Assembly (NCBI GenBank): GCA_964187785.1
Contig: OZ076409.1
Coordinates: forward strand, 67,334,001 to 67,398,000
Reading direction: 5' to 3'
DNA from: Amphiscolops sp. MND2022
Lineage: Eukaryota
Length of the DNA: 64,000 nt
In this document: in pieces, positions 1-64,000 of the stretch
Position numbering within the stretch: position 1 is the stretch's first letter
How the letters are laid out: each line of letters begins with the position of its first letter
Position numbers and translations under genes: made by a program
Notes under the pieces: model-generated
Database searches by the model: none
Told to the model about the DNA's origin: nothing
Seen by the model: the letters and a program-made list of their open reading frames with translations, nothing else

Positions 1-639
1 ATTACTTTCTTGGTTGCTTGAACAAGGAATATCGACCGTTTTCAATCTCACCTTTTGGGTCTCTCTTTCAAGAAGGAGTTAACTTGGGTTGGTAACAATA
101 CAGGAAATTACACAAACTGTCATGTTTACAATCAAATATGAGGGCACCATAAAGGTTCTATAATGATACATAAAGTTAACAAACTACCCACTTTCGAGGC
201 GATAAAGCATATAAAGATATTGGTATATCAACATCTGAAGCATACATTTACACGATTTTGTGGTCCTTTAATATATTTGTTATTTGCCCACCAAAGCTTC
301 TATCAGGTTACAAATGCTCTACCGGCTTCCGCCTGGACTAGATATAACCAAATATGACCACTTGACAGGTTAAATACACAAGCAGGATGATAAATTACCA
401 AATTTGTTCTATATTTGAAGAAATCTCTGATTTTGCCCCAGAAAAAAATATTTTTCAAATTTTTGCCTTCGATTTCCTGTTTTTTGCCCTAGATGGTTTA
501 GTTGGCCAAAAATATGTCGGTTGCCAACCATCCTAGAGTGTGATTCCCAAAACTCAATCTTTTACAGCCACCAATTAGGGGCTATTTTAGGGTATTTTTC
601 GAATAGCTGATTTCAAGTTGTTTTCGAGTCGCCAACAAT

Positions 640-1311
640 CGTCGTAGGAAGTTTCGTCGTATTAGCAAATTCAGAAATTTCGTCTTCAGAAAATTCGTCG
701 TCAGAAATTTCGTCGTATTGATTAGAATAACAGCGTTCACCAAAAGATTTCTTTTAAATTATACAATTACCTAATTATTAAAATGAGATCTTAAGAACAA
801 GTTTCATTTTGACACCAAAATTGAGTCAAAAAGTTAATTGCATTCAATCAACTCATCAAGACGCGTATTAAGCAATGGTATATTTTCAGTCCTACCGGTG
901 GAACTACTTACCGGGGCTTTACATTACTTGTTCCAGGGGAAATTTTTGCTTTTTTGTCAGAAAATCATCAAACAATCCTGGTAATTTTTGCTTTAAGTGT
1001 CGAAACAACTTCGTGTTGGGATGATAAGAAACAAGGTGTATCTTTGGAGGGGGTGGTGGAGAACATGGTCCAAAACCTTTTTTCTTAAAACCCTAACTAA
1101 AAGTAGTCAATGATAGTAATAATTGCACAATTATTGATAATTAGAGATTAGAGAAAATGCGACATTGTATAGAACGTAATCACCGACGACGAAAATTCTG
1201 ACAACGGAATTTCTGGCGACGAAATTTCCGACGACGAAATTTCCGACGACGAAATTTCTTGCGACGAAATTTCTGACAACGAAATTTCCGACGACGAAAT
1301 TTCTGGTAATC
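640..1311. mobile_element. Foldback/Mutator-like non-autonomous element with inverted arrays of a 15-bp unit; left end eroded
   Basis: Left array (aaatttcgtcgtcag)n at ~640-722 and its reverse complement (cgacgacgaaatttc)n at ~1177-1304, ending ...ttctggtaatc at 1311. The superfamily assignment is inference. Confidence 0.55.
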
Positions 1312-1879
1312 TTTATCACAGAACTGCAGTATCTGAGAAAGACAATCACGAATGAGTGATAAGTAAACAGTCCAAGATCCGCAGAAATTTATATGAAGCT
1401 GTGACTAGACAAAACGCCCAACTTAGATTAAAGCCCAAGTAATTGTTTTGGTTCTTTTCTTTTCCTCCAATCCCCTCCCCAACACCGAAGCTTTTTTGCA
1501 AAAGTGGTGAACATATTCGTACAAAGACTAAAAACCAAACCAGAAACATTTCATATCATTTTTTTCAAAGTAGCAGTTTAGAATCTAGATATAATTTTTG
1601 CTGACACTATTAATTTTCATGAAGCACACTGAATTGCTAATTAGGAAATCAACAGCTTTAATTTTTGAGTTAAAAAACAGATGACTTTCAACATGATCAC
1701 AATCAAAATGCGTAAGAATAGTTTTGCTTAAACGATTGACTCTTCCAGTAAAAGTTACCTTCCTGCTGAGGAAAAAATTCACTTTAAATAAGCCAGTTTG
1801 ATTTTTAAAAAAATTTTCCAAAATTTTGATGATGGGGGGGACAGAAAAGCCATCGTTATAAGTAATGCCAAGCAGTGAT

Positions 1880-2037
1880 CGGTCGCTTAGAGCATTACCT
1901 GAGGTGGATGATCACGCAGACTAGGAGTATTGCCCGCGATTGGCACTCATCTCCACGAGTCATATTGCCTCTAGGGTGAAATACGTCCCGTGTGGCCGTA
2001 GGGGAGGTCCTGCTCCAGCTGAATACTTAGCGGCCGG
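1880..2037. other. GC-rich island with extensive self-complementarity (candidate structured RNA or old foldback repeat)
   Basis: Nested pairings ggtcgct/agcggcc, gagca/tgctc, acct/aggt, cacg/cgtg, gtatt/aatac and a central actcat-ctcc-acgagt hairpin, set in an AT-rich background. Confidence 0.35.
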
Positions 2038-4519
2038 TCCTTATGGCTTAACATTTTTCTTAGCTGAAAACATCAGAAAACCAAAACAGTAACCTTGATC
2101 TGAAAGAAAAACAACAAACAAGTCAAACAAGACCTGAATCGCACTGTGCTGTAAGAAACCCGAAAGGCGGGACTTTTTGTTCTCTCGAAGCTTTTTAGTT
2201 CAAGTAAAAATGTTTACATATTAGAAGGAAAATTCTGTGCTGATTCGGAATTGTTAAGATCTAATTCTCAAAGCAGGGCTGTATGTAGAACTTTTTCGGT
2301 TAATTCGACCGAATTGGAAAAAAATAAATTACAATAACGGAAAAAGGGTACGAGGTTTAACTAACAGACGAAGGTTATATATGAATTGAATCTTCATGAA
2401 AAATCCCCTACTGGTAGGTAGCCTCAGGTTGAGCTGCAAATTAAATGTTCGTGATTGAATGAACTTTTCATCACATCAACAATCACATGAAGCTCTGACG
2501 TTTTCTGTTAGACTATGAACCTTCAATCAACAGAAATGGTCAATCTAATTTTTCAAAGATTTTCAAAGCTACCTCGGAACTCCGCGATAGCTCGTCTGAA
2601 ATTCCTGATTTATTTCATGAACTAGTCGCCTGTGTGTCTCTCTTGTTTCCAACAAACTCAGAAAATGGGGAGAAATTATAACAGAGATTTCTAAAGATAA
2701 AGACAGATTGCTAAATACACAACAATTGCATTATATTCACTCGATAAATATAAAAGACAGCCAATACTTTAAATAAAGTCCGTTTTTTCCAGACTTCTAA
2801 GGCCACAGGGTATTTTCAGTCATTAGATTTGCAATTTTTGTCTAACCAGAACAGGAAGTTTTTAGTTGCTCTGCCAATTAAATATTGACACCGTATTATA
2901 CATGTATCTTGTTCTAGAACTTCCTATTTTTGCAGGGGCTTTTGCAAGAACATTTATGATTATCAAGATTGTATTTACAGTCTGTAATTAAATCGGAATA
3001 AATTTCCCAACCTAGCCTAGATTCAAAGCCACTTGATGTAAATGCAAATGAACTTGAGCCAATTTCAGGATCTTTTAAATGTGCAGGCCAAATTGTTGTT
3101 CAACTATTTGGTTCTCTATCTACGCTGATAATGACGCAAAACTTTTTTCCACCGTTGTCGAAATTCTGTAACGGCGTTTGAAATTGTTGGTTTTTTCTTT
3201 GATTTTTCTTATCAAAGGTGAGTTACGCTTTGTAGCCGTGAAATCAAAAGGATAGCATTAGTTGGTAATGAAATTACGACCCTAGTATAGGTATAGAAAC
3301 CCGGTTGAAAATGAACAGACTGTCGAAAATGAATCGCATACGCTGTTAAGAAGGCAAATATCCACTTTGATAGTGAGAGAAACTTTTCGTATTCGCCAGC
3401 CATTATTATTCTCCAAGTCTCGTGGGACAGGAAGCCGCGGGGTATGATACATGCAAAGCGCAGGAAAAAATGGATGCGTGTTCATCGCTTGTTGCTTCAA
3501 TCTTCAATCAAACATTTTGCGATCTAGAAATCTTTCTTTATTTCTACGAAATTACTTTTGTGGGTATACAGGTTCCCTTGAGTTGGTTTTACAAAGGCGC
3601 AATTTATATGAATGATGCAAAATGCATGAATGGTCATGAATGGGTCAATCAAAAAACAATGAATGTATTTTTCATCTTTCTCGCTTACTTTTTGCAACTC
3701 CAGAAAGGAGCAAAAAGTGTACGTGATTTAGGGCAGGACCCGTTTCAGACTTTTGGACCATAAATTTCGACAGATGGCTGTTTTATCTCATATTTTATGC
3801 ATTTTGATTTGTTTGCAGATCAAAAATATATTCTCTTTTTCAGATGCAACCTTTCTTCGTCGCAGTCTTGTCGTAATTTGTGATTATTTTCCCATTATTA
3901 TGCCATATGGTATGCAGCAACTACGTATTAATATTGAACGGCCTCATGGAATCAACAACTACGCGTTAGACTGAGACGAGGAGAAATACAAGGAAAATAT
4001 CAGCAAAAAGTGGAGCAACTTCCATTCTGCGCCACCATCGCCATCGCTGCATTCGTCAGTCAACAAACAACTCAGTCAACAAACATTTTCCCAACTATTT
4101 TTCAAGCAGCAGTGGCTTCCTTCCATATTTGTTCAGCAACCAACTATAAGTGACGTCACAAAATCACGACTGCAGGAAGTGGGTACGAGAACAACATTCT
4201 GGCACCCGTTAATCTTACATTGCAAAGACTGGATTGCCATTTCCGGTGCGGCACTTTTCCAGGTGCTGTCCACATCAATTTAATTTATCCATGATTTAAT
4301 TTAACCAAAAAACAAAGAAAAAAGCCAACATGTGACAAAACAGCGACAACATTTAGAGGTAAATGGAGCGAGAAAGATACAAAAGTTATTGTGAGTTATC
4401 ATTTATCATTGACTTATTATCATTAGAATCATTACAACCCCAAAATTATCGTCCTCACATTATCCGAATTTGTTGACCGCAACGAACACAACTGAACTTA
4501 CCAGTCTTGTGCCAACAAG

Positions 4520-4559
4520 ATGATGAACAAAGATCTGGAGGAATGGACCGTGACAGAGG
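4520..4559 (+). CDS. Putative first coding exon (MMNKDLEEWTVTE+G) of the Slp-type gene
   Basis: aagATG context with an in-frame upstream TGA at 4493. Strong donor G|gtaagt at 4560. The phase-1 end matches the phase-1 start of the exon at 50356 (G+TG = Val). The linkage is inferred from phase compatibility only. Confidence 0.5.
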
Positions 4560-5572
4560 GTAAGTTTGATCTAATACCATTCATTTTGCAATCCGCCTTT
4601 TAGGTATAATTTATTCAAACACGCATGCAGTGAACTTCAATGGTACTACCTACCATAAATGGTACCTTCGTTTGAGCACCTATCATAAAATCATGCATTA
4701 TTTATTACATTCTGAACTGCATGCATGACTTGAGAAAATCACGATTGCTTTGCTGAATGTACACTCATTGTAGTGCCCATTGAGGTCTGACACCGCTAAT
4801 TAGAACCTGCATGGGAATTTTTCATCGATTTCATTAGGGTTCAAATTGGCGGCAAATGATAAAATGTCCAAAACCAAAATTTCGGCAGAATCTTACACGG
4901 AGTTTCAAAATGAACTTCAAAAATTTCACTTGTGAAACCCACACAGTATGAAAAATTCCACTTTTTGCAAAACGTGAATTAAGTTATCATTTAGTTTTAA
5001 AATATAATTCAAGTCAAACATCCAATAGTTTTTAAAAAAATTGAATTTGAAATAAGCTGTATATCGATTAGCGGAAACAAAATTAGCGATGGCAAAACCC
5101 TGGTAGTGACATTCGAAAAACTTCTAACGTTGTAGAGTCCTTTTCATCTTAAGTTCTGGGACTTTTTTGGTAATCAGTACTCAATTAGGTCTCAAAAACC
5201 CGACATTGCTCGAAATTGGTTGGTTTAATAAATACTCCACACTTAAAATTAAGATGCATATATGCATTTTCAAATGTTGCATCCATTGTCTTTTTATCAT
5301 ATAAGTAGTAAATGAAATGTTGGGAAATATTAATAGGGAACCTTGCATAATGGAAAAATTTGCTACCAACGTTATTTTGATAATCGACAGTGCATCGAAC
5401 AGAAAAGTTTCCCTATTTTTGGTTGTTCCTAAAACGAGTTGAGTGATTGTAATTTGTATACAATTTTCGTAATTGAAATGGATATACCTATGCACAAGAA
5501 ACTTTCATAGAAGTCAATTAGATGAAAAAATCAAGCATGAAGACTTAAAAAGCTTGTTGGCAAATTAAATGT

Positions 5573-5576
<4 letters not shown>

Positions 5577-5614
<38 letters not shown>
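5577..5614. repeat. (AG)n microsatellite
   Basis: Perfect AG dinucleotide run. Confidence 0.97.
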
Positions 5615-5616
<2 letters not shown>

Positions 5617-6782
5617 AGAACGGAACGAAATTGTCACATCGCCCACTGCGCCTCTTGACTGCATTTTCGTTTGGGATTTGGGACCAAATAAATATATTTG
5701 TTACTCATTATCCAAAAACACTTCCGAACATTTCTGCTGAAAAAATGTTGATTGAATTTCGCTAATTAGCGGGGAATGAACGCGTTCGCTTCTTGATTGC
5801 TTTTATGGTAATGAAATTTTGAAGAAATGGCCAGCGGGTTCATTACTCTATATTCAATCGAACAGATGTTCTTGCTGTCAAATTTAACCTTTCTTTGCTT
5901 GCTGGCATCAATTGATTCAGATTTGTCAACGTTCACTGTTATCCATTGGCATGATGGCTTCAGCTAGTAACCTTTACTTTCTTTACATGCATTGTAAAGG
6001 TCAACTCCTTCCAAGAGGACATGCCAGAAAAAAACAATTTAAATCCCAAGTCGAAATTTTGGAGGATCAGAAAAACAATGTGTGGTAATTTATTACGCCG
6101 GGTTAATGAAAAACTAGATATATTTCATTTTGTTAATTTCATCATAGCAATCATTAGAGATATCATTTGGAACCATTTTTACAAAAAAAACTAACAAAGT
6201 TCATATTATTAGCTACATGTGCAATATCAGGATTAAAAATTGAACGGATTACTATTTGTCCTCTTTTTATTCGTCAACCCCATTGAAGTTTTTTCAATGA
6301 CGTTTTACTTCGTGATCCGTTCAAATTTTGATCCTGATACTGTACATGCAGCTCATTTCTACCAGAAACAACTCGCGTTTTCCAGTCAAACTGATCACAG
6401 TCTGGACCATATATGCTATCATTCTATTCATGCAAGTTTCTTCTATAATGTTAGTATGATCAGTTTTGAACCATAAATGCCCATTGTCCTGAATTGCAAC
6501 TTTTACAAATATTTTCAGTAAAAACAAAGTTATCAGCCTATGAAATTGAACGTAGAACGAGCGCATGTGCAACTTCTGACTGGCCTGATGAACAAATGTA
6601 TGCCTTCCAAACGTCGTTACCTGTCATAACTTTATATGAACCTAAGCGGAGGCGAAGACTCAAACTCTATGATTGTTGAAAAACGGCTGTTCAATTCCTT
6701 CCCTTAAATTTAATGTTTAATAAAAAATGTTTTTTGAACATTTTGAACATTTAGTCATTATTGGCCAATTGGTTGAAGAATT

Positions 6783-9102
6783 AACAAGACGCCCGCTGAC
6801 CAGCAGGATATTTTCTGTCCAAACTATTCTAGCAACGACATTTTTGAGGCTCAAGAGTAGCCTTTGCACTAGGGAAACGCTTAGAAGTTTGATGAAAAAA
6901 ACGTTTTGACACTTTCTGATTAATGTCATCCCATTTAAGAAGGAAACAGCGCAAGGCAAGAACACACTAAACACCTATCTATTTTGTTGTCGGCCTGTAT
7001 GGATACCAAAACCTAAGCAACCAATTTTTATATTTTTGCACGGAAATTTGCTGAAAACGTCGAAAATTTCGGAAATTTTTGATTTTTCGACAACTTTTCG
7101 GTCATTGAAGGCAGTTTTTAAGAAACTGCGAATGTCTTTTCTAAAACGCCAGTTGTTGTTCAGTTACAAAATCACCCGAAAGCTTTACAAAAAAGTATAT
7201 AAAATTTTTGAAAACAAAAAAATTTTGGATTTTCTGATTATTGAAGTCGCTCTGACGAAAGTTTTCGAACAACATTGTAAAATTCTGTTTTAATACATAC
7301 TGTATGCCTATTTAAAAAGGTTAGGTTTTTCGGATTCTGGGAATTTTTGGTAACTTTTATTAAAAATTCACTAAAGTGTCAAACAACGGCCAACATTTGA
7401 TTTTCTTCGACTATTTTGGGGTCATTCTGAGGCTCTTTTCTAACGTAACACTGCCATTGACCTCAAAAAGTCTTCTCGAAAACGCATTTATTCGCTGTTG
7501 AACGTTTTCATTCTTCCAACGATAGAATCTTCTCGGTAATTCAGAAACGTTGCAAAAGAAACGTTGATTTTGTTTTTTTTTTCATTTCCAGCACATCAGG
7601 ATCAACATTGAAGTGTTTTTGAAGCAAAACAGTGAAACTGTTTTCTTTTCAAAATATCAGACTGCATAACCAGTTTGTTAGTTTTTGAAAGTTTTGAACC
7701 TTCTAGCAACAAAAAATTTCAAAAATTGTACACAAATTGCTTGAAAAACGACAAACTGGAAAACATTGGGTTTTAGATATTTTGGGGTGAAATTGAAGCA
7801 AATTTTCAATGATAATTTAAATTTATTCTTCCAAAAAGCTTACTGGACATCATTTTCAGCTGTTGATGAAACGTTTCGAAGTTTTAATTAACAAAATTTG
7901 TCAAAAGTCTGAAAAAAATGCTTTGAAAAAGTGTAAAAATGGTAAAAAGTCGGAACTTTTGTTTGTTTTGAGGCTCTTTTCGAACATTGAACTGCAATTG
8001 ATTTTGAAAAAGTCTTCTCTATTTTGCGTTTGTTTGCTGTCGAATGTTTTCATTCTTTTAAAAAATCAATCTTATTAAATTTCCAACAAAATTCGAATCC
8101 GGAAAATTTTGGATTTTCGGCTCCTTTGGGTTATTATGAGAGATTATTCTACCTGGAAAACTACAAGTTTTTCTTTCAATAGGCGTGCTGCATATCTTCA
8201 TAAATAGTCTGGATCTTTAGGTTCGTCTCTCACAAATACTTTCCCAAACTATCACTAAAATTGTCAAAAGAAGGAAAATTTCGGTATGTAGGATTTTTCG
8301 GGTCATATTGAGACATTTTTCAAACACAAATCAGCTAATACCTCCCACAAAAGCCAACTGGATATCAACTGCAATAAAAATGGATATCAACTGTGCAGAC
8401 TTTGCACAAAAATGTTCGAAATTTTAAATTTCTTTACTTTCCGAGTCACTAGGACTGTTTTGAAGTGTTTCTGATGTAAAACACTTTATTTTCTCATCAA
8501 AAAGGATACACTTTACCTATTTGTTTCGCCGTTGATTGTTTTGAACATTCTAGGCCACAAAATTCTCAAAAACTGTTCTCAAATAACATGAAAAACAACA
8601 TAAACTGAACTTTTGGACTTTTCGACAGTTTTGGTGTCATAGTGAAGCATGTTTTTCATCACAAAACTGCATTTACTTCTTCAAAAAGCCTCATTTCAAT
8701 AAACTTGAGGCCGTTTTAAAAAATTCCTTTCTTTCATCAAAAGAGTGTCTTCGACATCGCATTCTTTCGTTGTTGAAGATTTCTATATTCTAAGCTACCA
8801 AATCTACGGAATGTTTGAAAAAAAATGCATAAAAACGTTAAAAATAGGAAATATTTGCCGTTTTTGTCATGTTTGGGGTCATTTTTGGGGTCAATTTTGG
8901 GGCATTCTGGTGTCTTTGGGGTCAACCAAAAAAGTCCAAAAATCTCTACTAATACATATCGCATGATACTAATTTTACGTCAGTTGAATTCTATGGGTGA
9001 AGCTCTTTAAGTTGGATTTAATATTGGTGCTTGGCAAATTTTGTAAAAAAAACCGTTTGATTTAAATGATTTCTTTTTCCATAGGAAATATGGATGGAAA
9101 AA
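6783..9102 (-). mobile_element. Long non-autonomous Helentron-type element (family B), copy 1
   Basis: Starts aacaagacgcccgctgaccagcaggatattttctgtcca (hairpin plus subTIR) and ends ttttccataggaaatatggatggaaa. Shares both ends and internal sequence with 26972-30522 and 43811-46845. Confidence 0.75.
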
Positions 9103-10599
9103 AACAATAATTCATCAATGTTGGCTTATTTGATTAGGTTACGCTAATATATGATTCTGAGAACAAGGCGGACTATAGAGGGACCTATATATGGGAAAAT
9201 TCATGACCATCCTGTAACCATAAACACGTATGTCGAGTCTGTGATCAGCATGTGAACGATACACATTGGCCTGGGTACACAGTATGTTTATCTAGATAGG
9301 ATAAGACAGGGAAGGTCAACCTGGAACCACCTTGTGTCCGTAAAGACTGATTTTTGAAAGATATTTTCTGCAGGCCTTTGTGATTGTTTTTTATAGAAAC
9401 TCAAAATTCCCCAAAATTTCTTTAGCACAGTTAACTGGACAGTCTGGACAGTTAACTAGAAAATAATTTTGTCTCCCTTGAAAGCCTTAAAACCTCGAGA
9501 GTCAACAATCATTGCTCGTAAAAGGACCTACCAAACTGTAATAAATGAATTTCACCCCTGATTGTTAAAAAATGAGTTGGAGTCAAAACAAATAGCTCGG
9601 AACCCGAGTTAATTCTGAGGTAACCAAACAATGCTTGATCAAATATCATTCATCGTGTCATTAAACTTCAGAATCAGTTTTGAAAACAATTTTTTAGGTT
9701 GCTAATATCATTTTTCCCTTTTTGTTTTTACTTCTAATTGCTGTTTTAGCAGCAAGTTTTTGCAAGTGTAGGTGTCCCAGAGACCCAGATTCTCAAATTT
9801 GTATCATGAATAGAAACGACTCCATCCACTAATGACAATGATGTTTTGTGAATTGAAAATTCGAAGAAAAACCTAAATGTGTTTTCTTAAAACTAAATTT
9901 TGTGCCCTATTTGGATGCTTTACATTCAAGTTTTTTTTTCTCTCAAATTTTCCGTTCAAGAAGGTTTCTTTCCAATGTCTTGCAATGAAGTTATCTCAAA
10001 GGACACTCTTCCCGAAACAACATCTGAAAGATTTAAAAATGTGTTGAAATTCGAACCTAACTAATGTTTTGATATTTTGATGTTTTTGGAACATTTTTTT
10101 CAGGTTTTGGTCCCTTTTATCCAAGTCCAAATAATTCCTTTTACAATCAGAGTTCCCATTCCGTCATTACAGTATGGTAGACTTTGTCTGTTTACTTCCT
10201 ATCTACGAAAAAGACGCATGAAAAGAGTCTTCGAAAGTAACGTTAGTTTGTTGCGTCACTGAATTACACTTCGTTTGAATGAATTATTTGATCCTAAAAT
10301 CCGAAGATGTTTCAAACGTTTCAGTTTTGAACAGAACCGCTGTCGACAGGTAGTTTTTAGTCAGACACTATAGCACTGACTTTTCTTTTTTTAAGACCAA
10401 CGAAGTGACAGCTTTTATAAGCTTTAGAAGCTGTTACGTATACCGGATATGGCGTTCTTTGGAGAATTTTCAAAACTGTAAAAAGTGCAAAGGAGTCTCC
10501 CCATTCGAAAATAACACAACCCATACCGGATTTAGCGCAAACCGGATATAACGATTTCCGGATATAACGTACACATGATATAACGTTTTTTTTTGCAGA

Positions 10600-10885
10600 A
10601 TTTTTCAATGTTACAAAAGGGTCCCCCCTTTGGATTTTTTTGGCTCAAAATCGATTTAATGCAAGCCGGATATATTGAATTCCGGTTATCACGTTTCTCG
10701 TTTATGCTTCCAAAAGTAGAGGGGAAACCAAACTGCCCCCTCTCTGGGGTTTTTTGGGCACTATGCGACTTATTTCCGAGAATAGCGTTTTCAAAGTTCG
10801 GATATAACGTTTTCTTGACTCTTTGAAGTCCTTTTGCTTTTTTTAGCCTTAGAAATGGCTCCGACTTGAGCCGTTCCCGGCTTTT
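10600..10885 (+). mobile_element. HINE family A, 3' fragment, interleaved with ccggatata(ac) repeats
   Basis: aaagggtccccc motif and 3' end agccttagaaatggctccgacttgagccgttcccggc. Confidence 0.6.
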
Positions 10886-11192
10886 TCATATTGAAACACA
10901 GCAGTGACTAATCTTGGAACTTATTCTTTCCCTCACACGCAAAAAATATATTGGCATAAATTAGTAACTCTGAAAACTGAGAGATTAGTCATCAAAAAAG
11001 AGTGAAATGGAATGTTACAATAGAATGTAACAATATTCACTCATGTTGATTGTTTTTCAAAAAAAGGGGAAGGAGGAATAACAACCCTATTTTTTCACGC
11101 AGATATAAAAATTGCGAAGATTAATTGACCCTTGGACTCACTTAAAACAATATTTTCGCCTAAGTAGATTTTTTGGACCCATCAATAGTTTT

Positions 11193-11765
11193 TTGTTCGG
11201 CACTTTTTTGGTGAAAAGTGCCCGACTATTACAGTGGCTAGTTTTTTCTCTTTTTTTTGTCCGACCACAGACCTCACTCTATGTATACCACTATTTGTGC
11301 ACTGTGCACTTTTACCAAAAGTACTTAGTACTTGATTTCGAACGCTTCCAAAGCTTCTAAAAAACCTTTCCAAAGTAGAAGGTTCCCCCTTTTCCAATTT
11401 TTATTTTTCGGCATTATGAGACTTTCCCCGCACTTTGTTCGGCTTTGTGAGGCTTTTTTTCGATTTTGTTTGTCGCCAAAGGGTCCGCCTTCAAAAAATT
11501 TTGATATTTTGCAACTGAATGGATGTTGAAAAAGCCCAAAGGGTCCCCCTTTCACATTTTTGGCACTACGAGACTGTTCACAATTTTGACTTTTCGTTTT
11601 TTTTAATATTGTTTAATGTCTACAAAGTGTCCCCCCTTCAGTTTTTGATATTTTGCAACAAACTGTATTTTCAAAAAACCCAAAGGGTCCCTTTTTTTTA
11701 ATTTTGAAAACTTTCTGCACTTTTTGAGCCTTAGATATATCGCTGACTTTAGACGTTCCCGTCTT
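11193..11765 (+). mobile_element. HINE family A copy (diverged)
   Basis: 5' ttcggcac...gtgcccgact, internal aaagggtccccc subrepeats, 3' gagccttagatatatcgctgactttagacgttcccgtc. Confidence 0.75.
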
Positions 11766-12784
11766 TTTTAATTCAAGTCCAGACATAAGTTGGCTGATGT
11801 TCTTTGATTTACTTTAGATATTTTTTGGCTCTCGTTCGTCATATAAGTTTCGAAAATCGTATCACCGCCGTTAACTAGTGATTCTGAACAGGACGCCCGC
11901 TGAGCACAGGGATATTTTCCGTTGCAACTGAGCCATAGCTGTTTCAGTAACTTGACTATTTTAGTTATTAGTAGCTAAAATAGTCAAGTGGATGAAGATC
12001 GTGGAGATTTGGCAGACTTTGGAAAAAAAACGCAACACAGATCATGCTTTTCTTCCCCCATTATTATACATAAAAAACAACATACCAAAAATTTTGATAA
12101 AATAAAAAAAATTCTTTTAGTCAATTCGAATACATTTTTAAATTCGACAACTTGTTTTTTTTTCAGGTCAAACATAAAAATTTCACAATGAACTGCGACT
12201 TTTTGTTCGCTTGTCAACCGTTAGTGTAGTTGTGACACAAGGAAACAATATTTGCTTTTTCGCGGCTGAAAATTGTCTCAAAAATATTTTATGAACTGTG
12301 TAGATCATAGATTCCTATATGAATCTAAATTATTGAAATTTACTTCGTACTCGCAGTTTAGCATGCTGTTGAACATCCTTTCAAAGTTCTTTTTTCCTGG
12401 GTAATTGTTCCTCACTTATTTTTCATGAGGCAGAGCCTGAAAGTTTATGGGTTTCTCGATCTCGAATTTTTCTCTGTGTGTCTGGAGTCGAAATATGAGG
12501 AACTTTCTTTTTCTGCAAAAACCAAAATTATGCATTTTGCATTTTCCGTTGAAAAAATGGACCAAGTCCCATATGTTTGCTTCTAGTTTTTAGTTTGTTT
12601 TTAGTAATGTTTGTGGCAGCTTCGAAGAAGCAACAAGGGAAAGAGAGAGTTTCTTAACATGAAACTATATTGTTCTAGCTGAAAAGGATCTAGCCAAAAC
12701 ACAAATTATTTGATGGAGCAGTTTCTCAAACTTGCGGCCAAGAAAAATTAAACCAGCAAAAATGGCACGAGACACATCAATTTT

Positions 12785-13404
12785 TAGTCGGCGCTTTTTA
12801 ACAAAATGAGCCCGACTAATACAATGGCAATTTTTTTTCGTCATTTTTCGTCAGATAACAGAATGTATGCGTATTGGACACTTTTTACAGAACTACTAAA
12901 CTACTGGACCGACAAATGGAAACGCATCTAAGCTAGTCCAAGCAAAAGGTCCCCCTTTCATTCACTCCCTTTTTAACGTAGGATACAAAATGGACAAGAC
13001 TATAGGGTCTTGAATTTTTTGAATTCTTTACATTTCCCCCCTTTGAATTTTTTTAGGGCACTGTGCGACTTTTTTGATTTTTTTGTCGCCAAAGGGTCCC
13101 CTCTTCAAGTTTTTCAAATATTTTCAGCAAACTGTAGTTTCAAAAAGCCTGAAGGGTCTCCCCTTTTGAGTTTTTGGTACTATGAGACTGTTTCAAAATT
13201 CTCATTTTTCGTTTTTTTTTCGAAAATTTTTTCAAAAAATTTTCCGAATTTTTATAAATGTCTCCAAAGGGTCCCCTTCATTTTTTGATATTTTGCAACA
13301 AACTGGATTTTTAAAAAGCCGAAAGGGTCCCCTTTTACAATTTCAAAAAATTGCGCTTTTTAAGCCTTAGATATAGCGCCAACTTTAGATGTTGCCGTCT
13401 TGTT
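12785..13404 (+). mobile_element. HINE family A copy
   Basis: 5' tagtcggcgc...gcccgacta and 3' agcgccaactttagatgttgccgtcttgtt. Confidence 0.8.
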
Positions 13405-14827
13405 AAGTTTTTCTGAGAGTTCGTACCCTCGTATAGTGTTTGTGAAATCATGGAAACTGACTGCATCTTGAAACCTGAACATTCGTCCATAAAAGCAGGA
13501 GAGATTTGCTCAGACTGCGGTCTTGCTCGGGAATTCATTTCATTTATCTTTCCGCAATTCAGGTCTTTATGATCACAGCAACGTTCTAAAAAGGTGAATA
13601 AATATTTGATATTCAATACCTTGCTTGTAGCTATCAATCATTTTTTGTCAAATTCAAGGTGTGCACGACAGGAAAGTGACAGCTTTCGACAAAAGGAACA
13701 AACTCCTAATGAGAGACAAGCGGTTATGACGTATTTAAACGAACTTTGAAAATATTAATTGTATACAACAGTTTCAATTCTTCATTCTAAAAAAAGCTGG
13801 GAACAGGCTCTACAGTCACTGGATATGAGACTTACGAGAGCGATGTTTCTGCAATTTTTCAAGGTAAGCAAAAAACGATGACTACACATATTTTCTGCCT
13901 ATTTTTTAAAACCTTTATTTTTCAAATTGTTTCCTATAAACTCGTAAGCTCAGCAAAACTCCAAATTCATCTATATTTTTCAGTAGAGAAAATTTGTAAT
14001 TTGTAAAGACTTCATTTTGCTTTGGGCATGAAAATCAAATACCCAAGGGTGTTGTTTAAATTTAGCCACCACCAACTTTTCTTATATGATAGAGCCGAAA
14101 TTGTAGACTTCATTGTTTAAAGCAATTGTTTCTCGATTCAAACCAAAAATTTTTTTTCTTTCAAGAGTCACTTATGTTCTCTTAATTTCTTGAACTAAGT
14201 TTTCGAATCTGTTGCTCAATTCTTGTCTCCTCTCAGCTAGTTCTTCATGTGTTTATTATACCTCGTTCCTGGCTTCAGATCATTTCACAGGGAATTATTA
14301 GCAACTTCAACTAAAGTCTTATTGTCTTGAAACTCTGTCTCTGACTTCCTTTCCATTCCGTCCTGGGACAGGTATTCAGATCTCCTCAATCTTCTTTTTT
14401 TGTTTGATCTCGAACTATCTTCTGTTTGATTTGAAGTAAATCAAATAAGGAAATGCCGAAGCTAAATCTATCTCAAGAGATAATTGAATATTTCGGAAGA
14501 GATGGAGATATGCCTCAATATATACTAGGGTACCAAAAAGCTAAAGACAATCGATTCAAATCCCAACAAAGTTTTACAGAGTGAATTGACAAAAAAAGTC
14601 TCAGGAGCAAAACTTCGAAGGAGCAAATGGACTCAAATTGTGTTGACACAAAACACAACGATTACGTAATGAACGGTCGCTTGCTTGAGTGAAGAACTGT
14701 GTGTGCGCTCGCCATACAAATCGCACATTGAACATTAGCATTGCCTCATTTCAAAAGTGAAACATTTCAACGTTTTGAAACATTTAAAACATTGTTACTT
14801 CCTGTTTTATTTTGCCGAAAACTTATC

Positions 14828-15718
14828 ATGTCGGTAAGAGCTGAAGCACAACAAGACAGGGAACTACTGGCCAACATCCAGGATGAAGGTTTGCGGCATT
14901 ATCTGGAAAAACTCTCGGAGAAGGTTGATCAAAATCATTCTGATACAAACAAAAGGTTGGACGAACTTTTCAAACTTTATGATGATATAAATGAGCGGCT
15001 TCGAGCACAAGAGAGGTACTCAAGTAAAGATTCTCTCATTATCAACAATCCCCCTTTTGACCCGAGGGATGAAAAAAATCTTTTGAAAAACATATTGGAA
15101 TTCATCACTGGTACCTTAAAAGTTCGAGATGTAGATAGATACAGCTTCAAAGCCTATCACTTGCTACCACGTCCATATCTCCCAGATAACTTGATGCTAC
15201 CCATAATAATAAAGTTTGTTTACTTCAATGACAAAGACAGAGTTTTGGCGGCGAGAAAACTTCTCAAAAAAGTTAAAAATACAATAAATGGGAAAAATAT
15301 CTATATCAACGAACGCCTCCCATCCTTCGATAATCAACTAAAGAAAGACGCTGAAGCCTTGAACTACATAACGACAACACGGAACTGTATTGTATCAGTC
15401 TTGTGTGAAAAAGCAGATGGAACCAAGCTGTTTATTCCCATCAAAAGTGCAGAAGACCTCAAAGCATTGCGGAACCCTGTTGAAAGACCTGCCAATTTGT
15501 ATGGAAGTGCTCCAGAAACTGCAGCGAAGAGAAAATTTAGCGTGATAAAAAACGATGAGGAGAAAATGATGATGATTTTTGCGTCCATGTCACCCGAACA
15601 AAAGTTTTCTTGGAGAAAGCCAAAGCTGATAACGAAAACAACTGAATATAGAAAGAAAACTACACTTTCTCTATATAAACATAAACAATTAAGCATTTGT
15701 GTTCCTTATTTAATCTAA
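14828..15718 (+). CDS. LINE ORF1 protein (coiled coil plus L1-ORF1-like RRM/CTD region)
   Basis: First ATG at 14828. Motifs LRAQERYSSKDSLIINNPP, PIIIKFVYFNDKDRVL and IYINERL are typical of invertebrate LINE ORF1. The C-terminal tail may be frameshifted. Confidence 0.85.
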   Translation: MSVRAEAQQDRELLANIQDEGLRHYLEKLSEKVDQNHSDTNKRLDELFKLYDDINERLRAQERYSSKDSLIINNPPFDPRDEKNLLKNILEFITGTLKVRDVDRYSFKAYHLLPRPYLPDNLMLPIIIKFVYFNDKDRVLAARKLLKKVKNTINGKNIYINERLPSFDNQLKKDAEALNYITTTRNCIVSVLCEKADGTKLFIPIKSAEDLKALRNPVERPANLYGSAPETAAKRKFSVIKNDEEKMMMIFASMSPEQKFSWRKPKLITKTTEYRKKTTLSLYKHKQLSICVPYLI

Positions 15719-15847
15719 ACTTGGATAAAAGAGCAAATTATTACTCTCTTTGAAATCATGATGAAAACTTAGGGTATAAAAAAAACGATTGTACAATTAA
15801 TCTTATAACGTTTTTGCATTTATTCGTTTATTTTTCATGTCTTTTTA

Positions 15848-15973
15848 TGTGGGGACGATTCTCCGTTTCCCACAGCAGCGATTCTCCGCTGCCCAAGAAA
15901 AAAAAACAAAAGAAAAAGGCGAAAAAGAAGAAAAATTTCGAAATGTAGTAGAGACGATTCTCCGTCTTTGCTG
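15848..15973 (+). promoter_or_regulatory. Three stem-loops with identical ATTCTC loop in the LINE inter-ORF spacer
   Basis: tgtggggacg-attctc-cgtttcccaca (15848-15874), gcagcg-attctc-cgctgc (15875-15892), tagtagagacg-attctc-cgtctttgctg (15946-15973). Function unknown. Confidence 0.7.
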
Positions 15974-16218
15974 TTTTCTGTTTTTCATACTTTTTTTCTC
16001 TCTATTCAAAACAACATTTGCCAAATTTCTGCATGTGACCCAGGCGATTGGCATGACATAGGCGCACATCAGTTCTTTGTTGCAACAAATTCGACCTTTC
16101 ACTTTGCAAGAAACCAACAAGAGACAAAAACACTAAAAACACTGCCGCCTTGTAACGAAAAAAAAAATAAACCAAAAGTTTGACTGCAAATTTGAAAAAC
16201 CAAAACTTCGAGAACTGT

Positions 16219-18999
16219 ATGGTAGAGGGGTTGACATTTTTCTATAATAATATAAGATCAGTATCAACAAACTTAGGTGATCTAGAAATTTTGATAGCAG
16301 AATCAAAACCATCTGTTATCGCACTAACTGAAACGTGGTTTAAGAACGAAAATGATGTAGAACTTTATAGCATAGACGGATACCACAGACCATTTACCAG
16401 TACTAGGAATAAAAGACGAGGTGGAGGAGTAGCAATTTATGTTACGTTAGACTTGGAAGCAGAACTAATACACACTGATGAGATACATGAGTCAGTATCA
16501 GTAAAAATTAGTGACTCCAAAAAGAAAAAGAAAATCACTGTTTCTTGTTTTTACTGTGAACCTTCCAGAAACAGAAACCAGTATCTAGAACACGTTGAAG
16601 AAGTGTTGATGAAAAATGGCGACGGTTTACAAATAGCATGTGGTGACTTCAATATTGATCTCTTGAACGTGTCCCTTGCAGCACGGGTAACGCTAGAATA
16701 CTTGATGTCTTCACAAGGACTTGATTTGGTTAGTTTGAGAGAACCTACTAGAGAAACTGCTACATCAAGTACATGTATAGATTCGATATACAGCAATGTT
16801 CCTGTTCAACGATCCCTGATAGTAAAGACTACATTCTCTGATCACTACAGCTTGAAATTGGATATCAATATATACCATGAGGTCGTAGAAAACATCTATG
16901 AATTTAGATCCTTGAAAAAATTAGAAGATCCTCTCTACTGTGAAAAGTTTCTCTTTTACTTGAGTCATTCTCTGGGGAAAATTGATGAGGTAAACACAGA
17001 AGCCGAAGCATATCTTGATAAGGTTGCACAACTACTTCACGATGCCACAGACAAATACTTTCCGCTAAATAAAGTAAAAAGACGCGTTTGCAAAAAAACA
17101 TGGATAACAAATCGTATAAAACGGCAAATAGCTACTAGAGATAAACTGTACCAGCTATGGATCAAAACAAAAACAGAGCTTGATCACGAAAAACACAAAA
17201 AGAAACGGAATGAAGTCAACATGGAGATTAAAATTGCAAAACGAAATGAAGTTCAAAACAAAATTGAGCAAAATAATCCAAAAGAACTGTACAGACATAT
17301 TAAAAAAATGAAAGGAACTGACACCCAAGTGAAAAATTTTGGAGGACTATCTGTTGAAGACTTCAATAAATATTTCGTCACTGCTTGTGATAAACAAAAT
17401 AACACGTCCGCTCCTAAATGGAAAAGTCAGCAAGTTGACCAACCGCAATCTATGTTTCTACGTCCAGTAAATGATGATGAAATATTGAAAATTATCGCAA
17501 CATTGAAAAACAAAAAATCTGTTGGAAAAGATGGTGTAGATGTCAGAGTTTTAAAGAAAGCGGCACAAATTGTTAGTCCTTACCTAAAAACTGCCTTTAA
17601 TAAATGCATTTCAGAAGGAGTTTTCCCCCAAAGTATGAAAATTGCCAAAGTAGTTCCAATTTTTAAAGCCGGAGAAAAAAATTTACCTTCAAATTACAGA
17701 CCAATCTCAATTTTGGGTAATTTATCAAAAGTATTTGAGAAAGTAATCCACGAAAGATTGATGAACTATCTAGAAAAGTTTTCACTCCTTTCGGAAAATC
17801 AATACGGATTCAGGAAAAAGAAAAATTGTATCCAAGCAGCAACATCGCTATATAAAATAATAGAAGAAAATTGGCAATCCAAAGCCAAAACGAACTGCAT
17901 TTTTGTCGACTTCAGGAAAGCATTTGATTCAGTTGATCATAAAATCTTGTTAGAAAAGTTGTACCATTATGGTATTAGAGGGATTCCTCATAAGCTCTTG
18001 GAAAATTATCTGGCAAATAGATTTCAGTATGTTAAAATTGAAAATGAATGTTCAAAAATGAGATCGATAAAACGTGGAGTACCACAGGGATCTATTCTTG
18101 GCCCACTTTTGTTTCTTGTATATATTAATGACCTGGGTGCAGATGAAAATTGGCAGAGCGAAGTTGTAAAATATGCTGATGACACAGTTATGATAGAAAA
18201 ATTAAACTCTAGATCAGATGACAAAAGTTTATTTCAAAGCTGGCTGAATGAAAATGACGTTGACTGTAATTACATGAAAATGAAGTTTGTTGTTTTCGAG
18301 AAGAGATCAGTAAATCATCCAAATATAGCAATTGGGGATCATGAAATTTCCTCATGTGAAAACTACAAGTACTTGGGCATACATTTTGATAAAAAATTGA
18401 ACTTTGAAGTGCACATTAGTAAAATCACTGGGAAACTTGCACGACAGAGTGGAATTCTTTACAAATTAAGAGAAACACTGAACAAAAGACAGTTAGTACA
18501 ATACATCGGATCATATATATCGCCAATTATTCAATATGGGGTTCTTTTGTATGGTTTAAGCCCGAAAACAAGACTACAAAAAATCATGGTACTTCAAAAA
18601 AAAATAATTCGGATAGCATTCCGACTTCCACCAAGGGCTAGTGTAATGGCAAAATTTAAAGAGCTAAAAATTGGCACAGTTTTTGAATACCATATATACG
18701 AAGTTTTCAAGTACTCTATTAATGAGATTCGAAATGGTTTCAAAAATTTGAAGATTGGGGCTCAAACCAGGCAGACAAGAAACAGAAGCCTAAACGTTTG
18801 GAACTTCGCTGCAAAAACTGATCGGCTAGATTCTCATGCAATAATACTAATGAATGCTTTACGCAAGTGGAGTGTCTTGCCGTCCGAGGAAAATATATGT
18901 GAAATGGATGAAAAGCAGGTTCAAAACTTCTATCACCAAATTTCAGATCTATATATTTTTGGCAACGGTGAACTGATCGATCTCCTCTACAATAGATAA
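16219..18999 (+). CDS. LINE ORF2: apurinic-like endonuclease plus reverse transcriptase
   Basis: APE motifs NNIRS, LTETW, GGGVAIYV, GDFNID, TCID, SDH. RT motifs NYRPIS, QYGFR, DFRKAFD, GVPQGSILGPLLF, YADD, YKYLG. The frame is open from 16180 and the first ATG is at 16219. Confidence 0.97.
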   Translation: MVEGLTFFYNNIRSVSTNLGDLEILIAESKPSVIALTETWFKNENDVELYSIDGYHRPFTSTRNKRRGGGVAIYVTLDLEAELIHTDEIHESVSVKISDSKKKKKITVSCFYCEPSRNRNQYLEHVEEVLMKNGDGLQIACGDFNIDLLNVSLAARVTLEYLMSSQGLDLVSLREPTRETATSSTCIDSIYSNVPVQRSLIVKTTFSDHYSLKLDINIYHEVVENIYEFRSLKKLEDPLYCEKFLFYLSHSLGKIDEVNTEAEAYLDKVAQLLHDATDKYFPLNKVKRRVCKKTWITNRIKRQIATRDKLYQLWIKTKTELDHEKHKKKRNEVNMEIKIAKRNEVQNKIEQNNPKELYRHIKKMKGTDTQVKNFGGLSVEDFNKYFVTACDKQNNTSAPKWKSQQVDQPQSMFLRPVNDDEILKIIATLKNKKSVGKDGVDVRVLKKAAQIVSPYLKTAFNKCISEGVFPQSMKIAKVVPIFKAGEKNLPSNYRPISILGNLSKVFEKVIHERLMNYLEKFSLLSENQYGFRKKKNCIQAATSLYKIIEENWQSKAKTNCIFVDFRKAFDSVDHKILLEKLYHYGIRGIPHKLLENYLANRFQYVKIENECSKMRSIKRGVPQGSILGPLLFLVYINDLGADENWQSEVVKYADDTVMIEKLNSRSDDKSLFQSWLNENDVDCNYMKMKFVVFEKRSVNHPNIAIGDHEISSCENYKYLGIHFDKKLNFEVHISKITGKLARQSGILYKLRETLNKRQLVQYIGSYISPIIQYGVLLYGLSPKTRLQKIMVLQKKIIRIAFRLPPRASVMAKFKELKIGTVFEYHIYEVFKYSINEIRNGFKNLKIGAQTRQTRNRSLNVWNFAAKTDRLDSHAIILMNALRKWSVLPSEENICEMDEKQVQNFYHQISDLYIFGNGELIDLLYNR

Positions 19000-19067
19000 A
19001 TAAGTGTCAAACCTCTACCTCAACCAAGTTTCTGTTTTAACCAATAACTCATACCTTTTTGTTGTAA

Positions 19068-19113
19068 AAAAGGATTCCTCACGAAAAGCCTTTGTGCTTG
19101 TAGGAATTCTTTT
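19068..19113 (+). promoter_or_regulatory. LINE 3' UTR stem-loop (likely RT recognition signal); second copy at 22198-22243
   Basis: aaaaggattcct/aggaattctttt 12-bp stem enclosing aagc-ctttgt-gctt. L2/CR1-group LINEs are known to use 3' stem-loops. Confidence 0.7.
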
Positions 19114-19774
19114 CAGGGGCTTTTATATATATATATTTTTACTTTGAAATTATGGAACATGTATAACGCCACCTGATAAATTCAATTATTATAAATTCCT
19201 ATCAGAAGTACAGAAGTTTTTTTTTACTATTTTATGTTTTATGTTTTTGATGAAGCAAAACTTCAAGGCAGCAAAACAGACTCAAATTCTGATCAACTAA
19301 ATGAATTACCATGAATTGAAGCTTCAAATAAAAATTACAGAACTTATAACACTTAGCTTACATTTTTGACACTTAGCTTACATTTTTGTATTTTTGACTG
19401 TTGGTATTTCTGAAATTTATCATAACATATATCAAAAGTTGCTGTCCGTAACCAAAAATGTCGGCAATAAACTTTGTACCTTTGATTCAGATCTCTAACT
19501 TTTGACTTTGACACTTTTTCGGAACACTCCCTTCCTAAAAATATCGTGTAAACTTCAAAGAGCGGGTGTCAAGGCTACAAAATGATCGTAAGATGTTTTT
19601 CGTCTGTCAGTGTTTTTTTTGAGGTATTGCGTAATGAAGTTCGAAAACTCCTCAAAATACTAATTTATATAACTTTTGAAAATTTGGTTCGACTTCAAAA
19701 CAAAAAATAACGTTGTATTTCTAATCGAAATTTGAGATACTTTTGACTCAGGGACTTTTTTGTAGAACGAGTAT

Positions 19775-20060
19775 ATGATAAGATGTTGCGCTTCGAAACT
19801 TTTCGTCAGCCAAATCGAGTGTCTATATTTTTGGTACCCTAAGGTCAAAGTTGGTATTGAGAGGGTTCGAGTTTGCAACCCATTTAGAAGGATTAAGGGA
19901 TTGAATCAAAGGATCGGGTTTGGTTTTTTCTGTCTCGCAACACCGTTTATGAATTTAAAAACTTAAGAAAACTGATGGCCATGCCACACGCCACTATTGT
20001 CATGCGGTCAACTCTGATGAACCTACCGTGTTTCGGTCTAGACAACTAGCGAGTTGTTTA
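19775..20060 (+). pseudogene. Possible decayed Penelope-like element 3' end with degenerate hammerhead; duplicated at 22905-23190
   Basis: Translation W..KVKV..E....FRRIKGLN resembles a GIY-YIG C-terminus. It is followed by caact-CTGATGA-(accg tgttt cggt)-...aactag..-agttg. Confidence 0.3.
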
Positions 20061-20581
20061 CTAACAAACTCTGAAGAACTACTATACGCATTTATCATGT
20101 ATTCACGTACATTTCTTTTGTTACGAAACGGTTAATTGGAAAGAGATTTAATTTAGTAATCCGCGTTTTTTAACCCCAGCCTTGGAATAAAATAACTATG
20201 ACGTCACGGAAATCTCAAAGGTAAAAAGAAATCACAGTAACTAAACCCGCTGGTGTACTTTTGGCAATCTTGAGTTATATAGATAGTGTTTTTAAATTAC
20301 AGCATTTCGATCATCACGCCGATCTTTCGAAAATATGATTTTCTGCGTTTTTCCGCAGGATGATTTAGCATGGCGGAATTCACAGTGATTCATGATTCAG
20401 CATAATGGTAATCGTTAAGAATAACTATCAAATAAAAAGGAAATGGGAATAAAATTAGAGATGAAAAGAAGTGAAATAGGACCACTCGATGTTAAATGGA
20501 TTCAATGCAGATTTGTAAAATGTTCAAAATAACACGTCCGCTCCTAAATGGAAAAGTCAGCAAGTTGACCAACCGCAATCT

Positions 20582-22129
20582 ATGTTTCTACGTCCAGTAA
20601 ATGATGATGAAATATTGAAAATTATCGCAACATTGAAAAACAAAAAATCTGTTGGAAAAGATGGTGTAGATGTCAGAGTTTTAAAGAAAGCGGCACAAAT
20701 TGTTAGTCCTTACCTAAAAACTGCCTTTAATAAATGCATTTCAGAAGGAGTTTTCCCCCAAAGTATGAAAATTGCCAAAGTAGTTCCAATTTTTAAAGCC
20801 GGAGAAAAAAATTTACCTTCAAATTACAGACCAATCTCAATTTTGGGTAATTTATCAAAAGTATTTGAGAAAGTAATCCACGAAAGATTGATGAACTATC
20901 TAGAAAAGTTTTCACTCCTTTCGGAAAATCAATACGGATTCAGGAAAAAGAAAAATTGTATCCAAGCAGCAACATCGCTATATAAAATAATAGAAGAAAA
21001 TTGGCAATCCAAAGCCAAAACGAACTGCATTTTTGTCGACTTCAGGAAAGCATTTGATTCAGTTGATCATAAAATCTTGTTAGAAAAGTTGTACCATTAT
21101 GGTATTAGAGGGATTCCTCATAAGCTCTTGGAAAATTATCTGGCAAATAGATTTCAGTATGTTAAAATTGAAAATGAATGTTCAAAAATGAGATCGATAA
21201 AACGTGGAGTACCACAGGGATCTATTCTTGGCCCACTTTTGTTTCTTGTATATATTAATGACCTGGGTGCAGATGAAAATTGGCAGAGCGAAGTTGTAAA
21301 ATATGCTGATGACACAGTTATGATAGAAAAATTAAACTCTAGATCAGATGACAAAAGTTTATTTCAAAGCTGGCTGAATGAAAATGACGTTGACTGTAAT
21401 TACATGAAAATGAAGTTTGTTGTTTTCGAGAAGAGATCAGTAAATCATCCAAATATAGCAATTGGGGATCATGAAATTTCCTCATGTGAAAACTACAAGT
21501 ACTTGGGCATACATTTTGATAAAAAATTGAACTTTGAAGTGCACATTAGTAAAATCACTGGGAAACTTGCACGACAGAGTGGAATTCTTTACAAATTAAG
21601 AGAAACACTGAACAAAAGACAGTTAGTACAATACATCGGATCATATATATCGCCAATTATTCAATATGGGGTTCTTTTGTATGGTTTAAGCCCGAAAACA
21701 AGACTACAAAAAATCATGGTACTTCAAAAAAAAATAATTCGGATAGCATTCCGACTTCCACCAAGGGCTAGTGTAATGGCAAAATTTAAAGAGCTAAAAA
21801 TTGGCACAGTTTTTGAATACCATATATACGAAGTTTTCAAGTACTCTATTAATGAGATTCGAAATGGTTTCAAAAATTTGAAGATTGGGGCTCAAACCAG
21901 GCAGACAAGAAACAGAAGCCTAAACGTTTGGAACTTCGCTGCAAAAACTGATCGGCTAGATTCTCATGCAATAATACTAATGAATGCTTTACGCAAGTGG
22001 AGTGTCTTGCCGTCCGAGGAAAATATATGTGAAATGGATGAAAAGCAGGTTCAAAACTTCTATCACCAAATTTCAGATCTATATATTTTTGGCAACGGTG
22101 AACTGATCGATCTCCTCTACAATAGATAA
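20582..22129 (+). CDS. RT-only ORF created by the tandem duplication (C-terminal 515 aa of ORF2)
   Basis: Identical to ORF2 from MFLRPV onward and lacks the endonuclease domain. Confidence 0.85.
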   Translation: MFLRPVNDDEILKIIATLKNKKSVGKDGVDVRVLKKAAQIVSPYLKTAFNKCISEGVFPQSMKIAKVVPIFKAGEKNLPSNYRPISILGNLSKVFEKVIHERLMNYLEKFSLLSENQYGFRKKKNCIQAATSLYKIIEENWQSKAKTNCIFVDFRKAFDSVDHKILLEKLYHYGIRGIPHKLLENYLANRFQYVKIENECSKMRSIKRGVPQGSILGPLLFLVYINDLGADENWQSEVVKYADDTVMIEKLNSRSDDKSLFQSWLNENDVDCNYMKMKFVVFEKRSVNHPNIAIGDHEISSCENYKYLGIHFDKKLNFEVHISKITGKLARQSGILYKLRETLNKRQLVQYIGSYISPIIQYGVLLYGLSPKTRLQKIMVLQKKIIRIAFRLPPRASVMAKFKELKIGTVFEYHIYEVFKYSINEIRNGFKNLKIGAQTRQTRNRSLNVWNFAAKTDRLDSHAIILMNALRKWSVLPSEENICEMDEKQVQNFYHQISDLYIFGNGELIDLLYNR

Positions 22130-24764
22130 ATAAGTGTCAAACCTCTACCTCAACCAAGTTTCTGTTTTAACCAATAACTCATACCTTTTTGTTGTAAAAA
22201 AGGATTCCTCACGAAAAGCCTTTGTGCTTGTAGGAATTCTTTTCAGGGGCTTTTATATATATATATTTTTACTTTGAAATTATGGAACATGTATAACGCC
22301 ACCTGATAAATTCAATTATTATAAATTCCTATCAGAAGTACAGAAGTTTTTTTTTACTATTTTATGTTTTATGTTTTTGATGAAGCAAAACTTCAAGGCA
22401 GCAAAACAGACTCAAATTCTGATCAACTAAATGAATTACCATGAATTGAAGCTTCAAATAAAAATTACAGAACTTATAACACTTAGCTTACATTTTTGAC
22501 ACTTAGCTTACATTTTTGTATTTTTGACTGTTGGTATTTCTGAAATTTATCATAACATATATCAAAAGTTGCTGTCCGTAACCAAAAATGTCGGCAATAA
22601 ACTTTGTACCTTTGATTCAGATCTCTAACTTTTGACTTTGACACTTTTTCGGAACACTCCCTTCCTAAAAATATCGTGTAAACTTCAAAGAGCGGGTGTC
22701 AAGGCTACAAAATGATCGTAAGATGTTTTTCGTCTGTCAGTGTTTTTTTTGAGGTATTGCGTAATGAAGTTCGAAAACTCCTCAAAATACTAATTTATAT
22801 AACTTTTGAAAATTTGGTTCGACTTCAAAACAAAAAATAACGTTGTATTTCTAATCGAAATTTGAGATACTTTTGACTCAGGGACTTTTTTGTAGAACGA
22901 GTATATGATAAGATGTTGCGCTTCGAAACTTTTCGTCAGCCAAATCGAGTGTCTATATTTTTGGTACCCTAAGGTCAAAGTTGGTATTGAGAGGGTTCGA
23001 GTTTGCAACCCATTTAGAAGGATTAAGGGATTGAATCAAAGGATCGGGTTTGGTTTTTTCTGTCTCGCAACACCGTTTATGAATTTAAAAACTTAAGAAA
23101 ACTGATGGCCATGCCACACGCCACTATTGTCATGCGGTCAACTCTGATGAACCTACCGTGTTTCGGTCTAGACAACTAGCGAGTTGTTTACTAACAAACT
23201 CTGAAGAACTACTATACGCATTTATCATGTATTCACGTACATTTCTTTTGTTACGAAACGGTTAATTGGAAAGAGATTTAATTTAGTAATCCGCGTTTTT
23301 TAACCCCAGCCTTGGAATAAAATAACTATGACGTCACGGAAATCTCAAAGGTAAAAAGAAATCACAGTAACTAAACCCGCTGGTGTACTTTTGGCAATCT
23401 TGAGTTATATAGATAGTGTTTTTAAATTACAGCATTTCGATCATCACGCCGATCTTTCGAAAATATGATTTTCTGCGTTTTTCCGCAGGATGATTTAGCA
23501 TGGCGGAATTCACAGTGATTCATGATTCAGCATAATGGTAATCGTTAAGAATAACTATCAAATAAAAAGGAAATGGGAATAAAATTAGAGATGAAAAGAA
23601 GTGAAATAGGACCACTCGATGTTAAATGGATTCAATGCAGATTTGTAAAATGTTCAAAAGTTGGGCTGTTGGTTTTGTTTCTCGACAGCAAATTTTGCGC
23701 CTACAATTTGTAAAGCTACAGCCAAACACGTTAAACTTGGCTCATATAACGTTTTAAATTGTAAGAAACTTATTGTAATAAGAAGCGGTAGAAAATATGA
23801 ATTTGAAAATCGGAAATAATTTTGCATAGTGCAAAGATCGAATATCGACTCACTGTTGCAAAATAGCCGAACAAAATAAATACTACAGATCACACAAAAA
23901 TTGTGCAAAAGAGAAAAAACGAGACTAGATGATGAGTTATCCTCTAATAGAAATATTAGGAAATGTTAAGTTGTACGAACATTGTTTAAGAAGCTCATCT
24001 CGTAGAAAAATTCCCGAGGAACAAATCAGACTTTTTTGCCGACGAAAATGAAAACTAGCCTGGAGCTGAATCATTACCCAAATTAGAGCAATGACCGCCG
24101 TTTCTAGCAGTAATAAGGCTGCTGAAACAGGCTCAAAGAAAGCTGGAAATATGGTTTTTACAAAAATTTCAGGATTTTAAGGTCTTTCCTTTGTAACTTT
24201 CCGATAGTGGGTCTGGACGTTTGAGAGCATATTTCTCCGCCTCTGGAATCGACAGGAGTGATAAATTGCAAGTTTTGGAAAGCCCTTGAAATGACCTTTC
24301 ATTTGGTACATTCGCATTTCTCAGTCCTAAACAGGTGAGCAGTTGTTAGGATTCTCATCAAAATTTTGGAAGCCAGACTACGTTATCGTAATTTTTCACG
24401 CATTTTTGAATGCAAAATTTTTTCAGCAGGTTCAAGCATTTTGATTATGAAAACGAGTAGAATAGTCGTTGTTGGGTGAAATGAGCCTTTAGATTGAGTC
24501 TCGGCTGCTTGAACCGAAGGTATAGTGTTTTTTTGATAATCTTAAAATTTTGTCCATCGTGATAAGATACGATCTTGGAATAAGTATTATCTTAGTAAGA
24601 TCTTAATAAGAATCTTGCCATGGGATCCATGGTTGCCAAGATCCAGTAAGAATTTGGCAAGATCTTACCAAGACAGCCAAGATGCTAGTAAGAGGGTCAA
24701 CCCGGGCAGTACTAACAAGGAATATACATGTATAATATATATCACGATTATTGAAGGCTCAAAA

Positions 24765-24860
24765 TGTGTTGAGTTTTCTTGTGTTGAGTTTTCTGTGTTG
24801 AGTTTTCGTGTGTTGAGTTTTCTTGTGTTGAGTTTTCTTGTGTTGAGTTTTCTGGTAATC
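24765..24860. repeat. ~15-bp minisatellite (tgtgttgagttttct)n ending ttctggtaatc; probable solo transposon terminus
   Basis: About six units, with the same terminal 11 nt as the array ending at 1311. Confidence 0.8.
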
Positions 24861-26378
24861 AGAATTTATCTATCTTTCAAATTTCGAATATCAAAATTTA
24901 AAAATCATGCGTTATTTTCAATACTAACACAAAATTTGTTTATGATTTCTCCTTAAAAAATTACCATAATGGGCTTCATACATTATGGTTACTTCTCCCA
25001 CCAAAAATAATTTTATAAATCAAAGCTCTTGGGCAAATTTGTCATTACTGCTGTAGACGTGATCAGGGTTTAAACAATTTCTAACGTTTCATCAATCCAT
25101 GTTTGTTTAAGTTGCAATTTTTTTTCTACCCAGAATTTTCATCAAACAGAGAAATAAAGAACTCAACTTGGTGGAAAATATTAAAGTTTCATTGATTGGA
25201 TGCTTTCATGTTTCCATCACTAATTTCTCTAGAAGACAATCTTGGAAATAGATTTCTTTCAAATGGTTACTTCAAAATAGCCCTTGCTGAGTTTCTCATT
25301 TCAGCAAAACTAAGTTTTGAGAACTTCTCATCATTGATTATCACCTTGAAGTAATCACCCGTACACCTGCAGAAAAACAGGCGTGTGTATGCCGTGTGAA
25401 CAAAATTTATGTTCATTCCCGTTTGGTTCTTTTTTTTCCATTTTTCCGTCCACGTGGTTCTTTGATCTGTTCTGTATTGGATGAAACGTGATAGAATACA
25501 AAATAAAGTGTTGATGATAAATATTTTACAACCATTTGAGAATTTTTCCCAAGGACAATGTTTTTAAACACAGCTGATCTGAATATTTCAGGACGGCTCC
25601 GTTATCAAAGGAATTTAGCTGTGGACCGTTGCGTAACTGAGCACAAACAAAAACGTCTCCATCTTCGTCTCGCTACATTTGTAATATTAGCCGACCTGGA
25701 ATCAATTTTGCAAAAGTGGAACTCAGGTCGTTTGAAAGAACAAACCTGCAGCTTCCTTAAGTGCAACAATGCTTTGATTCAGAGTTCAAAAGTGTGTTTC
25801 GACCAAAATAGTAAGAAATGAAATGAGAAAAAATAACCAATTTTATTTGAAATAGGGCCGATTCTCCGAAAAAAACTGATTTTCGGACCGGATCAAGGGT
25901 CCCAAAAAACGTTCGAACTGCCATACCGATGGTTAAATATTGCATATCTAATGTTTTTAGTAGTTGCCTTTCAATAGAAAATTTGCGAGACCGTGTTGTT
26001 TTTCTTTGTCAGGGGACAATTCACAATGAAAAGTTCACTTTTTATATTTTTTGTTGGATATCTTGAGGGCATCTAAAGTATCCAGAGGGTTCCCTATGAT
26101 TATTTTACTTTTCTACTTGCACTACAAAACAACTCGCTTCAAAGCGTCCCCCTTTGGGTTTTTGAGCACTGCTCTATTTTTTCAAAAGCGTTCAATTTCA
26201 TTCAAGTGTCCAAAAGAGTTTTGATCTTTTTGATATTTTCACTTGAGAAAATTTTGGAACCGACAGTGTCCCCTCTTTGGATAATTTTGGCACTGCGAGT
26301 CTCGGAGGGTTCGTTGATATGCTAAATCTTGCATTGAAAAATGTACGGCTCAGATGACGTTTTCTAATTTCAACTCTA

Positions 26379-26575
26379 AACAAGCCGGAAACGGCCCAAG
26401 TCGGCGCCATGTCTAAGGCTAAGAAATAGCAAAAGGATTTCAAAGTGTCAAAGTATTCTCTTCTACAGTACCCGAAAAACCCAAAAATTGGACCGAATTG
26501 GCGTGCCAGGGGGAGGTTTTGGGATTTTTCATCCATTCTTTTGCAAATTATCAAAAAAAATGAAGATAGAGGACC
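26379..26575 (-). mobile_element. HINE family A, 3' fragment
   Basis: aacaagccggaaacggcccaagtcggcgccat..., matching 28492 onward. Confidence 0.8.
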
Positions 26576-28491
26576 AGAGATCAAGTCCGATTTCAAAAGC
26601 ATGGACCATCTAACATTTGGATAGGAAATATTTCAATTACGTAAAAACTACCAGGATTGAGTTTCAACCCAACTAAATGTTAGGATTGGTTTTCAGGGTG
26701 TGGACTCGAAGATCTAATGCTCATTCCTCGTCCTTATTGGATATGTTGCTTCTGTTGTGTATTGCTGGAAACGCTGTATATAGTACTATCCCATAAATTT
26801 ATTTTTTCTTTTCTATAAAATATTTTTCCTTCATTTAAAAAATTTAGAAAGTTTTTTCAGAAAGTCAGTTAGGCCTCAAGATATACTAGCCATAAATTTG
26901 GCATGTCCTCTCGAGACACAATTTGGAGATTAGTCTAGTAGGCTTGGCGGAAACTTTGAGAAAACGAAGTGAACAAGACGCCCGCTGACCAGCAGGATAT
27001 TTTCCGTCCAAACTGTTCTAGTAATGATATATTTTTGAGGCTCAAGAGTAGCCATTGCACTATTATATAAAACGCATAGAAGTTTGATGAAATGAGTTTT
27101 GACACCCAAATGTCGACCCATTTCAAAAGGAAACACCTCAAGAACACAGTGAACATCTATTTGTTTTTTGTCGGCTTGTGCAGAAACCAAAACCTAATCG
27201 CGATCAATATTATTCATAATATTGCGGGAAGTCGCCAAAAACGTCAAAATTTTGAAAATTTTGCTTTTTAGACAACTTTGCGGTCCTTTGAGGAACTTTT
27301 CTGAGTAACTGCATATGCCGTTTTAAAAATCTTTTTGGATACCGGATCCAGTCGACCTTGAATTACAAAATAGCTCGGAAGGTTTGCAGACAATTATAAA
27401 AACACTCCAAAAACAAACCAAAATGGATTATGAACTTGTTTTAGGCCGTTCTGACGAACTTTTTACATACAAAATTGTAAATTTCCTTTCTTAAACTATC
27501 TGAATGCCCTAATTAAGAATTACAGAAATTTCGAAAGCTACGAACTTTTGGTAACTTTTATGATAGAAAATCCCTAACTTGTCAAACTGCCAAAATTTTG
27601 AGTGTTTTCTTGTAATGTACAGAACACGAAATATCCAGCGAAATCCGATTTTCGGAAACTTTTGGACTTTCGACTCATTTGGGTTATTGTGAGATAACAT
27701 TCTACCTAGAAATCTTCAAAGTTTTCATTCAAAAGGCGTACTGCATAGCTTGATAAATTGTCCTGGGACTTTAGGATCATCTAAGTTACGACCAATTTCA
27801 CAAACCATTTCTAAACTCGTCGAAACAAGGAATCTTTCGATATTCTACACCTTTTTCGGTTGCGCCTTGAGCATTTTTCGATACACAAATTATCAAATAC
27901 CTCCCACGAAAGTCCACTGGATATCAGCTGCATTTGTGGTTGAACGATTCAATTATTCTAACACTCGAACGTTTCGAAAAATTCACAAAATTTGCACAAA
28001 ATCTTTTAAAATTTCAATATTTTTTCCAACTCATTTGTCGTTTTGAAGTAATTCTGATTCGAGACAATGTAATTTGCTCATCGATGAGGACACTACGTAC
28101 TCGATTATTTCGCCTTTGATTGTTTTTACCCTTCTAACTTAAACAAAACAGGTCTCCAAAATCACACTCAATTTTTATAAAGCTACATAAACTGAAATTT
28201 TCTGGACATTTCGACAATATTCGTGTCGAAATGAAGCTTCTTTTTGTCAGAAACCGGCATTTACTTCTTCAAAATGCCTACTGGACAACGCACTCAGTTG
28301 TTGTTGCACAGTTTCAACGTTCTATAGTAGGCAAACGTTGTAAATTTTACTAAAATTGCGAAGGAAAATCAAAAACTGTAAAAACATTGGATTTTTCGAC
28401 TAATTTGGGGTCATAGTGGCATTTGTTTCTTTCAAAACTTCTTATATCTCCCCACACAACCCCATTGGGTAACGAAGTCAATACAAAAACT

Positions 28492-29167
28492 AACAAGCCG
28501 GGACCGGCCCAAGTCGGCGCCATATCCAAGGCTCAAAAATAGCAAAAAGACTTCCAAGTGTCACGCACTCTTTTACAGTACTCGAAAATCGAAATTTTCT
28601 TGAAAAAAAACTTTTCGAAAAAATTACATACTCAAAAAACTGGACCGAGTGGCGCGCCGGGGCTCGCTAGCGTGAGCCCCTGGCGCGCTAAAGTCTCACA
28701 ATGCCGAAAAACTGAAAGGGGGGAACCTTTGTGGTTTCTCAACATCCATTCTGTCGCAAAACATGAAAAAATTGAAGGAAACAAAAATTTCCATTTTCGG
28801 GAAAAAATCTCACAATGCTGAAAAAAAACTGAAAGGGGGGACCCTTTGGGATTTTTCAACATCCATTCTGTCGCAAAACACCAAAAAAATGCAGGGGGGA
28901 CCCTTTGGGGAAAAATTTTTTTTCGAAAAAAAGTCTCGCAGTGCCGAAAAAAAATGAAAGGGGGGAGTCTTTAGTCTCGCCCGGTATGGTATGTTACGCG
29001 GAAAAACAGGAAAAACCTTTTTGGTTCAGTTCGCTAGTCCAAATAGTGCATTTTGATGCAATAATATTTTGTAGAACTTTTGTAGAACTATTTTGGTCAG
29101 TTCGTGTGGATAGAAAAAAAAGAGTTACTATAATAGTCGCGTTTCACTTCATGAAGCGCCGACTAAA
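28492..29167 (-). mobile_element. HINE family A, young full-length copy
   Basis: aacaag-gccgg ga ccggc hairpin-agtcggcgc subTIR ... agtcgcgtttcacttcatgaagcgccgact. Nearly identical to the reverse complement of 37621-38299. Confidence 0.88.
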
Positions 29168-30022
29168 AAACTGTTACATGTTGGAGTTTTTCACATTGGT
29201 CAAAGTTTGAGCCCTTTTTTTATTAGAGCATTGTGTTTAGTTCTTGACAAACACCTCCCGGACAACAAATTGTTTCTTTGTTGAACGTGTTCAACATTCC
29301 AAGCCACTAAGTTTTTCGAGAAGTAGACTAAAAGTGCATGAAATCTCTAAAAATCCGATTTTTTTTGAATTTTTGTCCAATTTCGGTCTGAATTTGAGAC
29401 ATTTTCTCAAAACCAAATGCCATTATCTCTTCGAAGAAGCCTCTTGGACAACAAAATCTTTTCTTGTTGTTTTTTTCAGCTTTCTAAGCTGGCAAGTGTA
29501 TCAAATATTTTACAAAAATTGCAATAAACTTGCATGTTGAAAAGCTTTTTTGAATTTCTTACAATTTCGATCTCAGTTTGAGGGCGTTTTTCATTTGACA
29601 AATTGCCAGTATTTTTTTTGAAAAAGCCTCTTGGGAAACAAATCTTGTCGGTTTTGAACGTTTTCAACGTTTTAAGCCTCGATATCTATCGAAAATTTGA
29701 CAAAAACTGCAAAAAAACTCTAAAAGTAAGAAATTTTGAACATTTTGTGATTCTTGGGTCATTTTGGGTCCTTTTCTTTTCAAAAAACCGCTTTTATCTC
29801 ATTATAAACGACTACTGGACAACAAAAGCTTGCCTTGTTCGAAGTTTTCATCTTTTCGATCCCACGATGTCTATCAAAAATTTGATAAAATATGCAAGAA
29901 AAAAAAACGTTTAAAACCGTAAATTTCGCAATTTTCAATATTTTTGGGGTCAGTTTTTGGTCATTCTGGGGCCTTTGAGGTCAATCAATAAAACTTTAAA
30001 AATCCCTACAAATACATACCAC

Positions 30023-30153
30023 ATGATACTAATTTTACGTCAGTTGAATTCTAACCCTTTAGCTTGAACCCTTTTAGGGGGTGATTCCGAATCACCCCCT
30101 AAAAGGGCTCAAGCTAAAGGGTAAGAACTTAACTGACGTAAAATTAGTATCAT
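30023..30153. repeat. ~130-bp near-perfect palindrome inside HINE-B copy 2
   Basis: atgatactaattttacgtcagtt...gggggtgattc c gaatcaccccc...aactgacgtaaaattagtatcat. Confidence 0.92.
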
Positions 30154-32178
30154 TTAGTCAAAGTTTTGACTGAATTTCGAAAAAGTGTATTTTTGGACTA
30201 ACGTCCACTTTTCACTAACTACGTGCCTTGACTAGTTTACACTATTTTCCATTACGCGCGTTGACACAGCTATACCGTTCAGGCATAGACCGTCTTGACC
30301 AACTTACGCTGAATGACCATTTTACGGATTAAACAGCTTACGCTGCGTGACTGAAATCCATTTTACCGGGATGTGTATCGTATTGTCCTTTTTTTCTTCT
30401 AACCCTTTTAAGGGTGAAACCCTTTAGCTTGAATATAAATTTGGTGCTTGGCAAATTTTGTAAAAAAACACCCGTTTGATTTAAATATTTTCCTTTTCCA
30501 TATGAAATATGGACGGAAAATAATACTTGAAAGTCTGGTAATTGAAAGAGAGGAATTTAGTCACTTGCAAAAAATTCGAAAATTCAAACTGGAAAATTAA
30601 CAGCTTTAGGGTCTTTTCGGTTTGTTCAGGCACTTTTTTCTGGAGAAATTCCAGTATGTTAAGTAGCTCATTAATTTGTCGTTTAGCCCATTTTAACCTA
30701 CGAAAATTGGGTGAAGCCTTCCAACATTTTTGGAACACTTCACACTTTAGGCAATTTTCTCCGAAAAAAGTCTTCCACAATTACAAGTGTTACAAGATTA
30801 GTTTTTAGTGATCGAACTTTGTGGAAGAATCTCTGTCTGTGGGGTTTAAAATTGAAACATGGCAAACCTTTGAAAAAATGACGCGGCTGAGCGGAAAATG
30901 ACATGAACAATACTATGGTAATTTTCAGATTTTTTGTCTGTTCCTATTGCTTTTAAGATTTTAACAAGTGAAGACATGTGATCAACGTAAGAGTTCAGCT
31001 TTCGTCGTTTTGTTTCAGTAGCTGACCGAAAACAGCCATTATTATTTAGCAACCTCTAAATTCAATTGTTTGTATAGTGATAGAATGATGATATGAACTT
31101 TTTGTTGCTTCTCTTTTTTTCGACTGAATCCACATTATTGGCATTTTGTCTTATTCTCCCCCTAGTGAAAATAAAAAGCTGCCTTCTATTTTCAGCTTGC
31201 ATTCACATGGAAGATTTGGATCAATTGTTACGACATCGGAAATAATATCGTCTTCTTGTTCAGGAAATAAGTCAATTTCAGTTCGTTGGCTGAAATAGAG
31301 CGTGTTGGTCTTAGCAAAACAAACCGGGCCTGTAGCTAAGTGATAACTCGAGTTGGGAGAAACAATTTGGCAGCATATGCTTCATTGGGAAATAAACCAT
31401 TATCCCCGGTAACAGCGGCACTTAAAATGCCACCCCAAAATATTTTACCTGTGATTGATAGCACCTTGTCCGGATGTTATTCCTATTGATCATCATGAAA
31501 GCCTCCATGAAAGCCTCCCTCAAAATTTCTCCAGGTGCAAAATTTCATCACCCTTTTGTTCTATTTTCATTTTGGAAAAAAGTTACGAAGCCTCGTCGAA
31601 TTCAGGTGTAATGAATAGTAGTTTTATCGAGAGAATAGCAATCAGGTCAACAATGCCTGGGAAAATCCTGGCACCGAAAATCCTGGAAAACTAAATCAGA
31701 ATTTTGTTAGAATTTTCAATTGGACTCAGACTGCGCAAGTCAAGCGATTTTTTTTCAGAAATTGATGAATTTATAATGCAAGAATGTGAAAATTTTGAAA
31801 AAAAATCAAGAGAACTTTATCAAAGTCTACGAAGCATGGGACGTTGGATGCATTATGACAGGATGTTTTCAAATGCTCCTGAGAGAACCACAGTGCGTGG
31901 AAATTGTGTTGCATAATTTACTCTTAGCACCAGGACGAAAGACAATAAACTTCAATTTTTTTCAATCTAATTTTGTATCTTCTCAAGTGTTTTATTCAAC
32001 TCATCTCGCATTTCTTGAATATTTTTAGAAGAGATTACATATTTTTTTCATTTGTCTTCACAAAACAAAACTTTGCAAAGTTTTGCAAAGACATGTCCGC
32101 ATTTGTTGGGTTACAAGTTTGGTACTATTTTATTTTCTTTTCTGTGGAATGTGCTCTAACACTTCGACAGTGAATTCA

Positions 32179-32314
32179 GGGAGCATGGTGTAGTGATTAG
32201 AGGATTCGACCTGCACTGGGACGATGTCAGGTTCGAATCTCTCTCAACCCACTATTGCTGGGCATAGAGCAAGCCCTTCATCCGTAGCTTAGTGATATGG
32301 TCAATGTCAAAAAA
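32179..32314 (+). mobile_element. tRNA-derived SINE (Pol III A/B boxes)
   Basis: A box tggtgtagtgatt and B box ggttcgaatc at tRNA spacing. Acceptor and T stems are broken. Followed by a tRNA-unrelated body (gagcaagcccttcatcc) and an A-rich end. Confidence 0.7.
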
Positions 32315-35300
32315 TAACGCTTTTGCAAGAGAAAAGCAAAAACGAAAAGAGCAACGGTGAGCAGTCAGACCTTTTTGACCTTGAGCAAGTCACTTTGAAA
32401 CCACAGCTTCAAGTCCACCATTGCTTCATCACTTGGCTGCAAATATGGCACCATAGCTTCTATGGGATGAAAAGAAATATTCAATGTGAAATTGTTTCAT
32501 ATTCTCATGAGACGTGATTTTTAACTCGATTCTCCGGGTACCATATCTGGGATGAATAAAAAATGGATGCCCAATTTTTCGAAATTATTCTTCGACGATT
32601 TCTGGCCCAATTGAAGAACATCCGTCTAATGGAGGAAGTGAAACCAAATACATTCAATTGAAAAATCCATTCAGCTCAAGAAAATTTAATTGATTTGTGA
32701 AGGAATCATTTTTCTGATTTACATTTCCTCAAAATGGTGTTTCTACAAATTGGACGTTACATGAAGTACTCGATCTTGTCTGTCTGTGCTTTCATGAATT
32801 TTTCAAAATTCAGTCGTTGTCATTCAAAATTCTGGCTGTAAATTTTATTCAGCTCGATAGAAGTCGAATTTGATGAAGAATGTGGTCATTTCAAATCTGC
32901 ACAAAGTTGATGAAATGTATTGAAAGCATGCAGTAACACGATATGCTATGTATAATCTTCATCAATTTCTTGTTTATATTCATTCAACTTTTAGACTGTA
33001 AGTCCGCACTGTGAATGACTTGAATAATTGTATGTCGTATCGGCACTTTTTATGGTTTCTTACTGAAACAGTGCATGCAATTTCTTCTTCGTTATTTTTC
33101 TCTCCCTTGAGAGACGAAAGTTCGAACAAATCTTACTGTTGTTGACGTCAAATCCAAGGTGAAATTTCATTCAAGCTTCATTTGTTATTTTAAATTTTCG
33201 ACGGAGAAATTGTCTTCCAAAACTCTTTGGGGGCTTTTATTTTATTATCATCATTATACATCTACACACAAGATCAGTCTGATAGCGAATCGATCGTTCA
33301 AGGTAAAAACTTTTGTTTCTCGAACAGTTTTGAAATGTTGCTTTTGGAGTAGGAGTAGTATTTTGAATCAGCATTAAGGATTATATCTCCAGGATTCCCT
33401 AGGACTGCCAAGGACAGGACCAGGACTTGACCAGTCTTTACCAGTCCTTGGGAACCCTTGGCCGTCAGGAACCCTCGATTTCACACTTTTGTCAGCATGG
33501 GAAACCTCGTCATTTTGGACCTCAACAAACTTAAATTAGGATCAATTTGCACTTTCATCAATTTCGGAAGCGTTTGTTAAACAAGGTTTTTGAAACGCTC
33601 ATTTAAAGACAAATCTGCTAAAATTATATACTTCTTTGTAGAAAGCAAAAACAGAAAACTTGGATTCATGACTCATGGCTGATGTGGAAGCAAAATTAGA
33701 ACTATGATTTTAACGTATCATTATCCAACAGAAGTTGATTGGAACTCTTATGGGATTTTAAGGAACCTCTGAATGATTTTATGTTTTTCGTCATTAATCG
33801 AAATTGGATTATCTTACTCCACGGACTTTCGATAAAATACTTGGATCTTCTAAACAGTCCCTTCACCATAACCTTATGAAGCACAGTCCCTCTAAGTTGA
33901 AGAATCTCTTGAAGAATAGCCCCCAAGCATACTTGGGGGACTATCGTTCATAAGATCCAATACTTTTGATGAAACACCAACTTTTCATCATCTCGCTCAA
34001 TTGATCATTTTTTCAAAAAAGTCGTTTTCAAAACACACAGATAGCGGACACAACAAAAAGTACGAAAATGAGTTAAAACCGGAAAGCAAGTGGAGGCTCC
34101 GCGTTGAATACGTGTTTATGAAGACAAATCCCTTAAAGACGTGGTGGAGTCTGTTTTATGCAAATAGAAGTCATTAAAAATGAGTAGCAATAAAGTAACC
34201 AGTTTCACCCCCGAGGGTATGCTTAAGTAAACCCTTGTGGTCGATTAAATCTTGTGCGATGTAAATTAGGCAATAAACTTTATGAACTTGTACTTCATTT
34301 GCGAATCCCTCGTCTCGCCATCTTACCATATTTGGTAGGCTGCTCCCACTATCATATGTGTAGAATACAACATTTGAAATAAAGGCATTAATGAACATTG
34401 CAGTTATGACGCAAGTTGCTAATTTAAAATGCCCAGTTCGATGTACTTTGAAGAAGACTTTTGAAACACTTTCATAAACACGAGTTCTCGTATTAAGTTC
34501 ATGATTTCTGTAGAAACAAGCGAAATATGTCATAAAAGGGGTGAGTGCTCTCAGAATTTAATCCAATATCTGCCAAGTACAAATTTGAGGTCAAGAGTTG
34601 TGAAAGCACAGCTAGCTAAAAATAAAAATCAAAAACTGGGCCAAAAAATTTTAAAGTTGAGAACATATTTTTCAACATATCCTTTGTTGAACTTTTTGCA
34701 TGTTTATTAAAGTTGCCATCAACTTTTACTATGATTTTCTAAAACTTTCATGTGAAAATTTTTTCCTGTTATATTCGACTTTTATCAAGCTACCTGAAAA
34801 AAGCATTCTAGAATATGCGTCAATTTTAAGCATTGAAGTTTTTGACATGACCTTAAAATGATTTAAAAATGACGTTCTCTTTTAGTTTGGTTTGAGTATT
34901 TGATTGATTGAGTATTTTATCGAAATGAAAAGACAATTTCAAAACAATTCACTTTGTCTTCCACAAGTTATATTCTGCCACTTCTCATGAAGCAAAAAGA
35001 AACAGAACACAAATTGGCCAAAATCAAGTATTCGGATCGATAATTCATAAGTTGACAACATTGTTTTGAATCCCCGTTTGAAAGTCTGTTCCTAGATTGT
35101 GAACAAACGTTTATCTGGTGTCTAACTTCCAAAAATGTTACCAAAAATCAAGGCAAACCAATTGTCTTTGGACTCTTCTTGTCTGATTATAATTCTAGCT
35201 AGCCAGCAAATAGAAAAAAGGAAAGCAAAATATATATCAAATTAAGGTCCTTTTACCTCAGATCTTTAAAATATAATAATCACAAACTTATACCCGAACA

Positions 35301-36099
35301 GTTTATTAAAGAAAACTTTGTAACAGATTGCACCGGAGTTGATATTCATTGGAGACAAAAAACGCCCTATTTAAAAAGTGCCCAAATTAAAGTGTCAAAA
35401 GTGCCCCAATCAAAGGCGACTGGCGTTTCAAACAACCAAATTGAAGTTCGTCACTCTATTTGAAAAGTTGGCGGTTGTTTTTTTTGAAACGATCCATTAT
35501 CAGGTTGCTTCATTGGAAAATTAAAAAGTGCAGTTGAAAATTTCCAAAATTAGAAGCTTAAGTGTTTTAGATAGAGGTTTTTTAGGTGTGAAAATGTCAA
35601 AGTGGGCATTACCACGAAGTAATTATATTCATTCAACATCTGCAATTAGTCTCAGTTGAAGGCGGAAAAATGTCAACGAACATCAACGTTACGATTTGCA
35701 TTGGGGCAGTTTTGGCCCGATTCAAAACCTAATAGGTTATTTTCGGAACTGTGAGACTTTGTTTGAGAAATCAATTTTTCAAAAAGGTTCCTTTTTCTTT
35801 TTTTTTTGGAGTTTTTTGACAGAAAAAAACACTTTCAAGCTCAAAGGATCCCCTCTTGGAATTTTTTGGCACTTTTTTTTCAGAAAAACTAGGTTAACAG
35901 CGCCGTCGTTTGCTGCTGCCAGTTTTTGTCGGTGATAGACTCCTCCTAGAAATAATTTTACAGAGTATGGACAAAAGTTTGTCATGAAAATTCAATGTTT
36001 GGAGTTTTTGCAAGGCGTAAAAAAGTCGGGCTTTGGATCAATCAAGCTCAATTAATAGCTAGAAAATAGTTAAACGAACATCTCAAAGGCGTCTGAATT

Positions 36100-37500
36100 T
36101 TGTTGCCCGTGACGAATGCGGCCTTTCTTAGGACAAAAAGTGGGAGAAGACGAGAATCAAGAGCAAATTCACTGCGCCATCAATTTGTAAAAAAGTCATA
36201 CAAAATGGAGGCGTTTTTGACACCAAACGACGTGGTAGAAAAAGACCCAGAGAGATGTGCGTTGAATGAAAAAATGGCCAGGAAAGACAACAAGGCCTCG
36301 GTAGAGAAACATCGAAAATCTACAGCTTCAGCTCGAAAACTCTGCCGACTAAATTGATTCGACGAGCTCTGCTCAAAATGGACTTGGGCGGTCGTGCTGC
36401 TGCGACGAAATTCAGATTAGAGCGAAAACTGGAATTATTCGACACCTTTGGGCTCCGCAGCGGAGACATAGGACCATTGAAGAATGGAGGAGGATGGTTT
36501 CCAGTGATGAATGCAAGTTGGCATTGTGGAGTGACGGGTGCGTTAATATATGGAGGACTGCTGGTACTCGATACAAGCCAGTCATCACAATTGAAAAGTC
36601 AAGATCACGATTCTCCTTCATGTTTTGGTGATTTATCAGTGGCACTGAGTCAGGAGTGTTGTTGAGTAGTTGAAGGCCCGACAAAATGGAAAAGTGCAGA
36701 TTATACCAGGTTGCTGAAAACTGCCGGAGTCGACCCCAGTTTTTTATGAATGAAAACTGCGGATTCATCGATCGAAAAAAATAAGCAGTTGTTCCATGAC
36801 AATGGTCTTTCGAAAGAGGTCTGGCCTCCGTACAGCGCTGATTTCAATTCTTTAGAAAACGTTCAAGCTCACATTAAACGGCATTTGAATGCAATGCACC
36901 TGACCCCTGACACTCTAGAAAAAGCTGTTTCTTAGCCGGCGCCTTTTCCCTTGAGGAAAAATGCCCGACTATTACAGTGGGTAATTTTCTTTTCAGCCTA
37001 CAATCTCACTCTGAGTTGTCCACGTTTTTTACAATTCTTACAATCTTACAAGGTTTACATTTCTTTTTAGCTTACGAAGTAGTATTTTTACATCATCTGA
37101 GAAACTCAACGGGGCCAAAGGGCCAAAGAGTATTTTCGGCTCTGTGAGACTTTTTTTCGAAAAAAATTCTCAGCAAAGGGTCCCCCCTTCAATTTTTTGA
37201 TTTTGTCCGACAGAATGGATGTTGAAAAATCCCAAAGGGTCCCTCTTTTCAGTTTGTTTCGGCATTGTGAGACTTTTTTCCAATTTTTTTTTCATAAAAG
37301 GGTCCCCAATTCAATACTTTGACATTTTCAAGTCCTTTTGCCATTTTTGAGTCTTCGATATGGCGCCGAATTGGGCCGTTCCCTGCTTGTTTCTGTTTGG
37401 AATACCGTTAAGGAATCTTTCGCCGATTACTTTATTATTCTCTGCCGCAACGTGTGTCTCAATGAATTAAAATCTCTGAATTATTGATGAATTGTTAGAT
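36100..37500 (+). pseudogene. Decayed Tc1/mariner transposase interrupted by a HINE
   Basis: WPPYSADFNSLENV resembles the Tc1 WPxxSPDLNPIEN motif. After the HINE the C-terminus resumes (SVWNTV...YSLPQRVSQ). Multiple frameshifts. Confidence 0.75.
36932..37391 (+). mobile_element. HINE family A copy inserted in the Tc1 transposase
   Basis: tagccggcgc...atgcccgacta ... ggcgccgaattgggccgttccctgcttgtt. Confidence 0.82.
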
Positions 37501-37620
37501 AAGTTTTTACCGTGAACTTTTGTCGATGCACTGTGGCTCGAAAAAATTGCTATAGATTTTCTACGGTTTTAGTTTCAAAAAAAGTTTATAATTTCAAATA
37601 AATCTCTACTTTGTTATTTT

Positions 37621-38299
37621 TAGTCGGCGCTTCATGAAGTGAAACGCGACTATTATAGTGACTCTTTTTTTTTTCTATCCACACGAACTGACCAAAATAG
37701 TTCTACAAAAGTTCTACAAAATATTATTGCATCAAAATGCACTATTTGGTCTAGCGAACTGAACCAAAAAGGTTTTTCCTGTTTTTCCGCGTAACATACC
37801 ATACCGGGCGAGACCAAAGACCCTTTCATTTTTTTCGGCACTGCGAGACATTTTTTTTCGGAATTTTTTTCTTCGGAATTTTTTTCCTCAAAGGGTCCCC
37901 CCTGCATTTTTTTGATGTTTTGCGACAGAATGGATGTTGAAAAATCCCAAAGGGTCCCCCCTTTCAGTTTTTTTCGGCATTGTGAGATTTTTTCCCGAAA
38001 ATGAAAATTTTTGTTTTCTTCAATTTTTTCATGTTTTGCGACAGAATGGATGTTGAAAAACCTCAAAGGGCCCCCCTTTCAGTTTTTCGGCATTGTGAGA
38101 CGTTAGCGCGCCAGGGGCTCGCGGTAGCGAGCCCCGGCGCGCCACTCGGTCCATTTTTTTAGTATGTAATTTTTTCAAAAAAAAATTTCGAAAAATTTTC
38201 GATTTTCGACTACTGTAAACGAATACTTGACACTTGGAAGTCTTTTTGCTATTTTTGAGCCTTGGATATGGCGCCGACTTGGGCCGGTCCCGGCTTGTT
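37621..38299 (+). mobile_element. HINE family A, young full-length copy
   Basis: tttt|tagtcggcgcttcatgaagtgaaacgcgacta ... ggcgccgacttgggccggtcccggcttg|tt. T-rich insertion site, no TSD. Confidence 0.9.
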
Positions 38300-39429
38300 T
38301 CAAGTTTCCAGTTGGAGAAGCCTTTCATAGTTGAAAGTGAAGCTAATTTTGGCCGAGCGAGATTTTAAGTTTTTGATCGAAAACAGTTCCTCGACAATTT
38401 GAAGTACTTTGCGCTTTTTGTGTCTAAAACTGGGATTCGTCTAATGTTGTTTTCGACTTTTGAAACGACGATATAGACTCAGTTGAACTTAAGAACGGAT
38501 TAACCTGCCACGGTTCAGTTGAGTCCAAAAAGACTCGGAAGCCGAAATGGATCCTGGAAACACCATTACTCGATATTTATCAATAGTCAAAACACAAGTT
38601 CAAGCAGTTCATTGTCTAAATATAACAAAATTTTGTTTAAAATTACAGCGAGGCTGCAATGATACCCACTACTCGGGTGGAAATATCACTGGATAGAATC
38701 GAATAATGGACATAATCAGAACCGAATAAATATAGAATTTTAGAAAAACTAATCGAACTATTTGCTAATTTTACTTCGTTTCTGAGATTCAGAACAACGA
38801 GTAGCTTCAGGTTTCAAAGAGCTATGGTATTGTTTTCCGAGGCTTGAAGTTGTTGCGTAAGCCATACTACGACAATTGATAATGCCTGATGTGCACTTCT
38901 GTGCAATATTTTATCGAGGTTCCCGAAATTTAAACAGTTCCATCTGCTGTTTCAAAGCTTATCAGTTAAGTTGAGCAAAAATGTCCACAATCTGATTCGA
39001 CAAGTTACTCATAAGCTATTGGAGAATTTCCACCCTTTACAAGCTATCAGTTTCTTAACCGAAGTTTTAATGAGGAGTAATTGTGAGAAGTAATGGTCTC
39101 ATATCACTTTCTGACTCCTCATTTACGGCGTTTACGCTGGAAAGGTTTTGAATTTTTGCCCATGATCGTACGATTGTGATTTCTGCCACCTGATCCGATG
39201 CCACAGCTTCTATTTCATCAATTTTGAGAGTTTAGACTGTTTTGTAAACCTGAAACCAGAGTTCGCACTTCAGATCTATATTCGCTGAAAGAAACCACTC
39301 TACGCCTGCCCGTACGCAATCACTTTTTGTGGTGGACTCCCTATTTTCGCGTGCTTCTTAAAATGTGCAATTTTTCAAGTCAAAACGTTCACTAAAAGCA
39401 CGTTACGTAGATTTTGTTAAAAAATTTTG

Positions 39430-40700
39430 GTTTGAGTGTTTATCGCAACCATATCTCAAAATGGATCAACGCTCTAAAGTTTTGTGAAAAATGTGTATGC
39501 AAATTTTTCTATTGTTTTCTTTCAAAATTTCTTCAATTAGGTCAGCAGCACAGTTATCGTTGAATAAAATTACCTTTTCTTCTTATTATTCCATTTTTTG
39601 GCTCTTTTTTGTTTCAACTTCCACTCCCCACGATCAATGTTTTTTGAGGAAACTTGGTATTCATTTTTCCAATTGGCCGAAAGTACTTTTCTCATAACAG
39701 GAAAGTAATTTCTATTCTATTAGTTTTCCTTTGAACAAAACATTTTGCACACCTTCTGTTGAAAAATATCTTTTTGTGACTCAAAAATTGAAGCTGTTGA
39801 TTGCCTTATTAAAACTGCGTGACTTCATAAGGAGAGAGTGTGAACAAAGTTTATATCTGAATTCTAACTGAAGGTTTCTGATTTAGTTCCAAGCCTTTTT
39901 TCTGATGTTTCAACTAGCTTTTTTTAAAAAAATTGGCGGTGGGTGGGACAGAAAAGAACCATTTTTTGTCGGCGCATTTTCCTTTAAAGGAAAAATGCCC
40001 GACTCTTACAATGACTTTTTCCTTCAGACCACAGACATCACACTGATCGGTCCCTCTTGTTAAAAAAAACTACTAAAACCACTCAGGCCAAGTCTGGCTA
40101 AAGCAAACTTAGTGCAAAAGGTTCCCCTTTCATTTTGTAAACTGTTCTAACGTAACCTTCAAAACCGGACGAGACACTCTGCGAGACACTTTTTTTAGGC
40201 ACTGTGCGACTTTTTTCTCGAAAAATTTTTAATGTCTCAAAAGAGTCCCCCCTTCGAGTTTTTTGATATTTTGCAACAGAATGTATGTTAATAAATACCA
40301 AAGGGTCCCCCTTTTACATTTTCCGGCTGCGACATTTTCCGAAAAAAGTTTTTTAGATGTTTTTTTGTTCCCAGTTGGGGAAAAAGTGGATTCCACGTCT
40401 TATCGAGCATGAAAGGTACCCTTTGGGTGTCTCGAAACTGGTTTGTGACCTTTTCATAAATACGTCCCGGGCATGTTTTAAAAATTTTTTATAAGTCTTT
40501 ATGAGCCTTAGATATAGGGCTGACTTTAGACGTTCTTGTCTTGTTTTTTCGTACGACTGGGGTGAATTTTTCCAGGAACCATTTTTCAAAAATGGTTGCA
40601 TCCATCCATGCGTTTTTCTGATGGTCGTATTCGACTCTGAAAATTTCCTCCAAAGTTTGATTTTTCCACTGGCGCTGGGGCAAAGATTGATTCAGATATC
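39430..40700 (-). pseudogene. Decayed pogo/Tigger-type (DDE_1) transposase split by a HINE
   Basis: YDHQKNAWMDATIFEKWFLEKFTPVVRK (~40545-40635) and, beyond the HINE, KVILFNDNCAA (~39540-39580). Both are pogo DDE motifs. Confidence 0.72.
39967..40545 (+). mobile_element. HINE family A copy
   Basis: tgtcggcgc...atgcccgact ... gggctgactttagacgttcttgtcttgtt. Confidence 0.8.
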
Positions 40701-41792
40701 TAGAGCCTTTCTTTGGTTGTTAGCACTTTCCGCTTCGGCTGGTTAGGTATGCTGCTACTTCAATAATTTCTCTTGTGAATGAAGAAAACCAGTGGATCTA
40801 ATTATGCATAGCACGTGCCTGCATTTTGATTCTTCTGAATTAGACGAGTTGTGGACCACTGTATTACAGATCATCGATTTCTGATGTTCTGAAATGAAAG
40901 TCACACTGAGTATTAGTTTATTATTGGTACGATTTTACGAGAGTCGTACTGTAATTCATGATACATCAGACAGTTTGAATCTAAGAAGTTTGTTAATCTA
41001 AGATTAGGAATCTGAATTGAATTTTTTTTACTGCACTGTGTCTCTTAGTCTCTCCGAATTTCGTTGATTGAATTCTGCTCTTTGATTTTTAAAGCTCGTT
41101 TAAGATATTCTATTTTGAGAGCACATAAAATTGCATCCTATTGTCTTTCTGATTAGAAAAACACCCTTTAAAAGACGAAAAACACTAATCTTTGTGAAAG
41201 AAGTGTCTGAGATTAAAAAAAATAATCCTCTATAATTGAAAAGGCATCAAAAACATTACAGCAACAGTAAAAATCGCGTGAATGTTTTTGTTTCGTTTTG
41301 CACCATCTCTTTATAAATAGTTCTGTAGAAACTCTTTCTGCGAAAACTGTTCAAAATACCATTTGAAATTTGACTGAAAATCAACTTGAAAACAATTAAG
41401 TAGCCTAATATCTTTCCTTTTTTCATCACAATTTAGGGCGCATATTTAATCCGCAATCACATAGTAGTTGCTTGCGAAGCAATGCAATTTTTTTTAAAAA
41501 AACGACAGCTTTGTCAGAAGCCACAGAAAACAACTAGTTTGATGAAATTCACGGTGAGACAATGTGAAACAGTTTTCCTTCAGACAAAAAGCTGTGTTTA
41601 ACTTCCTTATATATGAAAAGATTTCACTCATGCAAGGAGATCTAGAAATGATATTCGAAGTAGCTTTATGTTTAAATTTTTGGAAGGTTTACAAAAAAGC
41701 TAACAAAGATGGATCGATCACCGTTTTGTAACAATCATAAGCGGATCCAAAAGGACACGTTTTCATATTTCATGGAAAACATATATATGTAC

Positions 41793-41887
41793 TTGAAGGA
41801 AAGGACGCTTAGTTCCCATAGAGAGGACATTAAAGTACAATTGTACATTAATGTCCTCTCTGTGGAACTAAGCGTCCTTTCCTTCAA
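41793..41887. repeat. 95-bp near-perfect palindrome (mini-MITE or hairpin)
   Basis: ttgaaggaaaggacgcttagttcc...gtacaattgtac...ggaactaagcgtcctttccttcaa. Confidence 0.9.
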
Positions 41888-42510
41888 AAACTTCCGCTTT
41901 CTAGACCCCATTGTATGCAAGTTCAAGAGCGGAAAGCTTGTCGCTGTTACAACGGAGCGTCTTTGTTAACTCGTGTCAACATTCCACCGGACGAACACTT
42001 CCTTGCTTTGCATTTTTGCAGAAAGTAGTGAATTCTGCAAGACTGGAAAAAACGTGCGATATTATTTCACTTCCGCTTTGATAGAAATTTCACATGCACG
42101 CGAAATGAAAGAAATGGGGTAAAACGATTGAAAAGTGGAGTCATTGTGAACAAACTGCTGATTAAAATTCACAAATTCAGTTCAGTCAAGTTGTGTCTGC
42201 TTGTGATTGGTTGAATTCCATGAATATAAAAATTTGAGATAGGTTTGGAAGTACTGATACCTTTCACATTTTCCATCTTAAAAGCGTTAGATGGCGCAGT
42301 ATTTTGATTTAAAAATTAGATGTTGAAACTATAATGTACCAGCGCAAACGCTGTTGTACCAAAAAGCTAAAGACAGCTAATATCGCACGGGAAACTTTAG
42401 AAGCCATTTTAGGTCATGCATTTGACAGAAAAGACCCGGTTGCAAAAATTTCTCAGGTTTTGATCAGAATTACAACAAAACTTTTTATTTTGAAATCGAA
42501 TGAAAGGCAA

Positions 42511-43078
42511 AACAAGCCGAGAACGGCATACGTCGGCGCCATATACAAGGCTCCAAAATAGCAAAAGGACTTCAAAGTGTCAAGTATTCTCTTTTACAGT
42601 ACCCGAAAAAATACGGCATAAGTACCCCGAAACAGTACGGCATAAGTTGGACCGAACTGGCGCGCCCTTTCGCATTTTTAACATCCATTTTGTTGCAAAA
42701 TATCAAAAAAATTGGAGGGTGACCCTTTGAAGACTATAAAAGTTTTTGGGATAAATGTCTCACAATGCCGAAAGAAACTGAAAGGAGAGACCCTTTTGAG
42801 ATTTTTCAACATCCATTCGCAAAATATCAAAAAATTGAAGGGGGACCCTTCGGTGCGAAAAAGTTTCCGAAAGAAGTCCAACTATTCCGAAAAAAACTGA
42901 AAGGGGACCCTTTAGTCTCGCCCGGTATTGTAAGCCGAAAAAAGGAACAACCGTTTTGGTTCAGTTCCCTGGGCCAAATGCTTCAATACGATATCATAAA
43001 GTTTTGTATAACTATTTTGGCCAGTTCGTGTGGATTGAAAAAAAGACTCACTATAATAGTCGCGTTTCACTTCATGAA
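42511..43078 (-). mobile_element. HINE family A copy, terminal subTIR lost
   Basis: aacaagccgagaacggcatacgtcggcgcc ... agtcgcgtttcacttcatgaa. Confidence 0.85.
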
Positions 43079-43594
43079 CAGTGAAGTTTTTTCCCAATCA
43101 ACCTTGCTTTCAACTCTTGCCTCGAGTTCTAATGACGGTACTGTATATGGTTTCATGCATGAAGTCGTATCATACAGTGAAAGCGTGTCGTTCACATGGT
43201 TTCATGCATGGAGTTGCATTGAAACATCATGAATCCAGACCTGGATAATTATGCAGACTAGTCCAGGATTTGGAAAAACGCTACTATGCCCTTTGACATG
43301 GAGCATTTCTATACTTCTCGAGGTCAGTTTTTCGTTGTAAAACTCTAAATTTATAACTAATGTTTTCAATCATTGGCTGGAATACTCAAGCTTAGGAATC
43401 ATTCCATGATGATGGAGACACATCCATGATTCATGGATTATCATTACGGAAAAGCCATGATTAGGGGTGAGCGGTTCGACAAAAAATGAAATCAGTTCAG
43501 TTACCGTTCGGTTCGTGCAAAATTTATCGGTTTCGTTTTCGGTTCGGTTCTGAAAAAAAAGGTAAATCTTTAAGTCAAAAAACTTTTTTCTTGA

Positions 43595-43740
43595 CAAAGA
43601 TGAATTTTCATGCAACAGTAGAATGTCTCTAACAGCATCTTCAGATAAACTTTGCCTTCGTGGTGTCATCTTGTTTCCACCTGCACTCCAAACTCGCTCA
43701 CTTGGAGTTGCCGGTGCAGGTACTGCGAACAGCAATAAGA
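43595..43740 (-). pseudogene. hAT transposase C-terminal dimerisation-domain remnant
   Basis: LFAVPAPATPSERVWSAGGNKMTPRRQSLSEDAVRDILLLHEN matches the P..S..ER.FS......R..L consensus. Confidence 0.88.
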
Positions 43741-43810
43741 TTTCACATCTGCCTATTATCTTGGCGACAATTTCTCTCTCCGGCCGAACCGAATTCATCG
43801 GTTTGGTTAT

Positions 43811-46800
43811 TATTTTCCGTCCATATTTCATATGGAAAAGGAAAATATTTAAATCAAACGGTTTTTTTTACAAGATTTGCCAAGAATTTATTTTTATCAA
43901 AATATCAAAGCTGAAGGGTTTCACCCATAGAATTCAGCTGATGTAAAATTAGCGTCATGCGGTATGTATTTGTGGAGATTTTTGGACTTTTTTGGTTGAC
44001 CTCGAAGACCCCAGAATGACCCAAAAATGACCCGAAAATAGTAAAAACTGCAAAATTTTCCAATTTTTACCGTTATTATGCAATTTTTGTCGAATTTTTG
44101 ATAGATTTCGTGGCTTTGAATAATGAAAGAGAAAATTTTCGTTATCCAAGAGGCTTTTTCAAAGAAATAAATGCAACTTTAAAAAGAAAAAATGCCTCAA
44201 ATTGCAATCGAAACTGAAAAAACTTCCAAAAAGTTCAGATTATTACCGTTTTTATGCAATTTTTGTCAAATTTTTGATACACTTGCTAGCTTAGAAAGTT
44301 AAAAACATTCAACAAGGAAAGAGTTTGTTGTCCAAGAGGCGTTATCGAAGTTATAAATGCAATTTGATTTGTAAAAATGCCTCAAATTCAGACCGAAAAT
44401 GACAAAAATCCCAGAAACTTCAGATTTTTGAAAAATTCATGCAATTTTCGTCTATCTTTCGAATGAGCTGGTGGCTTAGAATGTCAAAGACGTTCATAAA
44501 AGAAAACATTGTGAGTCTTGTTTGAAGAGGTAAAAGCAATTTGTGCTGGAAAAATGCATCAAACTCACACCAAAATTGACAAAAAAAAACTAAAATGTTC
44601 AGATGTTTGAAAATTTTATTCAATTTTTGTTCATTTTCTAAAGACTTAGTGGCTTAGAATCACACAGACGTTCAACAAGGAAACAATTCGTTGTCCGGGG
44701 CTTTTTTGAAGAGGTAAAAGCAATTTTTGCTGGAAAAATGCATCAAATTCACACCAAAATTGACAAAATAGGTAAAAAGTTCAGATTTTTGAAAGTTTTA
44801 TTCAATTTTTGTGTATTTTTTAAAGACTTAGTGGCTTAGAATCCCACAGACGTTCAACAAGGAAACAATTCGTTGTCCGGGGGGTTTTTTCAAGAGGTAA
44901 AGGCAATTTGTGCTGGAAAAATGCATCCAATTCACACCAAAATTGACAAAAAAAAGTGAAAAGTTCAGATTTTCGAAAATTTTATTCAATTTTTGTGTAT
45001 TTTTTCAAAGACTTAGTGGCTTAGAATCCCACAGACGTTCAACAAGGAAACAATTCGTTGTCCGGGGGCTTTTTTGAAGAGGTAAAAGCAATTTGTTTTG
45101 GAAAAATTCATCAAATTGAGACCTAAAATTACCAAAAAATTCAGGTTTTTGAAAATTTTCTGCAGTTTTTGTGTACTTTTCGAAAAACTAGGTGGCTTAG
45201 AGAATTAAAGACGTTGAACAAAGAACAAATTCGTTGTCAAGTTTTTGTTTAGAAGTAGACAAAGTTTTCTACTGAAAAAAAGAACGCACAATTTGCTACC
45301 AAAATTGACGAAAACTTCAAAATGTACCAATTTTTCATCTTTTTATGCAACTTTTGTCATATTTCTAGAGATTTTGTGGATCAAAACGTTGAATACGATC
45401 AACAGCGAATGATTTCGTTGTCCAATAGGTTTGTTTGCTGAGATAAATGCAGTTTTGTAAAAAAAATTGCAACAAGGACCACGAAATAGTCAACAAATCT
45501 TACTTTTTTTTACATTTTTGTAATTTCCAACGCAACTTTCGCGAAAACTTCAACCTTTTCACAAATGAAAACTCTGAAACGGTTCAACAAGAACTGAAAG
45601 TGTTCTCTTGTAGGCTTTTTGATGGGATATGTGCCAGTTTCTGATAAAAAATTAAACTTTGATTCGACACAAAAAGTGTCGAAAAGTCCTAAAAATTCCA
45701 GTTTTTGTAGGTTCTTCATGTTATTGGAGTATCATTTTTGAGAATATTGGTAGATTAGATGGTTCAAAACATTTTGAGGTGATAGAATGATGTATGTAGT
45801 TTCCTTTCTGATGAGAAAATTATAGTGTTTTACATCAGAAATTTTTCAAGTTTGTCGTTTTTCCTGCAGTTTGTGTTCAATTTTTGAAAGTTTCTGTGAC
45901 CAAGAATGTTCAAAGCATTCAAAACACTCAAAAACTATGAAACTAGCTATGCTGTATGCTATTTTGAAGAGAGTTGCAGTATTTTGCTTCAAATTTACTT
46001 TTCTTGCTTCTTTTTTTGCTTCAAGAGTGGCCCTGATTAGTCCGATATAAAAAGTCTAAATTCAACGTTTCTTATGCAAAGTTCCGAATTTTTTGAGAAG
46101 TTTCCATCGTCTGAAGAAGAAAAACTCTCCAAAGCAAACGATGCGTTGTTCAGTAGGTCTTTTGCAGGTGAATTGCAGTTTCGCGTTAGAAAAGAGCCTC
46201 AAAATGACCCCAAAATAGTCGAAAAAAAATTTGGCAGTTGTTTGACAAATTAGTGAATTTCTATTGAAAGTTACCAAAAGTTCGTAATATTCTAGAAGTC
46301 TAAATTTTTTGAGTAGGCATGCAGAATGTAAAGAAAAGAAATCTACAATTGTGTATGCAAAAAGTTCGTCAGAATGATTTGAACTTTAGCGAAAATTCGT
46401 TTTTTGTTTTTGAAATGTTGATATACTTTTATGTAAACGTTTCGAGCAATTTTGTAATTCAAGAATGAATGGACCCGTTATCCGAAAAGCGTCTTCGAAA
46501 AGACATCTACAGTTTCTTATAAAAGTTCCTCATATGACCGCAAAGTTGTCGAAAAGCAAAAATCTACAATTTTTGACATTTTTGGCAACTTCACGCAAAT
46601 TTAAAGAAAATTTATTTGATTGGTTAGGTTTCACACAATCTGACGAAAAAACAAATAGGTGTTTGGTGTCTTCTTAAAGTGTTTCCTCCTGAAATGGCAT
46701 AACATTATTCAAAAAGTGTCAAACCTTTTTCCATCAAACCTCTACGCGTTTTCATAGTGTAATGGCTACTCTTGAGTCTCAAAAATATGTCATTGCTTGA

Positions 46801-46845
46801 ACAGTTTGGACGGAAAATATCCTGCTGGTCAGCGGGCGTCTTGTT
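43811..46845 (+). mobile_element. Long HINE family B, copy 3
   Basis: tattttccgtccatatttcatatggaaaa ... tggacggaaaatatcctgctggtcagcgggcgtcttgtt. Confidence 0.85.
44450..45240. repeat. ~183-bp tandem array within HINE-B copy 3
   Basis: aagacttagtggcttagaatc recurs at ~44641, ~44823 and ~45008, with more diverged units on each side. Confidence 0.88.
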
Positions 46846-49800
46846 TTATTGACGGTTTGGTTTCGGATATTTTTGCAAACCGCAGTTACGGTTCTTAATC
46901 GGTTAACCGCTCAGCTCTAGCCATGATGCACATACAGCGATAATAATCCGAATGATTAACAGCTTCGGTTTTCACGAACTATATTGCATCTTGCACAAAC
47001 GAATGCAAAGCAATTTTTTCGAGTTCATTCAATATATTTGCATATATACAAGAACTAGTTTTCACATCAGAAATTTTTCAATTCGAATTTCTTCCGTACT
47101 TTTGTTGTCAACAAATTGAGGCCGGAAGGTGTCTGATTTTTTCTCAAAAGGAGTCTCAGCAAACAATATGAAAATATTACAGTTCCGCTGCGCCCCTTTA
47201 TTTGATATTAGTGACACTCTCATACACCACAAGTCAGGAAATTTGAAATGACATTGGTGAGCTAGAATTGAAAAAAAGTCCATGTGGTATTCTGTTCCAA
47301 ACTTCGTTTGAATTGACAACTACCTTTATAATTTGTCCCACAAGGTTCCCATTTTTTTTCCAACATTTTAGTTTTCATTATTATTCCATTCTTTACAGTA
47401 AAAACTTCCATCAAAATATTTTTTTTCATTGGACCACGTTCCGTTGGTTTTGCTAAAAACTTCTATGATTGGCAAAAAATACTTCTCTGCCGTCCAAATT
47501 GATCAATCTTCATGAAGGATGTGGATTATCAATCACAGATATTTCATTGAATATCGCAATGGACGATCATTCATGATTCTAATAAAATGAGAAATCATCA
47601 ATGGATGTCGGTGACTTTGTAATTAATGCGATTAAAAAGTCGTGATCATGGATTATAACCGAGATTGAGCCATAGTCGAAATTTTTTTTCCGATGACGAC
47701 AGGAAAACCTGATTTGAATACGGAAAATGGCCCTTAATCTGTTGCACAGTTTTTGATTTTCCTTCTGCTTTTTGAATGCTCCGTGAAACCATGTCAACAA
47801 TTTGTTTCATTTCGGTTGACAAAAGTGGGAGTTTATCACATGCTTCTCAATTACTATATAATTTGTTCTTCTGGAAGAAATTTCTTTACCTCGATTACTT
47901 TACCCAAAGCTGCACTTGTTTTCGCTTCTCTGTCATCCGCAGATAATTTGTTAATGTCAAAATGAAGTGTCTGCTCTAACAACAATAGAGTTTTTCCCAC
48001 AAAATGTGCAAAATGTCACCTAACTTTAGTTCAGTTCACCTGCTCGTAAAATCCACAAATTTTGAACGTAAATGTTGATTAAATACCTCAAACATCAGCA
48101 ATGCAGCATGAATATTTCATGAGTGAAAAATTATCTGAGAGAATCACCAAATTTTTGATCATTGGCAACCTGCAAAAAACGGAAAAAATTGGAGCAGGTT
48201 TAAGTACCATCGTTGTGGTTCACCGGTACAGCAAGACACCAGTTGTACAGAAGTGACGACCGCTAAGATCCATCCGATGTTGCCAAATCGGATATGAATT
48301 GAATAAGAGTCGGCGAGAAGAATGAATTGTAATTTCGTTGTTTCTGAGAAATCATTTTGAGAGAAAAAGCTTGCAGATGCACTGTAATGTCACTCCACTT
48401 TCCATACCTTTGTGACAACTTAAAGGCTGCAAGTTCAACAAACTTATCTAATAAGCTCTAACTTATTAGTTAAAATCTACGATACTTTATTTCAACTCAA
48501 TAAAAAACAGTCTCTACTTATTTTCGAAAGCTATAGCATAGAAATTCTTGCATTTGACTAATGCATAGAAGTTGTCATTACACTTGATATCATCGATCAT
48601 TTCACACCTCAGCTGTTGCTGACAGAGTAAAACCATGGAAAAACATTGGCATTGATAAACGAGGTAGTCGCTCTCAAATGATCATAAATTGCAAGACTTC
48701 AACTGCAACTGATAGCCGTAGCTGGGGTTGAATGACTATGGAAGGAAAGATACCAACAGTAGTAGTCTAGAGTGCTCTACCCCAATTCCTAAGAGAAGAA
48801 TTGAGATATAATTGAACCTGGTTATAATCACAATGATTAACCCTGAACCTGCCTATAACTCCGTATAGTTATAATCAGGTTCAAGGTTCATTATTCCCGT
48901 TGGACTTGAAACCAAACAAAGACTCTGTTGAGCAATGAACCTGAGCTGATTTGCTTTTCTTTGAAGGTCCCATAGAAGATTGGATTAACTGTATCTGCAG
49001 CCACTTGTAGCCAAGTCGCGTTTTTCAATGCTCCTGCTAATGAGCAATCACGTTATGGTACCTAGCATAATCAAAGACTCGAAGGCTAGCCACGCGAATC
49101 ACTGCAATTCCCTCTAGACTAACTCTGCATCTTACATTCTTCTTTTTCTCCTTTGCTTCTTTAACTACAACCCTTAATGTTTACATGAATTGCAGACAAA
49201 ATTTTCGAAATTGTGCAAGGAGTTTGTAACTTCGATAATGTTCAAAAAAACATGGCAAAGTTTTGAAGTCTTAACGCATGACAAGGCAAAATCCATAATT
49301 TGAATTTTAAAAAGTTATAACTAGGCCTCAAGTTTTAATATTGGAATGTAGTATCTTGAAGGAAGTCTCAATTCAACAATCATTCACACACCAAAAGTTC
49401 CCTAGGACTCTATAAGAAAAAGCAATCGATAGGTTTAAAGTTCGCCAGACAGAAGCCGTGGGCTCAAAACTTGTCTGGGTACTGAAAGTTTTTCTCAGTA
49501 GAGGTAGTTTGAAAATTGAAATTCAGAGAATATGCAAAAATGAAAGTCATGACATTTCCCACCAGTGTTGGTTCTTCGATGACTGACAATGCTTTTTTAT
49601 TTTTTTTTCGAGTCTCACGAAAGAAGCGCAATTAAAAAGGAACTTTTGTTGATTGAAACAAAAACTGTATAATTTATAAGCATCATGACCTTTTGTTGTT
49701 TTCAATTAAAACCGTGACAGCCAAGGTCATGAGAAATGTTTTCCAAAAACTTGCACGAAAGTCAATAATTTAATCTTTTAAAAGGAAACAGTATAACATT

Positions 49801-50355
49801 TGCGTCATTTATCAAAGCTGTAAATTTTTCAACGTTCAGTTTTCACAAGCCAATTTTTTCACACGAAAAAATTAACTAGGCGAGCAACTATTGTGAATTT
49901 GAATGTTTTAATTGTACCGAATCCCAAGGCACGTCTTTCATTGAGCTTGTAATGAGCAAGGCAATTGCTGCGATGATTTGAAAGAAGGCATTGACTTCAG
50001 CAACAAAAGTTTTGACTAAACACTTCGTTATCTTTTCAAAACTTGAATTTGAGCTGCGAAGGAGGGAAATTATCTTTTGTACTATTTTATCGTGTTGCTA
50101 AAAAGGGGGAACTAGCTTCACTCAATCAAGTGAACAAAGTAATTATATTTCTTTATTACCAGCAGATAACTACTAAAAACAATCTACGACAAAATTATAA
50201 AGTTACCGTTCAATTTGACCAGGTTAGAGATCAATTATAATTTTTCAAACCATTTTAAAATAAATTTTATACAAGAGATTTTATATTATGAGCAACGTGT
50301 ATCGTTTTGTTTTTGGGTTGGAGGTTTTTGAAAATGTTTCTTTGCCTCGTTTCAG

Positions 50356-50482
50356 TGGACGACTTTCTGCGATCTACAGGGATGATGGACCTGAGCCACC
50401 TGTCGCACCAGGAGAAGCTACAGATCATCCGCGTCCTCAAAAGGGACGAGAAGGTGCTAAAAACTGAATCAACCCGCGTCTT
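50356..50482 (+). CDS. Coding exon: Rab-binding (Slp-homology, SHD1) helix of a synaptotagmin-like/Rab27-effector family protein
   Basis: Acceptor tttgcctcgtttcag|, donor TT|gtaagt, GC-rich codons. Translation DDFLRSTGMMDLSHLSHQEKLQIIRVLKRDEKVLKTESTRV fits the DLS.L...E...I..VL.RD.......E..R. motif of the SYTL/melanophilin/MyRIP family. Confidence 0.85.
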
Positions 50483-50584
50483 GTAAGTTTATTCATGATA
50501 CATTCATGTTTCTTTGAAATTTCAATTGTGAATCAGGTGTGATTGACGATTCAAACAGATGATAACAAACTTTAAGCGTCTTTT

Positions 50585-50708
50585 CCCTGTTTGAAAATAA
50601 ATACAATTCTTTCCAGATGTTGACAAAAAATACAAATCTTGCAAGATTCTGACAGAAAATACATTTTCTGCAAGAATCTTGCAAGATTTGTATTTTTTTC
50701 AACTAGGG
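50585..50708. mobile_element. Small palindromic MITE with CCCT...AGGG ends
   Basis: ccctgtttgaaaataaatacaa and ttgtatttttttcaactaggg, with internal tcttgcaaga palindromes. Confidence 0.6.
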
Positions 50709-51268
50709 TTGAGCCGATATGAATGTTTTATGTTGGTAAGTATGGTGTCAAGGCATTTAATCCTATGCAGTATTAAGTTTCATCACTTGCCTTTTAAACC
50801 TCACTCACACTTCAAAACAAAGGCATCAATTCAGATGACTCTACAAACATTATCTTGGATTATGATCAATTAACTGCTTTTGATAGGTGGCAATTTTTGA
50901 CAGGAAAAAAATCTTCGATGTTTTTTCAAAGCGTTTGTCGCCAAAAATTTAGTCAATAGTTTTCTTGCTAAAAAATTCTATGGACAATTATGATTTTAAA
51001 ATTCATATCATACTTTAAGTTAACAGTCATATCATTGAAATTACAATTCTTATTGCATATTCATTCAATGACAAAAACCTTGGAGGAGCTAGACTGCTCA
51101 AACAAAAATATCTTTCATTACTTGACGTGTTGTGCTAGTGACAAAAACTGAATCCTGACGGTTTGAAGCCAATTCCAATTAGCTACCTTGTTTTCATCTG
51201 AGGTTAAAACAGATTGTTATTCATCAAAACTTTTAAACCAAGCCAACGATATAGGATCGAAAGATATA

Positions 51269-52027
51269 CAGTAGCGTTCTAAAATATCGCAACCTCATAG
51301 CATAAAATGGCAAAATTCAAAACCAAATATCTCATAAACTGTCACGAATACAAAATTTTGCTAGCTAGGAAAGTTTCTTAGAATTTTATCTAGTTTACAA
51401 AAATGTTTGTTTGAAATTTCTACGACCGTTACCAAAAAAGTCAGAAATTGCAAATTTTAGTAAATTTTAATTGAAATTTGAGTTTTTTCGAAAATTGAGT
51501 AACTTAGAATAAATTTTTTTTGGAGTTTTTTTCATTGGGAAACTTCCTATAATCTCCCGAACCTACTGAACTGTTTTGATCGAGAATTTTTTTTCGAATC
51601 AGAAAAATACACTGTATTTCGTGTCTATGAGCACTGAAGTACATGTATTAAGATAGGCTATAAGAATTGTATTTAGAAAATTGATGATCTTTATTTGAAA
51701 TCGAAAAAGTTTTCCGATCAAATTATATCAGCATCCTCAGGAGATTTGGGGGCAAATGATTGACTGAAAATTTATCAAAAATATATTTTCAACCTTGTGA
51801 AAATCCAGAAAAAGTACAAATTTGATTAAATTTTGTCAAAATTTCCAATTTCTAACTTTTATAAATTTTGTCGCAGAAATTTCAAACAAACATTTTTGTA
51901 AACTAGATAAAATTCTAAGAAACTTTCCTAGCTGACACTTTTTCGTATTTGTGACAGTTTTCAAGAAATTTGGATTTGAAATTTGCTATTTTAAGCAATG
52001 GAGTTGCGATATTTTAGAACGCTACTG
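51269..52027. mobile_element. Tc1/mariner-type foldback MITE with long TIRs and TA TSD
   Basis: ta|cagtagcgttctaaaatatcgcaac ... gttgcgatattttagaacgctactg|ta. Inverted similarity extends more than 150 bp inward. Confidence 0.92.
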
Positions 52028-52624
52028 TACTTGTTTTCGGCTTATTCTAACAAAGCGATTCTGAAGTTTTTAATTAGTTTGACAGGTTTATTTCCATCAT
52101 TTCGAAATGAATCGTATAACGTTTTTCATCCCCATTCCGACCTTCCTTGATTACATGTTTGAGGGTCCGGGTAATCGCATGGAGTCTACAGGCTTTTGGA
52201 TGCCTATGGAATATGTGGTTCACTTTTCTCGGTTCCAATGTTATTTTGTAACAATTAACACTGTTTTACCCTTGATGTATTTTTTTCACCTCAAAAAGTC
52301 CAGTATTTGGTATATCACAGTATAAATTCGGTTTTTTAGTTTTTCTACTCAAGATCTTTCTGGGTAACTCAGAAATCTCACACGATGGTCGTTTTCTTTC
52401 TCTAGACTCAGCCTCTCTTTGCTCTAGTGTACCGTGTCATAATTCTTCAGTACTTTTTTTGTGTTTTCATTTTTTTGCAAAATTTCGCCGCCATCATCAT
52501 TGTCTTCACTACCTTAATAGTGATTTCTCCTGTTCTGCCTTATCGAGAGCAGTCCGTGCAAGATGTGGACCGCAACTTGATCTCATTTCGTATACTCCCT
52601 AGTCGAGATTGCTTGAACTTTTTA

Positions 52625-52910
52625 CATGCTGCATGGGGGCAAGCTGGCTATTTTTTTTACAAAACATGGAAAGTTCCGGGAGCCTGTATGAAAACATTTT
52701 GTAGCATTACAATGCAGCCTCCACTATTTGAATTAAAACTGAAAACGTTTCTACATCTTCACCGCCGCGATCACTTTGTTTTCACGCGTAAGTTTCTCAA
52801 GTGAGTACCTTATGTAAACACCGTTAGTCAAATAGCACGCTGAATATGACACCACTTTGAAACCTATATTGTGACCGAAGTTTAGTTTCATTAAAATTGC
52901 TGTAAAAATG
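52625..52910. repeat. Unclassified dispersed repeat; other copies at ~62940-63070 (inverted) and ~63330-63550 (direct)
   Basis: Shared core agcattacaatgcagc.tccactattt.aa.taaaact and cgatca.tttgttttcac.cgt. Confidence 0.7.
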
Positions 52911-54049
52911 ATGAAAGTCTCAGCTGCTTTCAAAATTAGAACGGCCTCCTAAAGAAACCTGCAAAACCTTGCTGCGAAGAAATGCCGCCAAATTTAGGAT
53001 GCATCTTATAGGCTTGATAAAGTTAAATCGAATCAGTGAAGTTTTAATGCATAGAAGTTTCTTTGAGATATTCATAAAATCATGGAAAATTAGCTTGGTA
53101 ACCAACAAAAACATGTAAAAATTTCAAGAGTTTCCAACCAGGGCTTGCCATCAAAACTGCATACAAGGTCTCAGTTCTTCGCTGTAATTGCTCCTCTTAC
53201 TCTTGGTTTCTTCTTTTCATTTCGTTCTGCAATAGTGCACCTGCGTTTTATCTTCAAACTACTAGTTTTACCGTATCTCTTTCCAGGGTATTTTCAGCTG
53301 GGCTTACTGCAGTTTGTTCACTTTTCTCAAGTTTTCAATAAGAAGATTTTTTCTTCTTCTGTTGGCCAATTTATAGATGGATAACCAACTTTGTTTTCCC
53401 GTTACTTTCAGAAGTCAGAGAAAAAAACGCGGCTATTATGGTGACGTTTCCTCGTGTTGTTTCTTGAACCCGTTCGAAATGACCATTTCATGCAGAATGT
53501 CAAAAAAATAAATTCAACTAAAAATCTACAAGTTGGCAAATTAGCTTTGCTCTCGTTTTTCTGGTGTGGTGAAACTCAGATGGTTGTTTGGGTAGACCTG
53601 TATGTGTTTTAGATCACATCACTCTTGAAGCTAAACTGTCACATGCTCTTATGTTGAGTGTGTATTGAAGGTTTGCATTCAGAGAATGATGTTAAGCTTC
53701 GGATGCTTCGCAGTTGGGTAAATAGTGAACCAATATGTCAATATCCGTATTTTTCTTGTTATAAACTTCTCGTCCGTCTGTTTCTCGTTGTCTTTTTTCG
53801 ACAGAAGTGTAGAATTGTCAGTCATTGTTCTCGAAAGTAGTTTAGAACTACTATTTGGTCGTCGAAAGGAAGTAATCCTCAAACGATTGAAAGCAAGTTT
53901 CTCACTGTTCGATTGTTAAATTTCTATTGTTTTCATGCACTCCCGACACTCTCCTCCTAATTGTTTTTCTCATGACGAATTTGTGTTTCGTTATTTTAAT
54001 TAATGCTATTTATCCCATAGTTGATCTATTTTTTTATTCCATTGTTTTT

Positions 54050-54598
54050 TAGTCGGCACTTCATGAAGTGAAACGCGACTATATTAGTTACCCTTTTTTC
54101 AATCCGAACGAACTGACCAAAATAGTTCTGCAAGTTATACAAAATTTTAAGGGTTCAACTGGTTATAATAGTTGTTCTTTATAGCGTAACATTCGAAACT
54201 GGACGAGACTAAAGCACTGTGAGACTTTTTTTTTGAAAATTTTTTAACGTCGCCAAAGGGTCCTCCCTTCAATTTCATTGATATGTTGCACCATAATGGA
54301 TGTTGAAAAGTCCAAAGGGTGCCCCTTTTACATTTTCTCCACAACGAGACTGTTCAGAAATCTCGTTGTTCGTTGTTTTTTTGAAAATTTTTTAATGTCT
54401 CCAAAGTGTTTTCCCTTCATTTTTTTCGATATTTTGCAACAGAATGGATGTTGAAACATCCCAACGGATTTTTAGCGCCAGTTCAGTCCCCTTTCGTTTT
54501 TTCGGGTACTGCGGAAGATAGTACTTGACACTTTGAATTTTCTTGCGCTGTTTTTGAGCCTTAAATGTGGCGCCAGCTTATGTCGTTCCCGGCTTGTT
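54050..54598 (+). mobile_element. HINE family A copy
   Basis: tagtcggcacttcatgaagtgaaacgcgacta ... ggcgccagcttatgtcgttcccggcttgtt. Confidence 0.85.
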
Positions 54599-54757
54599 CA
54601 AGCTTCGAGTGTCTTTTCGTTCATCATTTCGTTCTATCGGTTATTTTTATTTTGTCGGTGCTGTGTTCTATTGTCGGTTTTTGCGATCGTCTGCTAGGAA
54701 AACGGTAGTTTATTTGTCGACAGTGTTCCAAATTTGCATTCTTTTCCGTTTTATTTT

Positions 54758-55305
54758 TATTCGGTGCTTTTTGTGAAACAAAAATGCCCGACTTTTACTC
54801 TTCTTTTTTCTCCAGACCACAGAGCTCACACTGAAATATCTTTCACACAATCTCTAGAGGCATTCCGGTTGTACCAGAAACCATACTTGGGTGCTTCCAA
54901 AAGATACCAACTTTGTGTACCATAGATGTTGAAGCTTTTTTGTTACTAGACAACATAGAAGGTTTGGTTTTAATGGTTTTTTGGCATTATGCAATTTTTC
55001 CCGAATTTTTTTTATGTCGCCAAAGGTTATTTTGACGCACCCATCTGGGTGATAAAGCCCAAAGGGTCTCCTTTTTTGCGTTTTTTTGGCGCAAGGAGAC
55101 TTTTTTCGAAATGTTTTTGATCCTTTGGAACTGATAAATTTCCTCAATGATTGTGGGGAAAAGATCTACGATTTTTTCGTCACTGTGACTTTTTTCAATA
55201 AAATTTTCTAATGATAAAATGATCAGAGGTACCCCCCTTCACTTTGATAAATGTTTTCTGCGTGAAAAACTTTACTCTTTTGAACCTTGAGCGGGGCGGC
55301 GAAAA
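54758..55305 (+). mobile_element. HINE family A, old diverged copy
   Basis: ttcggtgc...atgcccgact at the 5' end, gtcgccaaagg and aagggtctcc subrepeats. Confidence 0.6.
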
Positions 55306-55901
55306 GGTTTTCTTTCCCTGTTTTGGGTGAAGAGGTTTTCCCTCTTGTGGCATGTGTTTCTGTCACTTTGTTGGTCATTTCAGTTTATAAATTTATTCCT
55401 TTCTTCTTATTCTGTTTTGTCCAGTTCTGTTTCTTACTTCACACGTGTCCTTTAAGAGAGCTTCTGGGCCGATGCCCAGAAATATAAGAATTCTTGTTTG
55501 TTTTTCCCCGTCCAACTGTGTTCTGTCATGTCTTTTCTTCAAAGACTTTTGCAATATCCATCTTGCGTTCTCCGTAGACTGCTGAAATTTCTCTCGCAAC
55601 TGTGTTGGTGTTATTATTGTTTTTCGTGTCATGTTTTGACGGATTCTGTCGGTACGATTAGTTTCTGTGCCATCACAGATTATAGGGTGTTTTATTGAGT
55701 GTTCGATTGTTGTTCCCAAGAACATTTCATGACAAGTCAACTATTTAAGGTAATTAGAAAAGCCAAAATCGGTTTCAAATCAGTCAAACGAAAGATTCGA
55801 TTGTTGATAAATAGTTTTAATTGATGATTTCTTCCTGATTCTGATTGACGTCCGCTACTCGTGGAGATCAATTCGGTGTGGGGAAGTGAATAACAACCTG
55901 G

Positions 55902-58900
55902 ATGCCAAAAAAAACGCAGGCAAAATTAAATCCAGTGCTAATAAACTGATTGTTTCTTACTATTGAAAACAATTGACAGCCCAATTGGCATCGGCAAAGC
56001 CCTCTTTTCAATCCTTTGCATTTTCTGGTTTTTGCAATTGAGCTTCCGATTTTTTTCCGTAGTTTCCGCATATTCATCAATCAAAGCGTTCACGGAAAGG
56101 CAGTGTGCTTTGGAAGCAGAAAGTAGTTTTGTCGAATTTCGCTTATGTCCAGTAAGTCTCTTTTTTCGAAATTACTTTTTTTACAGCTGTTTCCTGTAAT
56201 AGACTGATGGAGAAAGGTTCGTAAGAAGTCTTCAATTGAAAATGTTCGTATGGTAAACACATGAACAAAAAGTGTAATGATGCATTATCTATCGTTCTGA
56301 ATTAATGTACGTTAGCACCAGCTCAATCTAACAGTAATAGGGGTCACTGTTTCAAGAGGCAGGTACTTAGACTACTGTCTAGCCATGTTTTGGCAGCTCT
56401 CGCTGCATTCCCCCTTTGCGGATTAGGGGAACCATTTCTTCTCTCCTCTCGAAGTCGATGCCAAAGGTGTCCCATCTTTAGCGTCTTGTTTGAGTCGAGG
56501 AAAGGGAGGCGTTTTGCAGTTTCAATTCAACTAGATCTGCGTAGGGTTAGTTCCCTCTTCAAATCTCACTTCATTTTTATTTTCTATCTTTTGGCTTCCT
56601 AACCCTGTTCTACTTTTTTCTCCGCAGTTGATATCTCCTTCTGCCGTCCCCGCGGTTGTATCCATAATTTTTACCACGGTTTGAGCACGGTAGTTGGTTC
56701 GAGAAGCGTGTCCGGTACTACATCCGATCAGCGATGTCAATGTTAGTGTTAGCGTATCAATCGTCCGGTCAGCGGAGCTATTTTTCTCGGTCATCAGTCT
56801 TTTGTGAGTTTCGCAGCAAATGCTTTTGCTGAACGTTCCGCATCTGCGGATCTGCTTGTTTGCTTGCGTTGTTCGTCTGGTTTCTTCGAAGGCTGAATTT
56901 CAAAAGGGTTGGTCGCTAATTTCTGATTTATTGTTCTGTCCTCGGACGTGGGACTGGTATGACCGGTTTGTTTTACAGCAGATAGAACTTTGTTCGTTTT
57001 GAATTTACTTTTCATAGCGTTTGGTTTAGTTTCTAGTTCGTAAAATTTGTATTCTTTAAAATCTCGCTTACCGAATGGGTTCTTTTCTTTGTCTAATTTA
57101 ACACCGGATAATTTGTCATCTCTGCATCAGAGTCGTTGATTGTAAAGACCTGCAGTTTTGTCGGTAGGGCTAAATTATATTTGTTCAGTGTTTTTTTTCC
57201 AATTGGATAAGAGCAGTGCGCAGTTTACATCAAAGATGCATTTGGAAAGGCGTCATGTTCAGTTTACCGTGAGGCGTCTGTCCAATTGTTTTAATTGCCA
57301 GTTGAACGCCTTCTTCAAATGTTAGTCCGTACGCCAGCTTTGCTCTCGTTAACGACTTAGCTGTCCGTTTCGTTCTTTCTACTAAACAGGTACCAGTGTG
57401 TAATTTCGGTGTGCATTGGATTCGTCTAGTATTCTCTCCGTTGCAGAACTCTTTGAATTCCCCACTTTTAAAACAACTGCCGTTGTCGGTGTGGATAGTC
57501 CGTGGAGTCCCGTTGTCTGAGCAATATTTCTTTAAAAATTTAAAATTGTCCGTAAGTCCGTATTTTTACAAATTTGCGTGATTGGTCATTTGCAAAAACG
57601 CTCGATTGCTACTAAAATACATACATCTCCGCGTATTTTGGATTTGATTGGATCAGCGAAATCTTGTTGATTTTCTTGGTTCGGTTCGGTCAAAAGTTCT
57701 TGTCTTTTTACCTACGTAAGCGGTTTTTCGTTCTCACCTGTTGCTCTGCACCTGGGGCAAGTTTGGGATTTCTCCCGTATCTCTCGATACAATTCTGGCC
57801 ATCAGAATTCTTCCGTGTCTCGTTTTTCATTTCTCCCGTGTCCAATCCCAGTTGATATCTTTCTTCAGTATTTTTTCTTTCTATCTGTCTTCTTCGAATG
57901 TTTATTTGTGAGTTTGAACAGATGATGAATTGAACCCAGAAATGATTTTGATTCTTTGGCGTTCTTTGGTGCTTCCAGTTTCGTAATGGTATCAGTTTTG
58001 TCTTTTATGGGCTTCACTCCGTCTAAGTTTATGTAGTAACTGAGCCACGTTAACTCTCGTTTAAAGAGTTCGATGTTCCCACTTGCGTGGTATTCTGCAT
58101 TTTGTAGTTTGGATAAAACTTCCCGTACCTCTCTTTCGTTATCTTCAATGGTACCGTTTGTTACACATATGATGTCGTCGAGCAAAAACAGTTTTTTGAA
58201 TTCCAAAACTTTATCAATGTGTTCTCGGATTACGGTGGGGATATCTGATAGTACGCACAAGCCCTTCTTAAACCGGCAGTGTCCGGTATAATCATCCCTG
58301 ATTATTGAGAATACACAAGGTGTCGCAGCTTCTTTGGATTGTTTTGCTTGCCCTTGTTTGTAGTCCAGATCAATTTTCGGTTTCCATATTTTTGCTTCAC
58401 TCTTCGTGATTTCGGCGGACATTTTGCTGATCAGTTCTTCCATATTCGGCGACGCTGCTTCCTTTTGACACAAGCCTCGTTCAAGTTTCCCGAATCCAAT
58501 GCTATTCCAACCGACTTGTCTTTCTTTTTGGTAATAACAGCGGGTGATACGAAGGAATTCTCAGATGTTTTGCCTGCCTTTTCGAGGTGTCCTTTCTCGA
58601 AAACATTTTCTTGTCCTTGTCGCACTGTTTTTTGGAAGTGATTGGGTACTGGCCGTCCCTTTTGTTGTATTGGTTTTGAATTTTTTTTCAGTTGAATATC
58701 GATCGTCAGATCTTTTATCGTGTGGTTATTTTTGAATAGATCTTCGTATTCGTTGATGAGTCTTTTACGTCTTTCAGCTTTAATCTTCTGGATAATGTTG
58801 GTGTTTCTGTTCCCTTGTAATCCGATTTCCAGTTTGTCCATCCTGTCTAAACCCAATAGAGGCTGTATGTTTTTGTTTTCGGTTATGAGTATCGGCGGTG

Positions 58901-59902
58901 TTTCTTTACTTTTTTCGGTTTTTACCTCCACCATGGCTTCACCTTTGACATTTATCGGATTCTTGTTTACATCTACAAAGCATTTTGTGGCCTTGCGTGT
59001 TTCTTTAGACTTAAAGAAACAGTGGGATACGTTTCTCGTGTGTCGGAACGTTTTCTTGAATAGCTTCAGTAGTTCGTGCACACTGACGTCGTTCAGTTCT
59101 TTGCCCCACTAACCTCTCATTAGTTTGTGTTTCGCTTTCGGGCCCACTGCCCAGATTACGTCACCTTTGATGTGATGTACGGTATTTACATGCAATTATT
59201 CTGTTCCTTGGTCCATTACCCCATCTATATTTCGGTGATGAGTGAAGTCGATGTTTTCTGAGATTTGTTCCCACCACAATCTTCGTCAGGTCAATTTCCT
59301 TGTCCGATAAGATTGGTATCTTGTACTCTTGTTTTTCTCCATCTGTTCCGTTGTAGTAATTTGATTTGTGGCTGACCTGGCCGAGTGCTCAGATGTGTTT
59401 TAGGGCGCAGGCAAATTTAAATCCAGTGCTAATAAACTGAATATTTCTTACTATTGAAAACAATTGAAAGCCCAATTGGTACCGGCAAAGGCCTCTTTTC
59501 AATCCTTTGCCTTTTCAAGTTTTTTCAATTGAGCTTCCGATTTTTTTCCGTAGTTTGCGCATATTCATCAATCAAAGCGTTCAGCGAAAGGCAGTGTGCT
59601 CTGGTTGGAAGCAGAAAATAGTTTGGTCGAATCTCGCTTGGGTCAGTAAATCTCCTCCTTCGAAATGAATTTTATTCACAGCTGTTTCTTGTAATAGTCT
59701 GATTCAGAAAAGTTCGTAAGAAGTCTTCAATTAAATATGTTCGTATGGTAAACACATGAACAAAAAGTGTAATGATGCATTATCTATCGTTCTGAATTAA
59801 TGTACGTCAGCGCCATCTCATTCTAAGAGCAATAGATGTCACTGTTTTAAGAGGCAGACGCTTAGACTATTGTCCAGCCATGTTTTGGCACCTCTCGCTA
59901 CA
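55902..59902 (-). mobile_element. Decayed, internally deleted Ty3/gypsy LTR retrotransposon
   Basis: Two ~500-bp direct repeats (~59400-59902 and ~55910-56407) starting TG on the minus strand. PPT aaagggggaa adjacent to the 3' LTR. PR-RT-INT domain order. Confidence 0.9.
57300..59081 (-). pseudogene. Gypsy pol remnants (protease, RT, integrase), frameshifted
   Basis: QPLLGLD; PIQQKGRPVP; FVSPAVITKKKDKSV; LLDDIICVT (degenerate YxDD); APKNAKESKSFLG; LVAIERFCK and GTPRTIHTDNG (integrase). RNase H is apparently missing. Confidence 0.88.
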
Positions 59903-60920
59903 TTTCCAATAAAATACAAATTCTGTAGTCTAATTCGGTTGTAGTGCATTTTCACACGCCTTGTCAGGCAGTTGGTGAACTCCCGAATACATCCTACGTC
60001 CAGTTTTCGACCATTTCAATTTGATATGACATTTTGTTCTGTTAGGTTTAAACGTTTTTGGTTTTTGACGAAGTAAAGATAATTCTTACGTAATTTTTGG
60101 CACCACTCGATGGGAAAAAAGTTTTTTACACGAAAAGTTCTTCCTCAAAATTTTATTACTTCTGAGTCGAAACAAATCCAGCATTTGAACAAACAATTGA
60201 AACAAATGTTCCATTTCCAGTTTTTTCGAAACTGTCAGATTTTTGAAAGCTTTTCCGCAAGCAGATTATCATATTCAAAAGATTTCAAGCCTCAAACATT
60301 GTAAACATTTCGTTTTAGCTATTTTTTTTGGTACCATTGTGTAGAAAAAACTTATTGATTACCTTTTGTGATGTGAGATTGTGAATATGAACGTGTTCGA
60401 TTTTACCTGTATTCGATTTTACCTGATAATCAAATTCTGAAATAGTGATCATAAAATCTTTTTTGAAACAAAATACGTCATGTTTATTTAATCGTACCCA
60501 TGCAATTCTTACCATTTTGCTACCATGCGAGTAGGAAGTGGCCAAAATGTCTGGCAAAATTGTGTCCAGTGTAGCGTGATTGCAGTCCCCGATTTCCAGA
60601 CCTGCCCTTTCTCAAAGGCACGCCTCCTATTGTTTGGAGAACCAACTGAGATTTTTTTCCTTGTTCATGGTGGAGCAATTAATTTGATATGCAATAAACT
60701 AAAATGGCCTTGGAAAATTTATTGGATTCGAATAAAGATTATCGCTTCAATTTTGTGATTTTTTGCTTGGTAAAAATCAGTTTACACGATGCATACTGAA
60801 GGCCAAAGGTTTTCATGATGAAAATTATAGAAATTCAGTGAAAAAAAGCCTTCTTGAAAAACAGTCAAAAAAGATAAGACAATTTTAAAACAATTACAGC
60901 CAGAAAATCCTAGGATGACA

Positions 60921-60986
60921 TTCGGGGTCATGATTCAACATGACCCCGAAGATCGCTTACCTATCGTTATGTAAGATCGCTTACCT
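60921..60986. repeat. 12-bp perfect hairpin followed by a 14-bp direct repeat
   Basis: ttcggggtcatg-attcaa-catgaccccgaa, then aagatcgcttacct twice. Confidence 0.8.
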
Positions 60987-61220
60987 TTCAGAATGTTCAA
61001 GTACCATAAATAGGTACGGAAGGACGTGTAACACTAATGTAGCAATTTAGTCTTTATTATCAAAAGATTTAAAAAATATGGAACGCAGAAAAAAAACGAA
61101 AAATCCGAGAATTAGTTTCTGTTTGAAAGTTCAGAAAAACCTCGGTGGAATCTATGCTCTTCGAAAAAACAGACGGGTTTAATTAAAGCACCAGTATCAT
61201 GAGAGTGAAAACCAACATGA

Positions 61221-61713
61221 AACAAGACGGGAATGTCTCAAGTCGGCGCTATATATAAGGCTCAAAAAGCGCAGTTTTTAAGATATGCGTGGGACGTTTT
61301 CGTGAAAAACTTCTGTATTCGAACCTCCGCCTCCTCAATAAAACGCAATATAGTTCGGATATATAGTCAAAAAATCGGATATAGCGCTTTACTCCGGATA
61401 TTACGAAAGAAACTTCAATAAAATCGAAGGGGAGAACCTTTGGAGACAAAAAAAATTTCGAAAAGTTGCACAGTGCCAAAAAAATTGAAAGTGGAGGCGG
61501 CCTTTAGTCTCGCCCGGTTTTGTATGTTACGTTTAAAAAGTAAAAAACGAAAGGGGGACTCTCTCCCGTAACTTGGATGCGGTTCTCAGGTAATCGTTTA
61601 GTTGAACTAATTGAACATAAACTTCGTCGCGTTTGAGACTGTCTCAAAGAAAAAAAGAAAAAAAACAGGTGACTAATAGACAGGCTCTTTTATTAGATAA
61701 AAGCGCCGACTAA
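61221..61713 (-). mobile_element. HINE family A copy
   Basis: aacaagacgggaatgtctcaagtcggcgc ... aagcgccgactaaaaa. Confidence 0.83.
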
Positions 61714-62370
61714 AAATTGGTAATAGGTTTGTTTCAGTCACTAGAGGCCTAGAAGCCGAATGTGGAAACTCTATAAAAATCATAAAAAGTGTGCAAGTGC
61801 ATGATGCTTTAGCATCACCAATACATATCCCTGGTTCAATATTTGGCTCGATAAATAACAACGCATTCATCAGAAGTTTTTGAAGTTCTCACAAAGAAAC
61901 TACATCAAATTAGATCTTTAGGACTACCAATTGATATTAAAGTACAATGAACTTATTGCTGAACTTTAAGGCAAAGAATGTTGATAGCTGTTGTATTCTT
62001 ATAATATAAACTAATTGCAAAAATGATTGTCGATTTTAGAAGTAACGTGACTTTTTTCCAAATGATCTTGAGTGTGAACGAACTGAAGTTATAGGTATCA
62101 TTCATCTATCAATTTTATGGATAATTTACATTCCATCATGGTTGAAACTGCTAGAACTATGTACAGAGTTTTTTAGGTTCCCAAGCAAATTTATCAATAA
62201 GTTATCAAACTCTCACGGTAACTTTCATGAATCAACTTTTCACTGACTCAATTGAATTCTATCGAGCCGCCAATAAGATGCATCCAAAGTTTGGCTGCAA
62301 ATCAGAGCCATGAAGTGTTACAAGTTTTGATATACATCCATTCTTATTTTAAATGCTGCTGAATTATTAT

Positions 62371-62778
62371 AAGTCGGCGCTTCATATAGTGAAGCGCGAC
62401 TATAGTAGTTGCTTTTTTTTCAGTCCACACGAACTGACCAAAATAATTCCTAAAAGTTCTACAATTAATAAAGGTGTAATATTGGACCATTTGGCCCAGG
62501 GAACTTAACCAAAAGAGTTGTTCCATTTTTTAGCGTAACATACAATACCAGGCGAGACCAGGCCTTTCAGTTTTTTTTTGGCATTGTGAGACTTTTTTCT
62601 GAAATTTTTCATTGAATTCAAAGGTTCCCCATCAAATAGCTAGCGTGTCCCGGCGCGCCCATTCGGTCCAACTTTGGGTTTTTCGGGTACTGTAAACGGG
62701 ACAACTTGACAGTTTGAAGTCTTTTTGCTATTTTTGAGCCTCAGATATGGCGCCGACCTATGCCGTTTCCGGCTTGTT
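62371..62778 (+). mobile_element. HINE family A copy (short)
   Basis: agtcggcgcttcatatagtgaagcgcgacta ... ggcgccgacctatgccgtttccggcttgtt. Confidence 0.85.
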
Positions 62779-63554
62779 AATTTTTTCCGCTGTTTTTTGC
62801 AAATCAACTTTTCGTTATTATAAGTTTCAACTCAAGTTATAAGTTTTAAAGAAGCGTGAAATTTGACTAACTGTGATTACACAAAAAGGAACATATTAGA
62901 AAATGAAGTGTACAAACACAGTGACCAAAACAGTGGAGGAGTGGAAGAAGTTTCAGTTTTATTTGAAATAGTTGAACCTGCAATGTAATCCTACAAAGTT
63001 TTTCCAAGCAGGTACGCAGAATTTCCCATGGTGTGTAAAAAACAGCCTTGCATGCATGGAAGCAGCTCGAAAAACGTCCCAGCAGGTTCAACTAGGTTAT
63101 TTATATTAAGCAACGAAGATCAACAGTGTAGATGGTTAAATGGACAGGAAATATTATTGTCTGCCTATACCACTTTCGCTGTTTTAGAATCTTACCGCTG
63201 AAAACGATTATTGTAGTGAATGGCAAAAGTAGTTGTTTTGGCATTCCCTAGTTGACTCTGCTGGAAAGTTGTTCTTGCTGCTTCCTTACAAGGCTAATTT
63301 TTTAAAGAACAAAACAGAAACTACAGTGAAGGGAGCCTACTTGCGAAACTTTTACAGCATTACAATGCAGCTTCCACTATTTCGAATAAAACTCAAAATG
63401 TCTCATCTTTTCATTTCGTCGATCAATTTGTTTTCACACGTTAAATGCTGAAGTACGCTTCTCATGAAATCACCGTATTTAAATATGATGCCACTTTGAA
63501 ACTAAACCTATAACGTGACTGTTTATTTCTGATAAAATAGTGGTGTATTTGATG

Positions 63555-63895
63555 GTGTGGAAAATTGCCCGATTCTTACAGTGGGTAGTTTTTTTAGACG
63601 TAAGGTCCACTTTGTTGTTGATTAGTTCAACTTCAACTTCGGAAATCCAAAAGATACTCGAAACGTGAAAATCTCTTTTTCAAAACAAAACCGACTTCCA
63701 GAATCTCGAAAACATACTAAATAGCTCCTTTCTGCTTTTTGGGGGTTGGGTTTTCAACTTCATTTTTTCCCGAAAATTTTTGAATGTCTTCAAAGGGTCC
63801 CCCTTCAATTTTTGATGTTGTACAACAATTTGGATTTTCAGAAGCCCAAAGAGTCCCCCCTTTACACTTTTTTTGGCATTGTGAAATTTTCTCAC
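63555..63895 (+). mobile_element. HINE family A, 5' part
   Basis: tgcccgattcttacagtggg and aaagggtccccc subrepeats. Confidence 0.6.
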
Positions 63896-64000
63896 TACCA
63901 GCACGCTACATCCAATTTTTTTAAGGCTGTGGATATTCCGGCACTTTTTCCACTTTGAATGTTTTTATCAAGCGCCTCGAAGTTGACTAGAAACGAAACG

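Follow-up and report, generated by a model that had tools for sequence, protein, structure and literature searches.

What three hairpins with a common apex are doing between the two open reading frames of a LINE is the question raised by this locus, which we analyzed within a 64,000-nt window of the Amphiscolops sp. MND2022 genome (positions below are those of the window). How ORF2 is translated in LINEs, why long spacers are retained and whether ORF1p recognizes its own RNA by sequence are treated as open questions in the accessible text of the literature (PMC4072516, PMC5972666, PMC12503042).

The hairpins lie in a full-length young element, hereafter family A, which matches another copy in the genome at 99.1% identity over 4547 nt. 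Its copies are dispersed and variably truncated at the 5′ end, and the family may resemble the CR1/L2 clade. The principal features are as follows.

14664..19194, plus strand: full-length young LINE of family A, APE+RT type, ~4.5 kb
14828..15645 (family stop), plus strand: ORF1, 273 aa, with coiled coil, RRM and CTD followed by a pair of helices at the C terminus
15848..15874, plus strand: hairpin 1, 10-bp stem; apex 15856-15865
15875..15892, plus strand: hairpin 2, perfect 6-bp stem; apex 15879-15888
15946..15973, plus strand: hairpin 3, 11 bp including G-U pairs; apex 15955-15964
16171..18999, plus strand: ORF2 open frame, 942 codons, first ATG at 16219; PF03372 (E 1.7e-10) and PF00078 (E 1e-33)

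The ORF2 domains, an APE endonuclease and a reverse transcriptase, identify an APE-type non-LTR retrotransposon. A Pfam search with ORF1p returned nothing at cut-off. Its predicted structure (pLDDT 80) has human L1 ORF1p as its top 11 structural matches (best E 2.4e-6), and as modeled the protein has the coiled coil, single RRM and CTD that place an ORF1 in type II (L1-like) in the scheme set out in the accessible text of PMC4120745. The spacer, initially annotated at ~500 nt, has that length in the window copy only, because a 4-nt deletion near 15601-15605 shifts the ORF1 frame and moves its end to 15718; the family stop ends at 15645, leaving a spacer of ~575 nt. This family spacer contains six upstream AUGs and carries the hairpin sites at +211 to +320 nt from the ORF1 stop, the last hairpin lying ~245 nt before the ORF2 ATG.

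Exact copies of the 10-mer CGATTCTCCG start at 15856, 15879 and 15955 on the plus strand between ORF1 and ORF2; a first-order model expects 0.024 occurrences per strand of the 64-kb window. The sense fold of 15830-15990 has an energy of -51.5 kcal/mol (z -5.95), equaled by 0/200 shuffles, and the antisense fold has a z of -1.59, equaled by 7/200. Local folding gives the closing G-C pair a probability of 0.97-0.98 in hairpins 1-3; at the two other exact CGATTCTCCG matches in the window it is 0.00 and 0.02. The stem arms are dissimilar, with 2-7 of 16 bases identical between hairpins, and hairpin 3 is predicted to extend as an irregular A-rich/U-rich stem out to 15921/15996. The basic description in the initial annotation, three hairpins with one apex on unlike stems that still pair (10, 6 and 11 bp), is thus borne out by folding. 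Its further claim that G-U pairs in hairpins 1 and 3 work only on the sense strand holds for hairpin 3 (-13.8 sense vs -5.4 antisense) and is weak for hairpin 1 (-13.0 vs -11.0). Hairpin 2 is energetically better on the antisense strand and, counting both hairpin-bearing families (A, and B below), the sense strand is favored in only 3/8 hairpins, the other five folding as well or better antisense. A scan of 15600-16300 against Rfam gave 12 sub-threshold matches and none at the gathering score.

The hairpins are not confined to the window copy. Twenty-two family A copies cover the whole spacer (identity 89-100%), and 20 of them keep all three 10-mers. A second family, B, with 46% identity to A in ORF1 and 39% in ORF2, has a 398-nt spacer with four copies of the apex, the fourth with one mismatch, and a fifth in older B copies; its sites lie at +111 to +279 nt from the ORF1 stop. 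The two families share the apex CG-AUYYUC-CG, and the rest of their spacers is unalignable. The apex, described initially as invariant, is thus exact in the three window hairpins and varies as AUYYUC in the loop across families A and B.

We assayed the pairing of the stems by arm swapping on eight hairpins (three from A, five from B). Among all 40,320 pairings of 5′ and 3′ arms, only the natural one reaches the best score, and natural arm pairs average -12.2 kcal/mol vs -5.3 for swapped ones. When arms were shuffled, seven of the eight hairpins were beaten by at most 8/500 shuffles and the eighth by 27/500. Arms share just 1-7 of 16 bases in most hairpin pairs across A and B, each pairing with its own partner. 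An ungapped alignment of nine hairpins contains 27 double-change cells vs 10.9 when shuffled (0/500 shuffles equal) and 6-11 when the partners are slid, figures that do not count independent events because the hairpins are paralogues and partly related. By eye, a U-A to C-G double change is seen in hairpin B4 of the older B copy L310.

Selection was also sought in divergence. Differences between young and old B (apex 0/48, stem 2/98, other sites 10/270) are not significant, and the comparison of B subfamilies thus gives no significant sign of purifying selection. In dead A copies the apex is mutated at 2/30 sites vs 40/350 elsewhere, and in old B copies apex divergence is 0.162 vs 0.127; such even decay is expected once a copy has inserted. 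Judged from the sequence comparisons, the hairpins are a real RNA element under selection, new in form and of a known kind, the cis-structures at LINE ORF1/ORF2 junctions. The proposal of selection on RNA structure gains strength from family B, a related LINE with four to five hairpins, in which the apex recurs on different stems that still pair.

We then asked where the motif occurs. A genome search for two motifs 8-38 nt or 39-69 nt apart gave 22 and 28 matches, of which 21/22 and 26/28 belong to A or B, and controls gave 0. The three matches outside A and B lie in sequences other than LINEs, where the apex does not fold. None of the spacers of 18 further ORF1 families contains the hairpin motif; these families were taken from the best-scoring among ~1000 candidates, and there may be more. 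The single 12-mer matches at 211 sites genome-wide vs 87 in the control; among 40 sites outside A and B, sampled from the first 100 listed, the apex is folded with P≥0.9 in 5, and in two repeat families among the sampled sites it does not fold. One repeat (L219, L220, L221 and L124) has direct repeats ~14.7 kb apart with the 12-mer once in each, the hairpin not folded, amid several related short motifs. In metagenomes, a scan by ORF1 alignment found no match, and a paired-motif scan returned 37 loci, 0 with LINE ORFs. ORF1 relatives from other genomes (P0005-P0011 and P0037) were not found in the source genome; P0037 is an other-genome member of the A/B ORF1 clade. Motif copies within elements are all on one strand.

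A third family, A′, shares ORF2 with A at 99% identity; from 16124 onward, through the 3′ end, it matches the window element at 98.8% identity. Upstream it has a different ORF1 (33% identity), kept in five near-identical copies, and a ~100-nt spacer with 0 hairpins. As A′ mobilizes the same ORF2 without hairpins, this ORF2 does not need them. The junction is defined as follows.

16124, plus strand: recombination point; downstream 98.8% identical to A′, upstream 83% identical to L026
16176..16190, plus strand: orphan 3′ arm of a stop-linked stem, without its partner in the window element

L026 is a single truncated copy in which the 83%-identical A-type spacer, with hairpin 3, is joined at the 16124 point to a 36%-identical ORF2. 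We built ORF1 and ORF2 trees from family representatives, one row each, with five other-genome ORF1s added and L026 entering without an ORF1. The ORF1 tree groups A and B in one supported clade (99/97), apart from all other families of this genome. On the ORF2 tree (FastTree only), the three motif-bearing ORF2s need three separate origins. The motif is thus passed on together with one ORF1 clade, whichever of three unrelated ORF2s accompanies it, and sequence comparison indicates that ORF1 plus spacer is a swappable cassette. Since the spacer adjoins ORF1 and the motif occurs in two sister lineages only, this is co-inheritance, as distinct from co-evolution. We considered the C-terminal helix pair as a hallmark of the hairpin clade and rejected it; it aligns with the helix-SP-helix tail of the other clade.

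Recombination joining an ORF1 to an unrelated ORF2 has been described for CR1/L2/Jockey elements (PMC4120745, accessible text). Unlike in those cases, the breakpoint, descendants of both parents and an orphan RNA arm are visible here, and each type of ORF1 is accompanied by a spacer structure. ORF1 swapping is frequent in this genome. As a separate observation, one ORF2 clade (71-99% identity; L064, L077, L170, L027 and the window element) occurs in combination with five different ORF1s or more. The position of the window ATG at 16219 reads GTG in A′ (L027), and no Met lies near the start of the A′ ORF2 frame; non-AUG initiation of A′ ORF2 is possible.

Spacers of many other families carry a second kind of structure. 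Of 17 other families tested, 11 have a duplex joining the region of the ORF1 stop to the spacer that outscores every one of 60 shuffles. Nine of these (A′ and eight more) have the same 14-bp stem with conserved arms and a loop of 57-74 nt, beginning between 22 nt before and 3 nt after the ORF1 stop.

L027:1469-1570, plus strand: 14-bp stem (family A′)
L170:1310-1411, plus strand: 14-bp stem
L151:1270-1379, plus strand: 14-bp stem
L154:1198-1290, plus strand: 14-bp stem
L155:1288-1396, plus strand: 14-bp stem
L092, L082, L152 and L153, minus strand: 14-bp stem

All 126/126 cells of this stem are paired, with double changes at 5 pairs, equaled by 0/500 shuffles. The nine families have very different ORF2s and related ORF1s: the motif RK[SA]WL occurs in 11 ORF1 families, nine with the stem, RKSWL being present in all nine; of the two without it, one reads RKAWL. 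At the same stop-linked position, families D and C1 carry a stem whose sequence differs. We regard the sequence-conserved, covarying 14-bp stem as a candidate device for coupling stop to start. A UUG in the stem arm was considered as a common ORF2 start and rejected, its frame differing between families by eye. In the window element the best upstream partner of the orphan arm gives -12.0 kcal/mol, vs -20.9 in A′, and because the 3′ arm is retained without its partner, family A is marked as the recombinant. Families A and A′ amount to a natural experiment, young families with 99% identical ORF2, different ORF1s and different covariation-supported spacer structures, and about twenty further families in the genome extend the comparison. 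This pair, together with the other covarying stem, opens the specificity of ORF1p and the translation of ORF2 to direct testing.

A further helix is predicted around the hairpins of the window element.

15580..15592, plus strand: 5′ strand of the predicted long-range helix, in the last ORF1 codons; pair probability 0.95-0.97
16054..16066, plus strand: 3′ strand of the predicted helix, containing a short block found also in the family B spacer

All three hairpins would fall inside this helix, and a candidate bridging helix is seen in young B at the homologous codons. In a first unbiased shuffle test the helix failed in both A and B (26/60 and 19/60). A wider window gave 3/60 for A, and windows chosen afterwards gave 2/200 for A and 0-3/200 for 6/8 young B copies; it fails in 6/6 older B copies tested (one further copy could not be located). 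A bridging helix around the hairpin domain is suggestive only.

What reads the hairpins? A fixed loop and two fixed pairs, set on interchangeable stems and repeated three to five times, probably mark a protein docking site. Because the hairpins stay with ORF1 when ORF2 is swapped, the RNA-binding protein encoded by ORF1 is a plausible occupant, and we tentatively favor the reading that they are repeated sites at which the element's own ORF1p docks. Freshly synthesized and, if L1 is a guide, trimeric, ORF1p would recognize the AUYYUC loop closed by G-C and C-G pairs 110-320 nt past its own stop; three to five sites would form an avid seed for RNP assembly in cis, and docking might also tune translation. 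With less confidence, we suggest that the long-range helix, joining the final codons of ORF1 to the end of the spacer, could loop out the hairpin domain and bring the end of ORF1 close to ORF2, as the stop-linked stem appears to do elsewhere. ORF2 would then be made by reinitiation, the hairpins not acting as an IRES.

Several observations are consistent with docking of ORF1p: the apex occurs in two families on different pairing stems and is co-inherited with one ORF1 clade, the ORF1p model matches the RRM-CTD of L1 ORF1p, a second ORF1 subclade has its own conserved spacer structure (9/11 RK[SA]WL families), and the paired motif is in no other repeat family, where convergence on a host factor might predict otherwise. 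Against it, the two sister ORF1 lineages represent one event that physical linkage explains equally well, and an apex that stays constant while ORF1 identity falls to 46% fits an unchanging host protein no less. Family A, the more numerous, has lost the 5′ arm of the stop-linked stem, and its spacer may replace a translation function. The young-versus-old B differences are not significant, the bridging helix fails its first test, and the sense bias is 3/8 only. L1-type ORF1p is usually regarded as a general RNA binder of low sequence specificity. It is also described, in the accessible text of PMC4120745, as a single-strand binder and chaperone.

Small hairpins read by an element's own packaging protein and repeated for avidity are familiar from the MS2 operator and retroviral psi. 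The likeness to these phage coat-protein operators and psi hairpins is one of working, with no homology, and the LINE sites are candidates. On a wider reading, possible in our view but doubtful, L1-type ORF1s would have cognate inter-ORF RNA operators, ORF1 and operator forming swappable cassettes, with iterated CG-AUYYUC-CG hairpins in one clade and a sequence-conserved 14-bp stop stem in another. If true, operators would give a sequence-specific basis for cis-assembly and for coupling the translation of ORF2 to ORF1.

We think it rather unlikely, if still a serious alternative, that the hairpins are pads for a host RNA-binding protein that protects, localizes or times the decay of LINE RNA. 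The sites are iterated and pyrimidine-rich, 111-320 nt past the ORF1 stop and ahead of an effective 3′ UTR of 3.5 kb, and a fixed host protein would account for the unchanged apex. The model here is the RSV RNA stability element bound by PTBP1, whose repeated pyrimidine-rich sites within ~400 nt past the first stop, that of gag, shield RNA from decay (PMC4764554, accessible text). Those sites, unlike the loops closed by fixed pairs found here, are degenerate linear CU tracts with no conserved hairpin apex described, so that the two fixed G-C pairs go unexplained, and the 18 other families face the same long-3′UTR problem without the motif.

A second host candidate is Roquin, whose hexaloop our loops resemble in the UUYU core. 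In its alternative decay element (ADE) a stem of 5-8 bp carries a six-nucleotide loop whose third and fifth positions are U (PMC5603727, accessible text). The ADE shares with our hairpins a U-rich hexaloop and a fixed apex on a variable lower stem, and it acts in clusters, an arrangement our hairpins also have. The hexaloop-stem arrangement is found here, with U at position 5 in 9/9 hairpins and at position 3 in 8/9. Its other features are not: loop position 6 is C in 7/9, A in one single copy and U in one, where the ADE reads GUUYUA, and the closing pair is G-C in 9/9, stacked on C-G, where the ADE is closed by C-G. C at position 6 abolished Roquin binding in a G1 context, as far as the accessible text of PMC5603727 and PMC11730611 reports, and the ADE sits in host 3′ UTRs. 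We therefore rejected the hairpins as a Roquin ADE.

It is also unlikely, slightly more so, that the hairpins form an IRES-like or reinitiation-enhancing module that carries ribosomes to ORF2 through a host initiation or trans-acting factor, the second function proposed in the initial annotation. Their place between the ORFs and the six upstream AUGs of the A spacer fit such a role, as does the fact that A stays active after losing half of the stop-linked stem used by A′. Mammalian L1 offers parallels, being bicistronic and of APE type, with an ORF1 of type II and a spacer whose sequence matters: translation is by termination-reinitiation in human and by a nucleolin-bound IRES in mouse (PMC3592465 reports a mouse L1 IRES), and the long native megabat spacer works 8.8-fold better than a shuffled one, its persistence being called unexplained (PMC4072516); looping of stop to start has been proposed for L1 (PMC5972666). 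Unlike our elements, L1 has no fixed-apex iterated hairpin or covarying stop stem described in the accessible text of these papers, and here the natural pair A/A′ shares ORF2 at 99% with and without hairpins. That A′ mobilizes this ORF2 hairpin-free speaks against the module, and family D spans a 361-nt spacer with a stem and 0 hairpins. The UGGGA of TURBS is absent upstream of the ORF1 stop in A and B, and the close stop and restart of TURBS are not found (~575 nt in A, 398 nt in B). Pairing of the apex, stem arms and bridge arms with 18S rRNA (from L261) was nowhere beyond shuffles, the best being 10/200 for two A′ arms and the complementarity weighed against the module giving 35-119/200. 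There is also no Rfam family at gathering score, and the distance of the last hairpin from the ORF2 ATG does not favor it. The iterated candidate binding site proposed alongside it in the initial annotation is the better fit.

SART1 of the silkworm also has an RNA structure near the ORF1/ORF2 junction of a non-LTR element, for translational coupling (PMC5972666, accessible text); it has an overlapping stop-start and one downstream structure, unlike the ~575-nt spacer with three to five hairpins here. Our search of the open literature, with subscription journals, repeat databases and supplements outside its scope, found no published description of either the iterated hairpins or the stop-linked stem, in keeping with the initial annotation of the motif as undescribed.

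We consider it improbable that the motif acts as DNA, either as an internal promoter or as a CG-N6-CG site whose spacing suits a dimeric transcription factor, the stems being incidental. The 10-mer is invariant in the window with inverted CG ends, and 5/8 hairpins fold equally or better antisense; yet the flanks covary far beyond chance, which a DNA site would not need, motif copies lie on one strand, and truncated copies have no fixed internal start. That the hairpins are a functionless by-product of local duplication or slippage in a neutral spacer, as the equal mutation of the apex in dead copies might suggest (a decay also expected after insertion), is very improbable, since the arms are mostly 1-7/16 identical yet each pairs with its own partner, and the apex persists across families with unalignable spacers.

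Some further observations concern copies and flanking DNA. In L023, L024, L025 and L026, 4/4 A-type spacer truncations begin either at hairpin 2 or 3 or immediately 3′ of it (15891-15899, 15972), and only 1/4 partial older B copies does so, which bears on an idea of reverse-transcriptase stalling. On the minus strand, window 43370-43867 holds a fragment like a hAT transposase dimerization domain, below cut-off. A small stem-loop was seen by eye in the LINE 3′ UTR at 19071-19109; in stringent LINEs, the signal recognized by the reverse transcriptase sits in the 3′ UTR. Finally, a 3135-bp perfect tandem duplication (17395-20529 and 20525-23659) takes in the LINE's 3′ half together with adjoining DNA, and is a local duplication or an assembly artefact, not a second insertion.
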